This document shows, piece by piece, positions 1 to 64,000 of a DNA stretch of 64,000 nt; position 1 is the stretch's first letter; every line of letters begins with the position of its first letter. The stretch is taken from contig BTVY01000022.1 in NCBI GenBank assembly GCA_045863335.1, positions 42,753 through 106,752 of the forward strand. The letters are read 5' to 3'. The position numbers and the translations under genes are program-made. The notes beneath the pieces were generated by a model. It worked only from the letters and a program-made list of their open reading frames with translations. It was not told the origin of the DNA and did not search any database. The DNA is from Candidatus Hydrogenedentota bacterium (GTDB lineage Bacteria; Hydrogenedentota; Hydrogenedentia; Hydrogenedentales; SLHB01).

Positions 1-177
1 TTGCAGCTCACGACCGATCTCCCGGTCATTGTGGAGATCGTGGACACCGTCGAGAACGTCAAGCGGTTTTTGCCTGTGCTGGAAGCCGTCATTCACGAAG
101 GCATCGCCACACTGGAACGGGTGGAGATTCGGTGTTTCGGGGAAGACCCGCCCCATACGCCCGAGAGCGAGTCCTGA
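1..177 (+). CDS. DUF190-family protein, 3' part only (truncated by window start)
   Basis: Frame 1 reads LQLTTDLPVIVEIVDTVENVKRFLPVLEAVIHEGIATLERVEIRCFGEDPPHTPESES*. The DLPVIVEIVD...EG(I/L)xTLE pattern is typical of DUF190 (PII-like) proteins. Confidence 0.75.
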   Translation: MQLTTDLPVIVEIVDTVENVKRFLPVLEAVIHEGIATLERVEIRCFGEDPPHTPESES

Positions 178-216
178 CTTCGCGATCGATCGTTTACATT
201 AAGGAACTAACAAGAC

Positions 217-1026
217 ATGAGTAAACCAGTTGCGCTCGCCGTAGCAGCGCACCCCGATGATATCGAATTGATGATGGGCGGCACGCTCCTCATGCTGGGC
301 AAGGCAGGTTTTGACCTCCACTACATGAACCTGTGCAACGGCTCCATGGGCACCGATTGGACGACCCGCGAAAAGATCATCGCGCAACGCACAGAGGAAG
401 CGCGGGAAGCCGCGAAGACCCTGGGCGCGACATTCCACGATCCCATCGCCGACGATCTGGATCTGTTCTACGACCGCACCGCGCCGCGAAAGGTTTGCGC
501 GGTCATTCGGGAAATCAAGCCGCGAATCCTTCTGGCGCAGTCTCCGCAGGACTACATGGAAGATCACATGAACGCCTGCCGGATTGCCGTGTCCTCCGCT
601 TTCTTCCGCGGCATGTGCAATTACATGACCGATCCGCCGCAGCCGCCTTACGGCGACCCCATCACCGTCTATCACGCCCTGCCGTGGGGGCTGCGCGACC
701 CCCTGCGCCGGGTCATCCGCGCGGGACAGTACGTGGACATCACCTCCGTTCTCGCCACCAAGCGCGCATCTCTCGCCTGCCACAAGAGTCAGAAGGAATG
801 GCTTGATCGCAGTCAGGGACTCGACAGTTACCTGACTACCCTGGAGGAGATGTCGGCGCTGGTAGGCCGCATGTCCGGCCGCTACCAATACGCCGAAGGA
901 TGGCGCAGGCACCTGCATCTTGGATTCTGCGGCGAGCACGACGATCCGCTAACCGATGCATTGCCGGACGCGGCGCTTGTGTGTGAAGAATACACGAAAG
1001 AAATCGACGCTGGGCTGCCCCGCTAG
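217..1026 (+). CDS. PIG-L/LmbE-family deacetylase
   Basis: AHPDD motif near the N-terminus, RxxEAREAAxxLG, DYMEDH metal-ligand segment, and HKSQ near the C-terminus. Confidence 0.9.
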   Translation: MSKPVALAVAAHPDDIELMMGGTLLMLGKAGFDLHYMNLCNGSMGTDWTTREKIIAQRTEEAREAAKTLGATFHDPIADDLDLFYDRTAPRKVCAVIREIKPRILLAQSPQDYMEDHMNACRIAVSSAFFRGMCNYMTDPPQPPYGDPITVYHALPWGLRDPLRRVIRAGQYVDITSVLATKRASLACHKSQKEWLDRSQGLDSYLTTLEEMSALVGRMSGRYQYAEGWRRHLHLGFCGEHDDPLTDALPDAALVCEEYTKEIDAGLPR

Positions 1027-1061
1027 CAGCCTCGAGACAGAAAGTCCCATCTGCAACGGAT

Positions 1062-1147
1062 TGTAGCGTCCCGCCTTCCATGGCGGGCGTACTTTCCGAG
1101 AGATTCCGAGGCACGAAGTCTCGCCCGGCGTGGAAGCCGGGCGCTAC
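1062..1147. repeat. REP-like inverted doublet, family A (GTAG-ended palindromes)
   Basis: tGTAGcgtcccgccttccatggcgggc ... gcccggcgtggaagccgggcgCTAC. Near-identical copies at 48853-48922 and 59982-60051, and a related copy at 59903-59955. Confidence 0.8.
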
Positions 1148-1197
1148 GGGCGAACACCCAAGTTTTATCTCAAGAACTCCGCGCGATGCGTAGCTGA

Positions 1198-1237
1198 AAG
1201 TCCCCCTTTGAAGGGGGATTTAGGGGGATGTTCCCTC
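1198..1237 (+). repeat. Palindromic repeat family B (TCCCCCTT.GAAGGGGGA..AGGGGGATGTT)
   Basis: Copies at 6731-6770 and as an inverted pair at 53409-53443 / 53535-53569. All are intergenic. Confidence 0.8.
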
Positions 1238-1270
1238 TGGTACTGATCGTGAGTGCGATGCGAAATTGCG

Positions 1271-1774
1271 TCAGTGCAGCAACCCCCCTTCGATCCGCAA
1301 CAGTTCCCGCTTCCATTCCAGGCCCGCGGCGTATCCGTGGAGCGAACCATCCTTCCCCAGAAACCGATGGCAGGGGACGAGTACGGCAACCGGATTCGCG
1401 CCCAAGGCCGTGCCGACGGCGCGCGCGGTTCCCGCATTCTTGCCCAAGCGGCGCGTTAAATCACCGTACGTTTCCGTATGACCCCAAGGCGTTTCGCGCG
1501 CGGCCAGCCAGACCTCGCGTTGAAAGGCCGTCGCACCGTTGAGGTCCAGTGGAATTCGGCTAAAGTCTTCCTGCACGCCCGCGAAGTACCGTTCCAACGC
1601 CGCGTTCAATTCCCACACGCGTCCGTCGTTCGCGGCCGAGTGCAACACCGAGCGGCGCATACCCCCCTTCTCCGCGTGGGGCAGTTCCAGCCATTGCAGT
1701 CCCGCTCGGGAAAACCATCCATAGATCGTTCCCCAAGGATGATCGAATTGAAAGTTTGCCTGTCCCGTCATCAC
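1271..1774 (-). CDS. ogt: Methylated-DNA--protein-cysteine S-methyltransferase
   Basis: TAFQREVW, TYGDL, ARAVGTA.GANP and the active-site PCHR motif, followed by LHGYAAGLEWKRELLRIEG. Confidence 0.93.
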   Translation of the reverse strand: MMTGQANFQFDHPWGTIYGWFSRAGLQWLELPHAEKGGMRRSVLHSAANDGRVWELNAALERYFAGVQEDFSRIPLDLNGATAFQREVWLAARETPWGHTETYGDLTRRLGKNAGTARAVGTALGANPVAVLVPCHRFLGKDGSLHGYAAGLEWKRELLRIEGGLLH

Positions 1775-1862
1775 CGTGCCCCGCGCCTGATTTGCTCAGG
1801 AAAGAGCCTACCACAGGCGCCGAAACTCGAGCCACACGAAGGACTCAGGTTGAAAGAGGTGC

Positions 1863-2005
1863 TGTCCACCGATTGCGCCGATTTCACCGATTGAATGCCG
1901 GTCTTAATGGTCTCGTCAGCAGATTTTCTCGATGAGAAACTATGTGCGGATATGGTGCGGGAGTTCAGTCTCTTGAATCGGTGAAATCTGTGCAATCGGT
2001 GGACA
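1863..2005. repeat. 143-bp element with 30-bp terminal inverted repeats built of 9-mer units (family F)
   Basis: tgtccaccgattgcgccgatttcaccgatt matches the reverse complement of aatcggtgaaatctgtgcaatcggtggaca at 28/30 positions. A related arm lies at 51946-51973. Confidence 0.75.
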
Positions 2006-2031
2006 AGAATAGTTAACGCGCCTGCCCGCGT

Positions 2032-3300
2032 CTACGCGCGATACGCGACCGCGCCATCGCAGATGGTCGCCTTCACGAGGCCCCGCACGGTCATGCCGGT
2101 GAACGGCGTGTTGCGGCTGAGAGAATGAAACTCGTTGGGATTGACCACCCATTCCGCGGAGGGATCGAAGACTGTCACGTCCGCCGCGCCGCCTTCCACG
2201 AGCGTTCCTACGGGTAGATCGAGGATGCGCGCGCCCGCAATAGACATGAGTTCGACCGCGCGTTCAATCGTGATAACGCCGGTCTCCACGAGACCGGTAA
2301 TCGTGAGGGCCAGGGACGTCTCCAATCCAAGAATGCCAAACGGCGCGAACTGGAATTCCACTTCCTTTTCCGTGGGCGTGTGCGGCGCGTGATCGGTGGC
2401 GATACAATCGATGGTGCCGTCCGCTATCGCGGCCTTGATGGCTTCCACGTCTTCCGGTTCGCGCAAGGGCGGATTCATTTTCGCGTTCGTGCCGAAACCT
2501 ACGACCGCCTCATCCGTCAGCGTCCAGTAATGAGGCGCCGTTTCGCAGGTCACCCGAATGCCCTTCGCCTTCGCGCGCCGGATAATCTCCACGCCGCCTG
2601 CCGAAGTCACATGCTGGATATGAATGCGCGCGCCGGTCAACTCCGCGAGGCGGATGTTGCGGTCGATCATGATCTCTTCCATCGCCTTTGGGCAAGCGGG
2701 AATGCCGAGCCGCGTGGAATTGTACCCTTCGTTCATGGCGCCGCCGTCCATCAGCGTCGAATCTTCGCAGTGGGCCATGTACACGAGGTCGCACATGTTC
2801 GCGTACTCCAACACCCGCCGCATAACCCAACTGTTCTGAATGTCTTTCCCGTCGTCCGTGACCGCGACTGCGCCAACCGCCTTTAGCTCGGCCATCTCGG
2901 TCATCTCGACGCCTTCCATGCCCTTCGTGGCGCAGGCGGCGGGCCAGACCTTGATGCAGGCGGTTTCGCGCGCGCGGCGGCTGACGAACTCGATCATTCC
3001 CGCATTGTCGATGGTGGGGCGGGTGTTCGCCATCGTGACCACGGACGTGAAGCCGCCGTGTGCCGCGGCGCGGCTACCCGTGGCGATGGTTTCCTTCGAT
3101 TCAAAACCAGGCTCCCGGAAATGCACGTGAATGTCGACGAGCCCCGGGCACACCACGCATCCCGCCGCGTCGATAGTCTCATCGCCCTTGAGTCCGTTGC
3201 CGATCTTCGAAACGGTGCTTCCTTCGATCAGGATGTCCATCGGTTCGGAGATGCCCTGGGAAGGTTCGATGAAATGCCCGTTGACGATGGCGAGACTCAT
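2032..3300 (-). CDS. pyrC: Dihydroorotase
   Basis: PGLVDIHVHFREPG, GGFTSVVTMANTRP, KMNPPLR and IATDHAPH motifs. True start is MSLAIVNG at 3300 with a GAGGAG RBS. Lies downstream of pyrB. Confidence 0.95.
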   Translation of the reverse strand: MSLAIVNGHFIEPSQGISEPMDILIEGSTVSKIGNGLKGDETIDAAGCVVCPGLVDIHVHFREPGFESKETIATGSRAAAHGGFTSVVTMANTRPTIDNAGMIEFVSRRARETACIKVWPAACATKGMEGVEMTEMAELKAVGAVAVTDDGKDIQNSWVMRRVLEYANMCDLVYMAHCEDSTLMDGGAMNEGYNSTRLGIPACPKAMEEIMIDRNIRLAELTGARIHIQHVTSAGGVEIIRRAKAKGIRVTCETAPHYWTLTDEAVVGFGTNAKMNPPLREPEDVEAIKAAIADGTIDCIATDHAPHTPTEKEVEFQFAPFGILGLETSLALTITGLVETGVITIERAVELMSIAGARILDLPVGTLVEGGAADVTVFDPSAEWVVNPNEFHSLSRNTPFTGMTVRGLVKATICDGAVAYRA

Positions 3301-3325
3301 GAATGTTCTGTGCTCCTCGTGCGTG

Positions 3326-4309
3326 CTAGGCGGCGCGGCCGTTGACGAGCAGATGCATAATCGCCATCCGCACAGCGACGCCATTGGACACTTGCTCCAG
3401 CACGACGCTGCGCGGGCCGTCCGCGACTTCCGCCGCCAGTTCGATGTCGCGGTTGATGGGCCCGGGATGCATGACCAGCGCGTGCGCCGGAGCGGCCTTA
3501 AGCGATTCGTTGTCGATGCGGAACAAGCGAATGTATTCGCGGATACTCGGGAACAGGCATTTCTGCTGGCGTTCGAGCTGGATGCGCAGCGCGTACACCA
3601 CGTCCGCACCCGCAATCGCGTCGCGCAGATTTGACGTGGTCTCCGCGCCCATGCGGCCGACCTCCGGAGGCATGAGCGTGTTCGGGCCGCACAATATCAC
3701 GCTGGCGCCCAATTTCGTCAGACCCCACACGTTGCTCCGCGCCACCCGGCTATGCGAAATGTCGCCGATAATCGCGACGCGAATGCCGTCCAGCGTCGCG
3801 TTGGAGTCTTCCCGCTGCCGCCGCACGTGGTCGCGAATCGTAAAGGCATCCAGCAAGGCCTGCGTCGGGTGTTCGTGGGCGCCGTCGCCCGCGTTGATGA
3901 TGTGGGAATCATGGTGTTGTGCCAGGATGTGCGCCGCGCCCGCGCAATTGTGGCGGATGACCACCACGTCGCTATGCATGGCCTCGATATTGTCGAGCGT
4001 ATCGTGCAGGGTCTCGCCCTTCTTGGAGCTGGATGCCTGCACATTGATGGTGAGCGAATCGGCGCTCAGCCGTTTCGCCGCAATCTCGAAGGAGGTCCGC
4101 GTCCGTGTGCTGGGTTCAAAAAACCAGTTCACGATCAAGCGGCCTTGCAGCAGGGGGACGCGCTTGATGCCGCTCTCGCGTTTCGATACCGCCACGAATT
4201 GCGGCGCCGTGTCCAGGATGGTCTCAATTTCCTGGCGCGACAAATCCTCGAGCCCGGTGAGATCTTTCCGCGTCCACACGGGGGCCGGCTTGTTTTCCGC
4301 GGGCGTCAT
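3326..4309 (-). CDS. pyrB: Aspartate carbamoyltransferase catalytic subunit
   Basis: FFEPSTRTRTSF, INAGDGAHEHPTQALLD, HSRVARSN and MHPGPINR motifs. The ATG at 4309 overlaps the pyrR stop (ATGA). Confidence 0.96.
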   Translation of the reverse strand: MTPAENKPAPVWTRKDLTGLEDLSRQEIETILDTAPQFVAVSKRESGIKRVPLLQGRLIVNWFFEPSTRTRTSFEIAAKRLSADSLTINVQASSSKKGETLHDTLDNIEAMHSDVVVIRHNCAGAAHILAQHHDSHIINAGDGAHEHPTQALLDAFTIRDHVRRQREDSNATLDGIRVAIIGDISHSRVARSNVWGLTKLGASVILCGPNTLMPPEVGRMGAETTSNLRDAIAGADVVYALRIQLERQQKCLFPSIREYIRLFRIDNESLKAAPAHALVMHPGPINRDIELAAEVADGPRSVVLEQVSNGVAVRMAIMHLLVNGRAA

Positions 4310-4908
4310 TCCTGGGACTCCGCGGTCTCGCCCGGCCGGCTCTCCAGCAGGACGATGTCTTCGCCGTCCGATTCCTTGAGCCGAACGAACACGTGGTCGT
4401 CCGGTTGGGTCACGAGCGACCATCCGAGGTAGTCGGCCTGTATGGGAAGCTCGCGGAGGCCGCGATCGATGAGGCAGGCCAGCCGGATATACCGGGGACG
4501 TCCGTAATCGATAATCTCGTCCATGGCGGCACGAACCGTGCGCCCGGTGGAAAGCACATCATCGACGAGGACGACCGTGGTTCCCTCCACGTCGAAGTCG
4601 AAGTGCGTCATGTGTCCGAGCGAAGCGGAACGTTTCCCGCTGCGGACATCGTCGCGATAGAGTTCGGTGGAGAGGGAGCCGACTTTTGGCGCGACTCCGG
4701 TCATGTTCCGGATTTCGCTCACCAGCCGTTCTGCGAGGGGGCGGCCCCGGCTCAGAATCCCAAGGAGCACGACGGAGGCGAGGTCGTCATTGGCGGCGAC
4801 GATTTCCTGGGCCATGCGGTGGATAGCCGCGTTCATGGCTTCCCCGTCCAGGACCACGGTGGATTCGCCGAAGTCGCTGTTCTCCTGCCCCGTGGTGGTC
4901 ATCGCCAT
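4306..4908 (-). CDS. pyrR: PyrR-family regulator / uracil phosphoribosyltransferase (divergent RNA-binding surface)
   Basis: LYRDD, VVLVDDVLSTGRTVRAAMD and LIDRGLRELPIQADYLG motifs. First gene of pyrR-pyrB-pyrC. Confidence 0.92.
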   Translation of the reverse strand: MAMTTTGQENSDFGESTVVLDGEAMNAAIHRMAQEIVAANDDLASVVLLGILSRGRPLAERLVSEIRNMTGVAPKVGSLSTELYRDDVRSGKRSASLGHMTHFDFDVEGTTVVLVDDVLSTGRTVRAAMDEIIDYGRPRYIRLACLIDRGLRELPIQADYLGWSLVTQPDDHVFVRLKESDGEDIVLLESRPGETAESQE

Positions 4909-4929
4909 TCCCCGAAAGGACCGCCGGAT

Positions 4930-4964
4930 AAAAGAAAGGCCTTCTCGCAGATTGGAGAAGGTCC
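4930..4964 (-). terminator. Intrinsic terminator-like hairpin in the pyrR leader (putative attenuator)
   Basis: Minus strand reads ggaccttctc-caatctgc-gagaaggcc-tttctttt, between the promoter and the pyrR start. Confidence 0.6.
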
Positions 4965-5022
4965 GGCCAGATTCATACCCACACTCGCTCTCGATTCATC
5001 TGTCCTAGGCACACCAAGCCCG

Positions 5023-5051
5023 ATTCTAACAGCCGGGAATGAATCAGTCAA
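5023..5051 (-). promoter_or_regulatory. Sigma70-type promoter of the pyr operon
   Basis: Minus strand TTGACT (5051-5046), 17-nt spacer, TAGAAT (5028-5023). Confidence 0.75.
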
Positions 5052-5187
5052 ACGCTCCATTGCCGTCGGCCGCCTCCCGCGCTCTCGGAGTTCGCAGCCG
5101 TGCGTTTCTTGACTTCGCGGTGATCGCTCGCGCATGCTCGCTGAAGGCGCAATACTACTAACGTCAGCGAACAAGGGGGCTTCACGT

Positions 5188-6678
5188 ATGCGAACCGGAT
5201 CGATCTCAATACTGGTCACACTGTTAATTGCGGCGGTCGCAACGCCGGTCTGGGCGGGTTCATTGTTTGCCGGACCGCTCGACGACCTTGCCACGCTCAA
5301 GCCGGGGCGAACGATGCGTGCATCGTCGAGCGACCCCAACTGGGCCGTGGGCAACGGCGATGCGCGTCCCATTGAACCGGGCGACACACTGGTCGTAGCG
5401 GAACTGGAAGGACCCGGCGTCATCAACCACATCTGGAATACCATCGCGTCCCAGGAACGGGGCTACTCCCGGCTCCTCGTCTTGCGCATGTATTGGGATG
5501 GCGAAGAGAGCCCTTCGATTGAAGTGCCCATCGGCGATTTCTTCGGCGTAGGCCACGGCATGGACGTGCCTTTTGATTCCCTGCCGGTTCGCGTGACCTC
5601 GGATGGCCGCGGCCGAAACTGTTACTGGCCCATGCCCTTCCGCAAGTCCGCCAAAATCACCGTGACAAACGAAGGGCGGCTTCGCACCGATGCCTTCTAC
5701 TACTACGTGGACTGGCAAAAACTTCCCAGTCTGCCGGACGATACCGCGTACCTCCACGCCATGTACCGCCAGGAGTATCCGGCTACCATGGGCCAACGTT
5801 ATCTCATTGCTGACATCGAAGGGCGCGGTCACTACGCCGGAACCGTGTTGAATTGCCGGCAGAACATGCCGAACTGGTTTGGTGAAGGCGACGATTTCTT
5901 CTACATCGACGGCGAGGAAGAACCCAGTCTCCGAGGCACCGGCACGGAAGACTACTTTTGCGACGGCTGGGGCTTCCGCGTGCAATCGGGGGCCTTCTAC
6001 GGTGCGCCCGTATTCGAGGGATTCAAGCGAGGCGACCGCACCTCCGTGTATCGCTGGCACGTCACCGATCCCGTCACGTTCACCGAATCGCTTCGTCTCG
6101 AGATCGAACATGTGGGACCGGTCATCGACGAGACGGACAAGATCACTGCAAACTATGGCGAGCGCCCGGACGATTTCTCGTCTGTCGCGTTTTGGTACCA
6201 GCTCGAACCGCACAAGCCCTATCCGGATCTGCCCAAGGGCTACGATCGCTTGTACTTCGACTATAGCGAAATGATTGAAGCGGAAAGCCTGCTCGACGGC
6301 ATCGAAGCGCCAGTAGGTCCTGTGCAGAATCAGGAAGGCGGCGCCTGGAGCAAGGGCGGCCAGTTGTTCTGGACCCCACAGGAGCCGAACCAGAGCATCA
6401 CGATACCGTTCGTGATTGATGAAGATGGGACCTACTATCCGCTTTTAATGATGACCTACTCCTTCGACTACGGCATATTCCAGTACGAACTGGACGGCGA
6501 TCCCCTGGCAGAACCCATCGACCAATACCATAGCGCCGTCGTCACGCGCGAACGGCAGATGCCGCCGAGGAAGTTGGACAAAGGCACGCATACTTTGACG
6601 GTCCGAAATGTGGGCAAGAACACCGAATCGGCGGGATACTACTTCGGCCTCGACGGATTTCTACTTTTGATGCGCTAG
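5188..6678 (+). CDS. Secreted DUF2961 (GH172-like) protein with C-terminal beta-sandwich/CBM-like domain
   Basis: Signal peptide; GPGVINHIW, LRMYWDGEESPSIEVPIGDFFG, NCYWPMPF, WFGEGDDFFYIDGE, GTGTEDYF and SSVAFWYQ motifs. Confidence 0.85.
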   Translation: MRTGSISILVTLLIAAVATPVWAGSLFAGPLDDLATLKPGRTMRASSSDPNWAVGNGDARPIEPGDTLVVAELEGPGVINHIWNTIASQERGYSRLLVLRMYWDGEESPSIEVPIGDFFGVGHGMDVPFDSLPVRVTSDGRGRNCYWPMPFRKSAKITVTNEGRLRTDAFYYYVDWQKLPSLPDDTAYLHAMYRQEYPATMGQRYLIADIEGRGHYAGTVLNCRQNMPNWFGEGDDFFYIDGEEEPSLRGTGTEDYFCDGWGFRVQSGAFYGAPVFEGFKRGDRTSVYRWHVTDPVTFTESLRLEIEHVGPVIDETDKITANYGERPDDFSSVAFWYQLEPHKPYPDLPKGYDRLYFDYSEMIEAESLLDGIEAPVGPVQNQEGGAWSKGGQLFWTPQEPNQSITIPFVIDEDGTYYPLLMMTYSFDYGIFQYELDGDPLAEPIDQYHSAVVTRERQMPPRKLDKGTHTLTVRNVGKNTESAGYYFGLDGFLLLMR

Positions 6679-6730
6679 TACCCAGCTTTGGATTTGCCTG
6701 TTCAATGAGCTTGCGCAACATATTCTCTTA

Positions 6731-6770
6731 AAGTCCCCCTTCGAAGGGGGATTCAGGGGGATGTTCCCTC
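6731..6770 (+). repeat. Palindromic repeat family B copy
   Basis: aagtcccccttcgaagggggattcagggggatgttccctc, between convergent genes. Confidence 0.8.
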
Positions 6771-6827
6771 AGGCACCGGTGTGAAGTGCCGGGCGGTTCG
6801 TCGAGCTCGCACCGCTACGGATGCCGC

Positions 6828-7130
6828 TCAGGCGTAGTATGCCCAGACTTCCGCGCCGTTCGTGAGCGTTACGCGGTGCCGGGCGTACAGGTCGCCCTCG
6901 TAGCGATCGATGAGAGCGAGTTCGGCATCCGTGACGTCAAGAACCCGGCCAGATACGGTACCGTCCGATTCCGGCACCAGATTCGGAAATACTTCCGTGC
7001 CGTCCTGCAAAGTGGTCTTGCGGTACCCCGCCAGTTGCGCTGGAGTGCCCGCGATTTCGCGCCCAATTACAGCCCGTTGCACGTGAACGTGCAGAAGCGT
7101 GCCGTATGCAAACAAAGTCTGGGTACTCAT
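6828..7130 (-). CDS. Gamma-glutamylcyclotransferase (AIG2-like) family protein
   Basis: MSTQTLFAYGTL ... V(S)GRVLDV...ELALIDRYEGDLY.R..V...AEVWAY. Start taken at 7130. Confidence 0.85.
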   Translation of the reverse strand: MSTQTLFAYGTLLHVHVQRAVIGREIAGTPAQLAGYRKTTLQDGTEVFPNLVPESDGTVSGRVLDVTDAELALIDRYEGDLYARHRVTLTNGAEVWAYYA

Positions 7131-7333
7131 GCTGATGACTCGCTCCGCCCGTTTGTCCCGCCCATCCATCATATCAGAGAATGCCCGTCTTGGCACTTTC
7201 CCCGCGAAACATGCTATATTCCGCTGTTCCCTGTATCGAACACTGCGCAGTACTCTTTTGTCAGGCCGCCCGCCCAACGCGCCAATCCGATTTCCAACCG
7301 CGCCGGGGCTGACGCCATCCATCAGGACACGGC

Positions 7334-8710
7334 ATGAAACCATTTGACGAGGAACTGGTCTCCGGCAGCATTGTCCGCTCCGTGTGGAAGCTGTCGTGGC
7401 CCATCGTGCTCATGAATCTCATCAACGGGATTCATGGCATGGTGGACCAGGTCCTCGTGGGCCATTACGTGCAGGCGCACGAAGCCAACGCGGCCATCGG
7501 CGTGGCGTGGAATCTGTTTTTGCTGATCGTGGTTTCGCTGGCGTCGTTGTTTCACGGCATGGGCGTGCTCATCGCGCAGTACGCCGGACGGCGCGACCGT
7601 GAAGCCATGGCGGTCGTGCTTTATCAGACCATCCTCTGCACGCTCTACCTCGTCCTGTTTGTTGTAGCGCCGCTGGGGTATCTGTGTTCACCGTTACTTC
7701 TGCGGCTGGTCAACGCGCCGCCCGACGTGCAGCACTACGCCTTGCCCTACCTGCGCATCATGTTCCTGTTCGGCGTGCCCTTATCGATGAATTTTCTGCT
7801 CGGCACCGCTATGCAAACCAGCGGCGATCCGAAGACGCCCCTCAAGCTCGTCGTGCTCAGCACCATTCTCAACGTTATCTTCAGCGCGGTGTTTATTGTC
7901 GGACTCGGACCCTTCCCCGCGATGGGCCCGGCCGGCGCGGCCCTGGGCACCTGTCTGGCTCCCATTCCAGGGATTATTATCGCGTTCACCCTAATCCTGA
8001 AAGGTCGGCTGATTCTTCAATTTCCCAAGGAATGGTCGCTCAAACCGGATTTCGAAGTGGTGCGCAGCATCACGCGCATCGGCATTCCCACCGGGATCAA
8101 CGGGGTCGTGCTGAACATCGGAGGCATCTGGCTCTACCGCTACATCGGCGGCCTGGATCACGGCGGCGCCGCCATGGCTTCCTACACCATCTGCTACGCG
8201 CAGCTCTTCTCATTCGTCACCTGGGCATCGCTGGGGCTGCGCGGCGCTTCCGCCGCTTTGATGGGACAGAATATCGGCGCAGGCAAGACCGATCGCGGCC
8301 GCCGCGGCGTTCACGTTGCCGCGCTCATGGGCACGAGCTGGGCGGTAATCTGGGGCATCGCCGTGTGGAACCTCCCGGAGGTGTTCCTGGGCATCTTCAA
8401 TTTGCAGGACCCCATGGTCGTGACCTTCGGCACGGCCCTGCTGCGTTATCTCGCGATCTCGGGCATTTTTCTCTCCGCCGCACTCGCGCTGACCGGCGGC
8501 TTGATTGGCGCCGGCGACACGCAAAAACCCATGTGGATCGCCATCGTCACGCAAATCATCATTCTGTTAGGCGTCTGCCAACTCTACGCAGCCTTCGGCC
8601 GGCTCTCCGCCAACGCCATCTGGCAGGCAATCCTTATCAGCCACTTCAGTCGCTACGTCCTAACCCATATCGTCTTTCGCCACGCAAAATGGAAACCCCT
8701 CGTCTTCTGA
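7334..8710 (+). CDS. MATE-family efflux transporter
   Basis: About 12 TM segments, GD(P/T)K(T)P repeated in both halves, MGPAGAALGT, and MGQNIGAGK. Confidence 0.9.
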   Translation: MKPFDEELVSGSIVRSVWKLSWPIVLMNLINGIHGMVDQVLVGHYVQAHEANAAIGVAWNLFLLIVVSLASLFHGMGVLIAQYAGRRDREAMAVVLYQTILCTLYLVLFVVAPLGYLCSPLLLRLVNAPPDVQHYALPYLRIMFLFGVPLSMNFLLGTAMQTSGDPKTPLKLVVLSTILNVIFSAVFIVGLGPFPAMGPAGAALGTCLAPIPGIIIAFTLILKGRLILQFPKEWSLKPDFEVVRSITRIGIPTGINGVVLNIGGIWLYRYIGGLDHGGAAMASYTICYAQLFSFVTWASLGLRGASAALMGQNIGAGKTDRGRRGVHVAALMGTSWAVIWGIAVWNLPEVFLGIFNLQDPMVVTFGTALLRYLAISGIFLSAALALTGGLIGAGDTQKPMWIAIVTQIIILLGVCQLYAAFGRLSANAIWQAILISHFSRYVLTHIVFRHAKWKPLVF

Positions 8711-8760
8711 TCCCCGCATCTTTTACCACGCCCGCCGACACCCCGAATCCGTAAACCAGA

Positions 8761-8833
8761 ATCGGTATCGGGATCGGTATCGTAATTGACGCGGGAATCG
8801 CGAAGTGTTTTTGATACCGATCCCGATACCGAT
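8761..8833. repeat. Inverted arrays of ATCGG(T/G) hexamers (family C)
   Basis: atcggtatcgggatcggtatc ... gataccgatcccgataccgat. Further copies at 32304-32395 and 56834-56924. Confidence 0.8.
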
Positions 8834-8977
8834 GAGGAGGATTCTGTGCGGCGATTACCGGCTCGAGCCCCGCGCTCAGGAGAAATCCTGAACCAAACCA
8901 AAAACGGCGCCCGGCTCTTTCTCGAACCAGGCGCCGCAAATATCTTCAATTCGTAATTCTTAATTCATAATTCAATC

Positions 8978-11491
8978 CTACTCTTCTTCCGAGTCCGCGT
9001 CTGGGCCGGCCTCTGCGCCGCCCGCCAGTTCCGCGGCTTCATCCGCGACCTGGTCCTGCTTCTCTTCGGCGATGGCGCGGGCTACCGCGCTGACTTTCGC
9101 GCCTTCCGACGGCGTCATGACCTTGACGCCCTGCGTGTTGCGGCCGATGGTGCGCATGTCTTTCACCGCCGTGCGAATGATGATACCGTCCGTGCTGACC
9201 ACGACGATCTCGTCCTGATCGTCCACCGTCATCATTCCGACCACGTTGCCGTTGCGCTCGGTGGTCTTGATGTTGATGATGCCCTGGCCGCCACGATGCT
9301 GGAGCCGGTATTCACCGACCTTTGTGCGCTTGCCGTACCCGTTCTCGGTGACGCTCAATACCGTCATGTCGTCGGCGGCGATGGAAACGCCAATCACACG
9401 ATCGCCTTCCGCCATGCGGATGCCGATGACGCCGCGGGCGGTGCGTCCCATGGGCCGCACGTCCTTCTCGGGGAAGCGGATCGACATGCCAAGGTACGTG
9501 GCGATGAGAATGTTGTCTTCGCCAGACGTGATGGACACTTCCATGAGCATGTCGTCTTTGTCGAGGTCCATGGCGATGATGCCTGTGGCCCGGGGATTGC
9601 TGAACGCCTTTAACGCCGTCTTTTTCACGACGCCTTTCTCGGTCACCATGAAGACGAACTTGCCCTCTTCGTCAAGATCCCGAACAGGCAAACTGGCCGT
9701 GACCACCTCCTCGCCGCTCAGATTGAGCACGTTGACGATGGCGCGGCCCTTGGCCGTACGGCTCGCTTTGGGCAACTCATGCACCTTGCGCCAGTAGACG
9801 CGGCCCGTGTTCGTGAAGAACAGCAGGTATTCGTGGGCCGACGCGATGAAGAGGTCTTTGACGAAATCTTCTTCCTTCGTCTCCATACCGGTCACGCCGC
9901 GGCCGCCGCGCCGCTGTTTGCGGTAGGCGCTGACGGGCACGCGCTTGATGTACCCTTGATTCGACACCGTGACGACCATATCCTCGTCGGCGATGAAATC
10001 TTCGACGCTGAACTCGGACCGCTCGCCCAGAATTTGAGTGCGCCGGGCGTCGCCATATTTCTCTTTAACTGCCAGAATTTCCTTGCGCACTTCCGCGAGG
10101 ATGGTTTTCTCGCTGGAAAGGATCTGCCGGAACATCTCGATCTGCTTGAGCAGGTCCGCGTACTCCTTCTCCAACTCCTCGCGTTCGAGACCGGTCAAGC
10201 GTCGCAGGCGCATGGCCAGGATGGCGTTCGCCTGAATGTCGGTAAACGCAAACCGCTCCTTCAACCGCTCCCGCGCGATGTCCGCGTCGTCCGACCCGCG
10301 AATGATGGCGATGACTTCGTCGATATGATCGATAGCCTTCAGCAATCCCTCGACAATGTGCGCCCGCGCTTCGGCCTGGGCCAGGTCGTATTCGGTCCGG
10401 CGCCGGACAATTTCCGCGCGGTGCTTGACGTAGTACTGGACCACCTCGACCAGCGACAATACGCGCGGCTGGTTGTCCACGAGCGCCAGCATGAGAATGC
10501 TGAAGGTGTCCTGCAATTGCGTGTGCTTGTACAGCTGATTCAGGATTACCTGCGGCTCGTCGCCCTTGCGCACCTCGATAACGATCCGCATGCCGTCGCG
10601 GTCGGACTCGTCGCGCAAGTCGGTGATGCCCTCGATAGCCTTGGAACGGACCAACTCCGCGATATTCTCGATGACGCGCGATTTGTTGACCTGGTACGGA
10701 ATCTCCTGGACGATGATCCTGTCCTTGCCACTCGTCTCGTCGTGTTCGATGGCGACTTTCGCGCGCACCACGATGCGTCCGCGCCCTGTGCGGTAAGCCT
10801 GAGCAAGCCCTTCGGAGCCGTAGATGATGCCGCCCGTCGGGAAATCGGGCGCGTGAATGAAGCGCATGAGATCCTTGGTCTTGGCATCCGGGTTGTCGAT
10901 GTAATGCACGACCGCGTCGCACACCTCGTTGAGGTTGTGCGGCGGGCAACTCGTCGCCATACCGACCGCGATCCCGTAGGAACCGTTGACCAGCAGATTC
11001 GGAATGGCGGATGGCAACACGACGGGTTCCTGAAGCCGCCCATCGTAGTTGTCCTGCGTATCGACCGTTTCCTTCTGGATGTCGGCCAGCATCTCGGACG
11101 TAATGGCCGTCATCCGGGATTCCGTGTATCGCATGGCCGCCGGACTGTCGCCGTCGATGGAACCGAAGTTGCCTTGTCCGTCGATCAGGGGATACCGCAT
11201 CGACCAGGGTTGGGCCATGCGAACCAACGTGTCGTAGAGCGCCTGATCGCCGTGGGGATGATACTTGGCCATCGTGTCACCGACCGTCGCGGCCGACTTG
11301 CGGTATCCGCGATTGTGAACGAGGCCCAATTCGTGCATGGCGTATAGAATGCGGCGATGAACCGGTTTGAGCCCGTCGCGCACATCCGGCAGCGCACGGC
11401 TCACGATTACGCTCATGGAGTAATCCATGAACGAGGTCTTCATCTCCTGTTCGATCGCGATTGGTACGATTCGTTCGGTCGGTGTGTCCAT
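8978..11491 (-). CDS. gyrA: DNA gyrase subunit A
   Basis: [29 protein letters not shown] catalytic Tyr, GyrA-box QRRGGRG, and C-terminal pinwheel repeats. Confidence 0.98.
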
Positions 11492-11552
11492 TTCTTCCTC
11501 TTGGGTTCGTCAAACTCGTTCGCGCGCCACCATCCGGCGCGGAACAGCGCCG

Positions 11553-14021
<2,469 letters not shown>

Positions 14022-14088
14022 TCAGTATAGCAAAATGGAGGCGTGAAAACAACAGAAACCGCAATATTTAGAGGATTTTCAGCGGCCC

Positions 14089-14445
14089 TTATACGCCATC
14101 TTGTGACGGCGGGGCAGGGGAGTCGTCCCCGAGCAGAATGAAGATGTCGGACACCAATTCCTGGCCCGCCATCTGGTTGATCCGGCGGATGATGTCCCAC
14201 TTGTAATAAGCGAATTTGTTCATCCAGACCGGGCTGTACGCCTCGATGTAGAGGGTCTGGTCCTTCACCGTCTGCGGGTGCCCATGCCCGCACAAATACT
14301 GCCCCGCCAGCTCCGGCCACCGCTCCCAAATCTGCGCCTGCTCCAGTTGCTTCCCAAGCCGGGACTTCTTCTTCAGCGAAGCAAGGATTTCCCCGATTCC
14401 TGTCGGGTCCTGCTTGTCTGATTCGTTCTTCTTGCGGTTTGCCAT
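14089..14445 (-). CDS. dciA: DUF721 / DciA-family protein
   Basis: IGEIL..L...LG..L....IWERWPELAG...H..P.......LYI...SPVW pattern, in the usual position between recF and gyrB. Confidence 0.75.
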   Translation of the reverse strand: MANRKKNESDKQDPTGIGEILASLKKKSRLGKQLEQAQIWERWPELAGQYLCGHGHPQTVKDQTLYIEAYSPVWMNKFAYYKWDIIRRINQMAGQELVSDIFILLGDDSPAPPSQDGV

Positions 14446-14587
14446 GGGATAACTCGGAAATGCGGTGGCCACGTTGCTGCTCAAAAGCTCATTCTATCGC
14501 GATCCCTACCTCGCCCGCTACCCGCAGGCCCGGAAGGGCGGAGGGCGGTAGCCCAGCGCCACGCCGCTGGCGTGGCAACCACATTCG

Positions 14588-14647
14588 AATCCCGAAGCAC
14601 GAAATCCGAAACAAATTCCAATGACCGAAATCCAAATGACCAAAACA
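14588..14647 (+). repeat. Heptamer-periodic repeat (AAATCCG/AAATTCG/AATGACC; family D)
   Basis: aatcccgaagcacgaaatccgaaacaaattccaatgaccgaaatccaaatgaccaaaac. Homologous arms at 45301-45365 and 45417-45460 (inverted), 50276-50342 and 50700-50765 (inverted), and 56692-56760. Confidence 0.8.
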
Positions 14648-14700
14648 CTTTGGCCGAGTCAAGGGCAACAACCTCCTGCAAGAGGACGGGTGCCCACGGC

Positions 14701-14810
14701 AGCCCCGGATGGGGCGACTCGAATGTAGCCCGGGGTGGAGCGAGGCACGAGCGGAACCCCGGGTCACGTGACCACAACCACCGCGCAGCCCCCGAATGGG
14801 GGCGAAAGAA
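14701..14810 (+). repeat. Three-hairpin REP/MITE-like element (family E)
   Basis: agcccc..ggggcga - gtagccc(a/g)gggtggagcgaggcacgagcggaacc(c/t)ggg - agccc..gggcgaaaga. Copies at 50563-50666, 52131-52229, 57013-57116, 61663-61762, an inverted copy at 61816-61918, and a variant at 48736-48797. Confidence 0.8.
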
Positions 14811-14876
14811 TTGGAGAAGATCCTTATACTGGTTGTGAGATTGCTCGAGGGGGCCGGCGGCAGAAAGGCATAGCCA

Positions 14877-15686
14877 ATGAACCATTCAATGACGGTGCTG
14901 GCCCTGTTGATTCTCGTGCTCTTTACCGCTGCGTCGGGTGCCGATTTGGCCGATAGCAAGTTGGTAACGATCGACTTCACCAACCCCCGCGAGGTCTTCA
15001 AGCAGGCAACGTGGACCGATCCAAAGATCGTCCAAGCGAGCGAACAGGGTCTGTCGCTCAACTGGAACAAAAGGCCTTTGCGCACGAAAGGCATACCCGA
15101 GAGTGAACGAGGGACATTCACAAAGGACGTAATCGTTCACGTCGAACCGGTTCCGGTGGGATGGTCTTGGCGACCGGTAACGTACGTGTGGGTAGGCGCG
15201 GAGGTGACGCCTCCGGAGGAGTTTGTTTTTTTGCCCGACAGAACCGGGTGTCCGCCATGCGAAGTGTTTGCGCGGTACAGTCCCGACCTCAAGAATTGGT
15301 CGTCGTGGCAGGCCCTGGAGCGGATACCCCCCGACAACCAAACAGACCCGCGGCAGACCTATCAGATTTCGCTCCAAGTGCCGGTTGCGGATCGGTCGGC
15401 GTATGAGTCCATGTTCTGGGAGTACATGGAGAAGAATGTTCCATGGAAGAGCGATGAGGAAGCGGCAGTCGAGTGGATACTTGAGCAGCAACCGGACTTC
15501 TTCGAGGATCAGATTCCCTTCATCGGATACGTGCAGTTGAGATTTGAGATTGCCTTGAAAGGGGATCAGCGCATTGAACGCCTTGAGTTCAGGCTAAGCT
15601 ACCAAACTGGTGGCTCGCACAATATTCCCAAAGACGAGAGTGTCTACAAGGATCGAAACGGTCCCTGGAGGTTCAGGGCAAAATGA
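14877..15686 (+). CDS. Hypothetical secreted protein
   Basis: 269-aa ORF with a signal peptide (LALLILVLFTAASGA). Its stop overlaps the next start (ATGA). No family recognised. Confidence 0.7.
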   Translation: MNHSMTVLALLILVLFTAASGADLADSKLVTIDFTNPREVFKQATWTDPKIVQASEQGLSLNWNKRPLRTKGIPESERGTFTKDVIVHVEPVPVGWSWRPVTYVWVGAEVTPPEEFVFLPDRTGCPPCEVFARYSPDLKNWSSWQALERIPPDNQTDPRQTYQISLQVPVADRSAYESMFWEYMEKNVPWKSDEEAAVEWILEQQPDFFEDQIPFIGYVQLRFEIALKGDQRIERLEFRLSYQTGGSHNIPKDESVYKDRNGPWRFRAK

Positions 15687-16132
15687 AATCCATTCCTTCT
15701 GCCACCACGCTTCTCTTCGCATCAGTCTGGCTGTGTGGCGCCGTCTGCAACCGCGTGGAATTCCCGCCCGTCAACAGTACGCTGTTGGACCCGAGTGGGA
15801 ACTTTACGTTGTACGTCAGCAATCAAAGTTTCGCCATTAGCCCCGTTGACATCAATGTGCAAATCGATGGCGAGGTAGTTGTCCATCAGAACTTTGACGT
15901 TGGCACCCAGCATAACTGGAAGAAGTTCCGAATTGCGCTGCCGCCGGGAACCCACTCCCTCACCGCTACGTCAGCTAAAGGGGATGCAACGCTTGAGCAG
16001 GAGTTTGCGGTAACGGGAGAGCATTGGGCGGTCGTCGACTTTTGGTATTATCCGGAAGCCAAGGGTGGCGCGGGCCCGACGCCGAGACAATTCGGCTTCC
16101 GCGTTCAGGACAGCCCAATCGGGTTCATGTAA
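15683..16132 (+). CDS. Hypothetical exported beta-sandwich protein
   Basis: 149 aa with a hydrophobic N-terminus and an Ig-like pattern (TLYVSNQSF..VDINVQIDG..LPPGTHSLTA). Translationally coupled to the upstream ORF. Confidence 0.65.
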   Translation: MKSIPSATTLLFASVWLCGAVCNRVEFPPVNSTLLDPSGNFTLYVSNQSFAISPVDINVQIDGEVVVHQNFDVGTQHNWKKFRIALPPGTHSLTATSAKGDATLEQEFAVTGEHWAVVDFWYYPEAKGGAGPTPRQFGFRVQDSPIGFM

Positions 16133-16257
16133 GTGCGGCGATGAGACTGCAAATCGTTCAATGAATTCTTCGTGTTTCACTCTCCAGTCGCGGATTCGCG
16201 CGGATCGATCTCCGAGTATTCGCCTTGTCGTGTCTGACCGGTGCCTTCCCGCCGCCT

Positions 16258-16545
16258 CTACTCGCGCAACTGAAAGAGAACGTCAACAATCTCCACCTCC
16301 GGAGCCCCTGTCACCTTATAGGCCTCCGGGATACTGGCGGCTAATTCGGACTCACGATACGCGGCCAATGATTCCTTGGAATCCCAGACGTAAATGCCGC
16401 AGTATCGATTGGGTTCCTCAAGCTTCACGTAATACTTCTAAATGAGCCCGGGCAGCGCTCGAAACTGTTCGAGGCGATCTTCTGCCACCCGCAGCACCTC
16501 CGCTTCCGACAGGGTCGTCTCGAATCTTACTACCTGAACGATCAT
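16258..16545 (-). pseudogene. YdhR-like (dimeric alpha/beta barrel, putative monooxygenase) gene with internal TAG
   Basis: MIVQVVRFETTLSEAEVLRVAEDRLEQFRALPGLI*KYYVKLEEPNRYCGIYVWDSKESLAAYRESELAASIPEAYKVTGAPEVEIVDVLFQLRE*. TAG is codon 36 (16438-16440). PGL..KY and G(G)IY.W.S.E are YdhR-like motifs. Confidence 0.75.
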
Positions 16546-16734
16546 GATTGTCACCATCCTTCATGTTCCGGAGCGCCAGCATCGCTGATGAGAAGCGCAC
16601 GTGTCTTCCCGAGTCTTGGCCGTTGTCATTCGCGCCCCACTAACTTGAAGATTGCATGGTAGTGCCTCTATCGGATTTCCACAAGTGGTCAAGTCCAGGG
16701 GACCGGTCACCTGCATTTCGCCCGTGCGTCACCG

Positions 16735-16763
16735 TTGACGGGACCGGCGCGCGGGCATATACT
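16735..16763 (+). promoter_or_regulatory. Sigma70-type promoter of the stand-alone leader-peptide gene
   Basis: TTGACG (16735-16740), 17 nt, TATACT (16758-16763). Confidence 0.75.
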
Positions 16764-17018
16764 GAATTTGGAGCAAGACGACGGGGGACTGATCCACGTC
16801 AAAGGGGAACCCGATCCGGCTTTTTCTTGCCTAACGCCGAAGTTCTGTTGCAGAGATCCCGGCGGGGCCGACTGATGCCGGCGTAGTGAGCGCTTGCGCC
16901 ACGTGTGGTCTTCTGACGCCGCCTAATGATGAGAACAGATTCGCATATCTGCAGCGGGTGCCGCCACCCTGTTGGTAGGGGCACGCGGTGCTCGCGTCAA
17001 ACATGGAGGGAGATGAAA

Positions 17019-17198
17019 ATGAGTCATGTAAAACGGGTGACCAAAGTGAAGCAGACTCCGGCACTGGCGGCAGGCGGAGATATTGCGGACTGCTTCAGGG
17101 GGTTCATCAATGGCGAGTACCCGCTTTTCGGTGTGCCGAGCTTCCTGGACTGTGTGAAGTGCTCCAAAGGCGGCGGTAGCTGCGCCGAGCCTGAATAA
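17019..17198 (+). CDS. Small protein P4 (59 aa) of the MKH...PxxA leader family, Cys-rich core
   Basis: MSHVKRVTKVKQTPALAAGGDIADCFRGFINGEYPLFGVPSFLDCVKCSKGGGSCAEPE. GGAGGG RBS 8 nt upstream, with its own promoter and terminator. Confidence 0.8.
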   Translation: MSHVKRVTKVKQTPALAAGGDIADCFRGFINGEYPLFGVPSFLDCVKCSKGGGSCAEPE

Positions 17199-17206
17199 TC
17201 CATCCT

Positions 17207-17246
17207 GAAGCCCCGGCTCCCTCGGCGGAGCCGGGGCTTCTTCTCT
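17207..17246 (+). terminator. Intrinsic terminator between P4 and the convergent recF
   Basis: Perfect 14-bp stem gaagccccggctcc/ggagccggggcttc followed by ttctct. Confidence 0.75.
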
Positions 17247-17275
17247 GATGTGATCTACAGATTCGCTTCGCAAAG

Positions 17276-18352
17276 TCAGGCGACTCTGCTTACCACCCCC
17301 GCTTTGACCGAAAACCGGGCGCAATCTTTGGGGAACAGGCCTTCCTTGTCCGTTAAGTCCGTCGTGGTCATGATGCATTGAACTTGCGCGGGCAGCGTTT
17401 CTACCAACCGGCGCGACCGGTTGGCGTCCAGCTCAGAGAAGACATCGTCGAGCAGGAGGATGGGGTATTCGCCGACGCGCGCGCGGATCAATTCCAGCTC
17501 GGCCAGTTTCAACGCAAGCGCGGCGGTCCGCTGTTGCCCTTGCGAGGCGAAGGGCCGGGCGGCCTTCTCGTCAACGGCGAACAGCATGTCATCGCGATGG
17601 GGCCCGTGCGTCGTGACGCCCTGGCGGAGGTCGTTCTCGCGGGACGCGGCCAGTACTTCGACAAAGGGTGTGCCGTCGCGCACGTCGGGACGGTAGGTGA
17701 GCACCATGGGCTCGTGTCCGGCAATGGCCGAATACGCAGCGGCGGCATTCGGCGCAAGGGCCTCCACGAACAGCCGGCGTTCGTCAATGAGCACGGTGCC
17801 ATGCGTGGCGAGTTGTTCATCCCACACGTCCAGCAACGCGGCATCCGGACGTGGTTGGCGCAGGAGTTCGTTCCGTTGACGCACGACGTTTCGGTACTGC
17901 TGCAAAGCGTGCAGGTATCGCGGGCTGAGTTGCGACAGCTCCATATCGAGAAAGGTGCGCCGTTGCGACGCCGATCCGCGTACCAGGCCCACGTCTTCGG
18001 GCGAGAAGAAGACCACGTTGATCTTCCCCAACAGATCGCTGACGCGCGTTTGATTGACGCCGTTGACGCGAATGCGTTTGGCGCCCTGCCACCAGATCGC
18101 TTCCAGCGAAACCTCGCGATCGCGCCGTTGCACCTGCGCCGCCAGTTTAAAGCCCGGTTCGCCCCGCCGCACAAGTTCACTTTCCACGTTGGTGCGGTGA
18201 CTCTTTGACGTGGCAAGGTACTGGATCGCTTCCAGGATGGAGGTTTTCCCCTGCGCGTTGTCGCCCTGGATGAGGTTCGCCCCCGGTTCCGGCATAAACG
18301 ACAACTCGACCAGGCCTCGAAAGTTGTCGCAGGTGAGTTCGATCAAATGCAT
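17276..18352 (-). CDS. recF: DNA replication/repair protein RecF
   Basis: NFR, Walker A GDNAQGKTSILEAI, KSHR, VFFSPED, GPHRDD, SQGQQR and PILLLDDVFSELD motifs. Confidence 0.97.
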   Translation of the reverse strand: MHLIELTCDNFRGLVELSFMPEPGANLIQGDNAQGKTSILEAIQYLATSKSHRTNVESELVRRGEPGFKLAAQVQRRDREVSLEAIWWQGAKRIRVNGVNQTRVSDLLGKINVVFFSPEDVGLVRGSASQRRTFLDMELSQLSPRYLHALQQYRNVVRQRNELLRQPRPDAALLDVWDEQLATHGTVLIDERRLFVEALAPNAAAAYSAIAGHEPMVLTYRPDVRDGTPFVEVLAASRENDLRQGVTTHGPHRDDMLFAVDEKAARPFASQGQQRTAALALKLAELELIRARVGEYPILLLDDVFSELDANRSRRLVETLPAQVQCIMTTTDLTDKEGLFPKDCARFSVKAGVVSRVA

Positions 18353-18446
18353 GGGGTGCTTTCCAATATGCGCAGACGGCCGGGCGGCATTCTATCAACT
18401 CACACGGACAAGGAGCGAACGGCGGAACGAGGGGGCATTACAGGCG

Positions 18447-19298
18447 CTACGAGGACATTTCGATGAGTTCGTCGACCGAATCCAGCGAGCCAAAGAACTC
18501 GTCGAGCAATTTCGGGTAGTCCGAAATCGCGAAGCCGGCCGCGTCCCACATCTCGTCCCCGATGTAGCCCGTCGACTTCAGGGCGGACCCGATGCCGCTC
18601 ATGTTGCAGATGTAATCCGCAACGGCCGTCGTCGCAGCGAGACCCCGCGCTGCTTCGCTTGGGCACGCGGCCAAACTGTGGTGACCGGCAATCGCGCCGA
18701 CCAGTTCTTTGGAAAGTCCCCATTGTTGGGCCAAGCGGCTCCCCAGTTCCGCGTGGTCGACACCGATGATCGACCGCTCCGCCTCGTACAAGGGAATCTC
18801 CTTCGCCCGGCTGAGCAATTGGGCGCTCTCCACTTCCTTGGGCAAGAACTGCTCCAAGATAATCTTTCCCACATCATGCAGCAGCCCGAACACGAAAGCC
18901 TCGTCCTGATCCATGGTGTGGAGCTCCGGGTGCCCCGCGATGAGGATGCGCATCGCCACCCCACAGCTCACGCTGTGCCGCAGCAAAGCGCCCGTACCCT
19001 TGTGGAAGGTATCGAACACGGTCGCGGTGAACGCAAGATTCTTGATGACCTTCATCCCAAGCAGGGCCACCGCATGATCCACCGACGTCACCTTGTGGGA
19101 CAGCCCGTAGTAGGCCGAGTTCACCAGCCGGAGGGTCTTGATCGCCAGGGCGGGGTCTGCCTGGATGGCCTTGGCCACGTCCGAAAGGCTCGAATCGGGG
19201 GCGTTGACGAGTTGGGTGATGCGTGTCACGCTGGAAGGCAAACTGGGAAGCGTGACGATTTCGTCAAGCAGGGAGTCGATATTGTAGTTTGCGGTCAC
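18447..19298 (-). CDS. Stand-alone HDOD-domain protein
   Basis: LPSLP, DPALAIKTLRLVNSAYYG, AVALLG, GLLHDVGK, DHAELG..LAQQWGL and AIAGHH motifs. Confidence 0.9.
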   Translation of the reverse strand: MTANYNIDSLLDEIVTLPSLPSSVTRITQLVNAPDSSLSDVAKAIQADPALAIKTLRLVNSAYYGLSHKVTSVDHAVALLGMKVIKNLAFTATVFDTFHKGTGALLRHSVSCGVAMRILIAGHPELHTMDQDEAFVFGLLHDVGKIILEQFLPKEVESAQLLSRAKEIPLYEAERSIIGVDHAELGSRLAQQWGLSKELVGAIAGHHSLAACPSEAARGLAATTAVADYICNMSGIGSALKSTGYIGDEMWDAAGFAISDYPKLLDEFFGSLDSVDELIEMSS

Positions 19299-19570
19299 GG
19301 CAACTCAATGGGCGTCAGCCCGCTCTCTCCAAAGGCCCGTTCCTGAGTGCAGAGAATGTCCAGCACCTGGCGGGGATGCATCAGCTTCAACGCATCCATG
19401 AGGGGAACTGCCTGGGCGCCTCCGGCGTCCCCGGCCGCAAGCACGACCATCGCCCCCTTGGGATTGTCGCGCGGTCCCACCAGGACCACCTTCCCCTCCG
19501 AACCGTTGCGGAGCGAAATCGTACCCACAAGTCCGGCGCCCTGCCGCTTCCAGTCCGTAGCGGAATTCAT
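19295..19570 (-). CDS. Hypothetical protein (~91 aa)
   Basis: MNSATDWKRQGAGLVGTISL...; its TGA overlaps the HDOD GTG start. Start codon uncertain (19570 or 19588). Confidence 0.55.
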   Translation of the reverse strand: MNSATDWKRQGAGLVGTISLRNGSEGKVVLVGPRDNPKGAMVVLAAGDAGGAQAVPLMDALKLMHPRQVLDILCTQERAFGESGLTPIELP

Positions 19571-19758
19571 GGATGGGTTCCCGAACATGCGTACGGCGCG
19601 ACGTCCCGGACTGGCCCAAGACGCTTGTTCGACACGGATATGGAATGCTTCAGCAGGCAGGCTTGCGTAGAGGATGCACTCATTCGAGAGCCCATGTGAA
19701 TATGCCCGGAAACACGTAACACCGCTTCCCCCTGCGGGAACGGGCCGCATTCGCCGTA

Positions 19759-20142
19759 TTAGAAGATGTACTCGGGCTCGAGAATCGGCTCGAAATTGAC
19801 TTCGAGGTCGGATACCGGGAAGGTGACCATCTCGAAGACGCCGGTACCCGTGCGTAGAAAGGCCCGCGTCGTCCCCAGCACCGGAACCACACCGACGAGA
19901 TAGCCCAGCGGCTTCCCTTGCTTGAGTTTTTCGTCGAAGGTGACCGGAATCTCCGCCCATCCCAACAGTACGTTGGACAGACCGCGGCCCAGCTTCGTTA
20001 ATCGCTTTTCAAATCCGGTCGGCGCAGGGATCTCCTGGTCGGGATCGTATCCTTCCGCGACCACCGCGAACGGCGCGAGAACGACCACCGCAACCAGCAC
20101 CATCGCGAAGAACTTCGCCCACGTTTTCTTGAACGCTCCCAC
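19759..20142 (-). CDS. TIGR04073-like (putative exosortase-associated) exported protein
   Basis: Signal peptide followed by KLGRGLSNVLLGWAEIP...RTGTGVFEMVTFP...PILEPEY. Strong RBS GGAGAGGAGG. Confidence 0.75.
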   Translation of the reverse strand: MGAFKKTWAKFFAMVLVAVVVLAPFAVVAEGYDPDQEIPAPTGFEKRLTKLGRGLSNVLLGWAEIPVTFDEKLKQGKPLGYLVGVVPVLGTTRAFLRTGTGVFEMVTFPVSDLEVNFEPILEPEYIF

Positions 20143-20402
20143 GTGACCCTCCTCTCCAGATAAAGAGATACTACGCTTCCGCTTGCGAGCAAAGGCAGTC
20201 TAGCACAGGGGAAAACCCTTGTCAATTGTCCCGCGCGGCCCCAATCCATCCGCAGCAAAGGTATGCCGCCTGGCCAATTCCGAGTTGCCGACGGATTGTT
20301 TTTTGTACAGGATGTGGCATAGGATCGGAACGACAACACAAAATCTTCGGCTCTTGACAAGCAAGTTGAGATGCCGCACATGCGGGTAGATTGACAGCGA
20401 TC

Positions 20403-21104
20403 ATGCAACTCGAATTCGCCTTTCGCGATCCGGGGTCGCTCCATAGAGAACTGGAAAGCCGATCCGGCTTGCGCCTGAATCTGGTTCTTACCGACAACTC
20501 CCATACGGTCATGTCGGTGAAGCATCATCCTGTATCCGGCGTCGTCGCGCTGCGCATGCACCACATGTTCCTGGGGGCGGACCCAGACGTGGTGCAGGCC
20601 CTCGCCATCTGGCTCAAGCGGCCATCGTGCCGGCGTTCGGGCGACGTCATCGACCGGTTCATTCGCAGCAACCGTCATCTGGTGCGGCGGCGGGCAAACG
20701 CCCAGCGCCGCCTCTATCCCGTGGGCGCGGTGTACGACCTCCGCGCGATGTACCGCGAAGTGAACGACGCATACTTCAATGGGACCTTGGACGCCGCCAT
20801 CACCTGGGGCCGCAGGCCGACGGGAAAGAAGCGGCGTTCGATCCGGTTCGGCAGTTACTCGGTAGAGGAGCATCTAATCCGCATTCACCCTTATCTGGAT
20901 CGCGTGGAGGTGCCCGAGTTTTTCGTCCGGTACATCGTGTTTCATGAAATGCTCCACGCCCACCTCGGGATCGAGGAAAGCCCCACGGGCCGGCGGAAGA
21001 TCCATACGCCGGAATTCAAACGCCTCGAGCGGACGTATCCCGATTTTGAACGTGCCGAGGCGTGGCAGGCGAAACCGTCAAACTTGCGAATGCTGTTGCG
21101 CTGA
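20403..21104 (+). CDS. SprT-like zinc metalloprotease
   Basis: VNDAYFNG.L...ITWG, RFGSY, IRIHPYLD...VPEFFVRYIVFHEMLH (HExxH) and H.PEF motifs. Confidence 0.8.
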   Translation: MQLEFAFRDPGSLHRELESRSGLRLNLVLTDNSHTVMSVKHHPVSGVVALRMHHMFLGADPDVVQALAIWLKRPSCRRSGDVIDRFIRSNRHLVRRRANAQRRLYPVGAVYDLRAMYREVNDAYFNGTLDAAITWGRRPTGKKRRSIRFGSYSVEEHLIRIHPYLDRVEVPEFFVRYIVFHEMLHAHLGIEESPTGRRKIHTPEFKRLERTYPDFERAEAWQAKPSNLRMLLR

Positions 21105-21119
21105 GAGGGCGAAGTATCG

Positions 21120-21641
21120 TTGTCAGAACCCATCCCGCAAGAGTCCGCTATTCAACGCCTGGGCAGGCGAGTGCGCTACATCATCGTGCTCCTGAGTTCG
21201 GGGTTGCTCGTGATGACCCTTTCCTACCACGCCAGCCTGTGGCGCCTTCGCGGTGAGACGCCGCCGTCGCGCGCCGCGCAAGAAGGCGTTTCGAGCGATG
21301 AATCACTTGAAGCGTTGTCGCAACAGATGATCGCGTTGATGCGCGAGTATCTGGAACGGGCCTCGAACGAAGGCTCGCCCCCGAGCCAAGGCTTCCATGA
21401 TTGGTCCCTTGATGGTTTCGCGCCGCGCGTCAGCGACCTGAGACGCCGCATTCAGGCCGCGTCTTCGGAGGGGGAGGCGTGGAACGCCATGCTTGTGGCG
21501 TCCGACCGGATGGTGGCCATGGCGCGTCAACCCGGCCAGGCCAGCCTGCGGCAATTGGCGACCGACAATGTGTTTGACGCGGCGGCCGCGGTCGAGAACC
21601 GGCTTGGCGCGACCCGCAGCATCGGTCGAGATGGCTCATGA
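21120..21641 (+). CDS. Hypothetical membrane-anchored protein
   Basis: Single N-terminal TM (YIIVLLSSGLLVMTL) followed by a helical domain. TTG start. Confidence 0.65.
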   Translation: MSEPIPQESAIQRLGRRVRYIIVLLSSGLLVMTLSYHASLWRLRGETPPSRAAQEGVSSDESLEALSQQMIALMREYLERASNEGSPPSQGFHDWSLDGFAPRVSDLRRRIQAASSEGEAWNAMLVASDRMVAMARQPGQASLRQLATDNVFDAAAAVENRLGATRSIGRDGS

Positions 21642-21788
21642 CAAGCCCGTCATTGCGGCTCGCTTGGCGAATGGCCCGGCGTTACCGTACACTCATGGTA
21701 TTGAGTGCGGCTGTCGGGTCGATTTTCAGGGATTCCAACTACTTGTGATGTTTGGCAAAACGGGCTGTATTTATGGTGAGACCGGAAC

Positions 21789-22430
21789 GTGGCAACGAAA
21801 CCTCAAGGTCAGCGTAACCCGTTACCGGGTATGGACTACCGTTTGAGTACCGAATCTCAAACGGATGAGGAACTGATGTGCCTGCTCTGCGACGGCACGG
21901 CGGATGCCCTCGGCACGCTGGTCCATCGGTACCAGAATGACATTTTCAGATTCTGTCTCCACTACGTGCGGGATGTGGAACGGGCCCGGGAAATGGCCCA
22001 GGAAACCTTCATTCGCGTGTATGTGGCGCGGGCGCGGTTCGATGCGAGCCGCAAGTTTCGGCCCTGGGTGTTGTGCATCGCGCGCAACCTCTGTTTGAAC
22101 GAATTGAAGCGCAAGAAGGCGGTTCCCATGGAATCGCTCGAAGAATACGCGAGTTCGGCCCGCGAAGATACCGGTGAGGTATTGCAGTCGCCGTCCGATG
22201 GCCCCGACGGGCTGTTGATGACGGCGGAACGATACGAACTGCTGGCGGAAGCCTTGGCTTCGCTGGATGAAGAATCGAGGGAGATTGTCACGCTCCGTTT
22301 CTTCGAACGGATGCAGGCACGGGACATCGCCGAGATTGTCGGCAGCACCGAGGGCGCGGTGCGGACTCGGTTGCACCGAATCCTGAAGTCGTTGCGGGAC
22401 GTGTATCAATCGGCAAAGGACGACTTGTGA
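21789..22430 (+). CDS. ECF (RpoE-type) RNA polymerase sigma factor
   Basis: DEELM, LVHRYQ, QETFIRVY, FRPWVLCIARNLCLN and region 4 IAEIVGSTEGAVRTRLHR. Start uncertain. Confidence 0.92.
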   Translation: MATKPQGQRNPLPGMDYRLSTESQTDEELMCLLCDGTADALGTLVHRYQNDIFRFCLHYVRDVERAREMAQETFIRVYVARARFDASRKFRPWVLCIARNLCLNELKRKKAVPMESLEEYASSAREDTGEVLQSPSDGPDGLLMTAERYELLAEALASLDEESREIVTLRFFERMQARDIAEIVGSTEGAVRTRLHRILKSLRDVYQSAKDDL

Positions 22431-24010
22431 ACACTGGGGAATTGGAAAGAATCCAGGATGAGTTAATCGCTCTCCTGGAGGGCGAGTTGAGCCCTGAAGA
22501 CACGATGCGCGTGGAAGCGCGGATCGCGTCGTCAGAGGCCTATCGCCGGGAGCTTTCCTGGCTCAGGGCCGCCCACGCGGACCTCGATGCCATGGGCCGC
22601 GCCTTCGCATCGCAGTCCCCCCAAGTGGACCTCGTTCAGACGGTGATGAGCACCATCTCGGAAGCCGGCCGGCCCAAGCTCGTTTCCATCGACGCGGAGC
22701 GCGCGCGACGCCGCGAACGCGGCCGCACCTGGCTTGGCGTGGCCGCCGCGGCCGCCGTTATTCTCGGCGCCGTCGGATACCTGATCTACGCCGCCATGCC
22801 CCCGGCCCCTGTCGACGGGCCTGGTTCCAAAGAACAACTTGCAGGCCCCGGAAGCGATACCCCCGTCGTACCCGGCGCACCGGATTACGAATCTCTTGAG
22901 GAATCCGACACCGAACTTGCGCGCCAACGCAAGGAGTTTCTGGAGAAACGGCAGAAATTGAACGACGACGTAGAGTTGGCTTTGTCCGGCGGCACGATTG
23001 AAGAAACCGAACGGCCAGTACTCGATGCTCCAAGCATGGACGAGATTCTTACCGCGCGCCGGGATGCGTCGGATGACCGGCGGGGAATTTCCCGCCTGGT
23101 GCAATGGGCATCGCTCAAACGTGAGCAAGCCCTCGAACTCGCGCAAGATCCCGATTCGTCTCCCCAAGTTATTGTGGGTGCAGCCGAGTCGTTGACGGCC
23201 CAGGAGGCCGCGCAGGTCTTGCTCACGGTCGTCGGGCAGAACCCGGAGGACCCCTACGCACGGTTGGAACTCGCCCAGGCGTACGATGAAGCTGAAGAGC
23301 CGGGTACCGAAGCGGAAGCGATGGGACAATTGCCGACGCTCTATACCCTGGACCCGGATAACGCATTGCCCTACTACCTCGAAGCCAAGCTTCGGCTCGA
23401 GCAGAATGACCTCGCGGGAGCGCTTGAAGCGCTACGCATCGCGCAGAGCCTCCCCAAGGCCAGCGCCTACTCCCTGGAGTCGGCCTTGGCGAGGGCGGAA
23501 GCGCTTATCGCAAGCGGGCTTCCGGCCGATGAAGCCAAGCTGGTTTCCGCCCTGACCGCGGGGATGGATCAGTACAATTTCCTTTGCGATCTCGGAAAGA
23601 ATCTGCTAGAATACGGCCAAGACTATATGGCGGTAGGGGATTACGACACCGCCGAAGACATCTTTGAGGCCGTGCAGCGGTTGGGCCAGCAGGCGGAGGA
23701 AGGGGCATCTTTCTCTCAAGAGCAGTTAGCCGGTCTAGACATGCAAGCAGCCGCAATCGATGTGTTGGAAGAGCTTTACACGGCAATTGAATCGACTGAG
23801 GGAATCGATCAGCTTGCAACGCAGACGCGCGACCTCGTCGCCAGTATCGACCAGCTGAGCGGGTTCTTCGACGCGCTGGATCAACTGTTCTTCAGCGAGG
23901 AAAGCTCCGATTTCTTCAACATGATTTCCGGGTGGATTCTGGAGTCCGGAGACCTCGCGCTCTTCGACTACCTCGAGGAGATGGGGATCTCCCTCACCGG
24001 CGCCCAGTAG
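22427..24010 (+). CDS. Membrane-anchored anti-sigma factor with acidic TPR-like extracytoplasmic domain
   Basis: Overlaps the sigma stop (GTGA). N-terminal anti-sigma-like helix pair (LIALLEGELSPED..RVE..I) without HxxxCxxC, one TM, and TPR-like segments (LDPDNALPYYLEA). Confidence 0.75.
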   Translation: MNTGELERIQDELIALLEGELSPEDTMRVEARIASSEAYRRELSWLRAAHADLDAMGRAFASQSPQVDLVQTVMSTISEAGRPKLVSIDAERARRRERGRTWLGVAAAAAVILGAVGYLIYAAMPPAPVDGPGSKEQLAGPGSDTPVVPGAPDYESLEESDTELARQRKEFLEKRQKLNDDVELALSGGTIEETERPVLDAPSMDEILTARRDASDDRRGISRLVQWASLKREQALELAQDPDSSPQVIVGAAESLTAQEAAQVLLTVVGQNPEDPYARLELAQAYDEAEEPGTEAEAMGQLPTLYTLDPDNALPYYLEAKLRLEQNDLAGALEALRIAQSLPKASAYSLESALARAEALIASGLPADEAKLVSALTAGMDQYNFLCDLGKNLLEYGQDYMAVGDYDTAEDIFEAVQRLGQQAEEGASFSQEQLAGLDMQAAAIDVLEELYTAIESTEGIDQLATQTRDLVASIDQLSGFFDALDQLFFSEESSDFFNMISGWILESGDLALFDYLEEMGISLTGAQ

Positions 24011-24049
24011 GCAGATACTGCGTTCGCCGAACTCTCCACCCACAAGGGG

Positions 24050-24078
24050 TTGCTTATTGCGATCAATTCGTTCACAAT
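24050..24078 (+). promoter_or_regulatory. Possible sigma70-type promoter of the small-peptide array
   Basis: TTGCTT (24050-24055), 17 nt, CACAAT (24073-24078). Confidence 0.4.
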
Positions 24079-24174
24079 AAGGGGTACAGACAAGCTTATT
24101 GTTTGGACCAAGCGGATTGGGAAATGGTTTCCAACCAATAACAAGACGGAAGGAGAAGGGAGGTGAATCGCCAT

Positions 24175-24327
24175 ATGAAGCATGTGAAGGTGCTGTCGAC
24201 CGAAAAGCCCGTGTGCGCCGAACAAGTCGCGTGGGTGGAGTTCAAGAACATTTTTGGGCCGCTCAAGTTGCGTCCTGAGCAACAGAATTGGCTCGTCGCA
24301 TTGATTGACAACTGGCTGCAGAGCTAG
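24175..24327 (+). CDS. Small protein P1 (50 aa) of the MKH...PxxA leader family
   Basis: MKHVKVLSTEKPVCAEQVAWVEFKNIFGPLKLRPEQQNWLVALIDNWLQS*. Strong RBS GGAGGTG. Absent from the ORF track (<60 aa). Confidence 0.8.
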   Translation: MKHVKVLSTEKPVCAEQVAWVEFKNIFGPLKLRPEQQNWLVALIDNWLQS

Positions 24328-24504
24328 TCATTCGACCAGTGAGACATCCCGTGAGGGTACATGCGGAAGGAGAGATGGAGAGGATAGCTCCTGTATCTAT
24401 CCATTCCAACGCTTCCGCGAACGAAGCTCCTGTTCACAACGGATTGGAACGTTACAACCCATAGCTCTGTGCAATGGGAGTGTTTCGCGAAAGGGTAAAC
24501 GACA

Positions 24505-24663
24505 ATGAAACACGTTCGTAAGATATCGAAGAATGCGCCGGTGACCGCTTGGTGGTTCGGCTGGTTCGGTAAGGGCGGTGAGCTGAAGGGTGGTACCGCT
24601 AAGGTTGACTACATCAATCAGCTTTGGTTCACCAACGGCTCCTTGGATCCCCGAGACGTATAA
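24505..24663 (+). CDS. Small protein P2 (52 aa) of the MKH...PxxA leader family
   Basis: MKHVRKISKNAPVTAWWFGWFGKGGELKGGTAKVDYINQLWFTNGSLDPRDV*. RBS AAAGGGT. Absent from the ORF track. Confidence 0.8.
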   Translation: MKHVRKISKNAPVTAWWFGWFGKGGELKGGTAKVDYINQLWFTNGSLDPRDV

Positions 24664-24794
24664 GCGCCCCTCCACACGTGTCCGCTCGCCGCGGACGCAA
24701 CGGTCAGCGTGACACCGTTCCGCTGACGCGCGAACGAAGGGGTACGAAACTGCGTTTTAACTGGGGACACAAACCTTAAGGAGGTTTAAGGATC

Positions 24795-25004
24795 ATGAAG
24801 CACATCGGTCGCGTTTCGAAGGCGCTTCCGGCCACCGCATATGAGGTGCCGAGAAACTATTTCGACATTATGAGCTGGACCGACATCGTCGTCGTCATCG
24901 GCCTTACCATGGAGAAGTGGTGGGGTTGGCTGTTCGGCGGTTACCTGCTGCCCGAAGGGCTGCTGGGCGACCGGAACGGCAACGGCGTCATCGACGGCCA
25001 GTAA
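24795..25004 (+). CDS. Small protein P3 (69 aa) of the MKH...PxxA leader family
   Basis: MKHIGRVSKALPATAYEVPRNYFDIMSWTDIVVVIGLTMEKWWGWLFGGYLLPEGLLGDRNGNGVIDGQ*. RBS AAGGAGG. Confidence 0.85.
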   Translation: MKHIGRVSKALPATAYEVPRNYFDIMSWTDIVVVIGLTMEKWWGWLFGGYLLPEGLLGDRNGNGVIDGQ

Positions 25005-25063
25005 GATCTCGAATTCAACGTGGTGGTTGTGCGCAACCCGCGCACGCCCCCGTCAGAAGTGGT

Positions 25064-25102
25064 GGCGGACCACAGCGATATGCTGCGGTCCGTCGTTTTT
25101 TT
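25064..25102 (+). terminator. Intrinsic terminator after the peptide array
   Basis: ggcggaccacagc-gatat-gctgcggtccgtc followed by gttttttt. Confidence 0.75.
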
Positions 25103-25246
25103 ACCGGGCTATTCTTTCGCCAAACACTACGCCCTCGCGCTAGAAGCCCCATCGTGCCACTCTACCGTCTTGTTGCCTGCGCTGTCTCTATTGTCCCCGT
25201 CGGCCCAACGCCGGCTTTGTCTCCTTCGGAGCCATCCCAACTCGGA

Positions 25247-27337
25247 TCAGCGGCGGCTCTTCCCACGCTTCGCGTTCCGTTTCCCCGCTTCTGCCTTCAC
25301 GTTCCCGTTCGGAGCCACGCGCAATTCCACGATGTCCCGTGCGGCGCGCACGTGGCGATTCACGAGGTGTTCCGGGATCTCCAGCGCGAAGCGGCTGGTC
25401 GTTGTCATGCGCTCCCGCCCATGCCGCACGCGCGACATGGCTTCAAACAGCGTCACGTGACGTTGCCCGCGCGTGAGCGCCACATAGAATAGTCTTCGTT
25501 CCTCTTCGATGGATATCTCGTCCATGCTCTTGTCATGGGGGAGCAAACCTTCCTCCACGCCCATGATAAACACGAATGGAAACTCCAGCCCCTTCGAGCT
25601 GTGGATCGTCATGAGCGACACGGCATCCTTCCGCCGTTCCCGGCTTCCACGCCCCTTGAAGTCGGACGTGTCCAGCGAACTCGTATCCAGAAACCCGCTC
25701 AAGGTAGGTTTCGGCGTCGAGCGCTCGTAGTCCGCCATGGCGCCTACCACCGCCTCGATGTTGCCCCAACGCATGTTCGCCTGGTCCGCGGATTTGCTCG
25801 TGCGCACCAGCTCCGCCCGGTACCCGATGGCATCCAGCAATTGCAGCAACGTCGCGGCCAACTGCCCCTCGCATTCGCGGAAGCGCCGCCGGAACTCCGT
25901 AAGGATCGCGAGGAAACTCCGAATGCCCTGCTCGGCCTGCGGCGCCACCTTGCCCCGCGCGAGCGCCTGCGCTAAACCCTTGCCCAGGCTCAGCGATTCC
26001 GCGCGGCACAGGTCGTGCACTTCGTGCAGTGTCACATCGCCGATGCCCCGGCGCGGGACGTTTACGATCCGGAGAAACGCGGTCTCGTCCCAAGGGTTCG
26101 CGATGGTGCGCAGGTACGCCACCACATCCCGCACCTCGCTGCGCTCGAAGAAGTCCTGCCCGCCGTACACTTCATACGGAATACTCGCCTGGCGCAGGGC
26201 GATCTCCAGCGGACGCGATTGCAGGTTCGACCGGTAGAGCAGCGCAAAATCCCCGAAATCCGCGTTCGACTTCTGCAGGATGTGTTGTAGCCAATGAACC
26301 ATCTCCTTGGCTTCGTGTTCGTCGTCGCCCGTCACGATCCAGTCGATGCATCGGCCGGCGCCGAGGTCGCTCCAGAGCGTCTTCACCCGCCGGAACCGGT
26401 TGTTCAGAATCACGCTGTTGGCGGCCTGAAGAATGGTGGTAGTCGAGCGGTAGTTCTGCTCCAGCCGCACCACCGCCGCCTCGTGATATTCACGCTCAAA
26501 ATCGAGAATGTTCTCGATACCCGCGCCCCGCCACGCGTAGATGGATTGATCGTCGTCGCCCACGACGCAGAGGTTCCGGTGCGCGGCCACGAGCGCGGAC
26601 AACAGCTCGTACTGCGTCCGGTTCGTGTCCTGATACTCGTCGACCATGATATACCGGTACTGCTTCTGATAGCGCGCGAGTACCCGGGGATGTTCCCGCC
26701 ACAAGCGTAAGGTAAGCAACAGCAGGTCGTCGAAGTCCATCGTATTCGCGGCCCGCAACGCGGATTGGTACCGGTCATAAAAGTCCGGGAGCCACTTGCC
26801 GTACTTGGCGTCCGTGCTCTGGCCGTTTGCGCCGTCCTTCTTGGCCGAATCGTCTGCCTGGAGATTCGTCTTGCCGCTCTTAACGAGGCTGATCCGTTCC
26901 AACACAATGGCGGGACTGAAACTCTCCTTTACATCAGCGACATCATCCAACATGCGGCGCACGATCGCGCGGGTGTCCGCTTCGCCCGACACGGTGAAAT
27001 TGCGCCGGTATCCCACGTGCTCGCATTCCGCTCGCAACACGCGCAGGCAAAACGAATGGAACGTCGACAGCAGGATGCGCTCCGCAACCTTCCGGCCCAC
27101 CAGTTCCGCGATCCGCGACCGCATTTCTTCGGCGGCCTTGTTGGTAAACGTGAGCGCCAGGATCTCTTCCGGCGCGGCGATACCTTCCGCCACCAGATAC
27201 GCGATGCGCCGCGTGATGACCCGCGTTTTGCCGCTTCCCGCGCCCGCGAGCACCAATACGGGCCCCTCGGTCCGGCGTACGGCTTCCGCCTGCTGCGGGT
27301 TCAGACCATCAAACAATTTTCGACTGCTTACCAACAA
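25247..27337 (-). CDS. UvrD/Rep/PcrA-family ATP-dependent DNA helicase
   Basis: LNPQQ, LAGAGSGKT, TFHSF, VDEYQDTN, VVGDDDQSIYAWRGA, LEQNYRS, TIHSSKGLEF and EERRLFYVALTR motifs. Confidence 0.95.
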   Translation of the reverse strand: MLVSSRKLFDGLNPQQAEAVRRTEGPVLVLAGAGSGKTRVITRRIAYLVAEGIAAPEEILALTFTNKAAEEMRSRIAELVGRKVAERILLSTFHSFCLRVLRAECEHVGYRRNFTVSGEADTRAIVRRMLDDVADVKESFSPAIVLERISLVKSGKTNLQADDSAKKDGANGQSTDAKYGKWLPDFYDRYQSALRAANTMDFDDLLLLTLRLWREHPRVLARYQKQYRYIMVDEYQDTNRTQYELLSALVAAHRNLCVVGDDDQSIYAWRGAGIENILDFEREYHEAAVVRLEQNYRSTTTILQAANSVILNNRFRRVKTLWSDLGAGRCIDWIVTGDDEHEAKEMVHWLQHILQKSNADFGDFALLYRSNLQSRPLEIALRQASIPYEVYGGQDFFERSEVRDVVAYLRTIANPWDETAFLRIVNVPRRGIGDVTLHEVHDLCRAESLSLGKGLAQALARGKVAPQAEQGIRSFLAILTEFRRRFRECEGQLAATLLQLLDAIGYRAELVRTSKSADQANMRWGNIEAVVGAMADYERSTPKPTLSGFLDTSSLDTSDFKGRGSRERRKDAVSLMTIHSSKGLEFPFVFIMGVEEGLLPHDKSMDEISIEEERRLFYVALTRGQRHVTLFEAMSRVRHGRERMTTTSRFALEIPEHLVNRHVRAARDIVELRVAPNGNVKAEAGKRNAKRGKSRR

Positions 27338-27418
27338 TGCACCTTCTCAGGGAGTTTGAATGAGTTCGCAAGGGCGGGGATTGTAACAACTGAATGGACC
27401 GAGGTCCACCACTCCGCG

Positions 27419-28864
27419 TCAGGATTGGGATTCGCTGGCCACCGGACCACGATTGCGCCACAAGTAATAGAACGGAATGCCGGAAAACACCAGCACCAGC
27501 CCGATCCCGGCGTTGCGCGGGGCCTGGTAGATCGTCACGCACACGAGCACGAGACAGAACAGCACAAACACCGCCGGAACGACCGGGTATCCAGTCACGC
27601 GGTACGGGCGTGGCTCGTCCTTCATCTTCCGGCGCAACACGAACACACCAAATGCGCCGGCACCGTAAAAAATAAACGACGCGAAGATCACCATGTCCGT
27701 CAACTGATCGAAAGTGCCGCTCATCACCAGCAGCGACGCCCACACCGCCTGGATGATCAACGAGACGGAAGGGGTCTTGTGCACCGGATGACACGTCGCT
27801 GCCGCCTTGAAGAACAGGTGATCGCGCGCCATGGCGAAATAGACTCGGGAGTGGGGCATGAGCTGACAGTTGGTCGCCCCGAAGGTGGACAGCAGAATGA
27901 GGATCGCGATCAATTGCGCGCCGCGATCGCCCATGACGTTTCGCATGACCTCCACGGCGACGATGCTGTTCTTCGTTTCCACCAGAGCCGCCATCTCGTC
28001 CACCGGCATGACGTAGAGATAGGCCGCATTGACGATCATATAGACGCCGATGACGCCGAGCGTGCCGATGCCGAGGGCGAGGGGAATGTTCCGTTTGGCG
28101 TTGCGGACCTCCGCGCCCAGGGACGTGATGTTGTTCCACCCGTCGTAGGCCCAGAAGGCGCCCAGGAACGCGGCAAACATGGCTCCGAAAAGCCCTAGCG
28201 AGGAGCCGTACTCGGCCTGCGGATTCTCGAGAACCGGTTGCAGATGGGCCGCCGATCCGTTGCTCAACACCAATCCGAGCAGGATGATCAGCGCGATCCC
28301 GGCCAGCTTCAGCACCGTGGTCATACTCGCGATGACGCCTCCAAACACGACACCAAAATAGTTCGCCGTAGTCAGCGCCGTGATGGTAAAAATCGTGAAG
28401 ACCTTTACGCCAAGGTTGTCGAGGGGGTAGAAAAGTCCAAAGATGGACCATGCCTCCAATTCCGGCGACAGACGCGGAAAAGCAATCAACGCGTTGGCCG
28501 ATTCACCAAAGACATACGCGATGGAACTGATCGACGCGGTCTGAATGACCGTGAAGGACGACCACCCGAACAGAAAGGCAAACCCGCGGCCGTACATGCG
28601 CTTGAAGTACTGATACTGGCCGCCGGGCTCGGCGATCATCCCCGCGATCTCGGCATTCGTCAATGCGCCGAATAACGTCATGATGCCCGCGATAAGCCAA
28701 CATGCGAGCAGCAACCCCGGCGACTGCAACTCCGCCGCCATAGGCGCGGACTTCTTGAAGATGCCCGATCCGATCATGTTGCCCATAATGATCATGCAGG
28801 CGGTAAACAACCCCAGCTTGGCAATCAAGCCGCTGGGATGGACATCTGCGGGCCGATGCTGCAT
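27419..28864 (-). CDS. APC-superfamily amino acid permease
   Basis: MIGSGIF, WAYDGWN, EVRNAKRNIP, RVYFAMARD and RPYRVTGYP motifs; about 12 TMs. Confidence 0.92.
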   Translation of the reverse strand: MQHRPADVHPSGLIAKLGLFTACMIIMGNMIGSGIFKKSAPMAAELQSPGLLLACWLIAGIMTLFGALTNAEIAGMIAEPGGQYQYFKRMYGRGFAFLFGWSSFTVIQTASISSIAYVFGESANALIAFPRLSPELEAWSIFGLFYPLDNLGVKVFTIFTITALTTANYFGVVFGGVIASMTTVLKLAGIALIILLGLVLSNGSAAHLQPVLENPQAEYGSSLGLFGAMFAAFLGAFWAYDGWNNITSLGAEVRNAKRNIPLALGIGTLGVIGVYMIVNAAYLYVMPVDEMAALVETKNSIVAVEVMRNVMGDRGAQLIAILILLSTFGATNCQLMPHSRVYFAMARDHLFFKAAATCHPVHKTPSVSLIIQAVWASLLVMSGTFDQLTDMVIFASFIFYGAGAFGVFVLRRKMKDEPRPYRVTGYPVVPAVFVLFCLVLVCVTIYQAPRNAGIGLVLVFSGIPFYYLWRNRGPVASESQS

Positions 28865-28868
28865 CGAG

Positions 28869-29795
28869 CTAAACGCGCCGGAGTTTCGTCACGCGGCCGT
28901 CGTTCACCCATTCCACGACGTAGATGTTGCCGGCCCGGTCCCAGATCGCGCCGTGGGGCGAGATGAATTTGCCCGGGATGCGTTGGTCATGCGGCAAATT
29001 GGGATAACCTTCCGTCTTCTCCACGCCGGGGTTGTCGCCGAGGTGGGTGATGAGCGTATTGTTCTTATCGAAAACCGTCACGCGACCGTACAGATCCGGG
29101 ATCAGTAAATCGTCGCCCCGCAGATCGAAGTGGCAGGGAAACCGCAATTCTTCCGTGACGAAACCGAGGTGATTCCCCTCCAAATCGAAATACTGGAGCC
29201 GGACGTTTGCGCGGTCCGCAACGACGAGGACGGGTGTATCGCCACGCGTGTCCACAAAAATCCCGTGGGGACACTTCATCTCTCCCGGCGCCTCGCCTTT
29301 CCCGCCCCAGGTGCGGATGTATTCCGCCTTGGCGTTGTATTGGTGAATGTAACTGAGCCCGTACCCATCCGCCACATAGAAGTCGCCGTTCGGCGCGATG
29401 GCTATGTTGGTGGGCACGAACTGCTCCGGCTTTTCGTAGACCCCGGAGTCCATGGGGCAACCGAGTTCCCAAACCCGTTCGCCGTACAGCGTCGTCTTCA
29501 CGCAACGGTTCTGGCTTGTCAGCGCGAGGTACAGGTACTCTTCGCCGTCTTCCTCGTTCAGTTGCAGCCCGTGCGCGCCGCTGGCGTATTCCTCGCCCCA
29601 GGACGTAACAAAGGTCCCGTCGGCGTCAAACACCACCATGGCATGTTCGCTCTGATTGTGAATGTAGATGCGGCCCTCGCGGTCCTCGCAGACCCCGTGG
29701 GTGTAGCCGTACTGAACGTGCGACGGCGGCGTTCCCCACCCCTCCACCAGTTCATAGGTGTGTTCACCGCTTCCTAGTTTCACCGAAGCCATCAT
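28869..29795 (-). CDS. NHL-repeat beta-propeller (peptidyl-alpha-hydroxyglycine lyase-like)
   Basis: HGVCED, GAHGL, PTNIAIAPNGDFYVADGYG, CPHGIFVD, VADRAN.RLQYF and SPHG..WD..GNIYVVEW motifs. Confidence 0.8.
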   Translation of the reverse strand: MMASVKLGSGEHTYELVEGWGTPPSHVQYGYTHGVCEDREGRIYIHNQSEHAMVVFDADGTFVTSWGEEYASGAHGLQLNEEDGEEYLYLALTSQNRCVKTTLYGERVWELGCPMDSGVYEKPEQFVPTNIAIAPNGDFYVADGYGLSYIHQYNAKAEYIRTWGGKGEAPGEMKCPHGIFVDTRGDTPVLVVADRANVRLQYFDLEGNHLGFVTEELRFPCHFDLRGDDLLIPDLYGRVTVFDKNNTLITHLGDNPGVEKTEGYPNLPHDQRIPGKFISPHGAIWDRAGNIYVVEWVNDGRVTKLRRV

Positions 29796-29823
29796 GCAAC
29801 CCTTTCCCGGTCAAAGCCATTCA

Positions 29824-30012
29824 TCAATACGGCGGCAGGATTGCCTCCAAGGCATCCAGCAGAATGCTCGCCGTCTGGGTGTACGTGGCCAGTAGCGTCA
29901 CGCCGAAGTTTTGTGTCCACGCCACCGTATTCTGCGCGGCGATACCGAAGACCTGATTCAGGGTAGCGAGGAACTCACCAAGGTTTGTCAACAGGATTTC
30001 TTGCAGCGACAT
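29824..30012 (-). CDS. Small amphipathic/hydrophobic protein (62 aa)
   Basis: MSLQEILLTNLGEFLATLNQVFGIAAQNTVAWTQNFGVTLLATYTQTASILLDALEAILPPY*. Strong RBS AAGGAGG. Confidence 0.7.
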   Translation of the reverse strand: MSLQEILLTNLGEFLATLNQVFGIAAQNTVAWTQNFGVTLLATYTQTASILLDALEAILPPY

Positions 30013-30146
30013 ACGATTCCTCCTTCCAGCGTTGCGCAGACTATAGTGGACCGCGCAGGTGGGTGCAAGCTTGGATTTCGGCCGTTTGCAGGACGCATTC
30101 ATACCGTGCCAGTATTTCGCAATACGCGTCACTGGGAGATTGAAAC

Positions 30147-30833
30147 GTGCAACGAATTCTCGTCGTCGAAGACGAGCCGGCCATCGCCGACAACATCCGG
30201 TACGCCCTGGAAACCGAAGGTTTCGCGGTCGACTGGTGCGCAACCGGTGAGGAGGCGCTGCAACGCTATCACGAACGCGGAGCGCATCTGGTCGTGCTTG
30301 ACGTGGGGCTGCCAGACTGCAACGGTTTCGATTTGTGCAAGGACATCCGCAAGACGTCCGCCGTTCCCATCATCTTCCTCACGGCCCGCACCGACGAAAT
30401 CGACCGGGTGGTCGGCCTGGAAATCGGCGGCGATGACTACATGGCGAAACCCTTCAGTCCGCGGGAACTCGCCGCACGTGTGCGGGCAGTGCTCCGACGG
30501 GTCCCCGGCGGTGATTCGCAAGCGGAGCCAGGCAAAGCGCAATCGCCCCTCGTCATCGACAAACACAAGGCCAAGGTCTGGTACTTCGGCAAGCCCCTCG
30601 ATCTCTCACGATACGAGTTCCGCATTCTGGAAGCGCTGGCCCAACGGCCCGGCTGGGTGTACTCGCGCGAAAAACTGATGGAACTCGTCTGGGAGGAGCC
30701 GGAATCGGCCATGGACCGCACCGTCGATACCCACGTCAAAACCATCCGCGCCAAACTGCGCGCCGTGCAGCCGGACGTTGATCCCATCCAAACGCACCGC
30801 GGGTTGGGCTACTCGCTGAAGGAGTCCTGGTGA
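30147..30833 (+). CDS. creB: Two-component response regulator CreB
   Basis: ILVVEDEPAIAD..YAL..EGF, LDVGLPD, DYMAKPFSPRE and DRTVDTHVKTIRAKLR...PIQTHRGLGY motifs, adjacent to creC. Confidence 0.9.
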   Translation: MQRILVVEDEPAIADNIRYALETEGFAVDWCATGEEALQRYHERGAHLVVLDVGLPDCNGFDLCKDIRKTSAVPIIFLTARTDEIDRVVGLEIGGDDYMAKPFSPRELAARVRAVLRRVPGGDSQAEPGKAQSPLVIDKHKAKVWYFGKPLDLSRYEFRILEALAQRPGWVYSREKLMELVWEEPESAMDRTVDTHVKTIRAKLRAVQPDVDPIQTHRGLGYSLKESW

Positions 30834-32278
30834 AGATACGCTACCGCTTGTTCGCCGCGCTCTTGGTCATCGTCGGCGTGGGGTTTTACCAGTTGGTCGA
30901 CTGGATTCTCGAGGACCTGCGCCCGCGCTACCTGGAAGCCATGGAAGAAACCATGGTCGACATCTCGACCTTGCTTGCGTCTCTCGCGGAGATCCAGATG
31001 CGCGACGACGCCGTCGATACCACGAACCTCCGCGCCGCCTTCGATGTAGCGCAGAAGCGAGTCTTTTCCGCAAAGATCTACGAAGTCACCAAAACCCACC
31101 TGAACATTCGCGTGTACATCACCGACCGGAACGGCATCGTCGTCTTCGATTCTGACGAAGGCCGCGACGAAGGGAAGGATTACTCGCAATGGATCGACGT
31201 CGCGCGAACGATGCGCGGCGAATACGGCGCCCGGTCCACACGCCTCGACCCGGACGATCCCACCACGTCGATCCTGCATGTGGCGTCTCCGATTCGAGCC
31301 GACGGAGAAATCGTCGGCGTACTCACCGTGGCCAAGCCCGCCGACAGCGTGACGCTGTTCATGGAAGCGGCCCATCGAAAGATCGCCAACGCAGGGTTCG
31401 TGGCCGCGCTGTCCGTATTCTTGCTCATCATGGTGTTCTCCGCGTGGATCACGTCGCCTATCGACAAACTGACACGCTACGCGAAGGCCGTCCGCGACGG
31501 GAAACGTGTCGCGCCGCCGAAACTGGGCCGTAGCGAGATCGGCGATCTCGGCACGGCCTTCGAAGAGATGCGGGTCGCCCTCGAAGGGAAAAGATACGTA
31601 GAGGAGTACGTTCAGACCCTCACGCACGAAATGAAGAGTCCGCTGTCCGCCATCCGCGGTGCGGCGGAGTTGCTCGATGAGGACATGCCCCTCGAAAAGC
31701 GCCGCCCCTTCATCGAGAACATCCGCTCCGAATCGAATCGGATTCAGGGCCTCGTGGACCGTATGCTTCAACTCTCTGCACTGGAAGGGCGGAACGAACT
31801 GCGGGACGTGGACGAAATGGACCTTGTGGAGATCGTCCACGAAGTCGTCAAGAGCCTGCAGCCCGTCGCATCTCAGAAAGAACTGATCATCAATGTCGAA
31901 GCCGACGACGCCATCCGGATTCGCGGCGAGATTTTTCTCGTGCGGCAGGCTATCGTCAATCTGATTCAGAACGCCATCGACTTTTCGCAACAGGCCGGGG
32001 TAATCGACATCCGTCTTTCAGGCCACTGCGACAACGTAAACGTCGCGGTGCGCGACCGCGGACCGGGCATTCCCGCCTACGCCCTGGACAAAGTCTTCGA
32101 CCGTTTCTACTCCCTTCGCCGGCCAGACACCGGCAAGAAGAGCTCCGGACTGGGACTCGTCTTCGTGCGCGAAGTCGCCACGCTTCACGGAGGCGATGTC
32201 ACCCTGCAAAACCATCCCGAAGGCGGCGCCGAAGCGTGTCTGCAATTGCCTCTGGAGCCAGCGCGAAGAACATATTGA
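30830..32278 (+). CDS. creC: Two-component sensor histidine kinase CreC
   Basis: RVYITD..GIVVFDS, DYSQW.DVARTMRGEYGARST, LEGKRYVEEYVQTLTHEMKSPL and FYSL.RPDTGKKSSGLGL motifs. Confidence 0.92.
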   Translation: MKIRYRLFAALLVIVGVGFYQLVDWILEDLRPRYLEAMEETMVDISTLLASLAEIQMRDDAVDTTNLRAAFDVAQKRVFSAKIYEVTKTHLNIRVYITDRNGIVVFDSDEGRDEGKDYSQWIDVARTMRGEYGARSTRLDPDDPTTSILHVASPIRADGEIVGVLTVAKPADSVTLFMEAAHRKIANAGFVAALSVFLLIMVFSAWITSPIDKLTRYAKAVRDGKRVAPPKLGRSEIGDLGTAFEEMRVALEGKRYVEEYVQTLTHEMKSPLSAIRGAAELLDEDMPLEKRRPFIENIRSESNRIQGLVDRMLQLSALEGRNELRDVDEMDLVEIVHEVVKSLQPVASQKELIINVEADDAIRIRGEIFLVRQAIVNLIQNAIDFSQQAGVIDIRLSGHCDNVNVAVRDRGPGIPAYALDKVFDRFYSLRRPDTGKKSSGLGLVFVREVATLHGGDVTLQNHPEGGAEACLQLPLEPARRTY

Positions 32279-32303
32279 TCGGCTTCTCACCCGCTATCCC
32301 CAT

Positions 32304-32395
32304 AATCGGTATCGGGATCGGGATCGGTATCGATATGAGACAGCCAAGGTATTTCCCTTTTCGATTTTGATCCCGATCCCGATAGCGATCCCGAT
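32304..32395. repeat. Family C hexamer inverted array
   Basis: aatcggtatcgggatcgggatcggtatcga ... gatcccgatcccgatagcgatcccgat. Confidence 0.8.
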
Positions 32396-32453
32396 CTTGG
32401 GACAGTTCTTCCTTCTCGCCCTCATGGATAGCGCGACAATTTTCCTCGCCGAT

Positions 32454-32496
32454 TTCACATTCCCTTCAACCGCTCTTCACACACCGAGCCCATAGT
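32454..32496 (+). promoter_or_regulatory. cre-tag-like CreB binding site (three direct repeats) with -10 element
   Basis: TTCAC-attccc-TTCAA-ccgctc-TTCAC (32454-32480), 11-bp period, then CATAGT at 32491-32496. Matches the E. coli cre-tag TTCACn6TTCAC. Confidence 0.75.
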
Positions 32497-32563
32497 ACCC
32501 ACAGATGCAACGAACGATCCGGAAGATTCACGCGAATGGTTCGCGGGAGAGGAGGGCGCCGGT

Positions 32564-34183
32564 ATGAAGCTCATGGTGTTCGTGGCCGCAACTCTGCTTG
32601 CGGCGGTTCCGGGACAGGCACAGGACAACGTGCTCGCCCCCTGGGAGGAACTTAAGACGCTGTATCGCGAAAAGATGGAGCGCGAGTTCGAGGAATCCCT
32701 CGAAAAGGAGCCACAGGTGTACAGCATCGACGAAGCGCGGTACCTCGTCCGCCTGCTGCCAGACAGCGCCGAGATCGACGTGCTCGTGTCCGGACGCTCC
32801 GTGTCCGGCGATCCCGCGCCGATACCGCTTTTCGGAGAAGGCGCGGTGGTTACCAATGTCAGTCAAGTCACCGGCGGCACCATCATGACACCAACCGATC
32901 TCGAAGCCACGGCGATTCTGCCCGAAGGTGAGGGGGTCGCGTTTCAACTCCTGGCCCGGCTGTTAGCCCAGGCGACGGAAGACAAAGGCGAGAAGCGCAT
33001 CAACGTGCCCATTCCACGTGCTCTTCAGAATGCCCTTGAAATTGACGCGCCCGCCGGGCTGCAACTGCTCGAAGCCCAAGGCATCGCCGACGCCGGCGGC
33101 GTATTCCGATTCTCTGCCAACTCCACGCTCCGCCTCCGCTACGTGGACACCGCGCGTCTCGAAGCGGCCACGGTCATTCAGATTGATACCCTCTCCCGCA
33201 TTTCGGCCCAGCGCGGCCGGACCTTCCTGACCACCCATTTCTACCCCGACCGCGCGGTGCCGAAGTCGCTGAACCTTCAGGCGCCGGAGGGTGCAAAGTT
33301 TCTTGCGTCGTCGCTTCGCACGTCTTCGATCCGCGAACTCGGCGGCGGCCGGTATGAATTGATGTTCCCCGAGGAACAGTCCGAGGTCTTCTCCATCGAA
33401 TGGGCTATCGACGTACCCGACGACGGCAAACCGGTCACGCTGCGGCTGCCAACCATTGACGGAAACGGCGGGCAACAAGGCCGCTTCGTCCTGGATGAAC
33501 CTGAGGACGGGCAGGTCACCGCCTCGGCGGAAGGGCTCGTCACGCGAATCCCCATCGAACGCGTGCGGCAAGAGCTGCGTGCAGCCGCGATGGGCGCCCA
33601 GTTCTATGCAACCGTGCCCGCGGAAAACGCTATCACCCTCACGTCCTCCCGCTTCCAGCCCGTGAGCACGCCGACGACCGTACTCGATTCGCAGTATTTC
33701 TTCGTCTCGTTTGAGGAAAACGGCAACGTCCTGTCGGTCTTGGTCCTCGACGTGCCGCCGGACGTGGGACCGCGCCTGGAATTGAAAGCCGTGCCCGGTG
33801 CCGAAATCTGGTCCCTTACCGTAAACGGAGCGAAGAAGAAGGTCTACGGTGGCGACGAGGGCACTTGGATGATCCCCCTCGACGGCGGGCAACCCTCGCA
33901 CGTGGAACTGGCTTTCCTGCAAGAGAAAGAGAAACTCAGCCTACACGGCCGCCTGGAAGCAACCGTACCCGAAACCGGCCTGCCCTCGCAGGAAATCGGC
34001 ATCGGGATCGCCTTACCTGCGCGTGTGGAACTGCTTTCGATAGAAGGCCCGGTTAGCCCGGCACAGGGCGAGCAATGGCCGATCCCCGCCGAGTTCGTGG
34101 GGGCGCGCCACTTCTTCTCCCGCGCCTTCTACAAGGGCGAAGGCATGGCCCTAGCCGTGTCTTACAAAGAGCCGGTCGAGTAG
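32564..34183 (+). CDS. Hypothetical secreted beta-rich protein (CreBC-associated)
   Basis: 539 aa with a signal peptide and GGAGG RBS. First gene after the cre-tag. No family recognised. Confidence 0.75.
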   Translation: MKLMVFVAATLLAAVPGQAQDNVLAPWEELKTLYREKMEREFEESLEKEPQVYSIDEARYLVRLLPDSAEIDVLVSGRSVSGDPAPIPLFGEGAVVTNVSQVTGGTIMTPTDLEATAILPEGEGVAFQLLARLLAQATEDKGEKRINVPIPRALQNALEIDAPAGLQLLEAQGIADAGGVFRFSANSTLRLRYVDTARLEAATVIQIDTLSRISAQRGRTFLTTHFYPDRAVPKSLNLQAPEGAKFLASSLRTSSIRELGGGRYELMFPEEQSEVFSIEWAIDVPDDGKPVTLRLPTIDGNGGQQGRFVLDEPEDGQVTASAEGLVTRIPIERVRQELRAAAMGAQFYATVPAENAITLTSSRFQPVSTPTTVLDSQYFFVSFEENGNVLSVLVLDVPPDVGPRLELKAVPGAEIWSLTVNGAKKKVYGGDEGTWMIPLDGGQPSHVELAFLQEKEKLSLHGRLEATVPETGLPSQEIGIGIALPARVELLSIEGPVSPAQGEQWPIPAEFVGARHFFSRAFYKGEGMALAVSYKEPVE

Positions 34184-34240
34184 ATGCGCTGAAGACTGAG
34201 GCATTTCTGAAGTTGCGGTGCCCTGAAAAGGAGGTTTGGT

Positions 34241-35479
34241 ATGAGTGCACGAAAGATACTTGCGATAGGCGCCATCTTTGCCTTGGCCTGCGTCGGATGG
34301 TGGACACTCGGTGTCACAACGACGATGCGGTCAGAAGAGTTCGGGGGACGGTTGGCCGGTGAAGTGCAAGCGCTGTGGGGCGCTCCGCTCTTGCAGCAGG
34401 CGCCCTCGCTCGCCGTGGAGATTCCCGGGAGCGATCAAGTGCGGTGGTTAATTCCCAAGGAAAACGACATCAAGGTCGCGCTCACTACGGATTACCGCAA
34501 GAAGGGACTCATCTGGTATCCGACTTACGTGTGCAATTTTGATGGCAGCTACACCATCACCAACGACGAGACCGTCGCGCAGAAAGTGCGCATTCACTTT
34601 CAGTTTCCCGCGCAGAACGGCACCTACGATTCCTTCGCCATGACGCTGGATGACAAGCCAATCACATCGCCCATCAACACAACGGAAGGGGTGGGGGAGA
34701 TGATCGAACTGGCACCGGGCCAAAGTGCGACGTTTCATGTCAAATATCTGACCCGCGGCATCCGCGAATGGCGATATGTTCCTGATGTGAACTCGGGGCG
34801 CGTACAGAACTTCGACCTGTCCGTCGCGACGAACTTCCGCGATGTAGACTATCCTGACGGATGCCTCTCGCCCATGTCTGCAGTCCGAAGCGACACGGGC
34901 ATGGATTTGACCTGGACCGCGACCGATCTGATCACGCGCGAAACCATCGGCGTGATCATCCCGGAAAAACTAAACCCCGGCCCGTTGACGTCGCGCATCA
35001 CCTTCTTCGCGCCCGTCTGTCTGCTCTTCTTCTTCGTGCTCGTGGCGACCATCAACATCCTCTACAAGGTCAACATCCACCCTATGCACTACCTCTTCGT
35101 GGCTGCGGGATTCTTCGCCTTCCATCTGCTGCTGGCGTACCTCGTGGGCGTGATCAGCATTCACATCGCCTTTGTCATCTGCGCCATCGTGTCGGTGGGA
35201 CTGGTAACAACTTACTTGTCGGCCGCATTGAAAGGGCAGTTCCCCTGGAAGATCGCCATCGCGGGGCAGGTCTTCTTCCTGGTCCTCTTCTCGTACAGCT
35301 TCTTCCTCGAAGGGATCACCGGGCTGACCGTCGCCATCGGCTCCGTGGTCACGCTCGCCGTGCTGATGAAAGTCACCGCCGACGTGAACTGGGACGAAGT
35401 CTTCGCGAAGAAACCCAAGGTGCCCACGCCGCCGCCACTGACACGCGTGGACCCAAGACCCAGCGGCGAGCCCTCGTAA
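34241..35479 (+). CDS. CreD-like inner membrane protein
   Basis: N-terminal TM, periplasmic domain, then about 6 TMs with IHPMHYLFV..GFFAFHLLLAYL (CreD has HP.QY). Downstream of creBC. Confidence 0.7.
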   Translation: MSARKILAIGAIFALACVGWWTLGVTTTMRSEEFGGRLAGEVQALWGAPLLQQAPSLAVEIPGSDQVRWLIPKENDIKVALTTDYRKKGLIWYPTYVCNFDGSYTITNDETVAQKVRIHFQFPAQNGTYDSFAMTLDDKPITSPINTTEGVGEMIELAPGQSATFHVKYLTRGIREWRYVPDVNSGRVQNFDLSVATNFRDVDYPDGCLSPMSAVRSDTGMDLTWTATDLITRETIGVIIPEKLNPGPLTSRITFFAPVCLLFFFVLVATINILYKVNIHPMHYLFVAAGFFAFHLLLAYLVGVISIHIAFVICAIVSVGLVTTYLSAALKGQFPWKIAIAGQVFFLVLFSYSFFLEGITGLTVAIGSVVTLAVLMKVTADVNWDEVFAKKPKVPTPPPLTRVDPRPSGEPS

Positions 35480-35547
35480 CCTATCGGCACCTCTCCCATC
35501 CAACGGCCGGGCCGGTGTCGCTCCGAGCTACGACACCGGCCCGAACC

Positions 35548-35658
35548 GTCATCCTCGCGAACGCGGGGACTCTTCGTAGACTTACCAGCAACTTCACAAG
35601 ACAAACCCGAACCTACCACAACGTCCCAAACCGTCATCCCCGCGAACGCGGGGATCCA
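35548..35658 (+). repeat. Two direct copies of the GTCATCCCCGCGAACGCGGGGATCC palindrome (family G)
   Basis: gtcatcctcgcgaacgcggggactc (35548-35572) and gtcatccccgcgaacgcggggatcc (35633-35657). Confidence 0.75.
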
Positions 35659-35741
35659 TCTTCTCATCCGTTTGCGATCGCAGTCCAAATGATGAAAAGA
35701 TGAACCCATAAGCAGTCCACCACGGGGGAGTACATCGTCTC

Positions 35742-37670
35742 ATGACCCATACGCACGCAACCCGGCACGGCCTCACCGGCATCCTTCTCGCACTCGTTCT
35801 CTCGTCATCGGCACTCGCCGCGACCGAAGACCTCGGCAATGGATTTCTCCATCACGGCGTCGCCACACCCGTGAGCAATCACCGTGGCACCGTCGCCACC
35901 GTCGATGGCGACGGAAGAAACGTCCTGCTCGTGTGGCTGTTCGACCATCGCGGCGGCTACGCCTTGCTCGCCATCGACGCGGCAACCGGCGACAGCGTGG
36001 AATATCCGGTTCCTTTCCCGCCCGGCGGAGATTGCCCCTACGCGTCGATCCTTTCAAGCAACAACAAGTACTACACGCACTTCAACAGCTACTTCTGCGA
36101 ATTCGACCCCGTGACGCGCGCCTTCACCTTCTTCGAGAAGACGACGCCGCAGATGGCCATGGGAATGACCGAAGACGACAACGGTCATATCTGGTCGGTG
36201 ACCTACCCGAACAGCGGTGTGGTCTCCTTCAACCCCGAGACGCGGGAGTTCACGGATTACGGTGCCGTGTACGATCAGAACTGGAAACAGTACCAGCGCT
36301 ACGTGGCCGCTGACGATACCGGGTGGATCTACTTCGGCATCGGCAGCACGGCCAGCCAGATCATTGCCTTCGATCCGGAAACGCGAAAAGTAATTCCGGT
36401 AATCGCCGAAGACAAGCGGGTCAAAGGCAGCGGTTCGGTATACCGCGACATGAACGGCACGGTGTATGGCCATTCCGGGAGCGGAAGCGACGACGACTGG
36501 TACGCGTTGCACGGCGGTGAGATTGCGCCCATCACGAAACCAGAAACCATTAACGAAAAGCCGATCATTACGGGCAGCCAGTCCCTCTTCCACGCCGAGT
36601 TCCCGGACGGCACGCGGGTCAAGGCCTGCGATCTAGTGGACCGTAAACTCGTAGTGGAAGACCCGAAGTCGAAGGAAACGAAAACCCTCGATTTCGAATA
36701 CAGCAGCGAGGGCGCCCATATCATGGGCATCGCCGTCGCGCCCGATGGGACCATTTGCGGCGGCACGGCCTTCCCCATGCGGTTCTTCAGTTTCGATCCC
36801 AAGGCCGACACGTGGGTAAATCGCGCGACCTACGGACAATGCAATACCGTCGTCCGGCAGGGCGACCGATTCTTCGTGGGAGGCTATGGCGGAGGCTTCC
36901 TGCTGGAGTGGGACCCTTCGCAGGAGTGGGTGGAAACGGTCAAGGGAAACGCCTCGAGCAATCCGTTGTACTTGACCGAATGTTCGCCGACCATTCATCG
37001 CCCCCACGATCTGCTGGCCCATTCCGACGGCAAGACGCTCGTCCTGGCCGGCACGCCGGGATACGGTTACACCGGCGGCGGGCTGCTCTTTTGGGACCGC
37101 GAAACGAAAGAGCAAGTCCTCGTCGAACACACGGATCTGTTGCCGGACCAATCCACGCTCAGTCTCGCGGCCATCGATGACAAGACGATCGTCGGTGGGG
37201 CAACCACGGCGCCCGGCACCGGCGGCGAACAGATCGCCAAGGAGGCGGAACTCTATATCCTGAACCTGGACACCAAGAAAATAGAGTGGCACGAACTAAT
37301 CTTCCCCGGGGCGCAGGGCTACACGGATCTATGCCGTGCGCCGAATGGCCTGATCTACGGCGTCGTCGATCGCACGCGCTTCTTCGTGTTCGATCCCGCA
37401 ACACGAACCGTCATCCACGATCAAGCGCTGGAAGAATCGTTCGGCCCAACGAACTCGCACCAGGGACCCCGCGTATTCGTTCAAAGCCCCGACCCGAAGG
37501 TCTATATGCTCTTCGAGAGAGGTGTCGCCCAAGTCGACACGGAAACCCACGCGATAACATTGCTCGCCGAATCCCCCGTGCCCATCGGCCCCGGCGGCGA
37601 TTACCTCGACGGCCGCATCTATTTCGGCAGCGGTTCGCACTTGTATAGCTACCAAGTCCCGGGGAAGTAA
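35742..37670 (+). CDS. Secreted multi-blade beta-propeller protein
   Basis: Signal peptide and repeated (F/Y)DP.T blades; GTPGYGYTGGGL. Function not assigned. Confidence 0.75.
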   Translation: MTHTHATRHGLTGILLALVLSSSALAATEDLGNGFLHHGVATPVSNHRGTVATVDGDGRNVLLVWLFDHRGGYALLAIDAATGDSVEYPVPFPPGGDCPYASILSSNNKYYTHFNSYFCEFDPVTRAFTFFEKTTPQMAMGMTEDDNGHIWSVTYPNSGVVSFNPETREFTDYGAVYDQNWKQYQRYVAADDTGWIYFGIGSTASQIIAFDPETRKVIPVIAEDKRVKGSGSVYRDMNGTVYGHSGSGSDDDWYALHGGEIAPITKPETINEKPIITGSQSLFHAEFPDGTRVKACDLVDRKLVVEDPKSKETKTLDFEYSSEGAHIMGIAVAPDGTICGGTAFPMRFFSFDPKADTWVNRATYGQCNTVVRQGDRFFVGGYGGGFLLEWDPSQEWVETVKGNASSNPLYLTECSPTIHRPHDLLAHSDGKTLVLAGTPGYGYTGGGLLFWDRETKEQVLVEHTDLLPDQSTLSLAAIDDKTIVGGATTAPGTGGEQIAKEAELYILNLDTKKIEWHELIFPGAQGYTDLCRAPNGLIYGVVDRTRFFVFDPATRTVIHDQALEESFGPTNSHQGPRVFVQSPDPKVYMLFERGVAQVDTETHAITLLAESPVPIGPGGDYLDGRIYFGSGSHLYSYQVPGK

Positions 37671-37681
37671 TCGGCAAATCG

Positions 37682-38671
37682 TCAGGGCAGTTCCAGTTCC
37701 GGCCAATGCTTGCGCACTTCGTCTACGGTCGGCAGGGAGGGAATCGCGCCGAGCCGCGTCGCGGTAAGGGCCGCGCAGCAATTCGCGAATTCGAGCGCGC
37801 GACGGAACGCCTCCATTTCAATGTCGGTCTCGCGGTTCAGATCCGGGTACGCCCGGAGCAACCCGGCGATTGTGCCGGACATGAGCGCGTCGCCGCAGCC
37901 GGTCGTGTCTTTCACTTGGACGGCCCGCTCGGCGATGTCGAACGTTTCGCCGTTCAGCCAGCCCGTCACCCCATCCCCGCCGCGCGTGACCACGATGCAA
38001 CGCGGTCCCTGCTTGGCCAGCCTCGCGCACCCGTCCGCGATGTCGCCGGTGCCGCTCAGTCGTTTCATCTCGTCGTGCGAGACTTTCAAGAGCGTGACCT
38101 GCGGCAGCGGTTCGCCCATGCGGTGATTCGCCAACTCTTCATCCGGCCACAGGGCCGCGCGGTAATTCGGGTCGTAGGTAACGAAGAGGCCGCGCTCCCT
38201 GGCGAAGGCAAGCAACGCACGCGTCGTATCCGCTGCGGGTGGAGCGACGAGTGACAGCGATCCGAAATGAAAGACGCGCGCGTCTTCCAACACAGACAAG
38301 TCAACATCGGAAAACCGCAACGACAAATCCGCGCCGGGATGCCGGTAAAACGAGAAATCCGGAACGCCCTTCTCGTCCAGCGCCACAAACGCCAACGTAG
38401 TCGGCTGCTCGCCGGACTCCGCGAGCGAGCGTACATCCACCTCCTGCTCTTCGAGCGTCCCACGGAGGAGCCGTCCGAAGGCGTCATTGCCGACCATGCC
38501 AATGAACCCGCTGGCCACGCCGAGCCGCCGCACACCCACGGCGACGTTGGCTGGCGCGCCGCCTGCTTTTGGCGTGAAGTGCTCCGCGTTCTCCAGATGT
38601 TTCACGCGCGGCGACGCCATAAAATCGATGAGCAGTTCTCCCATCGTGACAACCTGCGGCCCGGCGTTCAT
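37682..38671 (-). CDS. PfkB-family carbohydrate kinase (fructokinase-like)
   Basis: GELLIDF, GGAPANVA, VGNDAFG, YDPNYR..LW and DTTGCGDA motifs. Confidence 0.92.
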   Translation of the reverse strand: MNAGPQVVTMGELLIDFMASPRVKHLENAEHFTPKAGGAPANVAVGVRRLGVASGFIGMVGNDAFGRLLRGTLEEQEVDVRSLAESGEQPTTLAFVALDEKGVPDFSFYRHPGADLSLRFSDVDLSVLEDARVFHFGSLSLVAPPAADTTRALLAFARERGLFVTYDPNYRAALWPDEELANHRMGEPLPQVTLLKVSHDEMKRLSGTGDIADGCARLAKQGPRCIVVTRGGDGVTGWLNGETFDIAERAVQVKDTTGCGDALMSGTIAGLLRAYPDLNRETDIEMEAFRRALEFANCCAALTATRLGAIPSLPTVDEVRKHWPELELP

Positions 38672-40863
38672 GAGCTAACCGCCTCCTGTTGCGGAATGAG
38701 GCCGTAATGCAGCAACCCCTCGATGATGCCTTCCGCGTAGTGGCCTTTCGCGAAGTAGACGCGCGAGCCGCCATCCTTCAACGGCTCCATTTCCTGCGAA
38801 TAGTTGCCGACCACAATCCCGGCCGTCCGTCCCCGCAGCATGTCAATGTCGTTTCCGGAATCTCCCGCCGTGGCAATGCGCTCCAACGGCACGTTCCACT
38901 TGTTTGACAGGTAGCGCACGGCCTTCCCTTTCGACGCGCGCTGCGGAAGGATATCCACGAACATGCCGTGGGAAAAGACCAGCGTGTGGGGAACCCCCGT
39001 CTTGTACAGCGCCTCATGGATCTGTGGCATCGCATCGTCGGGATGAATCGCCTGTGTGTCGAGGTCGTAGCTGATCTTGAATTCACGCTGCGTCTCTTCG
39101 TCGGACTGCATGTACAGGAAATCGAACGATTCGAGGGCCGTCTCGATGCGCGCGCGGTTCCACCGGTAGCGCAGATGACTGGCCCAGCCTTTGTCAAAGG
39201 TCCGCTCCGGCCCGTAGTAGATTTCCGCACCGACCGACGAGACGATCACGTCGACCGTGTCGATGTTGTGCGCCTCGATGACCTCCATGACCGCGCCGAG
39301 ATGCCGGCCGGAGGCGACCCCGAACGCGAGGCTATTCCGTTCGTCCTTGACGATTTCAAGCAGTCTCGCCAAGGCCGTGTCGTCGCCCAGCAAGGTGTTG
39401 TCGATGTCGGTAATCAGCACGGAACTTACCTTGGAAAGGCGGCGGCCCGGGGCTTCCTCCGTCTTTTTCGAGGCAAAGTAGCTTCTCGGAGACGAGTCGA
39501 CCACTTCCCTTACCGCTTCGAGGTAACGTTCGCAATGGCGGTCCCACGAGTAATACTTGCGAACGCGATTAATGCCATTGTTGCTGCACCGCTCCCAGAG
39601 GTCGCCGTCGGTCAGGAGCTTCTTGATGGCCGCGGCCACCGCATCGTGATCTTCCACGTCGACCAGGATTCCACTGTCGCAGTTTTCAACGATGTCCTGC
39701 GGGCCGCCGTTCTGGGTGCCGACGAAGGGCAATCCGCAGGCAGACGCTTCGATATAGGTCAACCCGAAGGGCTCGACAAATGCCGTGTTGACGAAGACGC
39801 CGCGCTTCGACGCGGCGAGCCGGTACAACTCTGGCACTTCGCGTTCCGAGTCGTGGCGCTTGGGTACGGCCATCTTGCCGTAGAGATCGAAGCGGTCCAT
39901 CAGCATCAGGATATCGGTCAGCACCTGGCTTTCGCTCTCGGGCATGTCGTTAATGTCTTTACGGATGCCTGCAAAGATCGCCAGGTTGGCCAGCCCCTGA
40001 AGTTCCTTGTCCCGCCCGTAGGCTTCGATAATCGCGCCGATGTTCTTCCGCTTGTCCGGACGGCACATGGCGAGGATCAGCGGACGATCGCGCCCGAAAT
40101 GGAAGCGGTCCAATTCCGCCTGCATGCTCATCCGCGCTTGTTTGTACACCTCGGGCACACGGTCCGGCGCGAGTTCGTAGTCGTAATACGGGAAGAACCG
40201 GTCCAGCCCCGTGCCCGGCGGAATGATCTCGAACCGCGGTTCCTTGCCGTTGTCGTAGCGCGCGTACTGCGTGTCACGTTCGTGCCGCGTACTGGTGATC
40301 ACAAAACTTGCCGAAGCGAGCGCGCGTTCTTCCATCGAGATCCGGTGCTGGATCCGGAACTCCTTTTCCATGGCATCTTCCGACCAACCCTGCGACTCCA
40401 AATACGCTTTCTTGTCCCGGCCCAACGAGTGGCCCGTGAACACGAACGGCACAGCGAAGGCTGAGGCAACCTCGTTGGCGATGTACCCGGCATCGGCATA
40501 ATGGCCGTGCACCACGGTCGGCATCTTCCCCTCGCGCCGCGTAAATGAAATCATCGCGTCCACGAAGTCGTCGAGATGGGGCCAGAGCTTCTCTTTACGC
40601 ATGTACCGTCCGCCGCCGCATGGAAGCCGAACAATGCGCGCTTTTGGGCCTAACTCCTCGATGGTCTTCTCGTAATCCGAGGACACGCGTTTGTCGCGAA
40701 TGCGCCGCGTGAACAAGTCCACTTGGTTGACGGCGTCGAGCTTGCCCAAGGTGCGAGCAAGATCGATCACGTAACGGACCTGGCCTCCCGTATCGGCATC
40801 CCGGCCCATTTCGATTTCTTCGCCACGGATAAGGCCGTGTACGCTGATGAGTTGTATGTACAT
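38668..40863 (-). CDS. spsA: Sucrose-phosphate synthase with C-terminal SPP-like HAD domain
   Basis: SVHGLIRG..EMGRDADTGGQVRYV, HGHYADAG, FTGHSLG, RPDKRKN and EPFGLT motifs; HAD domain TDIDNTL, SKGKA and AGDSGND. Confidence 0.93.
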   Translation of the reverse strand: MYIQLISVHGLIRGEEIEMGRDADTGGQVRYVIDLARTLGKLDAVNQVDLFTRRIRDKRVSSDYEKTIEELGPKARIVRLPCGGGRYMRKEKLWPHLDDFVDAMISFTRREGKMPTVVHGHYADAGYIANEVASAFAVPFVFTGHSLGRDKKAYLESQGWSEDAMEKEFRIQHRISMEERALASASFVITSTRHERDTQYARYDNGKEPRFEIIPPGTGLDRFFPYYDYELAPDRVPEVYKQARMSMQAELDRFHFGRDRPLILAMCRPDKRKNIGAIIEAYGRDKELQGLANLAIFAGIRKDINDMPESESQVLTDILMLMDRFDLYGKMAVPKRHDSEREVPELYRLAASKRGVFVNTAFVEPFGLTYIEASACGLPFVGTQNGGPQDIVENCDSGILVDVEDHDAVAAAIKKLLTDGDLWERCSNNGINRVRKYYSWDRHCERYLEAVREVVDSSPRSYFASKKTEEAPGRRLSKVSSVLITDIDNTLLGDDTALARLLEIVKDERNSLAFGVASGRHLGAVMEVIEAHNIDTVDVIVSSVGAEIYYGPERTFDKGWASHLRYRWNRARIETALESFDFLYMQSDEETQREFKISYDLDTQAIHPDDAMPQIHEALYKTGVPHTLVFSHGMFVDILPQRASKGKAVRYLSNKWNVPLERIATAGDSGNDIDMLRGRTAGIVVGNYSQEMEPLKDGGSRVYFAKGHYAEGIIEGLLHYGLIPQQEAVSS

Positions 40864-40878
40864 CGCTACTCCTAGTGC

Positions 40879-43338
40879 TTAACCCAAAGCGGCGACCGCC
40901 CGCGGGCGATACACCGTGTGGTAGAGGGTGTGGATATACTGGTCCAGGGCCTGACGATTCATCACGTCCAGGAAATCCCAAAACGTATACGTGTTCGACA
41001 ACCGCAGCACGCGCTCGGCATGGGCTCTCCAATGGAACGCGCGGTGTACACGCTCGATTCCTTCCGCGCTGAACCCGTCCCACATATCCTTCTGCGTCAC
41101 GACGCGATACAGCGCTTCCGCCATCGCCTCCAGATCGTTTGGATTGACGATCTGGCCCGACTTGTTCTGCTCGACGATTTCCGCAGGTCCGCCGAAACAC
41201 GTGACCACGACCGGCAATCCGCAAGCCATCGCTTCGATGACGGTCAGCCCGAACGTCTCCATAAACGCCGGCTGCGCGAACACCCCCCGTCGATCCGCCA
41301 CGACGCGATAGATCTCTCCGGTTTCGACCTTATCCAGACGCGCGGCGCACCACCGCAAGGACCCGTCGAGTTGGTAGTAGTCGATCAGATCGTACATGCG
41401 GCCCAACTGCTCGATTTCTTCCTGGTCTTTCGATTCATCGACGCGTGTGATGGACGACATGATGACCAGGTTCGCCGCCTCCCGAAGGGCCTCGCTCTTG
41501 CCGTAGGCTTCAATCAGGCCTGGTAGGTTCTTGACCCGATCGACGCGCGACATGGCAAACACCGGCGGCAGGTCGGGATTGTTCAAACGTCCCACGCTAC
41601 CTTCAGGCGGGTCGTGTTGAAACAGCAGCCCGTGAATCTTGTCGATCACGGTATCGATGCGGCGGTCCGCTTCGCCGAAAGGAAAGAAATGTTCTTCGCT
41701 CGCGCCCGGCGGAACGATGTTGTACCGCGCGAGACTCGGGTCCATTCCGGAAGTCACGCGGTACAGCCCCGGCATGGAAAACGTCTCATACGATTCAAAC
41801 ATCCCCATCTCGGTGTCGGTCCCGCCGATTTCGCGATACGAACTGGAGATGATGAAGTCCGCGGCGTTGTACGCGATGATGTCGGCCGTAAACTGGCACG
41901 AGAAGTGGTACTCGTGCTCCATGTCCGCCCAGTGCATGTCGCTCATGAGGTACTTCGTTTTCTCCAACGCGTGCACCGCCGCGCAATGGGTCGTATCCAG
42001 ATCGTCTGCCAGGCGATGGGCCACGAGGTTCCCATCGCTGTAATGACCCACGATGAGATCGGGAATCGCCATGAACTCCACGAGGACCGCGTCTTTCGCC
42101 TCTAACGTAAACCCTTCCAGGTACGGCCAGATGTGGAAGCGCGACACCCATTGCTGGTGCACGCTGCCGTCCGGATGGCGAAACGGCACGCGAATGATCC
42201 AGCAGTTCTCCGTGCCGGCTACGTGTTCACGAGGCTGGTCGCAGGTCGTGCCTTCCGATTCGGGAATCAATCGGGTGAGTATGGCGATATGCGGTTTCAC
42301 GTCCACGCCGCACGCGAGAAACCGGTCGTGCATCACCCGTTCCAGCGCGCGCGCCTGGTCCAGTACATACGTCACCTGGCCGCCCGTGTCCGGCTTGCCA
42401 AGAACGTTCTGCTGCGCAAACCACCCGTGCGGCGAAACCATTAGCACCGTCCGCGTCAAAGGAAGTCGCCCCAGCAGGCGCTCCAATCGCTCGGGGTCCG
42501 CCGAATCGAGCACCTCCGAAAGCGCGCCGAGACTTTCGCGGATGCCTCCGGCCGTAGCGCCCCAGCCCGGTTCGAAGCCGTCGGTGCGCATCCGGTGTGC
42601 GATCTCGGCGTAGGGGCGTTCCGGATCTTCGTCCGAAAGCCATTCGTCGACCGCCTCGATGCGTTGCTCCAACACGGCCCCCGTCGGAATCTCATCGTTC
42701 GTCAGCATCTGAATCTGGTTCAGCCGGAACTCGCGCAGGAAGTCCGCCAGAGCGTTGCGGAACCGGTCGGGATTCTGGTGCATTTTCCCCGCGAGATGCC
42801 GGTTCAGCACGGAGAGCCCGCTGCCCATGGCGGAAGCCTGACGCACCTTGGGATACTCGTGGAAGAAGGGCCGGAAGTCCAGCACCAGGCCCGACCGCGT
42901 CGCCTCTTCCCATCCCTGAATATAGGCATCCTTCACTTGAAGGAAGTAGTACCGGCTCACTTCTTCAAACACGGCCGTATCGAAGTGCAGGCGGACAATC
43001 TGTTTTGCTCCCACGCGCGGGCGCAACAGGGCGTACGCGTGCGTAGCGGTATAGAAAATCTCCTGGCAACCGCCGAACACCTTGCGCAACGCCGACTTCA
43101 ACTCGGGCTCCCGTTGCTCTTCGAGGAACGCTTCGAGGGCGCGCTGAATCCGGTCGCGCAACACGATCACGTCTTCGTGCTCGCGCAATTCCAGCAGAAA
43201 CTGCTTGGCCGCCGGCACGAACGGGGGTTCCAGGAGAACGATCCTGCGCGCGCGCGCAACGAGCGACGAAGCCCAGTCGTTCAGGCTGTCCTCGCTCGCA
43301 TGATTCGTCAACACTTCTATCGGTACAGGTTGTGCCAT
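40879..43338 (-). CDS. susA: Sucrose synthase (GT4)
   Basis: SPHGWFAQQNVLGKPDTGGQVTYVLDQARALE, WVSRFHIWPYLE, HYSDGNLVA, HALEKTKY, YHFSCQFTAD and FGLTVIEAMACGLP motifs; 819 aa. Confidence 0.93.
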   Translation of the reverse strand: MAQPVPIEVLTNHASEDSLNDWASSLVARARRIVLLEPPFVPAAKQFLLELREHEDVIVLRDRIQRALEAFLEEQREPELKSALRKVFGGCQEIFYTATHAYALLRPRVGAKQIVRLHFDTAVFEEVSRYYFLQVKDAYIQGWEEATRSGLVLDFRPFFHEYPKVRQASAMGSGLSVLNRHLAGKMHQNPDRFRNALADFLREFRLNQIQMLTNDEIPTGAVLEQRIEAVDEWLSDEDPERPYAEIAHRMRTDGFEPGWGATAGGIRESLGALSEVLDSADPERLERLLGRLPLTRTVLMVSPHGWFAQQNVLGKPDTGGQVTYVLDQARALERVMHDRFLACGVDVKPHIAILTRLIPESEGTTCDQPREHVAGTENCWIIRVPFRHPDGSVHQQWVSRFHIWPYLEGFTLEAKDAVLVEFMAIPDLIVGHYSDGNLVAHRLADDLDTTHCAAVHALEKTKYLMSDMHWADMEHEYHFSCQFTADIIAYNAADFIISSSYREIGGTDTEMGMFESYETFSMPGLYRVTSGMDPSLARYNIVPPGASEEHFFPFGEADRRIDTVIDKIHGLLFQHDPPEGSVGRLNNPDLPPVFAMSRVDRVKNLPGLIEAYGKSEALREAANLVIMSSITRVDESKDQEEIEQLGRMYDLIDYYQLDGSLRWCAARLDKVETGEIYRVVADRRGVFAQPAFMETFGLTVIEAMACGLPVVVTCFGGPAEIVEQNKSGQIVNPNDLEAMAEALYRVVTQKDMWDGFSAEGIERVHRAFHWRAHAERVLRLSNTYTFWDFLDVMNRQALDQYIHTLYHTVYRPRAVAALG

Positions 43339-43362
43339 GTAGTCAGTCCTTGGCCGCCGCTG

Positions 43363-44370
43363 TCAATTGCGCGAGCGTGCGGTCGCTTCGTCATTCGGGT
43401 AGCGCAACCCCCATTGTTCGCGAATTCGATCCAGCGTCCGCATGACGCGAAGCGTCGCATCCAGCGGCGCCCAGATACTCTCCGTCCGGCCGCGATTCAG
43501 ACACTCCACGACGTCCCGCGCTTCGTAGTGATAGCCGTACCCTTCCCGATCGAAGATGCGCTCCGACACTTCGCCCTTCGCCACGATTCGGCAGCTGTCG
43601 GGCTGTGAAAATCGGCCGGGGAAGGTGATGTAACCGTCGTCTCCCGCGATGACCGCGTCCTGCGGCGCGTCGTACAACAAGGACGAACTCAACACCGCGC
43701 GGCCGCTCGCTGGATAGTCGAAGATGATGCCGCTTGCCACGTCCACGCCCGTTTCGCCGCGCGTCCACGTCGTGGCAATCCGCTCCGGCTCGATCTCGAA
43801 CACCATATCCGCGAGCGCCACCGGGTACACGCCGATGTCCAGCAACGCGCCGCCGCCAAGTTCCTTATTGAACAACCGGCTTTCCGGTCCGAGCGTGGCC
43901 GCGTATGAGAAGTCGGCGGACACGAATCGCGGCGTGCCGATAACTCCGTCCCCCAGCGCGCCGAGACCCCACTGAATCGCGGGGAAAAACGCGGTCCACA
44001 TGGCTTCCATGAGGAAGACCCCCGCTTCGCGCGCGGCGTCCACCATGCGTTGCGCTTCGCGGGCGTTCATGGCCAGGGGTTTTTCGCACACCACCGCCTT
44101 CCCGGCGGCGATGCAGAGCAGCGTATCCGCGCAGTGGCGAACGTGCGGCGTGGCGATGTACACCACGTCAATCGCCGGGTCGTCTACCAGGGCTTCATAG
44201 CTGCCGTAATGAAAGGGAATTTGATGGGTGCCCGCAAACTGCCGGGCGCGCGGTTCCGTGCGCGAAGCGACGGCGCGTAATTCGGCTCCCTCGACCAGGC
44301 GCAAGTCTTCCGCCATCTGGCGGGCGATGTCGCCCGTCCCCAGGATTCCCCAACGGATTTTTTTGCTCAT
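43363..44370 (-). CDS. Gfo/Idh/MocA-family oxidoreductase
   Basis: IRWGILGTG.IA, VYIATPH, CEKP, MEAMWT and GGGALLDIGVY motifs. Confidence 0.92.
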   Translation of the reverse strand: MSKKIRWGILGTGDIARQMAEDLRLVEGAELRAVASRTEPRARQFAGTHQIPFHYGSYEALVDDPAIDVVYIATPHVRHCADTLLCIAAGKAVVCEKPLAMNAREAQRMVDAAREAGVFLMEAMWTAFFPAIQWGLGALGDGVIGTPRFVSADFSYAATLGPESRLFNKELGGGALLDIGVYPVALADMVFEIEPERIATTWTRGETGVDVASGIIFDYPASGRAVLSSSLLYDAPQDAVIAGDDGYITFPGRFSQPDSCRIVAKGEVSERIFDREGYGYHYEARDVVECLNRGRTESIWAPLDATLRVMRTLDRIREQWGLRYPNDEATARSRN

Positions 44371-44539
44371 GACCTGATTCTCCACCGTTGTTTCGCTTAC
44401 GGTTTCTCGCGGGGGCCATCGCCGCGCGAGAGCAGGTAATGGAGCCGGTAAAGGGGCGCACTGCTGGATGTTACGTGCGGTGGTTCGAAGCGCTCATCCC
44501 CAGCGGGGACCGCGCACGGTACCGGAATCATGAAATGGC

Positions 44540-44568
44540 AGTATAGGGGACGGCGCGGGTTGAGTCAA
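44540..44568 (-). promoter_or_regulatory. Sigma70-type promoter upstream of the oxidoreductase-sucrose cluster
   Basis: Minus strand TTGACT, 17 nt, TATACT. Confidence 0.75.
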
Positions 44569-44612
44569 AGGTAGCGACAACTGCGCGGACTGCACCTTTG
44601 TCAAGAGAAAAC

Positions 44613-44704
<92 letters not shown>

Positions 44705-44829
44705 GCAAGGCGTAACGGGTTGACGATTTGTCGTCGCGCTGTAAGGCGGGGATGGTAGCAAAATCTGCCGGGACCTGTCCACATTCCAACGGTGGCCGCG
44801 CCGGCAGTTGCCGCGCCATACGCATCACG

Positions 44830-44858
44830 TTGACTCTTCGGCGTGTGTTTGCTATAGT
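44830..44858 (+). promoter_or_regulatory. Sigma70-type promoter of rpsU
   Basis: TTGACT, 17 nt, TATAGT, with TG upstream of the -10. Confidence 0.75.
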
Positions 44859-44997
44859 TTGGCCGTAAGTCTACGCACTCCGGGCTGCCTATGACCGACA
44901 GACGATACCCGTCTGGTGCAGTACAACTATCGGCGCAGGCCCGAGAAACTCCGCCACGCCAGGAGCGTGGTGATGTATGAGGGGAGGTTGATTTTTC

Positions 44998-45180
44998 GTG
45001 ACCAAAGTGCGCGTCAAGAGCGACGAGCCGTTTGAGAAGGCTCTCCGCCGCTTCAAGAAGAAGTGCAACAAAGAAGGCCTTATGCAGCGCCTGAAGGAAA
45101 TGAAGCACTACGAGAAGCCGAGCGAACGTCGCCGCCGCAAATTGGCCAAGGCCATCGCCCGCAATACCCCTGTGGAGTGA
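44998..45180 (+). CDS. rpsU: 30S ribosomal protein S21
   Basis: KVRVKSDEPFEKALRRFKKKC...HYEKPSERRRRK; GGAGG RBS, GTG start. Confidence 0.96.
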   Translation: MTKVRVKSDEPFEKALRRFKKKCNKEGLMQRLKEMKHYEKPSERRRRKLAKAIARNTPVE

Positions 45181-45209
45181 CCTGACCCGGCCATTCGTGA
45201 TACCTTCTT

Positions 45210-45246
45210 GGGCAGGACTGTTTTCATGCAGTCCTGCCCTTTTTTG
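45210..45246 (+). terminator. Intrinsic terminator after rpsU
   Basis: gggcaggactg-ttttcatg-cagtcctgccc followed by tttttt. Confidence 0.85.
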
Positions 45247-45300
45247 TATGGATCCGGAACACGACCGCCGAGCGTTGCGTCCAAGTACGCTCGCCAGTCG

Positions 45301-45460
45301 TCAAATTCAAAATCCGAAGGACGAGATCCGAAACAAGCACGAATGACCAAAGCACGAATGACCAAGACGGGCACACGCTCGTGGCAGTTGCAGACCACAC
45401 CTTTCCGTTTTCCCCTGTTTGGAATTTGAAACCTTTGGATTTGTTTCGAATTTCGGGCTT
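45301..45460. repeat. Family D heptamer-periodic inverted pair
   Basis: Left arm tcaaattcaaaatccgaagg...aatgaccaa; right arm tttggaatttgaaacctttggatttgtttcgaatttcgggctt. Confidence 0.7.
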
Positions 45461-45486
45461 TGTAGCGAGAGGGAGAGACAAAAAGA

Positions 45487-47013
45487 ATGAGTATCGTCAT
45501 CGGCGTTGACGTCGGCACCAGCGGCACCAAAGCCGTTGCCATGGACGCGACGGGCAAACTCGTCGCCTCGGCCTTGGTGGAGTACCCCCTGTTGACGCCC
45601 AAACCCGGCTGGGCGGAGCAGGACCCCGCCGAGTGGAAGGACGCGGCCTACAAAGCCCTGACCGCGCTCGCCCACGCGCCTGGTCTCAATCCCAAAGACG
45701 TCAAAGGCATCGGGCTCACCGGCCAGATGCACGGCTCGGTCTTTCTCGACGCCAACAACAAGGTCCTTCGCAACGCCCTACTCTGGTGCGACCAGCGCAC
45801 CGCCCCGCAGTGCGACGCCATCACCGAGAAAGTAGGCGAGCAAAAGCTCATTGAAATGGTTTGCAACCCCGCCCTCACTGGATTCACCGCCCCGAAAATC
45901 CTCTGGCTGCGGGACAATGAGCCGGAGATCTACGACAAGGTCCGCAAGGTCCTGCTCCCCAAGGACTACATCCGCTATGTGCTGACCGGCGAATTCGCCA
46001 CGGACGTAGCCGACGCCTCCGGCACGCTCCTCTTCGATGTGAAGAACCGGTCCTGGCACAAGGAACTCATGTCCATCCTGGACATCTCGCCTGACTTCAT
46101 GCCGCCGTCCTTCGAAGGCACGGAAGTCACGGGCAAACTCTCCGCCGAGGCCGCCAAACTCACCGGACTGCCTGCGGGCATCCCCGTCATCGCGGGCGGC
46201 GGCGACCAGGCCGCAGGCGGCGTGGGCAACGGCATCGTCCGGCCCGGCGTGATTTCATCGACCGTCGGCACCAGCGGCGTCGTCTTCGCCTTCTCCGAGA
46301 AGATCAGCCTCGACCCGCAGGGCCGCGTGCATACCTTCTGCCATTCCGTGCCCGGCAAGTGGCACGTCATGGGCGTCGTGCTCAGCGCGGGCGGCTCCTT
46401 GCGCTGGTTTCGCGACGCGCTCTACCAGAACGAAAAAGCCGTGGCCGCCGAAACGGGCTGCGACCCTTACGAATACATCACCTCCGCCGCGGAAATCATC
46501 CCGCCCGGCGCGGAAGGCCTGACCTTCCTGCCCTACCTGACCGGCGAGCGCACGCCCCACAAAGACCCCTACGCGAAGGGCGCCTTCGTGGGCTTGTCGC
46601 TGCGGCACACCCGCGCGCACATGTCCCGCGCCGTGCTGGAAGGCGTGGCCTACTCCATGCGGGACAGCCTCGAAATCATGCACGAGATGGGCGTGCCCAT
46701 CGCGCAAGTTCGCGCATCCGGCGGCGGCGCGCGCAGTCCCCTCTGGCGCCAGATCCAGGCCGACGTGAACAAGACCCCGCTGGTCACCACCAACATCGAC
46801 GAAGGGCCTGCCTACGGCGCCGCCTTGCTCGCCACGGTCGAAACGGGTCTCTACAAATCGGTCGAAGAAGCCTGCGATGCCATCATCAAAGTCGTCGACA
46901 CCTGCGAACCCGACGCGAGCCTCGCCAAGCGCTACGACGAAGGCTTCGCCCTCTATCAGGACACCTACAAGGCCCTCGCGCCGGGATTCCGCCGTGCAGC
47001 CGCAACGCTTTGA
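45487..47013 (+). CDS. xylB: Xylulokinase (FGGY family)
   Basis: IGVDVGTSGTKA, AEQDP, GLTGQMHG, WCDQRT, GFTAPK, DASGT, LPYLTGERTPH and GGGARS motifs. Confidence 0.9.
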   Translation: MSIVIGVDVGTSGTKAVAMDATGKLVASALVEYPLLTPKPGWAEQDPAEWKDAAYKALTALAHAPGLNPKDVKGIGLTGQMHGSVFLDANNKVLRNALLWCDQRTAPQCDAITEKVGEQKLIEMVCNPALTGFTAPKILWLRDNEPEIYDKVRKVLLPKDYIRYVLTGEFATDVADASGTLLFDVKNRSWHKELMSILDISPDFMPPSFEGTEVTGKLSAEAAKLTGLPAGIPVIAGGGDQAAGGVGNGIVRPGVISSTVGTSGVVFAFSEKISLDPQGRVHTFCHSVPGKWHVMGVVLSAGGSLRWFRDALYQNEKAVAAETGCDPYEYITSAAEIIPPGAEGLTFLPYLTGERTPHKDPYAKGAFVGLSLRHTRAHMSRAVLEGVAYSMRDSLEIMHEMGVPIAQVRASGGGARSPLWRQIQADVNKTPLVTTNIDEGPAYGAALLATVETGLYKSVEEACDAIIKVVDTCEPDASLAKRYDEGFALYQDTYKALAPGFRRAAATL

Positions 47014-47956
47014 AGAAACCGTCGACGAAGAACACGAAGGCCTCCGGCTCGACGTCTACCTCGCCGCGTGCATCGAAGACGCCTCGCGCTCGTATCTGAA
47101 GAAGCTGATCAAGGACAAGCGCGTCGTCGTCAACGGCGAAGTCTGCACGCGCCCCAGCCAGACCATGCACGAGGGCTACACCGTCACCGCCGAGTTGCCC
47201 CCGCCCCCATCCATCGAACTCGTGCCCCAGGACATCCCCCTCGACATCCTCTTCGAAGACGAATACGTGCTCGTCATCAACAAACCCTCCGGGCTCGTCG
47301 TCCATCCCGCGCCCGGCCATCCCGACGGCACCCTCGTCAACGCCGTGTTGCACCATTGCCGCGATTTCGACCGCCCCGGCGAAGACCCCCAACGTCCCGG
47401 CATCGTCCACCGCCTCGACCAGTACACCTCCGGCGTCATGGTCGTCGCCAAATCCCCCCGCGCCTTCCTCAGCCTGTCCGAACAGGCCCGCGAACACACC
47501 TTCGACCGGCGCTACCTCGCCCTCGTCCAGGGCCAGTTCAAAGAAGACCGCGGCCGCATCAACGCCACCGTCGGCCGCAGCACCCAGGACCGCAAACGCA
47601 TGACCGTCACCGGCGTCCGCGGCAAAGACGCCGTGACCAATTTCACCGCCCTCGAACGCTTCGGCATCGCCTCCCTCGTCGCCCTCGAACTCGAGACCGG
47701 CCGCACCCACCAGATCCGCGTCCACCTCCGCTTCGCCGGCCACCCCGTCCTCGGCGATCCCATCTACGGCGTCACCGACTTCAAGAAATGGCCCATCCCC
47801 GTAGACCTCCGCCTCATCCTCGAAGCCCTGGACGGCCAAGCCCTCCACGCCGAACATTTGGGGTTCGAGCACCCCGGCACGGGAGAACGCATGCAGTTCA
47901 CGGCCCCCCCGCCCGACGATTTCACCGCCGCGCTGGAAGCGCTGCGGGGTATCTGA
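46994..47956 (+). CDS. rluD: RluD-type 23S rRNA pseudouridine synthase
   Basis: S4 domain (RLDVYLA), INKPSGLVVHPAPGH, RPGIVHRLD, LETGRTHQIRVH and QALHA..LGF.HP motifs. GTG start at 46994 inferred. Confidence 0.92.
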   Translation: MQPQRFEETVDEEHEGLRLDVYLAACIEDASRSYLKKLIKDKRVVVNGEVCTRPSQTMHEGYTVTAELPPPPSIELVPQDIPLDILFEDEYVLVINKPSGLVVHPAPGHPDGTLVNAVLHHCRDFDRPGEDPQRPGIVHRLDQYTSGVMVVAKSPRAFLSLSEQAREHTFDRRYLALVQGQFKEDRGRINATVGRSTQDRKRMTVTGVRGKDAVTNFTALERFGIASLVALELETGRTHQIRVHLRFAGHPVLGDPIYGVTDFKKWPIPVDLRLILEALDGQALHAEHLGFEHPGTGERMQFTAPPPDDFTAALEALRGI

Positions 47957-47994
47957 TCGGTGCTACTATGGTGGCGGGTATTGGAGAGCGAACG

Positions 47995-48186
47995 ATGACA
48001 GAAGAGATCGACAAGCTTGACGAGTTGACGGAAACGGAAGCCCTCCTAAAGATTTTGGAACTCGGCAAGCGCCAGGTCGCAGAGGGCAAGGTGCATCCCG
48101 CCGAAGAGGTCTTTGAGCGGTTGCGCAAGAAATACGGATTCAGCGACGGCCGCCGCAACCGAAGTGATCAAGCCAAGTTGCGGTGA
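47995..48186 (+). CDS. Small protein resembling the C-terminal half of a Phd/YefM-type antitoxin
   Basis: MTEEIDKLDELTETEALLKILELGKRQVAEGKVHPAEEVFERLRKK...; GGAGAG RBS. No toxin follows. Confidence 0.5.
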   Translation: MTEEIDKLDELTETEALLKILELGKRQVAEGKVHPAEEVFERLRKKYGFSDGRRNRSDQAKLR

Positions 48187-48207
48187 TGCCGCGGAGGTCT
48201 TGGCGCC

Positions 48208-48699
48208 ATGGAATCCGGTTGGGAGCAGTCCCTGAACGTCGACACGCTTGTGCTGTGTATTGTGTTCGCCTTTGCTACTTGTACCACCCTCTTTTTCGCC
48301 AAGCGAAAGTAGAATATCCGAATCGGTCTCGTCGGTCTTGCCGTTTTATTCGCGTTACTCTCCCTGTTTTGGGGCGCAAGCACGTACCAGGCCTGGAAAC
48401 TGCGGACGGGCGCATGGACGTATTTGAAGAGCGAGCTTGCCCGAATCCATGAAGGCGCAACACCGGAGGTTAGTCCATACGCGACGCAGGAACAACAGGA
48501 AGCTATTCTGGCGATCGCGCCTCGAATTGGGTATCCAGTGAAGTCCGTCACGTATATCGATTTCTTCCATGGTATCTGTGACTTTAAGGTTGAGACTCTT
48601 GAAGGCGAGACCCATTGGGTCAGGGTAAACACGTTCCCGCCCGGAGAAGGCGGGCTATTTGACCGCCCCGATTTCTCTCTACACGATATTCAGTGGTAG
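48208..48699 (+). pseudogene. Hypothetical two-TM membrane protein interrupted by an in-frame TAG
   Basis: GGAGG RBS; MESGWEQSLNVDTLVLCIVFAFATCTTLFFAKRK*NIRIGLVGLAVLFALLSLFWG...DIQW*. TAG is codon 35 (48310-48312), between two TM helices. Confidence 0.6.
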
Positions 48700-48852
48700 C
48701 CCCCATCTTTCAGATACTCCTCCACAAGCATGATTCCAGGGTAGCTACGCTCCGCTACGCAACCCTGGGCTATGAGTATGTTGGCCCCCCAGGCCATGTT
48801 GCCGGCGATCCCCGGCGGTTTTGACGACATGGGCCGCCGCCGACGCCGTAGC

Positions 48853-48922
48853 TGTAGCGTCCGGCTTCCATGCCGGACGTCTTGGGATCAGGGATCGCCC
48901 GGCGTGGAAGCCGGGCGCTACA
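48853..48922. repeat. Family A REP-like doublet
   Basis: tgtagcgtccggcttccatgccggac ... gcccggcgtggaagccgggcgctaca. Confidence 0.8.
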
Positions 48923-49181
48923 GAGCGACGCCGTGAGTGCTCGTTCTGGACGCGGCTCCAATCCGTGTCTACGGCGCTCTCACAGGATTCCCGGATGGCC
49001 GACGTGATTAGACTTCGCGCTCCCCGCGCCCGCCGTTCTTTTGAGTTAACACGCCTTTGAATGGTAAGATTCACCGCTGTTTCGGTGGCGGCCCGTCACG
49101 GGTTTCGCGCCGGTCACAGCGGGAGTTTCTCGGTGCTTCGAGACTCTCTGGACGCGTCATCAAGGGGGGAAGAGGAAAACC

Positions 49182-50261
49182 ATGGCTACATACAAGATCG
49201 CGTTGTTTCCGGGCGATGGTACCGGACCGGAAGTGCTTCGGGAAGGCATCAAGGTAGTAAGCGCCGCCGCGGAGCGGTTCGGCATCAAGCTCGAAACCCA
49301 GGAGTTCGATTTCGGCGGCGAACGCTACCTCAAGACGGGCGAGGTCCTGCCGGATTCGGCCATCGAAGAGTTCCGCCGCTTCGACGCGATCTATCTCGGC
49401 GCCATCGGCCACCCGGACGTGAAGCCGGGCATCCTCGAAAAGGGCATTCTGCTCAAGACGCGGTTCGAACTGGACCAGTACATCAACCTGCGCCCCGTAA
49501 AGCTGTACCCGAGGGTGGAGACCCCGATCAAGAACAAGGGGCCGGAGGACATCGATTTCGTGGTGGTGCGCGAGAATTCCGCGGGCCTCTACACCGGTGT
49601 CGGCGGTGTCCAGCGCAAGGGCACGCCCTACGAAGTCGCGATCCAATCCATGGTCTACACGCGCAACGAGGTGGACCGCTGCCTCAAGTACGCGTTCGAA
49701 TTGACCCAGAAACGCAACAAGGCCAAGACGCTCACCCTCTGCGGCAAAACGAACGTATTGACCTACGTCTACGACCTCTGGGAGCGGGCCTTCCACGAAA
49801 TGGGCGCGAAGGAGTTCCCGGACGTCAAGCGCGAATACGCCCACGTCGATGCGACGACCATGTGGATGGTGAAGAACCCCGAGTGGTTCGATGTCATCGT
49901 GACCGGGAACATGTTTGGCGACATCATCACCGACCTTGGCGCCATGGTGCAGGGAGGTATGGGCATCGCCGCGGGCGGCAACATCAACCCCAAGGGCGTG
50001 TCCATGTTCGAGCCCATCGGCGGGAGCGCGCCGAAGTACACGGGCATGAACGTCATCAACCCGCTCGCCTGCATCTTCGCCGGTCAGATGCTGCTCGATC
50101 ATCTGGGCGAAGCGGAAGCCGCGGCCTGCGTGGAGAAGGCCTGCGTGGCGTTCCTCGAATCCGGCCAACTGCCGGGCCTGTCCGCCAAGGAGATCAAGGA
50201 AGGCGGCATGTCGACCACGAAGATCGGCGACGCGATAGCCGAACTGACGACAACTGTATAA
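49182..50261 (+). CDS. Isocitrate/isopropylmalate dehydrogenase-family enzyme (LeuB type 2-like, GGSAPKY variant)
   Basis: PGDGTGPEV, LDQYINLRP, VREN, KTNV, NMFGDIITDLG and EPIGGSAPKYTG motifs. Confidence 0.85.
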   Translation: MATYKIALFPGDGTGPEVLREGIKVVSAAAERFGIKLETQEFDFGGERYLKTGEVLPDSAIEEFRRFDAIYLGAIGHPDVKPGILEKGILLKTRFELDQYINLRPVKLYPRVETPIKNKGPEDIDFVVVRENSAGLYTGVGGVQRKGTPYEVAIQSMVYTRNEVDRCLKYAFELTQKRNKAKTLTLCGKTNVLTYVYDLWERAFHEMGAKEFPDVKREYAHVDATTMWMVKNPEWFDVIVTGNMFGDIITDLGAMVQGGMGIAAGGNINPKGVSMFEPIGGSAPKYTGMNVINPLACIFAGQMLLDHLGEAEAAACVEKACVAFLESGQLPGLSAKEIKEGGMSTTKIGDAIAELTTTV

Positions 50262-50275
50262 AGCGCCTTGCGCTG

Positions 50276-50765
50276 AAATTCGAAATCCGAAGCTCGAAAT
50301 TCGAAACAAGCACGAATGACCGAAATTCTAATGACCGAAACATTGCTTAGCGCGACGATCTCGTTCACCAAATCGAACTAAAAAGCTTGCAAACAAGCCA
50401 TAGACGCGAGACTCGTCGGAATGATGACGTGCCGTTCGCCGTATCATCCCCGAATGGGCGTGAGTCGTGTTGGCTTGGAATAGCCGCACGCTGGTGTCCG
50501 TACTAGCCCCGCAAGGGGCAACTCGTGTCAGCTCGGAATGGCTACACGCAGCGCTCCGCAATAGCCCCGGAGGGGCGAAGGGTTGTAGCCCAGGCTGGAG
50601 CGAGGCACGAGCGGAAGCCTGGGTCCCGAGGACTCCCTCGTCTTCAAGCCCTGTAAGGGCGGAAGAAGCTGATTCGTGCCCCGGCACCTGGTGAACGGCT
50701 TTTTGAATTTGGAACATTAGGATTTGATTCGAATTTCGAATTTCGAATTTCGTGCTTCGTATTTT
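50276..50765. repeat. Composite intergenic element: family D inverted arms enclosing a family E copy
   Basis: Arm 50276-50342 (aaattcgaaatccgaagctcgaaattcgaaac...), inverted arm 50700-50765, and family E at 50563-50666. Confidence 0.75.
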
Positions 50766-50827
50766 CGCATTCTGCAACGGGTGGATGTTTTCGGACGTCC
50801 GCCCGTATGACTTGTAAAGGAGTTGGC

Positions 50828-51931
50828 ATGTCGAAAACATTCGTTATCGCAGTACTCGAAGGCGACGGTATCGGTCCCGAGATCACGGCCGAAGCCGTCA
50901 AAGTCCTCCGCGCCGTTGAAGCGTCGACCGATGCGACGTTCGATCTGGTCCATGCGCCCTTCGGCGCCCAGGCCTACTTCGACCACGGACATTCCTTTCC
51001 CGAGGCCGCGATGGAGGCCTGCGACCGTGCCGACGCCATCCTCAAAGGGCCCATCGGGTTGGGACACGAGGAATCGAAACGGATTCCGGTTGAGGAGCGC
51101 CCGGAACGCGGCGCCTTGTTGCCGCTCCGCAAACGGTACAACACTTTCGCCAACTTCCGCCCCGTCTATCTCCCGCCGGAGTTGGCCTTCTTTTCGCCGT
51201 TGCGTCCGGAAGTCGTGGGCGACGGAATCGACATCATGATGATCCGGGAACTCGTCGGCGGCCTCTACTTCGGAAAGAAGGAAGAAGGGACCGATGCGAA
51301 AGGCCTGCGTTACGTTAAAGAAACGCTCGAATACGATGAAAACGAGATCCGTCAGATTCTGACCGTGGCCTTCGAAGAAGCCCGTAAGCGCAAGAAGGTG
51401 CTTCACAACGTGCACAAGAGCAATGTGCTTATGTCCAGCGTGCTGTGGAACGTCATCGGCGACGAGGTGGCCCGGCAGTATCCCGACGTGGAAGTGAAAC
51501 ACGTCATCGTGGACGCCGCCGCGACGGCGCTGGTCTTGAACCCGCGCCAGTTCGACGTGATGGTCATGGAAAACATGTTCGGCGACATCCTCAGTGATCT
51601 CGGCGGCGGCCTGTTGGGTTCGCTGGGCTTGATGCCGTCCGCGTGCATCGGTTCCGACAAGGCCTACTACGAACCCTCCCATGGCTCCGCGCCGGACATC
51701 GCAGGCAAAGGCATTGCGAATCCCTATTCCATGATCGGGTCCGTCGCGCTCATGCTGGAGAAAAGCTTCGGCATGGAGAAGGAAGGCAAACGGGTCATGG
51801 ACGCGATGCGCGACGTCTTCGCCGCGGGCTACACCACGGCCGACCTGAAAGACCCCAAAGGCACGCACCAACCCATCAGCACCAGCGACTTCGGCGACCG
51901 GGTCGTCAAGGCCTTGACGCAAGGGTCTTGA
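50828..51931 (+). CDS. leuB: 3-isopropylmalate dehydrogenase
   Basis: GDGIGPEI, RPERGALLPLRK..FANFRP, RELVGGLYFG, NMFGDILSD and YEPSHGSAPDIAGKGIANP motifs. Confidence 0.92.
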   Translation: MSKTFVIAVLEGDGIGPEITAEAVKVLRAVEASTDATFDLVHAPFGAQAYFDHGHSFPEAAMEACDRADAILKGPIGLGHEESKRIPVEERPERGALLPLRKRYNTFANFRPVYLPPELAFFSPLRPEVVGDGIDIMMIRELVGGLYFGKKEEGTDAKGLRYVKETLEYDENEIRQILTVAFEEARKRKKVLHNVHKSNVLMSSVLWNVIGDEVARQYPDVEVKHVIVDAAATALVLNPRQFDVMVMENMFGDILSDLGGGLLGSLGLMPSACIGSDKAYYEPSHGSAPDIAGKGIANPYSMIGSVALMLEKSFGMEKEGKRVMDAMRDVFAAGYTTADLKDPKGTHQPISTSDFGDRVVKALTQGS

Positions 51932-52357
51932 TATGAGGATTGGTTGTCCACCGATTGCACCGATTCCGCCGATGGAATTACGTGCTGAGATGAACGCGAC
52001 AGTCATCACGTGTATCTGCGGGCCGCACCTACGAATCGCGACTGGTGTTTTATGAGCCCCGGCCAAGGCGATCCGCTCGACTCAGTCGTCCACCACTTGC
52101 CGCAACTACGAATCGCGGTTGGTTCTAACGAGCCCCGTACGGGGCGACCGACTGTTGCCCAGGGTGGAGCGAAGCGGAACCCTGGGTCAGCAGCTCCCGT
52201 TGTTCAACAAGCCCTGCAAGGGCGAAAGATACGGTTGTTGACGCACCAGGCTTCACACGCAGTGTTGATGAGCTTTGACAGATATTTTTGAATCGGCTCT
52301 AATCTGTGTAACCTGTGAACATTCAGTCCGCGTTTGTTTTACACAGTGAGGTGCCTT

Positions 52358-53407
52358 ATGAAGCGTATGTTTCATGGTTGTCTACTCTCCATTCTCGCGC
52401 TAGCGGCGTGGGGACAGGACGCTTCGCCCAAGGCGGAGATCGATTGGCTGGACAAAGCCTACAGCGATGGGCGGCACAACGCGTTCACCGATCTCATTCG
52501 CTGGAAGGACCACTACTACCTTTGCTTTCGACATGGCGAAAGCCATGGTTCGCTGGACGGCGAAATCCGAGTCATGCGCAGCGCCGACATGCGGACCTGG
52601 GAACCCTGCGGCACGCTCGACACGGCCGGCGACGATCGCGACCCGCATTTCACCGCCACGGACGACGCGCTCCACGTCTACTTCGGCACCTGGGACCTTC
52701 GCCACATGGACGGCAACGCATTGCCGGACCGGCGCAGCGTGCGGTCCTACTTCGCCTCCAGCACCGATGGTACGAGCTGGTCGAAGGTCCAGGGCATTTA
52801 CGAACCGGACTGGTGGGTGTGGCGCGTGCGCTATCTCGACGGCACGTTCTACGGGATTGCGTATACCGCGTATCGTCCCAAGCCCGACGAGCGCGAGATG
52901 CGGCTTGTTGTCTCCGGCGACGGCCTGAACTGGACCTTGAAAAGCGAGATCGCCAACCGCCGCCAACCCAGCGAATCCGATGTGACGCTATTGGAAGACG
53001 GCTCGCTCTTCGTCGTCACGCGCATGCAGGACGAAATCAACGAAGGCTTCATCTGGCGCAGCAATCCCGATCACACGGAATGGACCGGCGAGACGGTTGG
53101 CGACATCGTCCATTCCCCGGCTTTGACACGATGGAACGATCGCTTTTTCATCGCAGGCCGCAGCCGCAACGCGGAGCGCGCATGGGTCACGCGCGTGTGG
53201 GAGTTGGTCGACGGCAAGGCGGTCGAACTGATCACCCTGCCCAGCGGCGGAGATACTTCATATCCCGGCTTGATAGTCGACCCGGCAACGTTGGACGCGG
53301 ATCAACCGGCCCTCTTCGTCTCCTGGTACTCCCAACACGAAGAAGATAGGGAGACCAACAAAAACGCCGCATCGATCTACACCGCGCGGTTAAGGGTGGT
53401 TGAATAA
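52358..53407 (+). CDS. Secreted sialidase-like / BNR beta-propeller protein
   Basis: Signal peptide; HNAFTDL, YLCFRHG, Asp-boxes (SADMRTW, STDGTSW, SGDGLNW), DDRDP and LPSGGDTSYPG motifs. Confidence 0.75.
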   Translation: MKRMFHGCLLSILALAAWGQDASPKAEIDWLDKAYSDGRHNAFTDLIRWKDHYYLCFRHGESHGSLDGEIRVMRSADMRTWEPCGTLDTAGDDRDPHFTATDDALHVYFGTWDLRHMDGNALPDRRSVRSYFASSTDGTSWSKVQGIYEPDWWVWRVRYLDGTFYGIAYTAYRPKPDEREMRLVVSGDGLNWTLKSEIANRRQPSESDVTLLEDGSLFVVTRMQDEINEGFIWRSNPDHTEWTGETVGDIVHSPALTRWNDRFFIAGRSRNAERAWVTRVWELVDGKAVELITLPSGGDTSYPGLIVDPATLDADQPALFVSWYSQHEEDRETNKNAASIYTARLRVVE

Positions 53408-53408
53408 G

Positions 53409-53569
53409 AACATCCCCCTTGATCCCTCTTCAAAGGGGGAATTGGCGCGATCCTCGTATTTCCGACACTTGCCGCCTTCCCTTCACGAGAGCGATAGACC
53501 AAGTCATCTTGAGGGCAACGCGAAGCGTTGCAGGAATTCCCCCTTCGAAGGGGGATCAAGGGGGATGTT
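53409..53569. repeat. Inverted pair of family B palindromes between convergent genes
   Basis: aacatcccccttgatccctcttcaaagggggaatt ... aattcccccttcgaagggggatcaagggggatgtt. Confidence 0.8.
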
Positions 53570-53591
53570 TCTTGCTCGCGATCCGTTGCGT

Positions 53592-56582
53592 TTATCGCTC
53601 CAGCCGCGCGTTGCCCCACGTGGCTAGATCGTCGTAGTTGGAATCGCCCGCGTTGGTGGCCTTCAGCGTCAATAACTTCACACCCGCGACCGGTACCTCG
53701 ATCGACAGCGGGGGATCGCCTTCCTTGCGCACCGGCGATTGATGCAATACCGTGCCGTCGCCTTCCACGACGAAGGTACAACTGCCCAGAACGGCCGGAT
53801 CGGACTTGCGTTCCGCGGGGACGCCGTGCAGACCGACCTCCGCTTTGAATGTCGCGAAGGCACCGTCGATATCGAACACCACGTGCGCCGGCGCGTGGAC
53901 GCCAATTCCGCGGCTGTACGTCGTCGCGCCAATCCGCAGGGCCGGATCTTCCGGCCAGCACGACTGATCCCAACCGAGTTGGAAGAATCCAACCTTGGAA
54001 TCGACACACCGGTTCCGTAAATCCGCGACGCCCAGCGTGTCGCCCTCCGGCAATGGGGGCAACGGCATGTCGAACGACTGCACGGGAAGCAGCGTGACGA
54101 TACGGCGATCGCTGTCCGCGTCGAACACGGGATAAAAATCGCCCTGGGGCGCGGGGATCGATTTTGCGTTGTCTGCGAGCAGCGCGTACTCTGCGCGAAG
54201 CCATGCGCCGATCTGGCCCGCGCCTCTTCCGGGCACGGTGATGTGGAGTTCATGCGCGCCCGTGGGAACATCGATCAAGGCCCACGCATCCTGGCGGCTT
54301 CCGCGCCGCCGTTCGTGAAACGCCACCGTCGACTCCACGCCGTCAATCGAAACGGCCGGCGACTGGATCTCGCCGTGCGCCGGCAGCAGCATTAGTTGTA
54401 CCTGCGCCGACGCGCATGCCTCCGGCACGTCCACGGTGCCGTGCAAGATGATGCCGTCCGCGCCGGCATCCTGAAACAGTCGTCCCGCGGGTAGTTCGTC
54501 CATGCGTTCCGTCTCGCAGACGCGCGTTACGCCGTCCTCGTCCGTGGCCCAGCGCAGGCCCTCCGGCGCATCGGCGAATTGACGCGACTTCGCGCGTACT
54601 TCCAGCAACACCACGTCGTAGTCGCGCAAGGGAATCGACACCGTCGCGCCGAAGTCGACCTGTCCGAGGCTTTCGCGATAGGGATACACGATCGTTGCGT
54701 ACAGCGGTTCAGTGACGAGGCCGAGGTCGAGATGCTCATCGATCGCCAACTCGAAGGTGCGCGGTTCGATCCACGGATTGCGCAACGCGACCAGGCTGCG
54801 GCCCCGTTCGTCGCCGTGGCTGTACCCGTAGGGCTGCCGCTGCGACGGTTCGCCGCCGAGCAACTGAAAATTGCGATACAAGATCGCGTTGCGCTTCGTC
54901 CAGTTCGCCACGTCCCCGAGGAACTGCAATCCTCCCGGCGAATCCTCCAGCACGCCGAGGTCGCTGCAGATGATGTGATTTGCCACCGCGCCGCGGCCCG
55001 CGAGGGCGAGTGTGTATTCGTCTTCCCAGCGCGCGGCCATGGATTCGCCGGTGACGACCACGCCGTCGATGAGGTGGTCGGCCCGTACCTGCGTGCCGTA
55101 CAGGTCCTCCGCCCAGAGCGGGAACTGCCGCCGCAGGCGCCGGTGTTCTTCGAAGACCTGAATGTCACGCACGGTGATTAACTCGTCGCGCAGCCACGGC
55201 GACGGAATGTCGCAACCCAGTGTGTCGCCCGCGACCGAATGAACACCGTCGAGTTGCTTGAGCCACCAGGGGCTGGCCCACTCGTTGCATACGAAGAGGT
55301 CCAGCACGATGCCGGGATTGATGCGGCGCAGCGATTCAAAGATGGCCATCTTGTTCTCGACGATCCGCTCCGTCGCATAGACGCCCTTCTCGTTGCCGAC
55401 TCCGACCAAATGGCCGTGGCCGGGTTCGTTGCATCCGAATCCCTGGCCCCAGTACATGCCGTCGAAATTGATCGCGTTCATGTTATAGGTGCGCACAATG
55501 TCTTCGAGGCGCGACCGGATCGCCTGGTAGTAGACTGGTCCGGCGAGGCAGTAGCTCGCGTCGTGCTGCAGTTCATACCCCTGCGTGCGGCCCCATTCGT
55601 GCGTGGGCGTGTCGAAGATGGGGGAGAAGCTCGTCCAGAACCCCAGCGGCGTATCGAGCCCTTGCAAGGCCTCGCGCGTCTGGTCCCAGATGTCTTCTTC
55701 GTTCGGCACGAAGAGGGCGTCGGGACGGTACATGTCGAACCCCGCGTCGTAGGTCCACCCGTCGAAGGTGAACCCCGTCAGTTCACGGAGTTTGCGCGCG
55801 TACTCTACCATGGCGATGCCTTGTTCCGTGCGGTTCGGCGGCTTGATGACGCGAAACCCGTTCCAGTAGATGTTCGCGCGCGGCGGATTGGGGATGGGCG
55901 TCAGCGTGGTCACATATTCCAGGAAGGCTTCGCGCACGCGATGGGGCTGCGCCACGCCCAGCACGGCGCGCTTCGTCGTATACGAACCGCCCGGCTCCAA
56001 TTCGACGCCCGGGTGGTGCCGCAGAAAGATGATGCCATCGCGCGTGGCCGCGGACCGCGTCGCCGGAAATTCCACTCCGAACCACAGCGACTGTGTGTAA
56101 ACCGGTTGTCCCCAGTCGGCGATGGATGGAAACTCCGGGTTCACCGAGTAGCTCACGGCTTCGTCCATCACCGTGAGGTGTTCCAATTCAACCGTGCGCA
56201 ATAGGAAGGGCGTATCGCCGAAATTGGTGAAGACGATCTGCTTGTACAACCACGGCGAGAGCCGTCGCGGGGCGGTATAGTCGATGTCTGCCTGGATGCC
56301 GAGTCCCGCGTTGACCAGCGTGGCGCGCACACCCGATGCGGTTTCCTTCACGGCGACGACTCCGAACGCGTCGCTCGTGACACGCTCACCGTCGCCGTAA
56401 GTGATGACGAATTCCGGCCCCGCAATCCGTAGGGTTTCGCCCGTGAAGCCATTGCGTATCGCACCCGTGTGGAGACGTCCGTCGTCAATCTCGAGAATCC
56501 GGCTGACCTGATCGCCCGGCACCGAAATCGTGCTCGCCCCCCAAGCCGCCGCCATCATCAGCAGAGACAATCCATACGTCAT
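53592..56582 (-). CDS. Secreted glycoside hydrolase-like protein (clan GH-D-like TIM barrel) with C-terminal NPCBM/NEW2 (CBM51) domain
   Basis: GQPVY...W.GVEFP, YDAG, GFWTS and AINFDG motifs; C-terminal RGIGVHAP..VVFDIDG..F.AEVG...F.VEGDG...GVKLLTL...D..W.NARL is an NPCBM signature. Confidence 0.7.
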   Translation of the reverse strand: MTYGLSLLMMAAAWGASTISVPGDQVSRILEIDDGRLHTGAIRNGFTGETLRIAGPEFVITYGDGERVTSDAFGVVAVKETASGVRATLVNAGLGIQADIDYTAPRRLSPWLYKQIVFTNFGDTPFLLRTVELEHLTVMDEAVSYSVNPEFPSIADWGQPVYTQSLWFGVEFPATRSAATRDGIIFLRHHPGVELEPGGSYTTKRAVLGVAQPHRVREAFLEYVTTLTPIPNPPRANIYWNGFRVIKPPNRTEQGIAMVEYARKLRELTGFTFDGWTYDAGFDMYRPDALFVPNEEDIWDQTREALQGLDTPLGFWTSFSPIFDTPTHEWGRTQGYELQHDASYCLAGPVYYQAIRSRLEDIVRTYNMNAINFDGMYWGQGFGCNEPGHGHLVGVGNEKGVYATERIVENKMAIFESLRRINPGIVLDLFVCNEWASPWWLKQLDGVHSVAGDTLGCDIPSPWLRDELITVRDIQVFEEHRRLRRQFPLWAEDLYGTQVRADHLIDGVVVTGESMAARWEDEYTLALAGRGAVANHIICSDLGVLEDSPGGLQFLGDVANWTKRNAILYRNFQLLGGEPSQRQPYGYSHGDERGRSLVALRNPWIEPRTFELAIDEHLDLGLVTEPLYATIVYPYRESLGQVDFGATVSIPLRDYDVVLLEVRAKSRQFADAPEGLRWATDEDGVTRVCETERMDELPAGRLFQDAGADGIILHGTVDVPEACASAQVQLMLLPAHGEIQSPAVSIDGVESTVAFHERRRGSRQDAWALIDVPTGAHELHITVPGRGAGQIGAWLRAEYALLADNAKSIPAPQGDFYPVFDADSDRRIVTLLPVQSFDMPLPPLPEGDTLGVADLRNRCVDSKVGFFQLGWDQSCWPEDPALRIGATTYSRGIGVHAPAHVVFDIDGAFATFKAEVGLHGVPAERKSDPAVLGSCTFVVEGDGTVLHQSPVRKEGDPPLSIEVPVAGVKLLTLKATNAGDSNYDDLATWGNARLER

Positions 56583-56691
56583 GATTCTTCCTCTCCTGTA
56601 CGACCCGCAAGCCGCGCCAAGGTGTCGCGACTGTGCCCACAGCGATTGTACTCAAGAGGAACGCCGGACTCCACGCGAAGTATGGAGGGCG

Positions 56692-57116
56692 CAAAATCCG
56701 AAATTCGAATTTCGAAATCCGAAACAAATCCCAATGTTCCAAATCCGAAGAACCAAAACGCCACAATACGGTTCTTAAGAACAGGCTCCTGCAAGGTCGT
56801 TCTGTATCAATGGCGGTAGTTTGGTAGTGTCAGAATCGAATTCGAGATCGGGATTGGAACTAGCAGCGCCTCGCGCTTTCCAATTCGATCCCGATCCCGA
56901 TAGCGATAGCGATTTTGATCCCGAAGAAATCATGGCGGCTATCAATCAACTGTTCTTCGAACAACCTCTCGATAGAGGCTCCAACCCTTACACGAGGATG
57001 AGTGCCCACGGCAGCCTCGAAGGGGCGGAAGGTTGTAGCCCAGGGTGAAGCGAGGCACGAGCGGAACCCTGGGTCAATGTGTCTTCCCATCGATCAAGCC
57101 CTGGATAGGGCGGAAG
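56692..57116. repeat. Stack of three repeat families (D 56692-56760, C 56834-56924, E 57013-57116)
   Basis: Direct sequence similarity to the other copies listed. Confidence 0.75.
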
Positions 57117-57188
57117 AAGAGATTCTACAGTGCATGACTAGCGACCACATGAGCATGCGACGCTCCGTGTGCGTTTCTCAAAACGGCG

Positions 57189-57734
57189 TCACATAGAGAA
57201 GATGCCCAATGCCATCATCAGCACGCCGACCAGATTGATCAGGGCCAGATACAGCACGGTGAATCCGTAGGCCTTCCACATGCTTTCCTGCGCGTAGTGC
57301 GCGAAACAGTAGGCCAGGAACAAACCCGTCGCGAACGCGCAGGGGAACGCGGCCAGCGGCGTCAAGAGAACCATGATGAACGCCGACAATCCGATGTACC
57401 ACCAGGGACGCGCCCGGCGGGGTCGCCGCGCAAAGGGGAGATAGGGGAGCACGCATTCGATCGCGACGACAATGAACGGCATCACGATCACTCCACCGAT
57501 GAACTGCTGTGTGGCGGACACGTTCATTGCGCCCTTCAGGAGTTCCGGTTCGGCGGCGCCGTAGAACAGAATCGCCAAACCGTATTGAAGGGGCGACAAT
57601 AGCATCACGATCGGCCACCGCAGGAGCCAGAGGATCACAAAAAATGGCCAATCCCGCAGCGTGTCGAGCCGGTCTATCACTCGTAGATGCCGATTCCCTT
57701 CGTTCATGTCGTCCATCGCGAATTCCTGTGTCAT
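57189..57734 (-). CDS. Hypothetical multi-pass membrane protein
   Basis: About 5 hydrophobic segments. ATG overlaps the blaR1-like stop, GGAGG RBS. Faint CPBP/Abi-like layout without the catalytic EE motif. Confidence 0.7.
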   Translation of the reverse strand: MTQEFAMDDMNEGNRHLRVIDRLDTLRDWPFFVILWLLRWPIVMLLSPLQYGLAILFYGAAEPELLKGAMNVSATQQFIGGVIVMPFIVVAIECVLPYLPFARRPRRARPWWYIGLSAFIMVLLTPLAAFPCAFATGLFLAYCFAHYAQESMWKAYGFTVLYLALINLVGVLMMALGIFSM

Positions 57735-59425
57735 GGCTTTACCTCCCGCAACTCGACATTATCCAGCCACAACTCGCCGGGCCAATACATCTGCGCGGAC
57801 ACTTCGATCCTCTTCGTCCCGGACGGGACGTAAGCGTACGCGACGTATTGCGTCCAGTCGTGGGTGCCGTTCTCCCATGGTTCGCCGATGGCCTGGGCCC
57901 AGATGTGATAGACCCACTCGCCCTTCTCGTCGAGGAAGACCAGGTCCAACACCGCCTTGCCGACGTCGGTCGCCTTGACATGCGCCGTGAACTGAACGAG
58001 GCAGTCCTCCCCCGGCGACTCGATGGTCTGCACGAAGGTTGCGTAGGGAAACTTGCCCTCGGTCTTCGTGATGTGCACGCCGCGGGTTGCCGCAAACCCG
58101 ATGCCGTCGTTCCATTCGAACTGGATGAGACTCTCGTTCCGCAATGTCCACGAATCGGGCACGAGCCCATCGTTGTTCTCGAAATCGCTGTTCATGAGCA
58201 GATTCTCGCCAACCTGGAAACTGCCGGCCAGCTCGTCCAGTTCCGAACGAATTGCCGCAGCGGCTTTTTCGTCGCCGCGTTGATCGGAGAGGGCCTTGGC
58301 GAGTTCGAGGGCCCGTTGCATCGAAGCGTTTGAAGCAGGTCCTTCAGCGGAATCGTTTTTGGCGCTCCCCGCAGACGTGCCCGGTTGCGCCAAGGCAGCG
58401 GCTACGACAATGCACGCGAGGAGTAGAGCGGCGCAGGTGCTCCATGTCCGCCCAACCCGCGGCCGGAATTTTTCCGCCGTGGTGATCCGCCGGATTCGGC
58501 GAATGAGGTGTCCTTTGTTGCTCGCCATGGCCTGCACGAAAGCGGGCCGCGGTTGCACCGCGACATGCAGCAGCGACTCCGCGTAGCCGGCCGCGTCCGT
58601 ACCATTGGTGGTGAGGGCCCAATCGTCGCACGCGTCTTCGCTCAAGAGGGCAAGACGGTTGCGCGCCCACCATGCGAGCGGGTGCCACGGCAGCGCGACC
58701 AGCACAAATGCCGACAACAGGTCCGCCAGATGATCGCGCCGCACGTAGTGCGCCAATTCGTGGGTGAACAGCGTCGCCCAGTCGGTATCACGGTCCGCCC
58801 GTTCTTCCGTAGGCACCAGCAAGGCAGGATGCACGCGCCAACACCAGACCGACGGACACCGCACCGCAGCCGACGCGAAGATCGTCGGTGTGACGGCCAA
58901 CCTGAGTTTATCGGAGGCATGGCGCGCGCCTTCCGTGTAGGGTGCATCGGTCACGAGCCGCGCTGACCGCAGGATGCGCAAGCCACCGAAGAAGGAGAGT
59001 AAGAAGTATAGCGCGGCGATTGCCGAAGTAGCGCCCCAGAACCAAGGCAGCGCACTTCGCCACCACGAAACAGACGCAGATGTTTGCGAGGAGGAATCGA
59101 TAGTGCTCAACGCTGTCTCATCGGTCCGTGACTCGGCTGCGGCGCGTTCCTCGTTGGGTGCTTGTGAAAACCCTTGCGTTGGCGCAGGCAGTTCGATAGA
59201 CGCCGGAGCAGTTTCCGCAAGGAGGCCAATCCCAAACTTATTCACGGCCAACGTCGTGATCGGTAGCGCGACAACGGCAACCAGCGCCAAGGTCAAGGCT
59301 CGGTGCGCCCGCGCCGGATGACTGCGCAGCGCGTAGCTGGCCGCCAAACCTGCCGCGAGGGCGACGGTAACTTGCAGGAACAGGAGCCCCAGAAACGGCC
59401 CGGAATTCAGTACGTTACTTTCCAT
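57731..59425 (-). CDS. BlaR1/M56-family membrane metallopeptidase with C-terminal CBM4/9-like domain
   Basis: TM segments, HELAHYVRRDHL, WHPLAWW, EDACDDWA and YAESLL motifs; C-terminal NLLMNSDFE...HDWTQY...GELWLDNVEL carbohydrate-binding-like fold. Confidence 0.85.
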   Translation of the reverse strand: MESNVLNSGPFLGLLFLQVTVALAAGLAASYALRSHPARAHRALTLALVAVVALPITTLAVNKFGIGLLAETAPASIELPAPTQGFSQAPNEERAAAESRTDETALSTIDSSSQTSASVSWWRSALPWFWGATSAIAALYFLLSFFGGLRILRSARLVTDAPYTEGARHASDKLRLAVTPTIFASAAVRCPSVWCWRVHPALLVPTEERADRDTDWATLFTHELAHYVRRDHLADLLSAFVLVALPWHPLAWWARNRLALLSEDACDDWALTTNGTDAAGYAESLLHVAVQPRPAFVQAMASNKGHLIRRIRRITTAEKFRPRVGRTWSTCAALLLACIVVAAALAQPGTSAGSAKNDSAEGPASNASMQRALELAKALSDQRGDEKAAAAIRSELDELAGSFQVGENLLMNSDFENNDGLVPDSWTLRNESLIQFEWNDGIGFAATRGVHITKTEGKFPYATFVQTIESPGEDCLVQFTAHVKATDVGKAVLDLVFLDEKGEWVYHIWAQAIGEPWENGTHDWTQYVAYAYVPSGTKRIEVSAQMYWPGELWLDNVELREVKP

Positions 59426-59810
59426 CTCGCCCCCTTTTGCGCCGCGCATCGATCATGGCGCGCATTTCGGCAAGGTCCTCCGCCGTCAGCTTCTCATCTT
59501 CAAGCAGATGCTGAAACATGAGCAGGGGATCGCCCTTGAAGGCCCGCGACACCAGGCGTTTCATGGCGCCCATGCCGACTTCCTCGCGCGAGCGCGTCGC
59601 GCGGAACACGTGCATGCGCCCGTCGGCGCGGTGTTTCAACCAGCCCGCCTTCTCCAACTTTTGCATGGTCGACAAGATCGTGGTGTATGCCAGCGGCTTC
59701 TTCTTCGCCAACCGGTCCCGCACCTCGTGGACCGTGGCCTCGCCCAGATCCCAGATGGCTTCCATCACCGACCGCTGCAACTCGCCCAAACTTTCCACCG
59801 ATTGTCTCAT
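59415..59810 (-). CDS. BlaI/MecI/CopY-family transcriptional repressor
   Basis: LGELQ..VME.IW..GEATV.EV, LAYTTILSTMQKLEKAGWL and F.GDP..M..HLL...LT.EDL motifs. Confidence 0.93.
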   Translation of the reverse strand: MRQSVESLGELQRSVMEAIWDLGEATVHEVRDRLAKKKPLAYTTILSTMQKLEKAGWLKHRADGRMHVFRATRSREEVGMGAMKRLVSRAFKGDPLLMFQHLLEDEKLTAEDLAEMRAMIDARRKRGRDGK

Positions 59811-59832
59811 GGCGGTTCTCCTGGAATGCGTT

Positions 59833-59872
59833 TACTACACGTCATAGTACTAAAAAGCGTAGTGGATGTCAA
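59833..59872 (-). promoter_or_regulatory. Promoter with two overlapping BlaI-type operator dyads
   Basis: Minus strand TTGACA-17-TACTAT. Dyads TACTAC-n5-ATAGTA (59833-59849) and TACTAA-n5-GTAGTG (59848-59864) cover the -10 and spacer. Confidence 0.8.
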
Positions 59873-59902
59873 GTCCGTTTTGAGTACACTCCGGGAAGCA
59901 GA

Positions 59903-60051
59903 TGTAGCGCAGGCGTCCCGCCTGCGAATTTGGCAGGCGGGACGCCTGCGCTACATGAACTTATACGCCAAACCTACGCCCTGTAGCGCCCGCCTTCCAT
60001 GGCGGGCATCTTTGGTTCCAGGTCCGCCCGGCGTGGAAGCCGGGCGCTACA
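59903..60051. repeat. Two tandem GTAG-type REP doublets (family A)
   Basis: tgtagcgcaggcgtcccgcctgc...gcaggcgggacgcctgcgctaca and tgtagcgcccgccttccatggcgggc...gcccggcgtggaagccgggcgctaca. Confidence 0.8.
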
Positions 60052-60066
60052 GCAGCGGTTCTTTGG

Positions 60067-61362
60067 TTATCCCAACTTCCACGGTGCGCGGTACTCGTAT
60101 TCGAGATACTGGTTCGCTTCCTCGTTGTTGGTGATGCGCTCGGTTTCGGGATCCCATTCGAGACGGCTGCGCGTCCACAGGGAAATGTTGCCGAGGTGCG
60201 CGATGGCGGTGGACACGTGGCCGATTTCCACATCGGCCTTGGGCCGTTCCCGGGTCTTCATGCAGTCCAGGAAATTCCTCATGTGGGCCTGCGTGTGCTC
60301 CGGGTCGGACGACTGTACCTCGATGGGTTCGAAGGGACGCTCCCACTCCTGGAACTGCCCCGGCCGCTCGGGCGTAACCTTATAGCCTTTGCTGTGCCCG
60401 TGGATCGTGCCGAGCGTGCCGCGCAACTCGATCTCCCCGGGGATGGCGCTCGTGCTGCTGGCTTCGTACTGGCCGAACTGCAGGAGGCGTCCCGCGGGAA
60501 ACTCGAAGATACTCGTCATCGTGTCCGGAATGGTGCGGTCATCCTTCACCGCGTAGACCCCGCCCATGGCGCAGATCGAGGTGGGCCATTCATCGCCTAC
60601 GAGCCAGCGCAACAGGTCGAAGTAGTGGACGCCCCAGTTGGTCGTTTGCGAGGAATAGGCCTTCCACCAGCGGAACTTGTAGGGCGCGATGTTTTCGTTG
60701 AAGGGCCGTTCCGGACGCGGCCCCAGCCACAGGTCCCAATCGAGGTCCGGAGGCGGCGCGCCGTCCGGTGCCTTGCCCATGCCGTCGGGATACATGTTGC
60801 TCAGTCGAAAGGCCTTCGACACGGTGATGTGCCCGAACTCGCCGCTGCGGATGCGTTCGCCGAGTTCCGCATACATGGGCGACGAGCGCCGCTGCGTGCC
60901 CACCTGCACGACGCGATCGGTTTCGCGCGCGACCTCCACCATGCGGCGTCCTTCGCGGATGGTGTAGGCCATGGGCTTCTCCACGTAGACATCCTTGCCC
61001 GCGCGGCAGGCTTCGATGGTCATGATGGCGTGCCAGTGATCGGGCGTGGCGATGGCCACCGCGTCGATGTCGTCCCGGTCGAGGATCTCGCGATAGTCCT
61101 TGTACCCCGCCACGTCCGGCCCCAGCTTCTCGCACCACTGGTCCAGGTAAGGCTGATACACGTCGCACACCGCGACAATCTGCGCGTCCTCGTGGGGCAG
61201 AATGGCGTTGATGACCTGGCCGCCCCGGTTCCCGATGCCGATGACGCCCATGCGAATGCGGTCGTTCGCGCCCTGTGCCCGCGCGGGCGCAAGCCCCGCC
61301 GCAATGGTCGCCGCGACCGCCCCGGTCTTTACAAAGGTTCTGCGAGTCATATCTGATGGCAT
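60067..61362 (-). CDS. Tat-exported Gfo/Idh/MocA-family oxidoreductase
   Basis: Twin-arginine signal TRRTFVK; GVIGIGNRG, IATPDHWH, VYVEKP, QVGTQRRS and NWGVH motifs. Start MPSD at 61362 with AGGAG RBS. Confidence 0.92.
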   Translation of the reverse strand: MPSDMTRRTFVKTGAVAATIAAGLAPARAQGANDRIRMGVIGIGNRGGQVINAILPHEDAQIVAVCDVYQPYLDQWCEKLGPDVAGYKDYREILDRDDIDAVAIATPDHWHAIMTIEACRAGKDVYVEKPMAYTIREGRRMVEVARETDRVVQVGTQRRSSPMYAELGERIRSGEFGHITVSKAFRLSNMYPDGMGKAPDGAPPPDLDWDLWLGPRPERPFNENIAPYKFRWWKAYSSQTTNWGVHYFDLLRWLVGDEWPTSICAMGGVYAVKDDRTIPDTMTSIFEFPAGRLLQFGQYEASSTSAIPGEIELRGTLGTIHGHSKGYKVTPERPGQFQEWERPFEPIEVQSSDPEHTQAHMRNFLDCMKTRERPKADVEIGHVSTAIAHLGNISLWTRSRLEWDPETERITNNEEANQYLEYEYRAPWKLG

Positions 61363-61543
61363 GGTATTGCTCCTATTGTTTGGGCCGAACAAAGGAACAT
61401 CGTAACGTAGTTCGCCGCCCTTCGCCAAGGCAGTGCGGCCGGATGGGTCTGTATCCTGGATGGAAGTATCTACGAGATTTCGTTAGTTTCGCGTAATGAA
61501 TTGCAGGTACCCATCTACAAACGCCCATTGCCGCCATGAATTG

Positions 61544-61918
61544 GCCACGAAAGAACGCAAAGAACTCAAAAAAGGGAGAACGAGTTCCTGTTGCGTTCCT
61601 TGCGGTCTTTTGTGGCCAATGCGTTTCATTCACTGGCAGTGGATCCGAACGGCTCCAGAATCAGCGCCGGAGGCGCGACAGGTGGTAGCCCAGGGCGCGC
61701 GCCGAAGGCGAAGCCCTGGGTACATGACCCATCTCCGGTCGAGCCCCGGATGGGGCGAAAGAACGATCAATTCCCGTTCGCTGCATGCGGAACTTGTAGG
61801 CTGACCGATGTCGGGTCTGTCGCCCCCTTCGGGGGCTTTCGCGATGTGATGGGAGCTTACTTACCCAACGTTCCGCTTCGCTCCACGTTGGGCTACCATC
61901 TTTCGCCTCTCACGAGGC
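61544..61918. repeat. Nonamer-periodic inverted pair (61544-61617) followed by an inverted pair of family E elements (61663-61762, 61816-61918)
   Basis: gccacgaaagaacgcaaagaactcaaa / ttgcgttccttgcggtcttttgtggc, plus family E hairpins. Confidence 0.7.
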
Positions 61919-62149
61919 GGGGAGCCGAGACAAGGCGCCTGGAGTTGTGTCGTACCTTGGCGCGTCGTGTATAAGGTGGCGACGTTCCGAAGAATTAACA
62001 GGTGTGGCGACGAAAATCGTAAGGTGATAATTCCGACCTTGTTTCACGCCCAATGAAAGCCGTCCTACTCGCCATGCTTCGGAAACGGTGCGGGATGCCG
62101 ATATTCGGGTCGCTGTCGTGATTTCCCGTGAATTACGACCTGAGCCCGC

Positions 62150-63145
62150 TCATTCGCTGACGGAATCGCGACGCACCAACTTGAGAAGTACCTCGCACGT
62201 GCCGCCCTCGGGCACTGCCACCGTTGGAACGCCGCCAGAAAGAACCCAATCGCCAGGGTCTTGCGGATCGTCGACAATGCTGACGTTCCACTTGCCGGGA
62301 TACGCATTTTCGATGCGGAATACGCCGTCATCATCCGAAGTAACGGTTGTCATGCCATTCACATCGGGAATACCAAACAAGCTCACTGGGATACCGCTCA
62401 AAGGGTAGCCGGTCGCTACGTCAACAACTTTACCGTGGACCTCTCCGGGACTCTTCGCGACAAATTCAAGTGGAGCATCGCCAATAGCGATATTCCTTTT
62501 GTACTGCCCGACCAGATTCTCGCGCGCCACGAGAAATGTATACGTCGCAATCGGGGCGGCCTGAATCTCGAATGTGCCGTCTTCGCCAGTCGACGTCATT
62601 CCATGCAACGGATACTCCCATGCATGAAGACTGCCTCGTTCAAAAGGGATTTCCGGGCTGGCATCTACTTGAGCGCCGCTTACCGGATTACCGCCCGTGT
62701 CAACCACGCGTCCGTGAATGTAATATGCGGGTTCCAGCCTGATATTCGCGCTATGCTCTGGTGCATCCGCTGAAAGCGAAATCGACCCGATGTATCGTCC
62801 TCGATCGACATATGCGGCGACCGTGTACGTGCTCAACGGGAGATTGCTCACCGTGAACGAGCCATCCGCATTCGTTTGCAGTTTCGTCCGCAGCAGCCGG
62901 CGACCTGTGGGCACTTCGAATACGTGGTCGGAGATGCGTTTCGGTTCTTCACTAATTCCTACCGTAGCATAGCCGGCGGGAGTACCATCGGGAGCAAGAA
63001 CAATTCCATTGATGACACCGATGTGCGGCAGCGTTTCCTGAACGTTCTTGTAGGTTGTCCCGTTAATTGTGACGTTCCACAGTTCCGCGATTGACGGTTC
63101 GAGTGCAATCACCGCCAAGCCGACACATACCGCAAACTGGCGCAT
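62150..63145 (-). CDS. Secreted protein with tandem carboxypeptidase-regulatory-like (Cna-B/Ig) domains
   Basis: Three repeats of I.G.V...G.P..GA.V...T..DG.F....L..G.Y. Lower GC than neighbours. Start at 63145 or 63166. Confidence 0.75.
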   Translation of the reverse strand: MRQFAVCVGLAVIALEPSIAELWNVTINGTTYKNVQETLPHIGVINGIVLAPDGTPAGYATVGISEEPKRISDHVFEVPTGRRLLRTKLQTNADGSFTVSNLPLSTYTVAAYVDRGRYIGSISLSADAPEHSANIRLEPAYYIHGRVVDTGGNPVSGAQVDASPEIPFERGSLHAWEYPLHGMTSTGEDGTFEIQAAPIATYTFLVARENLVGQYKRNIAIGDAPLEFVAKSPGEVHGKVVDVATGYPLSGIPVSLFGIPDVNGMTTVTSDDDGVFRIENAYPGKWNVSIVDDPQDPGDWVLSGGVPTVAVPEGGTCEVLLKLVRRDSVSE

Positions 63146-63365
63146 ATCCATCTCCCGATCTGCCATTCAGCTAATCAAGTCCCGCCGACGGCAGTTTGGT
63201 CTCTGTTATCGTAGTGCGGGGGCACTATGTTTCTCAACTCACTTGATGGCTGCGATCACCAGCCGCCCTACTCAGATGCGGAATTTCACAATGCCGCTCC
63301 GCGTTTCCTCGGTATTCCAAGTCAATACAGCGGTGTTGCATATCCAGAAAGGGGAATCACTGACC

Positions 63366-63884
63366 ATGGCCGAACGGACCGGAGAACTGACCTTCAAGGG
63401 GAATCCCTTGACCGTGCTGGGCGCGAAAGTGAAGGTGGGGGATAAGGCGCCCAATTTCAAACTACTCGGAACCGACTTGTCCGACGTAAGTCTAAGCGAC
63501 AGCGCGGGTAAGGTGCGCATCCTCAGCATCGTGCCTTCGCTGGATACGGGCATTTGCGACATTCAGACCCGCAAATTCAACGAGAAAATCACGGAATTCG
63601 GCGATGGCGCCATCTGCTACACCATCAGCGCCGACCTCCCCTTCGCCCAAAAACGCTGGTGCGGGAATGCGGGCGCCGATAACGTTGTTTGTTTGTCCGA
63701 CCACCGGGACATGAGTTTCGGCGACGCATACGGGACGCATATCAAGGAGCTTCGGCTCGAACAGCGGGCCGTCATCGTGGTGGACAAGGACGGTGTGGTC
63801 CAGTACGCCGAATACGTGCCCGAAGTGGCCCAGGAACCGGAATACGACGCGCCCCTCGCGAAAGCGAAGGAGCTTCTCAGTTAA
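63366..63884 (+). CDS. tpx: Thiol peroxidase
   Basis: TFKGNP, GDKAPNF, VPSLDTGICD.QTRKFN, ISADLPFAQKRWC and EPEYD motifs. Confidence 0.95.
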   Translation: MAERTGELTFKGNPLTVLGAKVKVGDKAPNFKLLGTDLSDVSLSDSAGKVRILSIVPSLDTGICDIQTRKFNEKITEFGDGAICYTISADLPFAQKRWCGNAGADNVVCLSDHRDMSFGDAYGTHIKELRLEQRAVIVVDKDGVVQYAEYVPEVAQEPEYDAPLAKAKELLS

Positions 63885-63915
63885 GAAGACAGAGCGCAAG
63901 GCTGTCTGGGATGGA

Positions 63916-63950
63916 AGGCCGGCATCAGGTAGGGATGTCGGCCTCTTTTT
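63916..63950 (+). terminator. Intrinsic terminator after tpx
   Basis: aggccggcatc-aggtagg-gatgtcggcct followed by cttttt. Confidence 0.8.
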
Positions 63951-64000
63951 GTGCGCCCGGCAGGGCGCGTTCACTTGAGGGTGCAAGTCCCTTACAGGCC
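63951..64000 (+). mobile_element. 5' end of a probable class C (IIC) group II intron, cut by the window end
   Basis: GTGCGCCCGGCAGGGCGCG...GGGTGCAAGTCCC starts with the GUGYG consensus immediately after the T-run of a terminator, the characteristic IIC insertion site. Confidence 0.75.

What the first reader, a model, noticed from the sequence alone, without database searches (positions are those of the whole stretch)
24175..25004. Tandem array of three small genes sharing a conserved 15-aa leader with unrelated Trp-rich cores: candidate undescribed peptide system
Seen in sequence: three short ORFs, each with its own RBS, followed by one terminator (25064-25102). P1 MKHVKVLSTEKPVCA|EQVAWVEFKNIFG..., P2 MKHVRKISKNAPVTA|WWFGWFGKGG..., P3 MKHIGRVSKALPATA|YEVPRNYF...KWWGWLFGG... 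The first 15 residues fit MKH[VI]xx[LIV]Sx3P[VA]xA exactly; after the Ala there is no similarity. P1 and P2 are under 60 aa and are missed by standard ORF calling. Established: a constant leader with a hypervariable core is the architecture of RiPP precursors and leader-directed bacteriocins. This leader has no hydrophobic h-region (not Sec), no RR motif (not Tat), no conserved double-Gly and no prepilin G|F...E5, so it matches no class I recognise. Inference: a lineage-specific export or processing signal cleaved after PxxA, releasing amphipathic aromatic-rich peptides (antimicrobial, signalling or surface-structural). No modifying enzyme or peptide exporter is adjacent, so any machinery must act in trans.
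Basis: partly seen in the sequence, partly recalled or inferred. Interest (0 to 1): 0.88.

Follow-up and report, generated by a model that had tools for sequence, protein, structure and literature searches.

The report
Shared-leader peptide genes of Hydrogenedentota
Three tiny neighbouring genes carry the same 15-residue start as some twenty other tiny genes in this uncultured bacterium, and that start looks like the address label of a so far undescribed peptide-processing gene cluster found across its phylum.

Summary
P1 (24175-24327), P2 (24505-24663) and P3 (24795-25004) are real, conserved, transcribed small genes that share a 15-aa N-terminus and have unrelated cores. A strict motif hits only these three of 386,935 start positions, and none in a reversed-genome control.

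The leader is a family. About 18-21 short ORFs in this genome carry it, as do relatives in Candidatus Hydrogenedentota.

I found a candidate elsewhere, at G000 contig C15. In 17 of 20 further loci from at least 10 families, arrays of 1-5 such peptides sit directly upstream of two GNAT acetyltransferases, a CPBP/Rce1-like membrane protease, an ABC-2 exporter and a ~640-aa protein.

That protein has an N-terminal domain like the leader-binding RRE of the SCIFF maturase CteB, a SPASM remnant and a C-terminal GNAT. It has no CxxxCxxC radical-SAM motif.

P1-P3 are most likely satellite precursors served in trans. They always lie behind an ECF sigma/anti-sigma pair.

Cleavage site, modification and activity are untested.

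I file it as a new variant of RRE-dependent RiPP systems. Interest 0.7.

The parts
24175..24327 (+). P1, a 50-aa precursor-like peptide: 15-aa leader MKHVKVLSTEKPVCA followed by a core ending WLVALIDNWLQS
   Evidence: ORF. Orthologues occur in 13 loci down to 38% identity. Changed codons are 14 synonymous and 3 nonsynonymous against L031. Covered by RNA-library contigs from 4 studies.
24505..24663 (+). P2, a 52-aa precursor-like peptide: leader MKHVRKISKNAPVTA followed by a Trp/Gly-rich core ending GSLDPRDV
   Evidence: It has the best leader-profile score of the three, 33.6 bits at E 5.4e-7 per genome. Covered by RNA contigs.
24795..25004 (+). P3, a 69-aa precursor-like peptide: leader MKHIGRVSKALPATA followed by a core with a hydrophobic stretch and KWWGWLFGG
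   Evidence: Many public homologues, all unnamed or 'hypothetical'. Changed codons are 11 synonymous and 3 nonsynonymous against L033.
25064..25102 (+). Intrinsic-terminator-like hairpin (25064-25094) plus U7 (25096-25102)
   Evidence: Fold. RNA-library contigs of four studies end at 24935-25062 and none continues into uvrD.
24050..24078 (+). Conserved promoter-like element TTGCTT-N17-CACAAT between the anti-sigma stop and P1
   Evidence: Alignment of 13 orthologous upstream regions. The consensus scan did not call it. Its function is inferred.
24147..24167 (+). Near-invariant purine block CGGAAGGAGAAGGGAGGTGAA, which includes P1's Shine-Dalgarno sequence
   Evidence: It is conserved across genera far beyond what a ribosome-binding site needs. 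Its meaning is unknown.
21789..22430 (+). ECF-type sigma factor
   Evidence: Pfam Sigma70_r2 scores 61.2 bits and Sigma70_r4_2 48.9 bits. NCBIfam TIGR02937 scores 103.3 bits. It is syntenic with P1 in every locus with enough flank.
22427..24010 (+). Anti-sigma-like membrane protein: N-terminal zf-HC2-like part, one hydrophobic span, and a ~400-aa C-terminal part with TPR-like repeats
   Evidence: All family matches are weak and below their cut-offs: NF052375 at 40.1 bits against 100, TPR_19 at 24.4 against 25, zf-HC2 at 16.4 against 22.2. Its start overlaps the sigma gene's stop. It lies directly upstream of P1 in all 13 orthologous loci.
17019..17198 (+). Another member of the leader family in the window: 59 aa, leader MSHVKRVTKVKQTPALA, Cys-containing core
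   Evidence: An orthologue is present in G004 (L042).

Best explanation
P1, P2 and P3 are precursor peptides of a leader-dependent (RiPP-like) peptide system that is specific to Candidatus Hydrogenedentota.

**The leader.** The shared ~15-residue N-terminus (MKH-[IVL]-x-x-[LIVM]-[ST]-x2-4-P-x-x-A) is a recognition leader.

**The core locus.** It lies outside the window, at G000 contig C15 about 4.8-11.7 kb. On one strand it encodes:
- an array of such peptides;
- two or three small RimJ/RimL-like GNAT acetyltransferases;
- a CPBP/Rce1-like intramembrane protease;
- a DrrA-like ABC ATPase with an ABC-2 permease;
- a ~640-aa protein made of an N-terminal domain like the leader-binding RRE of the SCIFF maturase CteB, a degenerate radical-SAM/SPASM body without the CxxxCxxC cluster motif, and a C-terminal GNAT.

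**Proposed steps (all inferred).**
1. The RRE-like domain binds the leader as an added beta-strand.
2. The GNAT domain or domains acylate the core.
3. The CPBP protease removes the leader.
4. The ABC-2 pump exports the product or protects the producer.

**P1-P3 in this scheme.** They are satellite substrates served in trans. They have their own conserved promoter-like element and terminator. They are always placed directly behind an ECF sigma factor and a membrane anti-sigma-like protein with a large TPR-like outer domain. That suggests they belong to an envelope-signalling circuit, either as its output or as its ligand.

**Shown:** the genes, their conservation and transcription, the leader family, the cluster and its co-occurrence with the leader.

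**Inferred:** binding, modification, cleavage site, export, and the link to the sigma pair.
For: **(1) The leader family is real.**
- 18 hits carry good Shine-Dalgarno sites and synonymous codon variation.
- The leader profile finds 21 matches in G000, and matches at E<=1 in 30 of 31 related genomes.
- It finds matches at E<=0.001 in 46 of 121 phylum genomes.

**(2) Cores are conserved among orthologues and under purifying selection**.

**(3) A cluster lies beside leader arrays.**
- Neighbour clustering over 51 loci picked out one shared gene set in three families: L004, L061 and L072.
- Of 20 further loci fetched around homologues of the 640-aa protein, 17 have 1-5 leader peptides upstream, and 18 have all five tested genes in the same order.
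- One of these, G033, is listed as kin only at phylum level.

**(4) Identity of the parts.**
- GNATs: PF13302 at 67.1 bits.
- CPBP protease: PF02517 at 48.2 and 35.6 bits against a cut-off of 22.4. The EExxxR, FxxxH and HxxxN motifs are visible.
- ABC ATPase: TIGR01188 at 230 bits.

**(5) The 640-aa protein.**
- Best NCBIfam hits are NF040492 (ScfB-related orphan maturase, E 3.4e-21) and TIGR03974 (SCIFF maturase, E 1.8e-18).
- Best solved structure is 5wgg_A (CteB), E 2.8e-16. Residues 3-83 align to CteB 5-85 and residues 349-439 to CteB 350-440.
- In CteB the 18-residue CteA leader binds the N-terminal RRE domain as a beta-strand (passages of PMC6231123 and PMC8326336).

**(6) Co-occurrence.**
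- The 640-aa protein is found in 112 of 121 phylum genomes.
- All 46 leader-positive genomes have it.
- With a broader leader profile, 8 of the 9 genomes without it have no hit better than E 0.33.
- 5 of 5 further genomes with it have hits (best E per genome 6.4e-7 to 0.025), many of them beside the gene.

**(7) An independent profile recovers the G000 leader ORFs.** A profile built only from 56 cluster-borne peptides of other genomes ranks them at the top of 386,935 starts. P2 is rank 24 and P1 rank 27.

**(8) Complex prediction: weak support only.**
- The full 640-aa protein was folded with residues 1-30 of P1. The median score is 0.57 (runs 0.45, 0.57, 0.72) and the best of 3 controls is 0.00.
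- The mark was reached by 58 of 80 solved complexes and 2 of 110 mismatched pairs. At 0.60 or under it was reached by only 7 of those 80 and by both mismatches that passed.
- The runs share at least 53% of contacts and the partner's pLDDT is at least 41.
- A like complex (CteB-CteA) is solved, so the pass may reflect memory.

**(9) Transcription.** RNA-library contigs from 4 studies cover P1-P3. One of 3265 nt runs from 21794 to 25062.

**(10) Synteny.** Sigma, then anti-sigma, then P1 (then P2) appears in all 13 orthologous loci as far as their flanks reach.
Against: - No cluster gene lies near P1-P3, so service in trans is inferred only from the shared leader.
- P3 does not reach E<=10 with the cluster-only profile, and P1 and P2 reach only E 2-3.
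- The RRE-domain match to CteB is marginal on its own (19.9 bits, i-E 0.0019).
- The complex prediction gives only weak support. No interface was returned, so I cannot say the leader sits on the RRE-like domain.
- The radical-SAM motif is absent, so whatever chemistry occurs is not that of the nearest characterised relatives. The GNAT substrates are unknown.
- The most conserved cluster peptide, whose core starts RADAF, lacks the P-x-x-A part of the leader. The true recognition part may therefore be only the first 8-9 residues, and the cleavage site is open.
- G064 has leader peptides, GNATs and the ABC ATPase, but no ScfB-like gene was found. That genome is 88% complete, and in its congener G022 the gene lies at a separate locus.
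- The co-occurrence rests largely on one clade: 7 of the 9 genomes without the gene are in family f3. Kin are not independent.
- The RNA evidence is contigs only. It shows presence in RNA libraries, not transcript ends or levels.
- The contexts of other members are very diverse: inside a sulfate-transport operon, after amtB-glnK, after porin genes. That would also fit small proteins with unrelated cellular roles.
Confidence: 0.6

Rival explanations
1. The leader is only an export and cleavage signal. It is read by the CPBP protease and the ABC-2 transporter, or by another unidentified exporter. P1-P3 are secreted unmodified, as with class II bacteriocins or signalling peptides. The ScfB-like/GNAT protein acts only on the peptides encoded beside it.
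For: A protease and an ABC transporter are part of the conserved cluster. The cores are extremely diverse: Lys/Pro-rich, amphipathic, hydrophobic, Cys-containing. That fits a generic export label better than one specific chemistry. P-x-x-A resembles the end of a signal-peptidase site, as read from the sequence. P1-P3 score weakly against the cluster-only leader profile.
Against: The part of the leader shared best by all members, including cluster-borne ones, is the first 8-9 residues, not the PxxA end. The only cluster protein with a domain of a known leader-binding type is the ScfB-like protein. ABC-2/DrrA-type pumps have no known leader-reading domain; this is established knowledge recalled here, not tested.
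Confidence: 0.2
2. The N-terminus is not removed. The family consists of small intracellular or membrane proteins whose common N-terminal motif docks them to a shared partner, such as the RRE-like protein acting as a hub, or serves as a degradation or acetylation tag. P1-P3 would then be small regulators of the adjacent ECF sigma/anti-sigma pair.
For: Family members sit inside housekeeping operons: porin-peptide-sbp-cysTWA, after amtB-glnK, and next to gltBD. The cluster is close to universal and mostly single-copy in the phylum (112 of 121), like a housekeeping function. RimJ/RimL-like GNATs act on protein N-termini; this is recalled knowledge. The synteny with the sigma pair is strict.
Against: A membrane protease and an exporter are conserved cluster members. 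The sharp loss of similarity after residue 15, with cores conserved only among orthologues, is the leader/core pattern. No tool result bears on localisation.
Confidence: 0.12
3. The shared N-terminus is only a relic of repeated duplication of a well-translated gene start. P1-P3 have nothing to do with the C15 cluster.
For: Lys-rich codons after ATG favour expression; this is recalled knowledge. Short profiles give marginal E-values.
Against: The motif is kept at the amino-acid level with synonymous codon changes, while the rest of each gene has diverged beyond recognition. It is kept across families of the phylum. The genomes without the cluster gene also lack leader matches, 8 of 9.
Confidence: 0.06
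4. The ORFs are chance open frames, not genes.
For: They are short, and longer chance ORFs overlap them on the opposite strand.
Against: Orthologues have conserved cores in 13 loci. Synonymous changes are in excess. Shine-Dalgarno sites are strong. The reversed genome gives 0 motif hits. RNA-library contigs cover them.
Confidence: 0.01

Closest known systems
SCIFF / ranthipeptide systems of Clostridia (precursor TIGR03973; maturase ScfB/CteB TIGR03974, structure 5WGG)
   Same: The cluster's 640-aa protein has CteB as its best solved relative (E 2.8e-16), with both the N-terminal RRE region and the SPASM region aligned. ScfB-type models are its best NCBIfam hits. Leaders are short: 15-17 aa here, 18 aa in CteA. 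Both systems are close to universal in their lineage rather than sporadic; the review PMC8326336 reads this for SCIFF as arguing against an antibiotic role. From memory only, the first residues of SCIFF leaders resemble this leader. I could not verify that with any tool.
   Different: All 20 aligned homologues lack the CxxxCxxC radical-SAM motif, and only 4 invariant Cys remain in the SPASM part. Scores are far below the family cut-offs: 66.7 bits against 425, and 75.6 against 855. A GNAT domain is fused to the C-terminus. The precursors are not Cys-rich; P1, P2 and P3 have 1, 0 and 0 Cys. The SCIFF model matches none of them. There are many dispersed precursors instead of one.
Prochlorosin-type lanthipeptide systems (one enzyme, many dispersed precursors with a constant leader); recalled, not tested here
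   Same: The logic is the same: about 20 small genes per genome with a conserved leader and hypervariable cores, scattered over the chromosome, and a single-copy candidate enzyme locus.
   Different: The leader is unrelated; no Nif11 or NHLP match was found. The enzyme type is unrelated, and the leader here is much shorter.
GNAT-modified RiPPs (selidamide/lipoavitide-type acylation, acylated lasso peptides)
   Same: GNAT acyltransferases are encoded beside ribosomal precursor peptides. One preprint found in a search listing describes GNATs acylating lasso peptides (listing and start of abstract only).
   Different: Here there are two or three RimJ/RimL-like GNATs plus a GNAT fused to a dead radical-SAM scaffold. 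No lasso, NHLP or Nif11 elements are present. The acyl donor and the target residue are unknown.
Double-glycine leader peptides exported by C39-peptidase ABC transporters
   Same: A short N-terminal leader of similar length sits on very diverse small peptides. An ABC exporter is present in the system.
   Different: There is no Gly-Gly, and position -2 is variable. The C39 domains in this genome lie only in open frames of 1618-2243 aa and one weak 289-aa hit, none at the leader-peptide contig positions found. The pump here is of the ABC-2/DrrA type with a separate CPBP protease.
Receptor-peptide cassettes such as Rap-Phr/RRNPP (TPR receptor gene followed by small peptide genes); recalled
   Same: A gene for a protein with TPR-like repeats is directly followed by small peptide genes in strict synteny.
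   Different: The TPR-like part belongs to a membrane anti-sigma-like protein and should face outward, not into the cytoplasm. The TPR matches are below Pfam cut-offs. Binding was not tested.

Membership tests
SCIFF / ranthipeptide system | Precursor matches the six-Cys-in-45 model (TIGR03973) | tested here: not met
   the only genome match (E 0.8, 13 bits, with 2 stops) is elsewhere, on C26. P1, P2 and P3 have 1, 0 and 0 Cys.
SCIFF / ranthipeptide system | Maturase is a radical-SAM enzyme with the CxxxCxxC cluster motif | tested here: not met
   the motif is absent in all 20 aligned homologues. Pfam finds no Radical_SAM domain.
SCIFF / ranthipeptide system | Maturase reaches the curated score of TIGR03974 | tested here: not met
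   66.7 bits against a cut-off of 425.
SCIFF / ranthipeptide system | N-terminal RRE domain of the CteB type | tested here: met
   Residues 3-83 align to CteB 5-85 at 19.9 bits, i-E 0.0019, within a whole-protein E of 2.8e-16. This is marginal on its own.
RiPP systems in general | Small precursor with a conserved leader and a variable core | tested here: met
   M1 and H3 are invariant and P12 and A15 are at least 90% conserved over 54 peptides. There is no similarity after residue 15 between paralogues.
RiPP systems in general | Precursors encoded beside a leader-binding or modifying enzyme, a protease and a transporter | tested here: met
   Met for the cluster-borne peptides: 17 of 20 loci plus L004, L061 and L072. 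Not met for P1-P3 themselves, whose neighbours are a sigma/anti-sigma pair and uvrD.
RiPP systems in general | Post-translational modification and leader removal shown | not testable with these tools
   Needs mass spectrometry or reconstitution.
Double-glycine leader / C39 ABC-exported peptides | Gly-Gly (or GA/GS) at the leader end and a C39-ABC transporter | tested here: not met
   The leader ends A-x-A with a variable -2 position. C39 occurs only in open frames of 1618-2243 aa and one weak 289-aa hit, none at a leader-peptide position.
Sec, Tat, lipoprotein or prepilin signal peptides | Hydrophobic h-region, twin-Arg, lipobox, or G|F...E5 | tested here: not met
   Read directly from the sequences: 15 mostly polar or basic residues, no RR, no lipobox, no prepilin motif. 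No signal-peptide predictor was available.
NHLP / Nif11 leader families | Match to the leader models | tested here: not met
   No Pfam or NCBIfam match at E<=1 for P1-P3. No leader-family model matched the five L061 peptides at E<=0.1; the only hit was a chance-level RND-suffix domain, E 0.051.
ECF sigma / anti-sigma pair (window 21789-24010) | Sigma70 regions 2 and 4, followed by an overlapping gene for a membrane anti-sigma | tested here: inconclusive
   The sigma factor is clear. The partner matches anti-sigma and zf-HC2 models only below their cut-offs. The reading rests on position, one hydrophobic span and synteny.

The most novel reading that the evidence does not exclude
Hydrogenedentota may run a phylum-wide peptide network built on a retired radical-SAM maturase. 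The ScfB-derived protein has lost its radical chemistry. It survives as a leader-docking scaffold that hands some twenty different peptides per genome to GNAT acyltransferases. Docking may use a metal shared between the leader's invariant His3 and the invariant His8 plus the conserved Cys24/Cys26/Cys29 of the RRE-like domain. The matured P1-P3 would be exported and sensed by the TPR-like outer domain of the neighbouring anti-sigma protein. The three-gene array would then be the signal half of a self-sensing ECF circuit.
Probability: 0.15. Interest if true: 0.88.

Novelty: new variant of a known kind. Interest (0 to 1): 0.7.

Why it matters
- It gives an uncultured phylum that is common in wastewater and sludge communities a concrete, testable peptide system. 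That system comprises a defined leader, some twenty candidate products per genome, and a seven-gene core locus.
- The public records I saw call its parts only 'hypothetical', 'uncharacterized protein', 'SPASM domain-containing protein', 'radical SAM protein with 4Fe4S-binding SPASM domain' or 'GNAT family N-acetyltransferase'.
- For RiPP research it would be an example of a radical-SAM maturase that lost its cluster motif and was reused as a leader-binding scaffold fused to an acyltransferase. It would also be a second case, after the prochlorosins, of one locus serving many scattered precursors.
- The strict pairing of three precursors with an ECF sigma/anti-sigma pair offers a way to ask whether such peptides act as signals rather than antibiotics.

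Tried and rejected
**Direct family searches.** Pfam and NCBIfam found nothing for P1-P3 at E<=1, apart from one chance-level hit for P2 (a beta-lactamase model, E 0.2). For five cluster-borne peptides NCBIfam found no leader family at E<=0.1.

**Paralogue sharing among the 12 G000 loci.** Only abundant families turned up: sulfatase, DUF1559/N_methyl, GFO_IDH_MocA, sigma-54 activators and ABC ATPases. I rejected these as machinery.

**RRE and SPASM searches in G000.**
- The C13 RRE-rSAM-SPASM enzyme sits beside its own likely substrate, a 616-aa membrane protein with a Cys/Ala/Gly-repeat tail.
- The C4 stand-alone PqqD-like gene lies in an unrelated low-GC region.
- Neither is near a leader peptide.
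- PF13186 did not find the C15 protein, whose SPASM part is degenerate.

**Other negative searches.**
- C39 peptidase: found only in giant ORFs.
- SCIFF peptide model: no match to the family.
- Leader profile A1 against PDB chains: 0 matches at E<=10.
- Simple terminator and promoter scan: it missed the hairpin and the promoter-like element.

**Trying to verify the recalled likeness to the SCIFF leader.**
- The search for two five-letter strings returned unrelated papers.
- The CteB structure paper is not held.
- Passages of three papers give the leader's length and binding mode but not its sequence.
- The likeness therefore stays a recollection.

**Literature searches for this system.** Searches listed nothing that describes it. 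I saw listings and the starts of abstracts only. Supplements are closed and may hold relevant genome-mining tables.

**First leader profile (A1, from G000 only).** It underestimates the range. It found 0 of 14 genomes in family f5, although two f5 loci show 4-5 peptides by eye.

**Protein atlas.** The protein's own cluster is 'hypothetical protein'. Rows under 0.9 (a radical-SAM/acetyltransferase cluster at 0.84, SCIFF maturase at 0.80) are leads only.

**RNA depth.** I did not use it to rank expression. Parts of the stretch without cover are not evidence.
Full report
**1. The observation**

The region holds three short ORFs on the + strand: P1 at 24175-24327 (50 aa), P2 at 24505-24663 (52 aa) and P3 at 24795-25004 (69 aa).
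- Each is preceded by a purine-rich ribosome-binding stretch.
- After P3 an interrupted hairpin (25064-25094) is followed by seven U (25096-25102). It folds at -24.9 kcal/mol, z -2.0 against shuffles.
- The first 15 residues fit MKH[VI]xx[LIV]Sx3P[VA]xA in all three. Beyond Ala15 they are unrelated.

This is not chance.
- Among 386,935 start positions with at least 25 codons in the whole 6.75-Mb genome, the strict motif hits only these three.
- The reversed, uncomplemented genome gives 0, 0 and 0 in 206,325 starts.

The leader codons differ synonymously between copies, so the conservation is at the protein level.

**2. They are real genes**

Orthologues of P1 and P2 occur in related genomes, with cores conserved down to 27-42% identity. 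P1 keeps W39, L40 and N46 and ends in WL..DNxLQK. P2 ends in GSLDPxD.

Between close relatives the changed codons are mostly synonymous.
- P1 against L031: 14 synonymous, 3 nonsynonymous.
- P3 against L033: 11 synonymous, 3 nonsynonymous.
- P2 is mixed.

Of 24 public runs listed for the stretch 24100-25110, 22 hold part of it. Fourteen of those are on record as RNA, from 11 studies of wastewater, sludge and bioreactors.

I laid the contigs of four RNA libraries from four studies on 21000-28000.
- X6 has one 3265-nt contig that runs from 21794, the start of the sigma gene, to 25062.
- X16 covers 23552-25006, X14 covers 24097-25035, and X8 covers 24013-24935 plus 24908-25061.
- No long, near-identical contig continues into uvrD on the other strand; there only pieces of up to ~260 nt matched.
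- These are contigs. They show presence in RNA libraries and give only a weak hint of an end at the hairpin.

**3. The leader is a family**

In this genome 18 short ORFs (31-69 aa) at 12 places carry the leader together with a good Shine-Dalgarno site.
- One of them lies in the window at 17019-17198.
- A profile search counts 21 matches, and a later profile adds a few more.
- The cores are of many kinds: Lys/Pro-rich 12-16-mers, amphipathic helices, glycine-zipper-like hydrophobic stretches and Cys pairs.

The record titles of related loci name Candidatus Hydrogenedentota.
- The G000-derived leader profile finds matches at E<=1 in 30 of 31 relatives.
- It finds matches at E<=0.001 in 46 of 121 genomes sampled from the phylum. 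That includes 34 of 47 in the window's own family.
- The second figure is an underestimate, as section 5 shows.
- Public protein collections hold such peptides only as unnamed or 'hypothetical protein', without Pfam domains.

**4. The surroundings of P1-P3**

Upstream lie an ECF sigma factor (21789-22430, clear Pfam and NCBIfam matches) and an overlapping 527-aa gene (22427-24010).
- That gene matches anti-sigma, zf-HC2 and TPR models only weakly.
- It has one hydrophobic span around residues 100-125.
- Downstream, on the other strand, is a UvrD-like helicase.

The order sigma, anti-sigma, P1, P2 is kept in every orthologous locus as far as its flank reaches. That is 13 loci, including other genera and families where P1 is only 38-43% identical.

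Between the anti-sigma stop and P1, 13 aligned loci share two elements.
- TTGCTT-N17-CACAAT at window 24050-24078.
- A near-invariant purine block, CGGAAGGAGAAGGGAGGTGAA, at 24147-24167.

P1-P3 therefore seem to have their own promoter and an unusually constrained translation start region.

**5. The machinery**

Looking for paralogues shared between the 12 G000 loci gave only abundant families. Searches for RRE, SPASM and C39 domains led to unrelated systems.

I then fetched 40 leader loci from other genomes. Clustering all neighbours over 51 loci showed one gene set shared by G000 contig C15 (L004), G029 (L061) and G027 (L072), three different families. Downstream of the peptides, on the same strand, it reads as follows.
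- Two or three small GNATs: Acetyltransf_3 at up to 67.1 bits, RimJ/RimL-like.
- A 239-245-aa membrane protein: PF02517 Rce1-like/CPBP at 48.2 and 35.6 bits against a cut-off of 22.4. The EExxxR, FxxxH and HxxxN motifs are visible.
- A DrrA-like ABC ATPase and an ABC-2 permease.
- A ~640-aa protein.

The 640-aa protein:
- Its best NCBIfam hits are the ScfB-related orphan maturase model (E 3.4e-21) and the SCIFF maturase model (E 1.8e-18). Both are far below their cut-offs.
- Its best solved relative is CteB (5wgg_A, E 2.8e-16). Residues 3-83 align to CteB 5-85, the RRE domain, and residues 349-439 to CteB 350-440, the SPASM domain.
- The C-terminus resembles RimL-type acetyltransferases.
- In an alignment of 20 homologues no CxxxCxxC motif exists, and the middle region is poorly conserved.
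- Four Cys of the SPASM part are invariant, and an N-terminal C-x-C-x2-C is at least 90% conserved.

It is thus a ranthipeptide-maturase relative that has lost the radical-SAM cluster motif and gained a GNAT.

According to passages of PMC6231123 and PMC8326336, the 18-residue CteA leader binds the CteB RRE as an extra beta-strand.

**6. The cluster is the home of the leader**

Homologues of the 640-aa protein occur in 112 of 121 phylum genomes, mostly once and full length.

Around 20 of them, chosen from at least 10 families and one listed as kin only at phylum level, the pattern holds.
- 18 have all five tested genes in the same order.
- 17 have 1-5 leader peptides directly upstream.
- The three without are L088, L094 and L095.
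- The peptide next to the first GNAT is always a 38-41-aa type whose core begins RADAF.

Co-occurrence:
- All 46 leader-positive genomes have the 640-aa protein.
- With a broader leader profile (A6, 51 rows), 8 of the 9 genomes without the protein have no match better than E 0.33, and none of those matches starts at profile position 1.
- 5 of 5 further genomes with the protein have matches, many of them beside the gene.
- The exception, G064 (88% complete), has the array, both GNATs and the ABC ATPase, but no permease or ScfB-like gene at that locus. In its congener G022 those two genes lie at a separate locus (L094).
- Seven of the nine negative genomes belong to one family, so this is few independent events.

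**7. Linking P1-P3 to the cluster**

A profile built only from 56 cluster-borne peptides of 19 loci in other genomes puts the G000 leader ORFs at the top of 386,935 starts.
- P2 is rank 24 and P1 rank 27.
- Their individual E-values are only 2-3, and P3 does not reach E<=10.

Complex prediction of the whole 640-aa protein with residues 1-30 of P1 gave weak support.
- The median score is 0.57 (0.45, 0.57, 0.72) and the best of 3 controls is 0.00.
- The mark was reached by 58 of 80 solved complexes and 2 of 110 mismatched pairs. At 0.60 or under it was reached by only 7 of those 80 and by both passing mismatches.
- The runs share at least 53% of contacts and the partner's pLDDT is at least 41.
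- No interface was returned.
- A like complex (CteB-CteA) is solved, so the pass may be from memory.

**8. The best reading**

P1-P3 are satellite precursors of this system. The leader is bound by the RRE-like domain. GNAT domains modify the core, the CPBP protease removes the leader, and the ABC-2 pump exports or protects.

All four steps are inferred from homology and gene order. None is shown.

The strict pairing with the sigma/anti-sigma genes suggests a signalling role. The review PMC8326336 makes a parallel point for SCIFF peptides, which are near-universal in Clostridia and have been linked to quorum sensing.

The rivals are set out in their own section: an export-only label, an uncleaved docking motif on small cellular proteins, or a duplication relic.

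**9. Comparison and novelty**

The system works like an RRE-dependent RiPP pathway, and its scaffold descends from ranthipeptide maturases. It is not a member of that family.
- The precursor model does not match.
- The radical-SAM motif is absent.
- Curated scores are missed by a wide margin.

It shares the 'one locus, many scattered precursors' logic with the prochlorosins (recalled) and GNAT tailoring with acylated RiPPs.

I found no description of it in four literature searches (listings only) and no informative public name. I rate it a new variant of a known kind.

**10. Limits**

- No structure prediction was possible.
- The likeness of this leader to the SCIFF leader sequence rests on memory and was not verified.
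- Supplements of papers were closed.

Noticed in passing
window 24147-24167: A 21-nt purine block with several GGA motifs just before P1's ATG is almost invariant across 13 loci from different genera. That is more than a ribosome-binding site needs. It could be a binding site for a translational regulator.
   Followed up: partly
L007 9409-11085 (G000 C37), L053, L056, L062, L074: A Porin_O_P gene is directly followed by a leader-family peptide in five loci, with three different core types. In G000 the pair heads a sulfate-transport operon (sbp-cysTWA).
   Followed up: partly
L008 9561-17513 (G000 C47) and L052, L059, L077, L078: One conserved peptide type has a core beginning AVWQDVLC with two Cys. 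It lies downstream of amtB-glnK and upstream of an LRR protein and giant BACON/VWA proteins in five loci. Two sigma-54 activators lie nearby in G000.
   Followed up: partly
L001 8312-8686 and 11523-12025 (G000 C1); L016, L045, L051, L075: Several family members have very short Lys/Pro-rich cores (12-16 aa, repeats of K-P-V). Five lie in two groups on C1, around an outer-membrane-like protein, an ArsR-type regulator and SRPBCC proteins.
   Followed up: no
L040 6368-9635 (G000 C13): A complete RRE-radical-SAM-SPASM enzyme (470 aa) sits next to a 616-aa membrane protein that ends in a Gly-rich tail with Cys-Ala repeats. It looks like a separate peptide-modification pair. From memory it resembles the ACGX-repeat systems.
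   Followed up: no
A5 columns for residues 8, 24, 26, 29 of the 640-aa protein (L004 2811-4733): The RRE-like domain carries an invariant His8, and Cys24, Cys26 and Cys29 (ETCFCFECD) are at least 90% conserved. This sits where CteB has no Cys. The peptide leader has an invariant His3. A shared metal site is conceivable.
   Followed up: no
G000 C4:71795, C61:16712, C88:4827: Peptidase C39 domains occur inside very long open frames (1618-2243 aa), not in ABC transporters of the usual size.
   Followed up: no
window 24664-24764: The P2-P3 spacer is replaced or diverged in the strains seen in all four RNA libraries, while the flanking genes stay 90-99% alike.
   Followed up: no
L002 about 9544-9960 (G000 C3 89543-89959): A second, more diverged leader peptide (starting MKHFAPIT) lies just upstream of the C3 member. 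It has the same two-Cys core type, so the two form a tandem pair that the first regex missed.
   Followed up: partly
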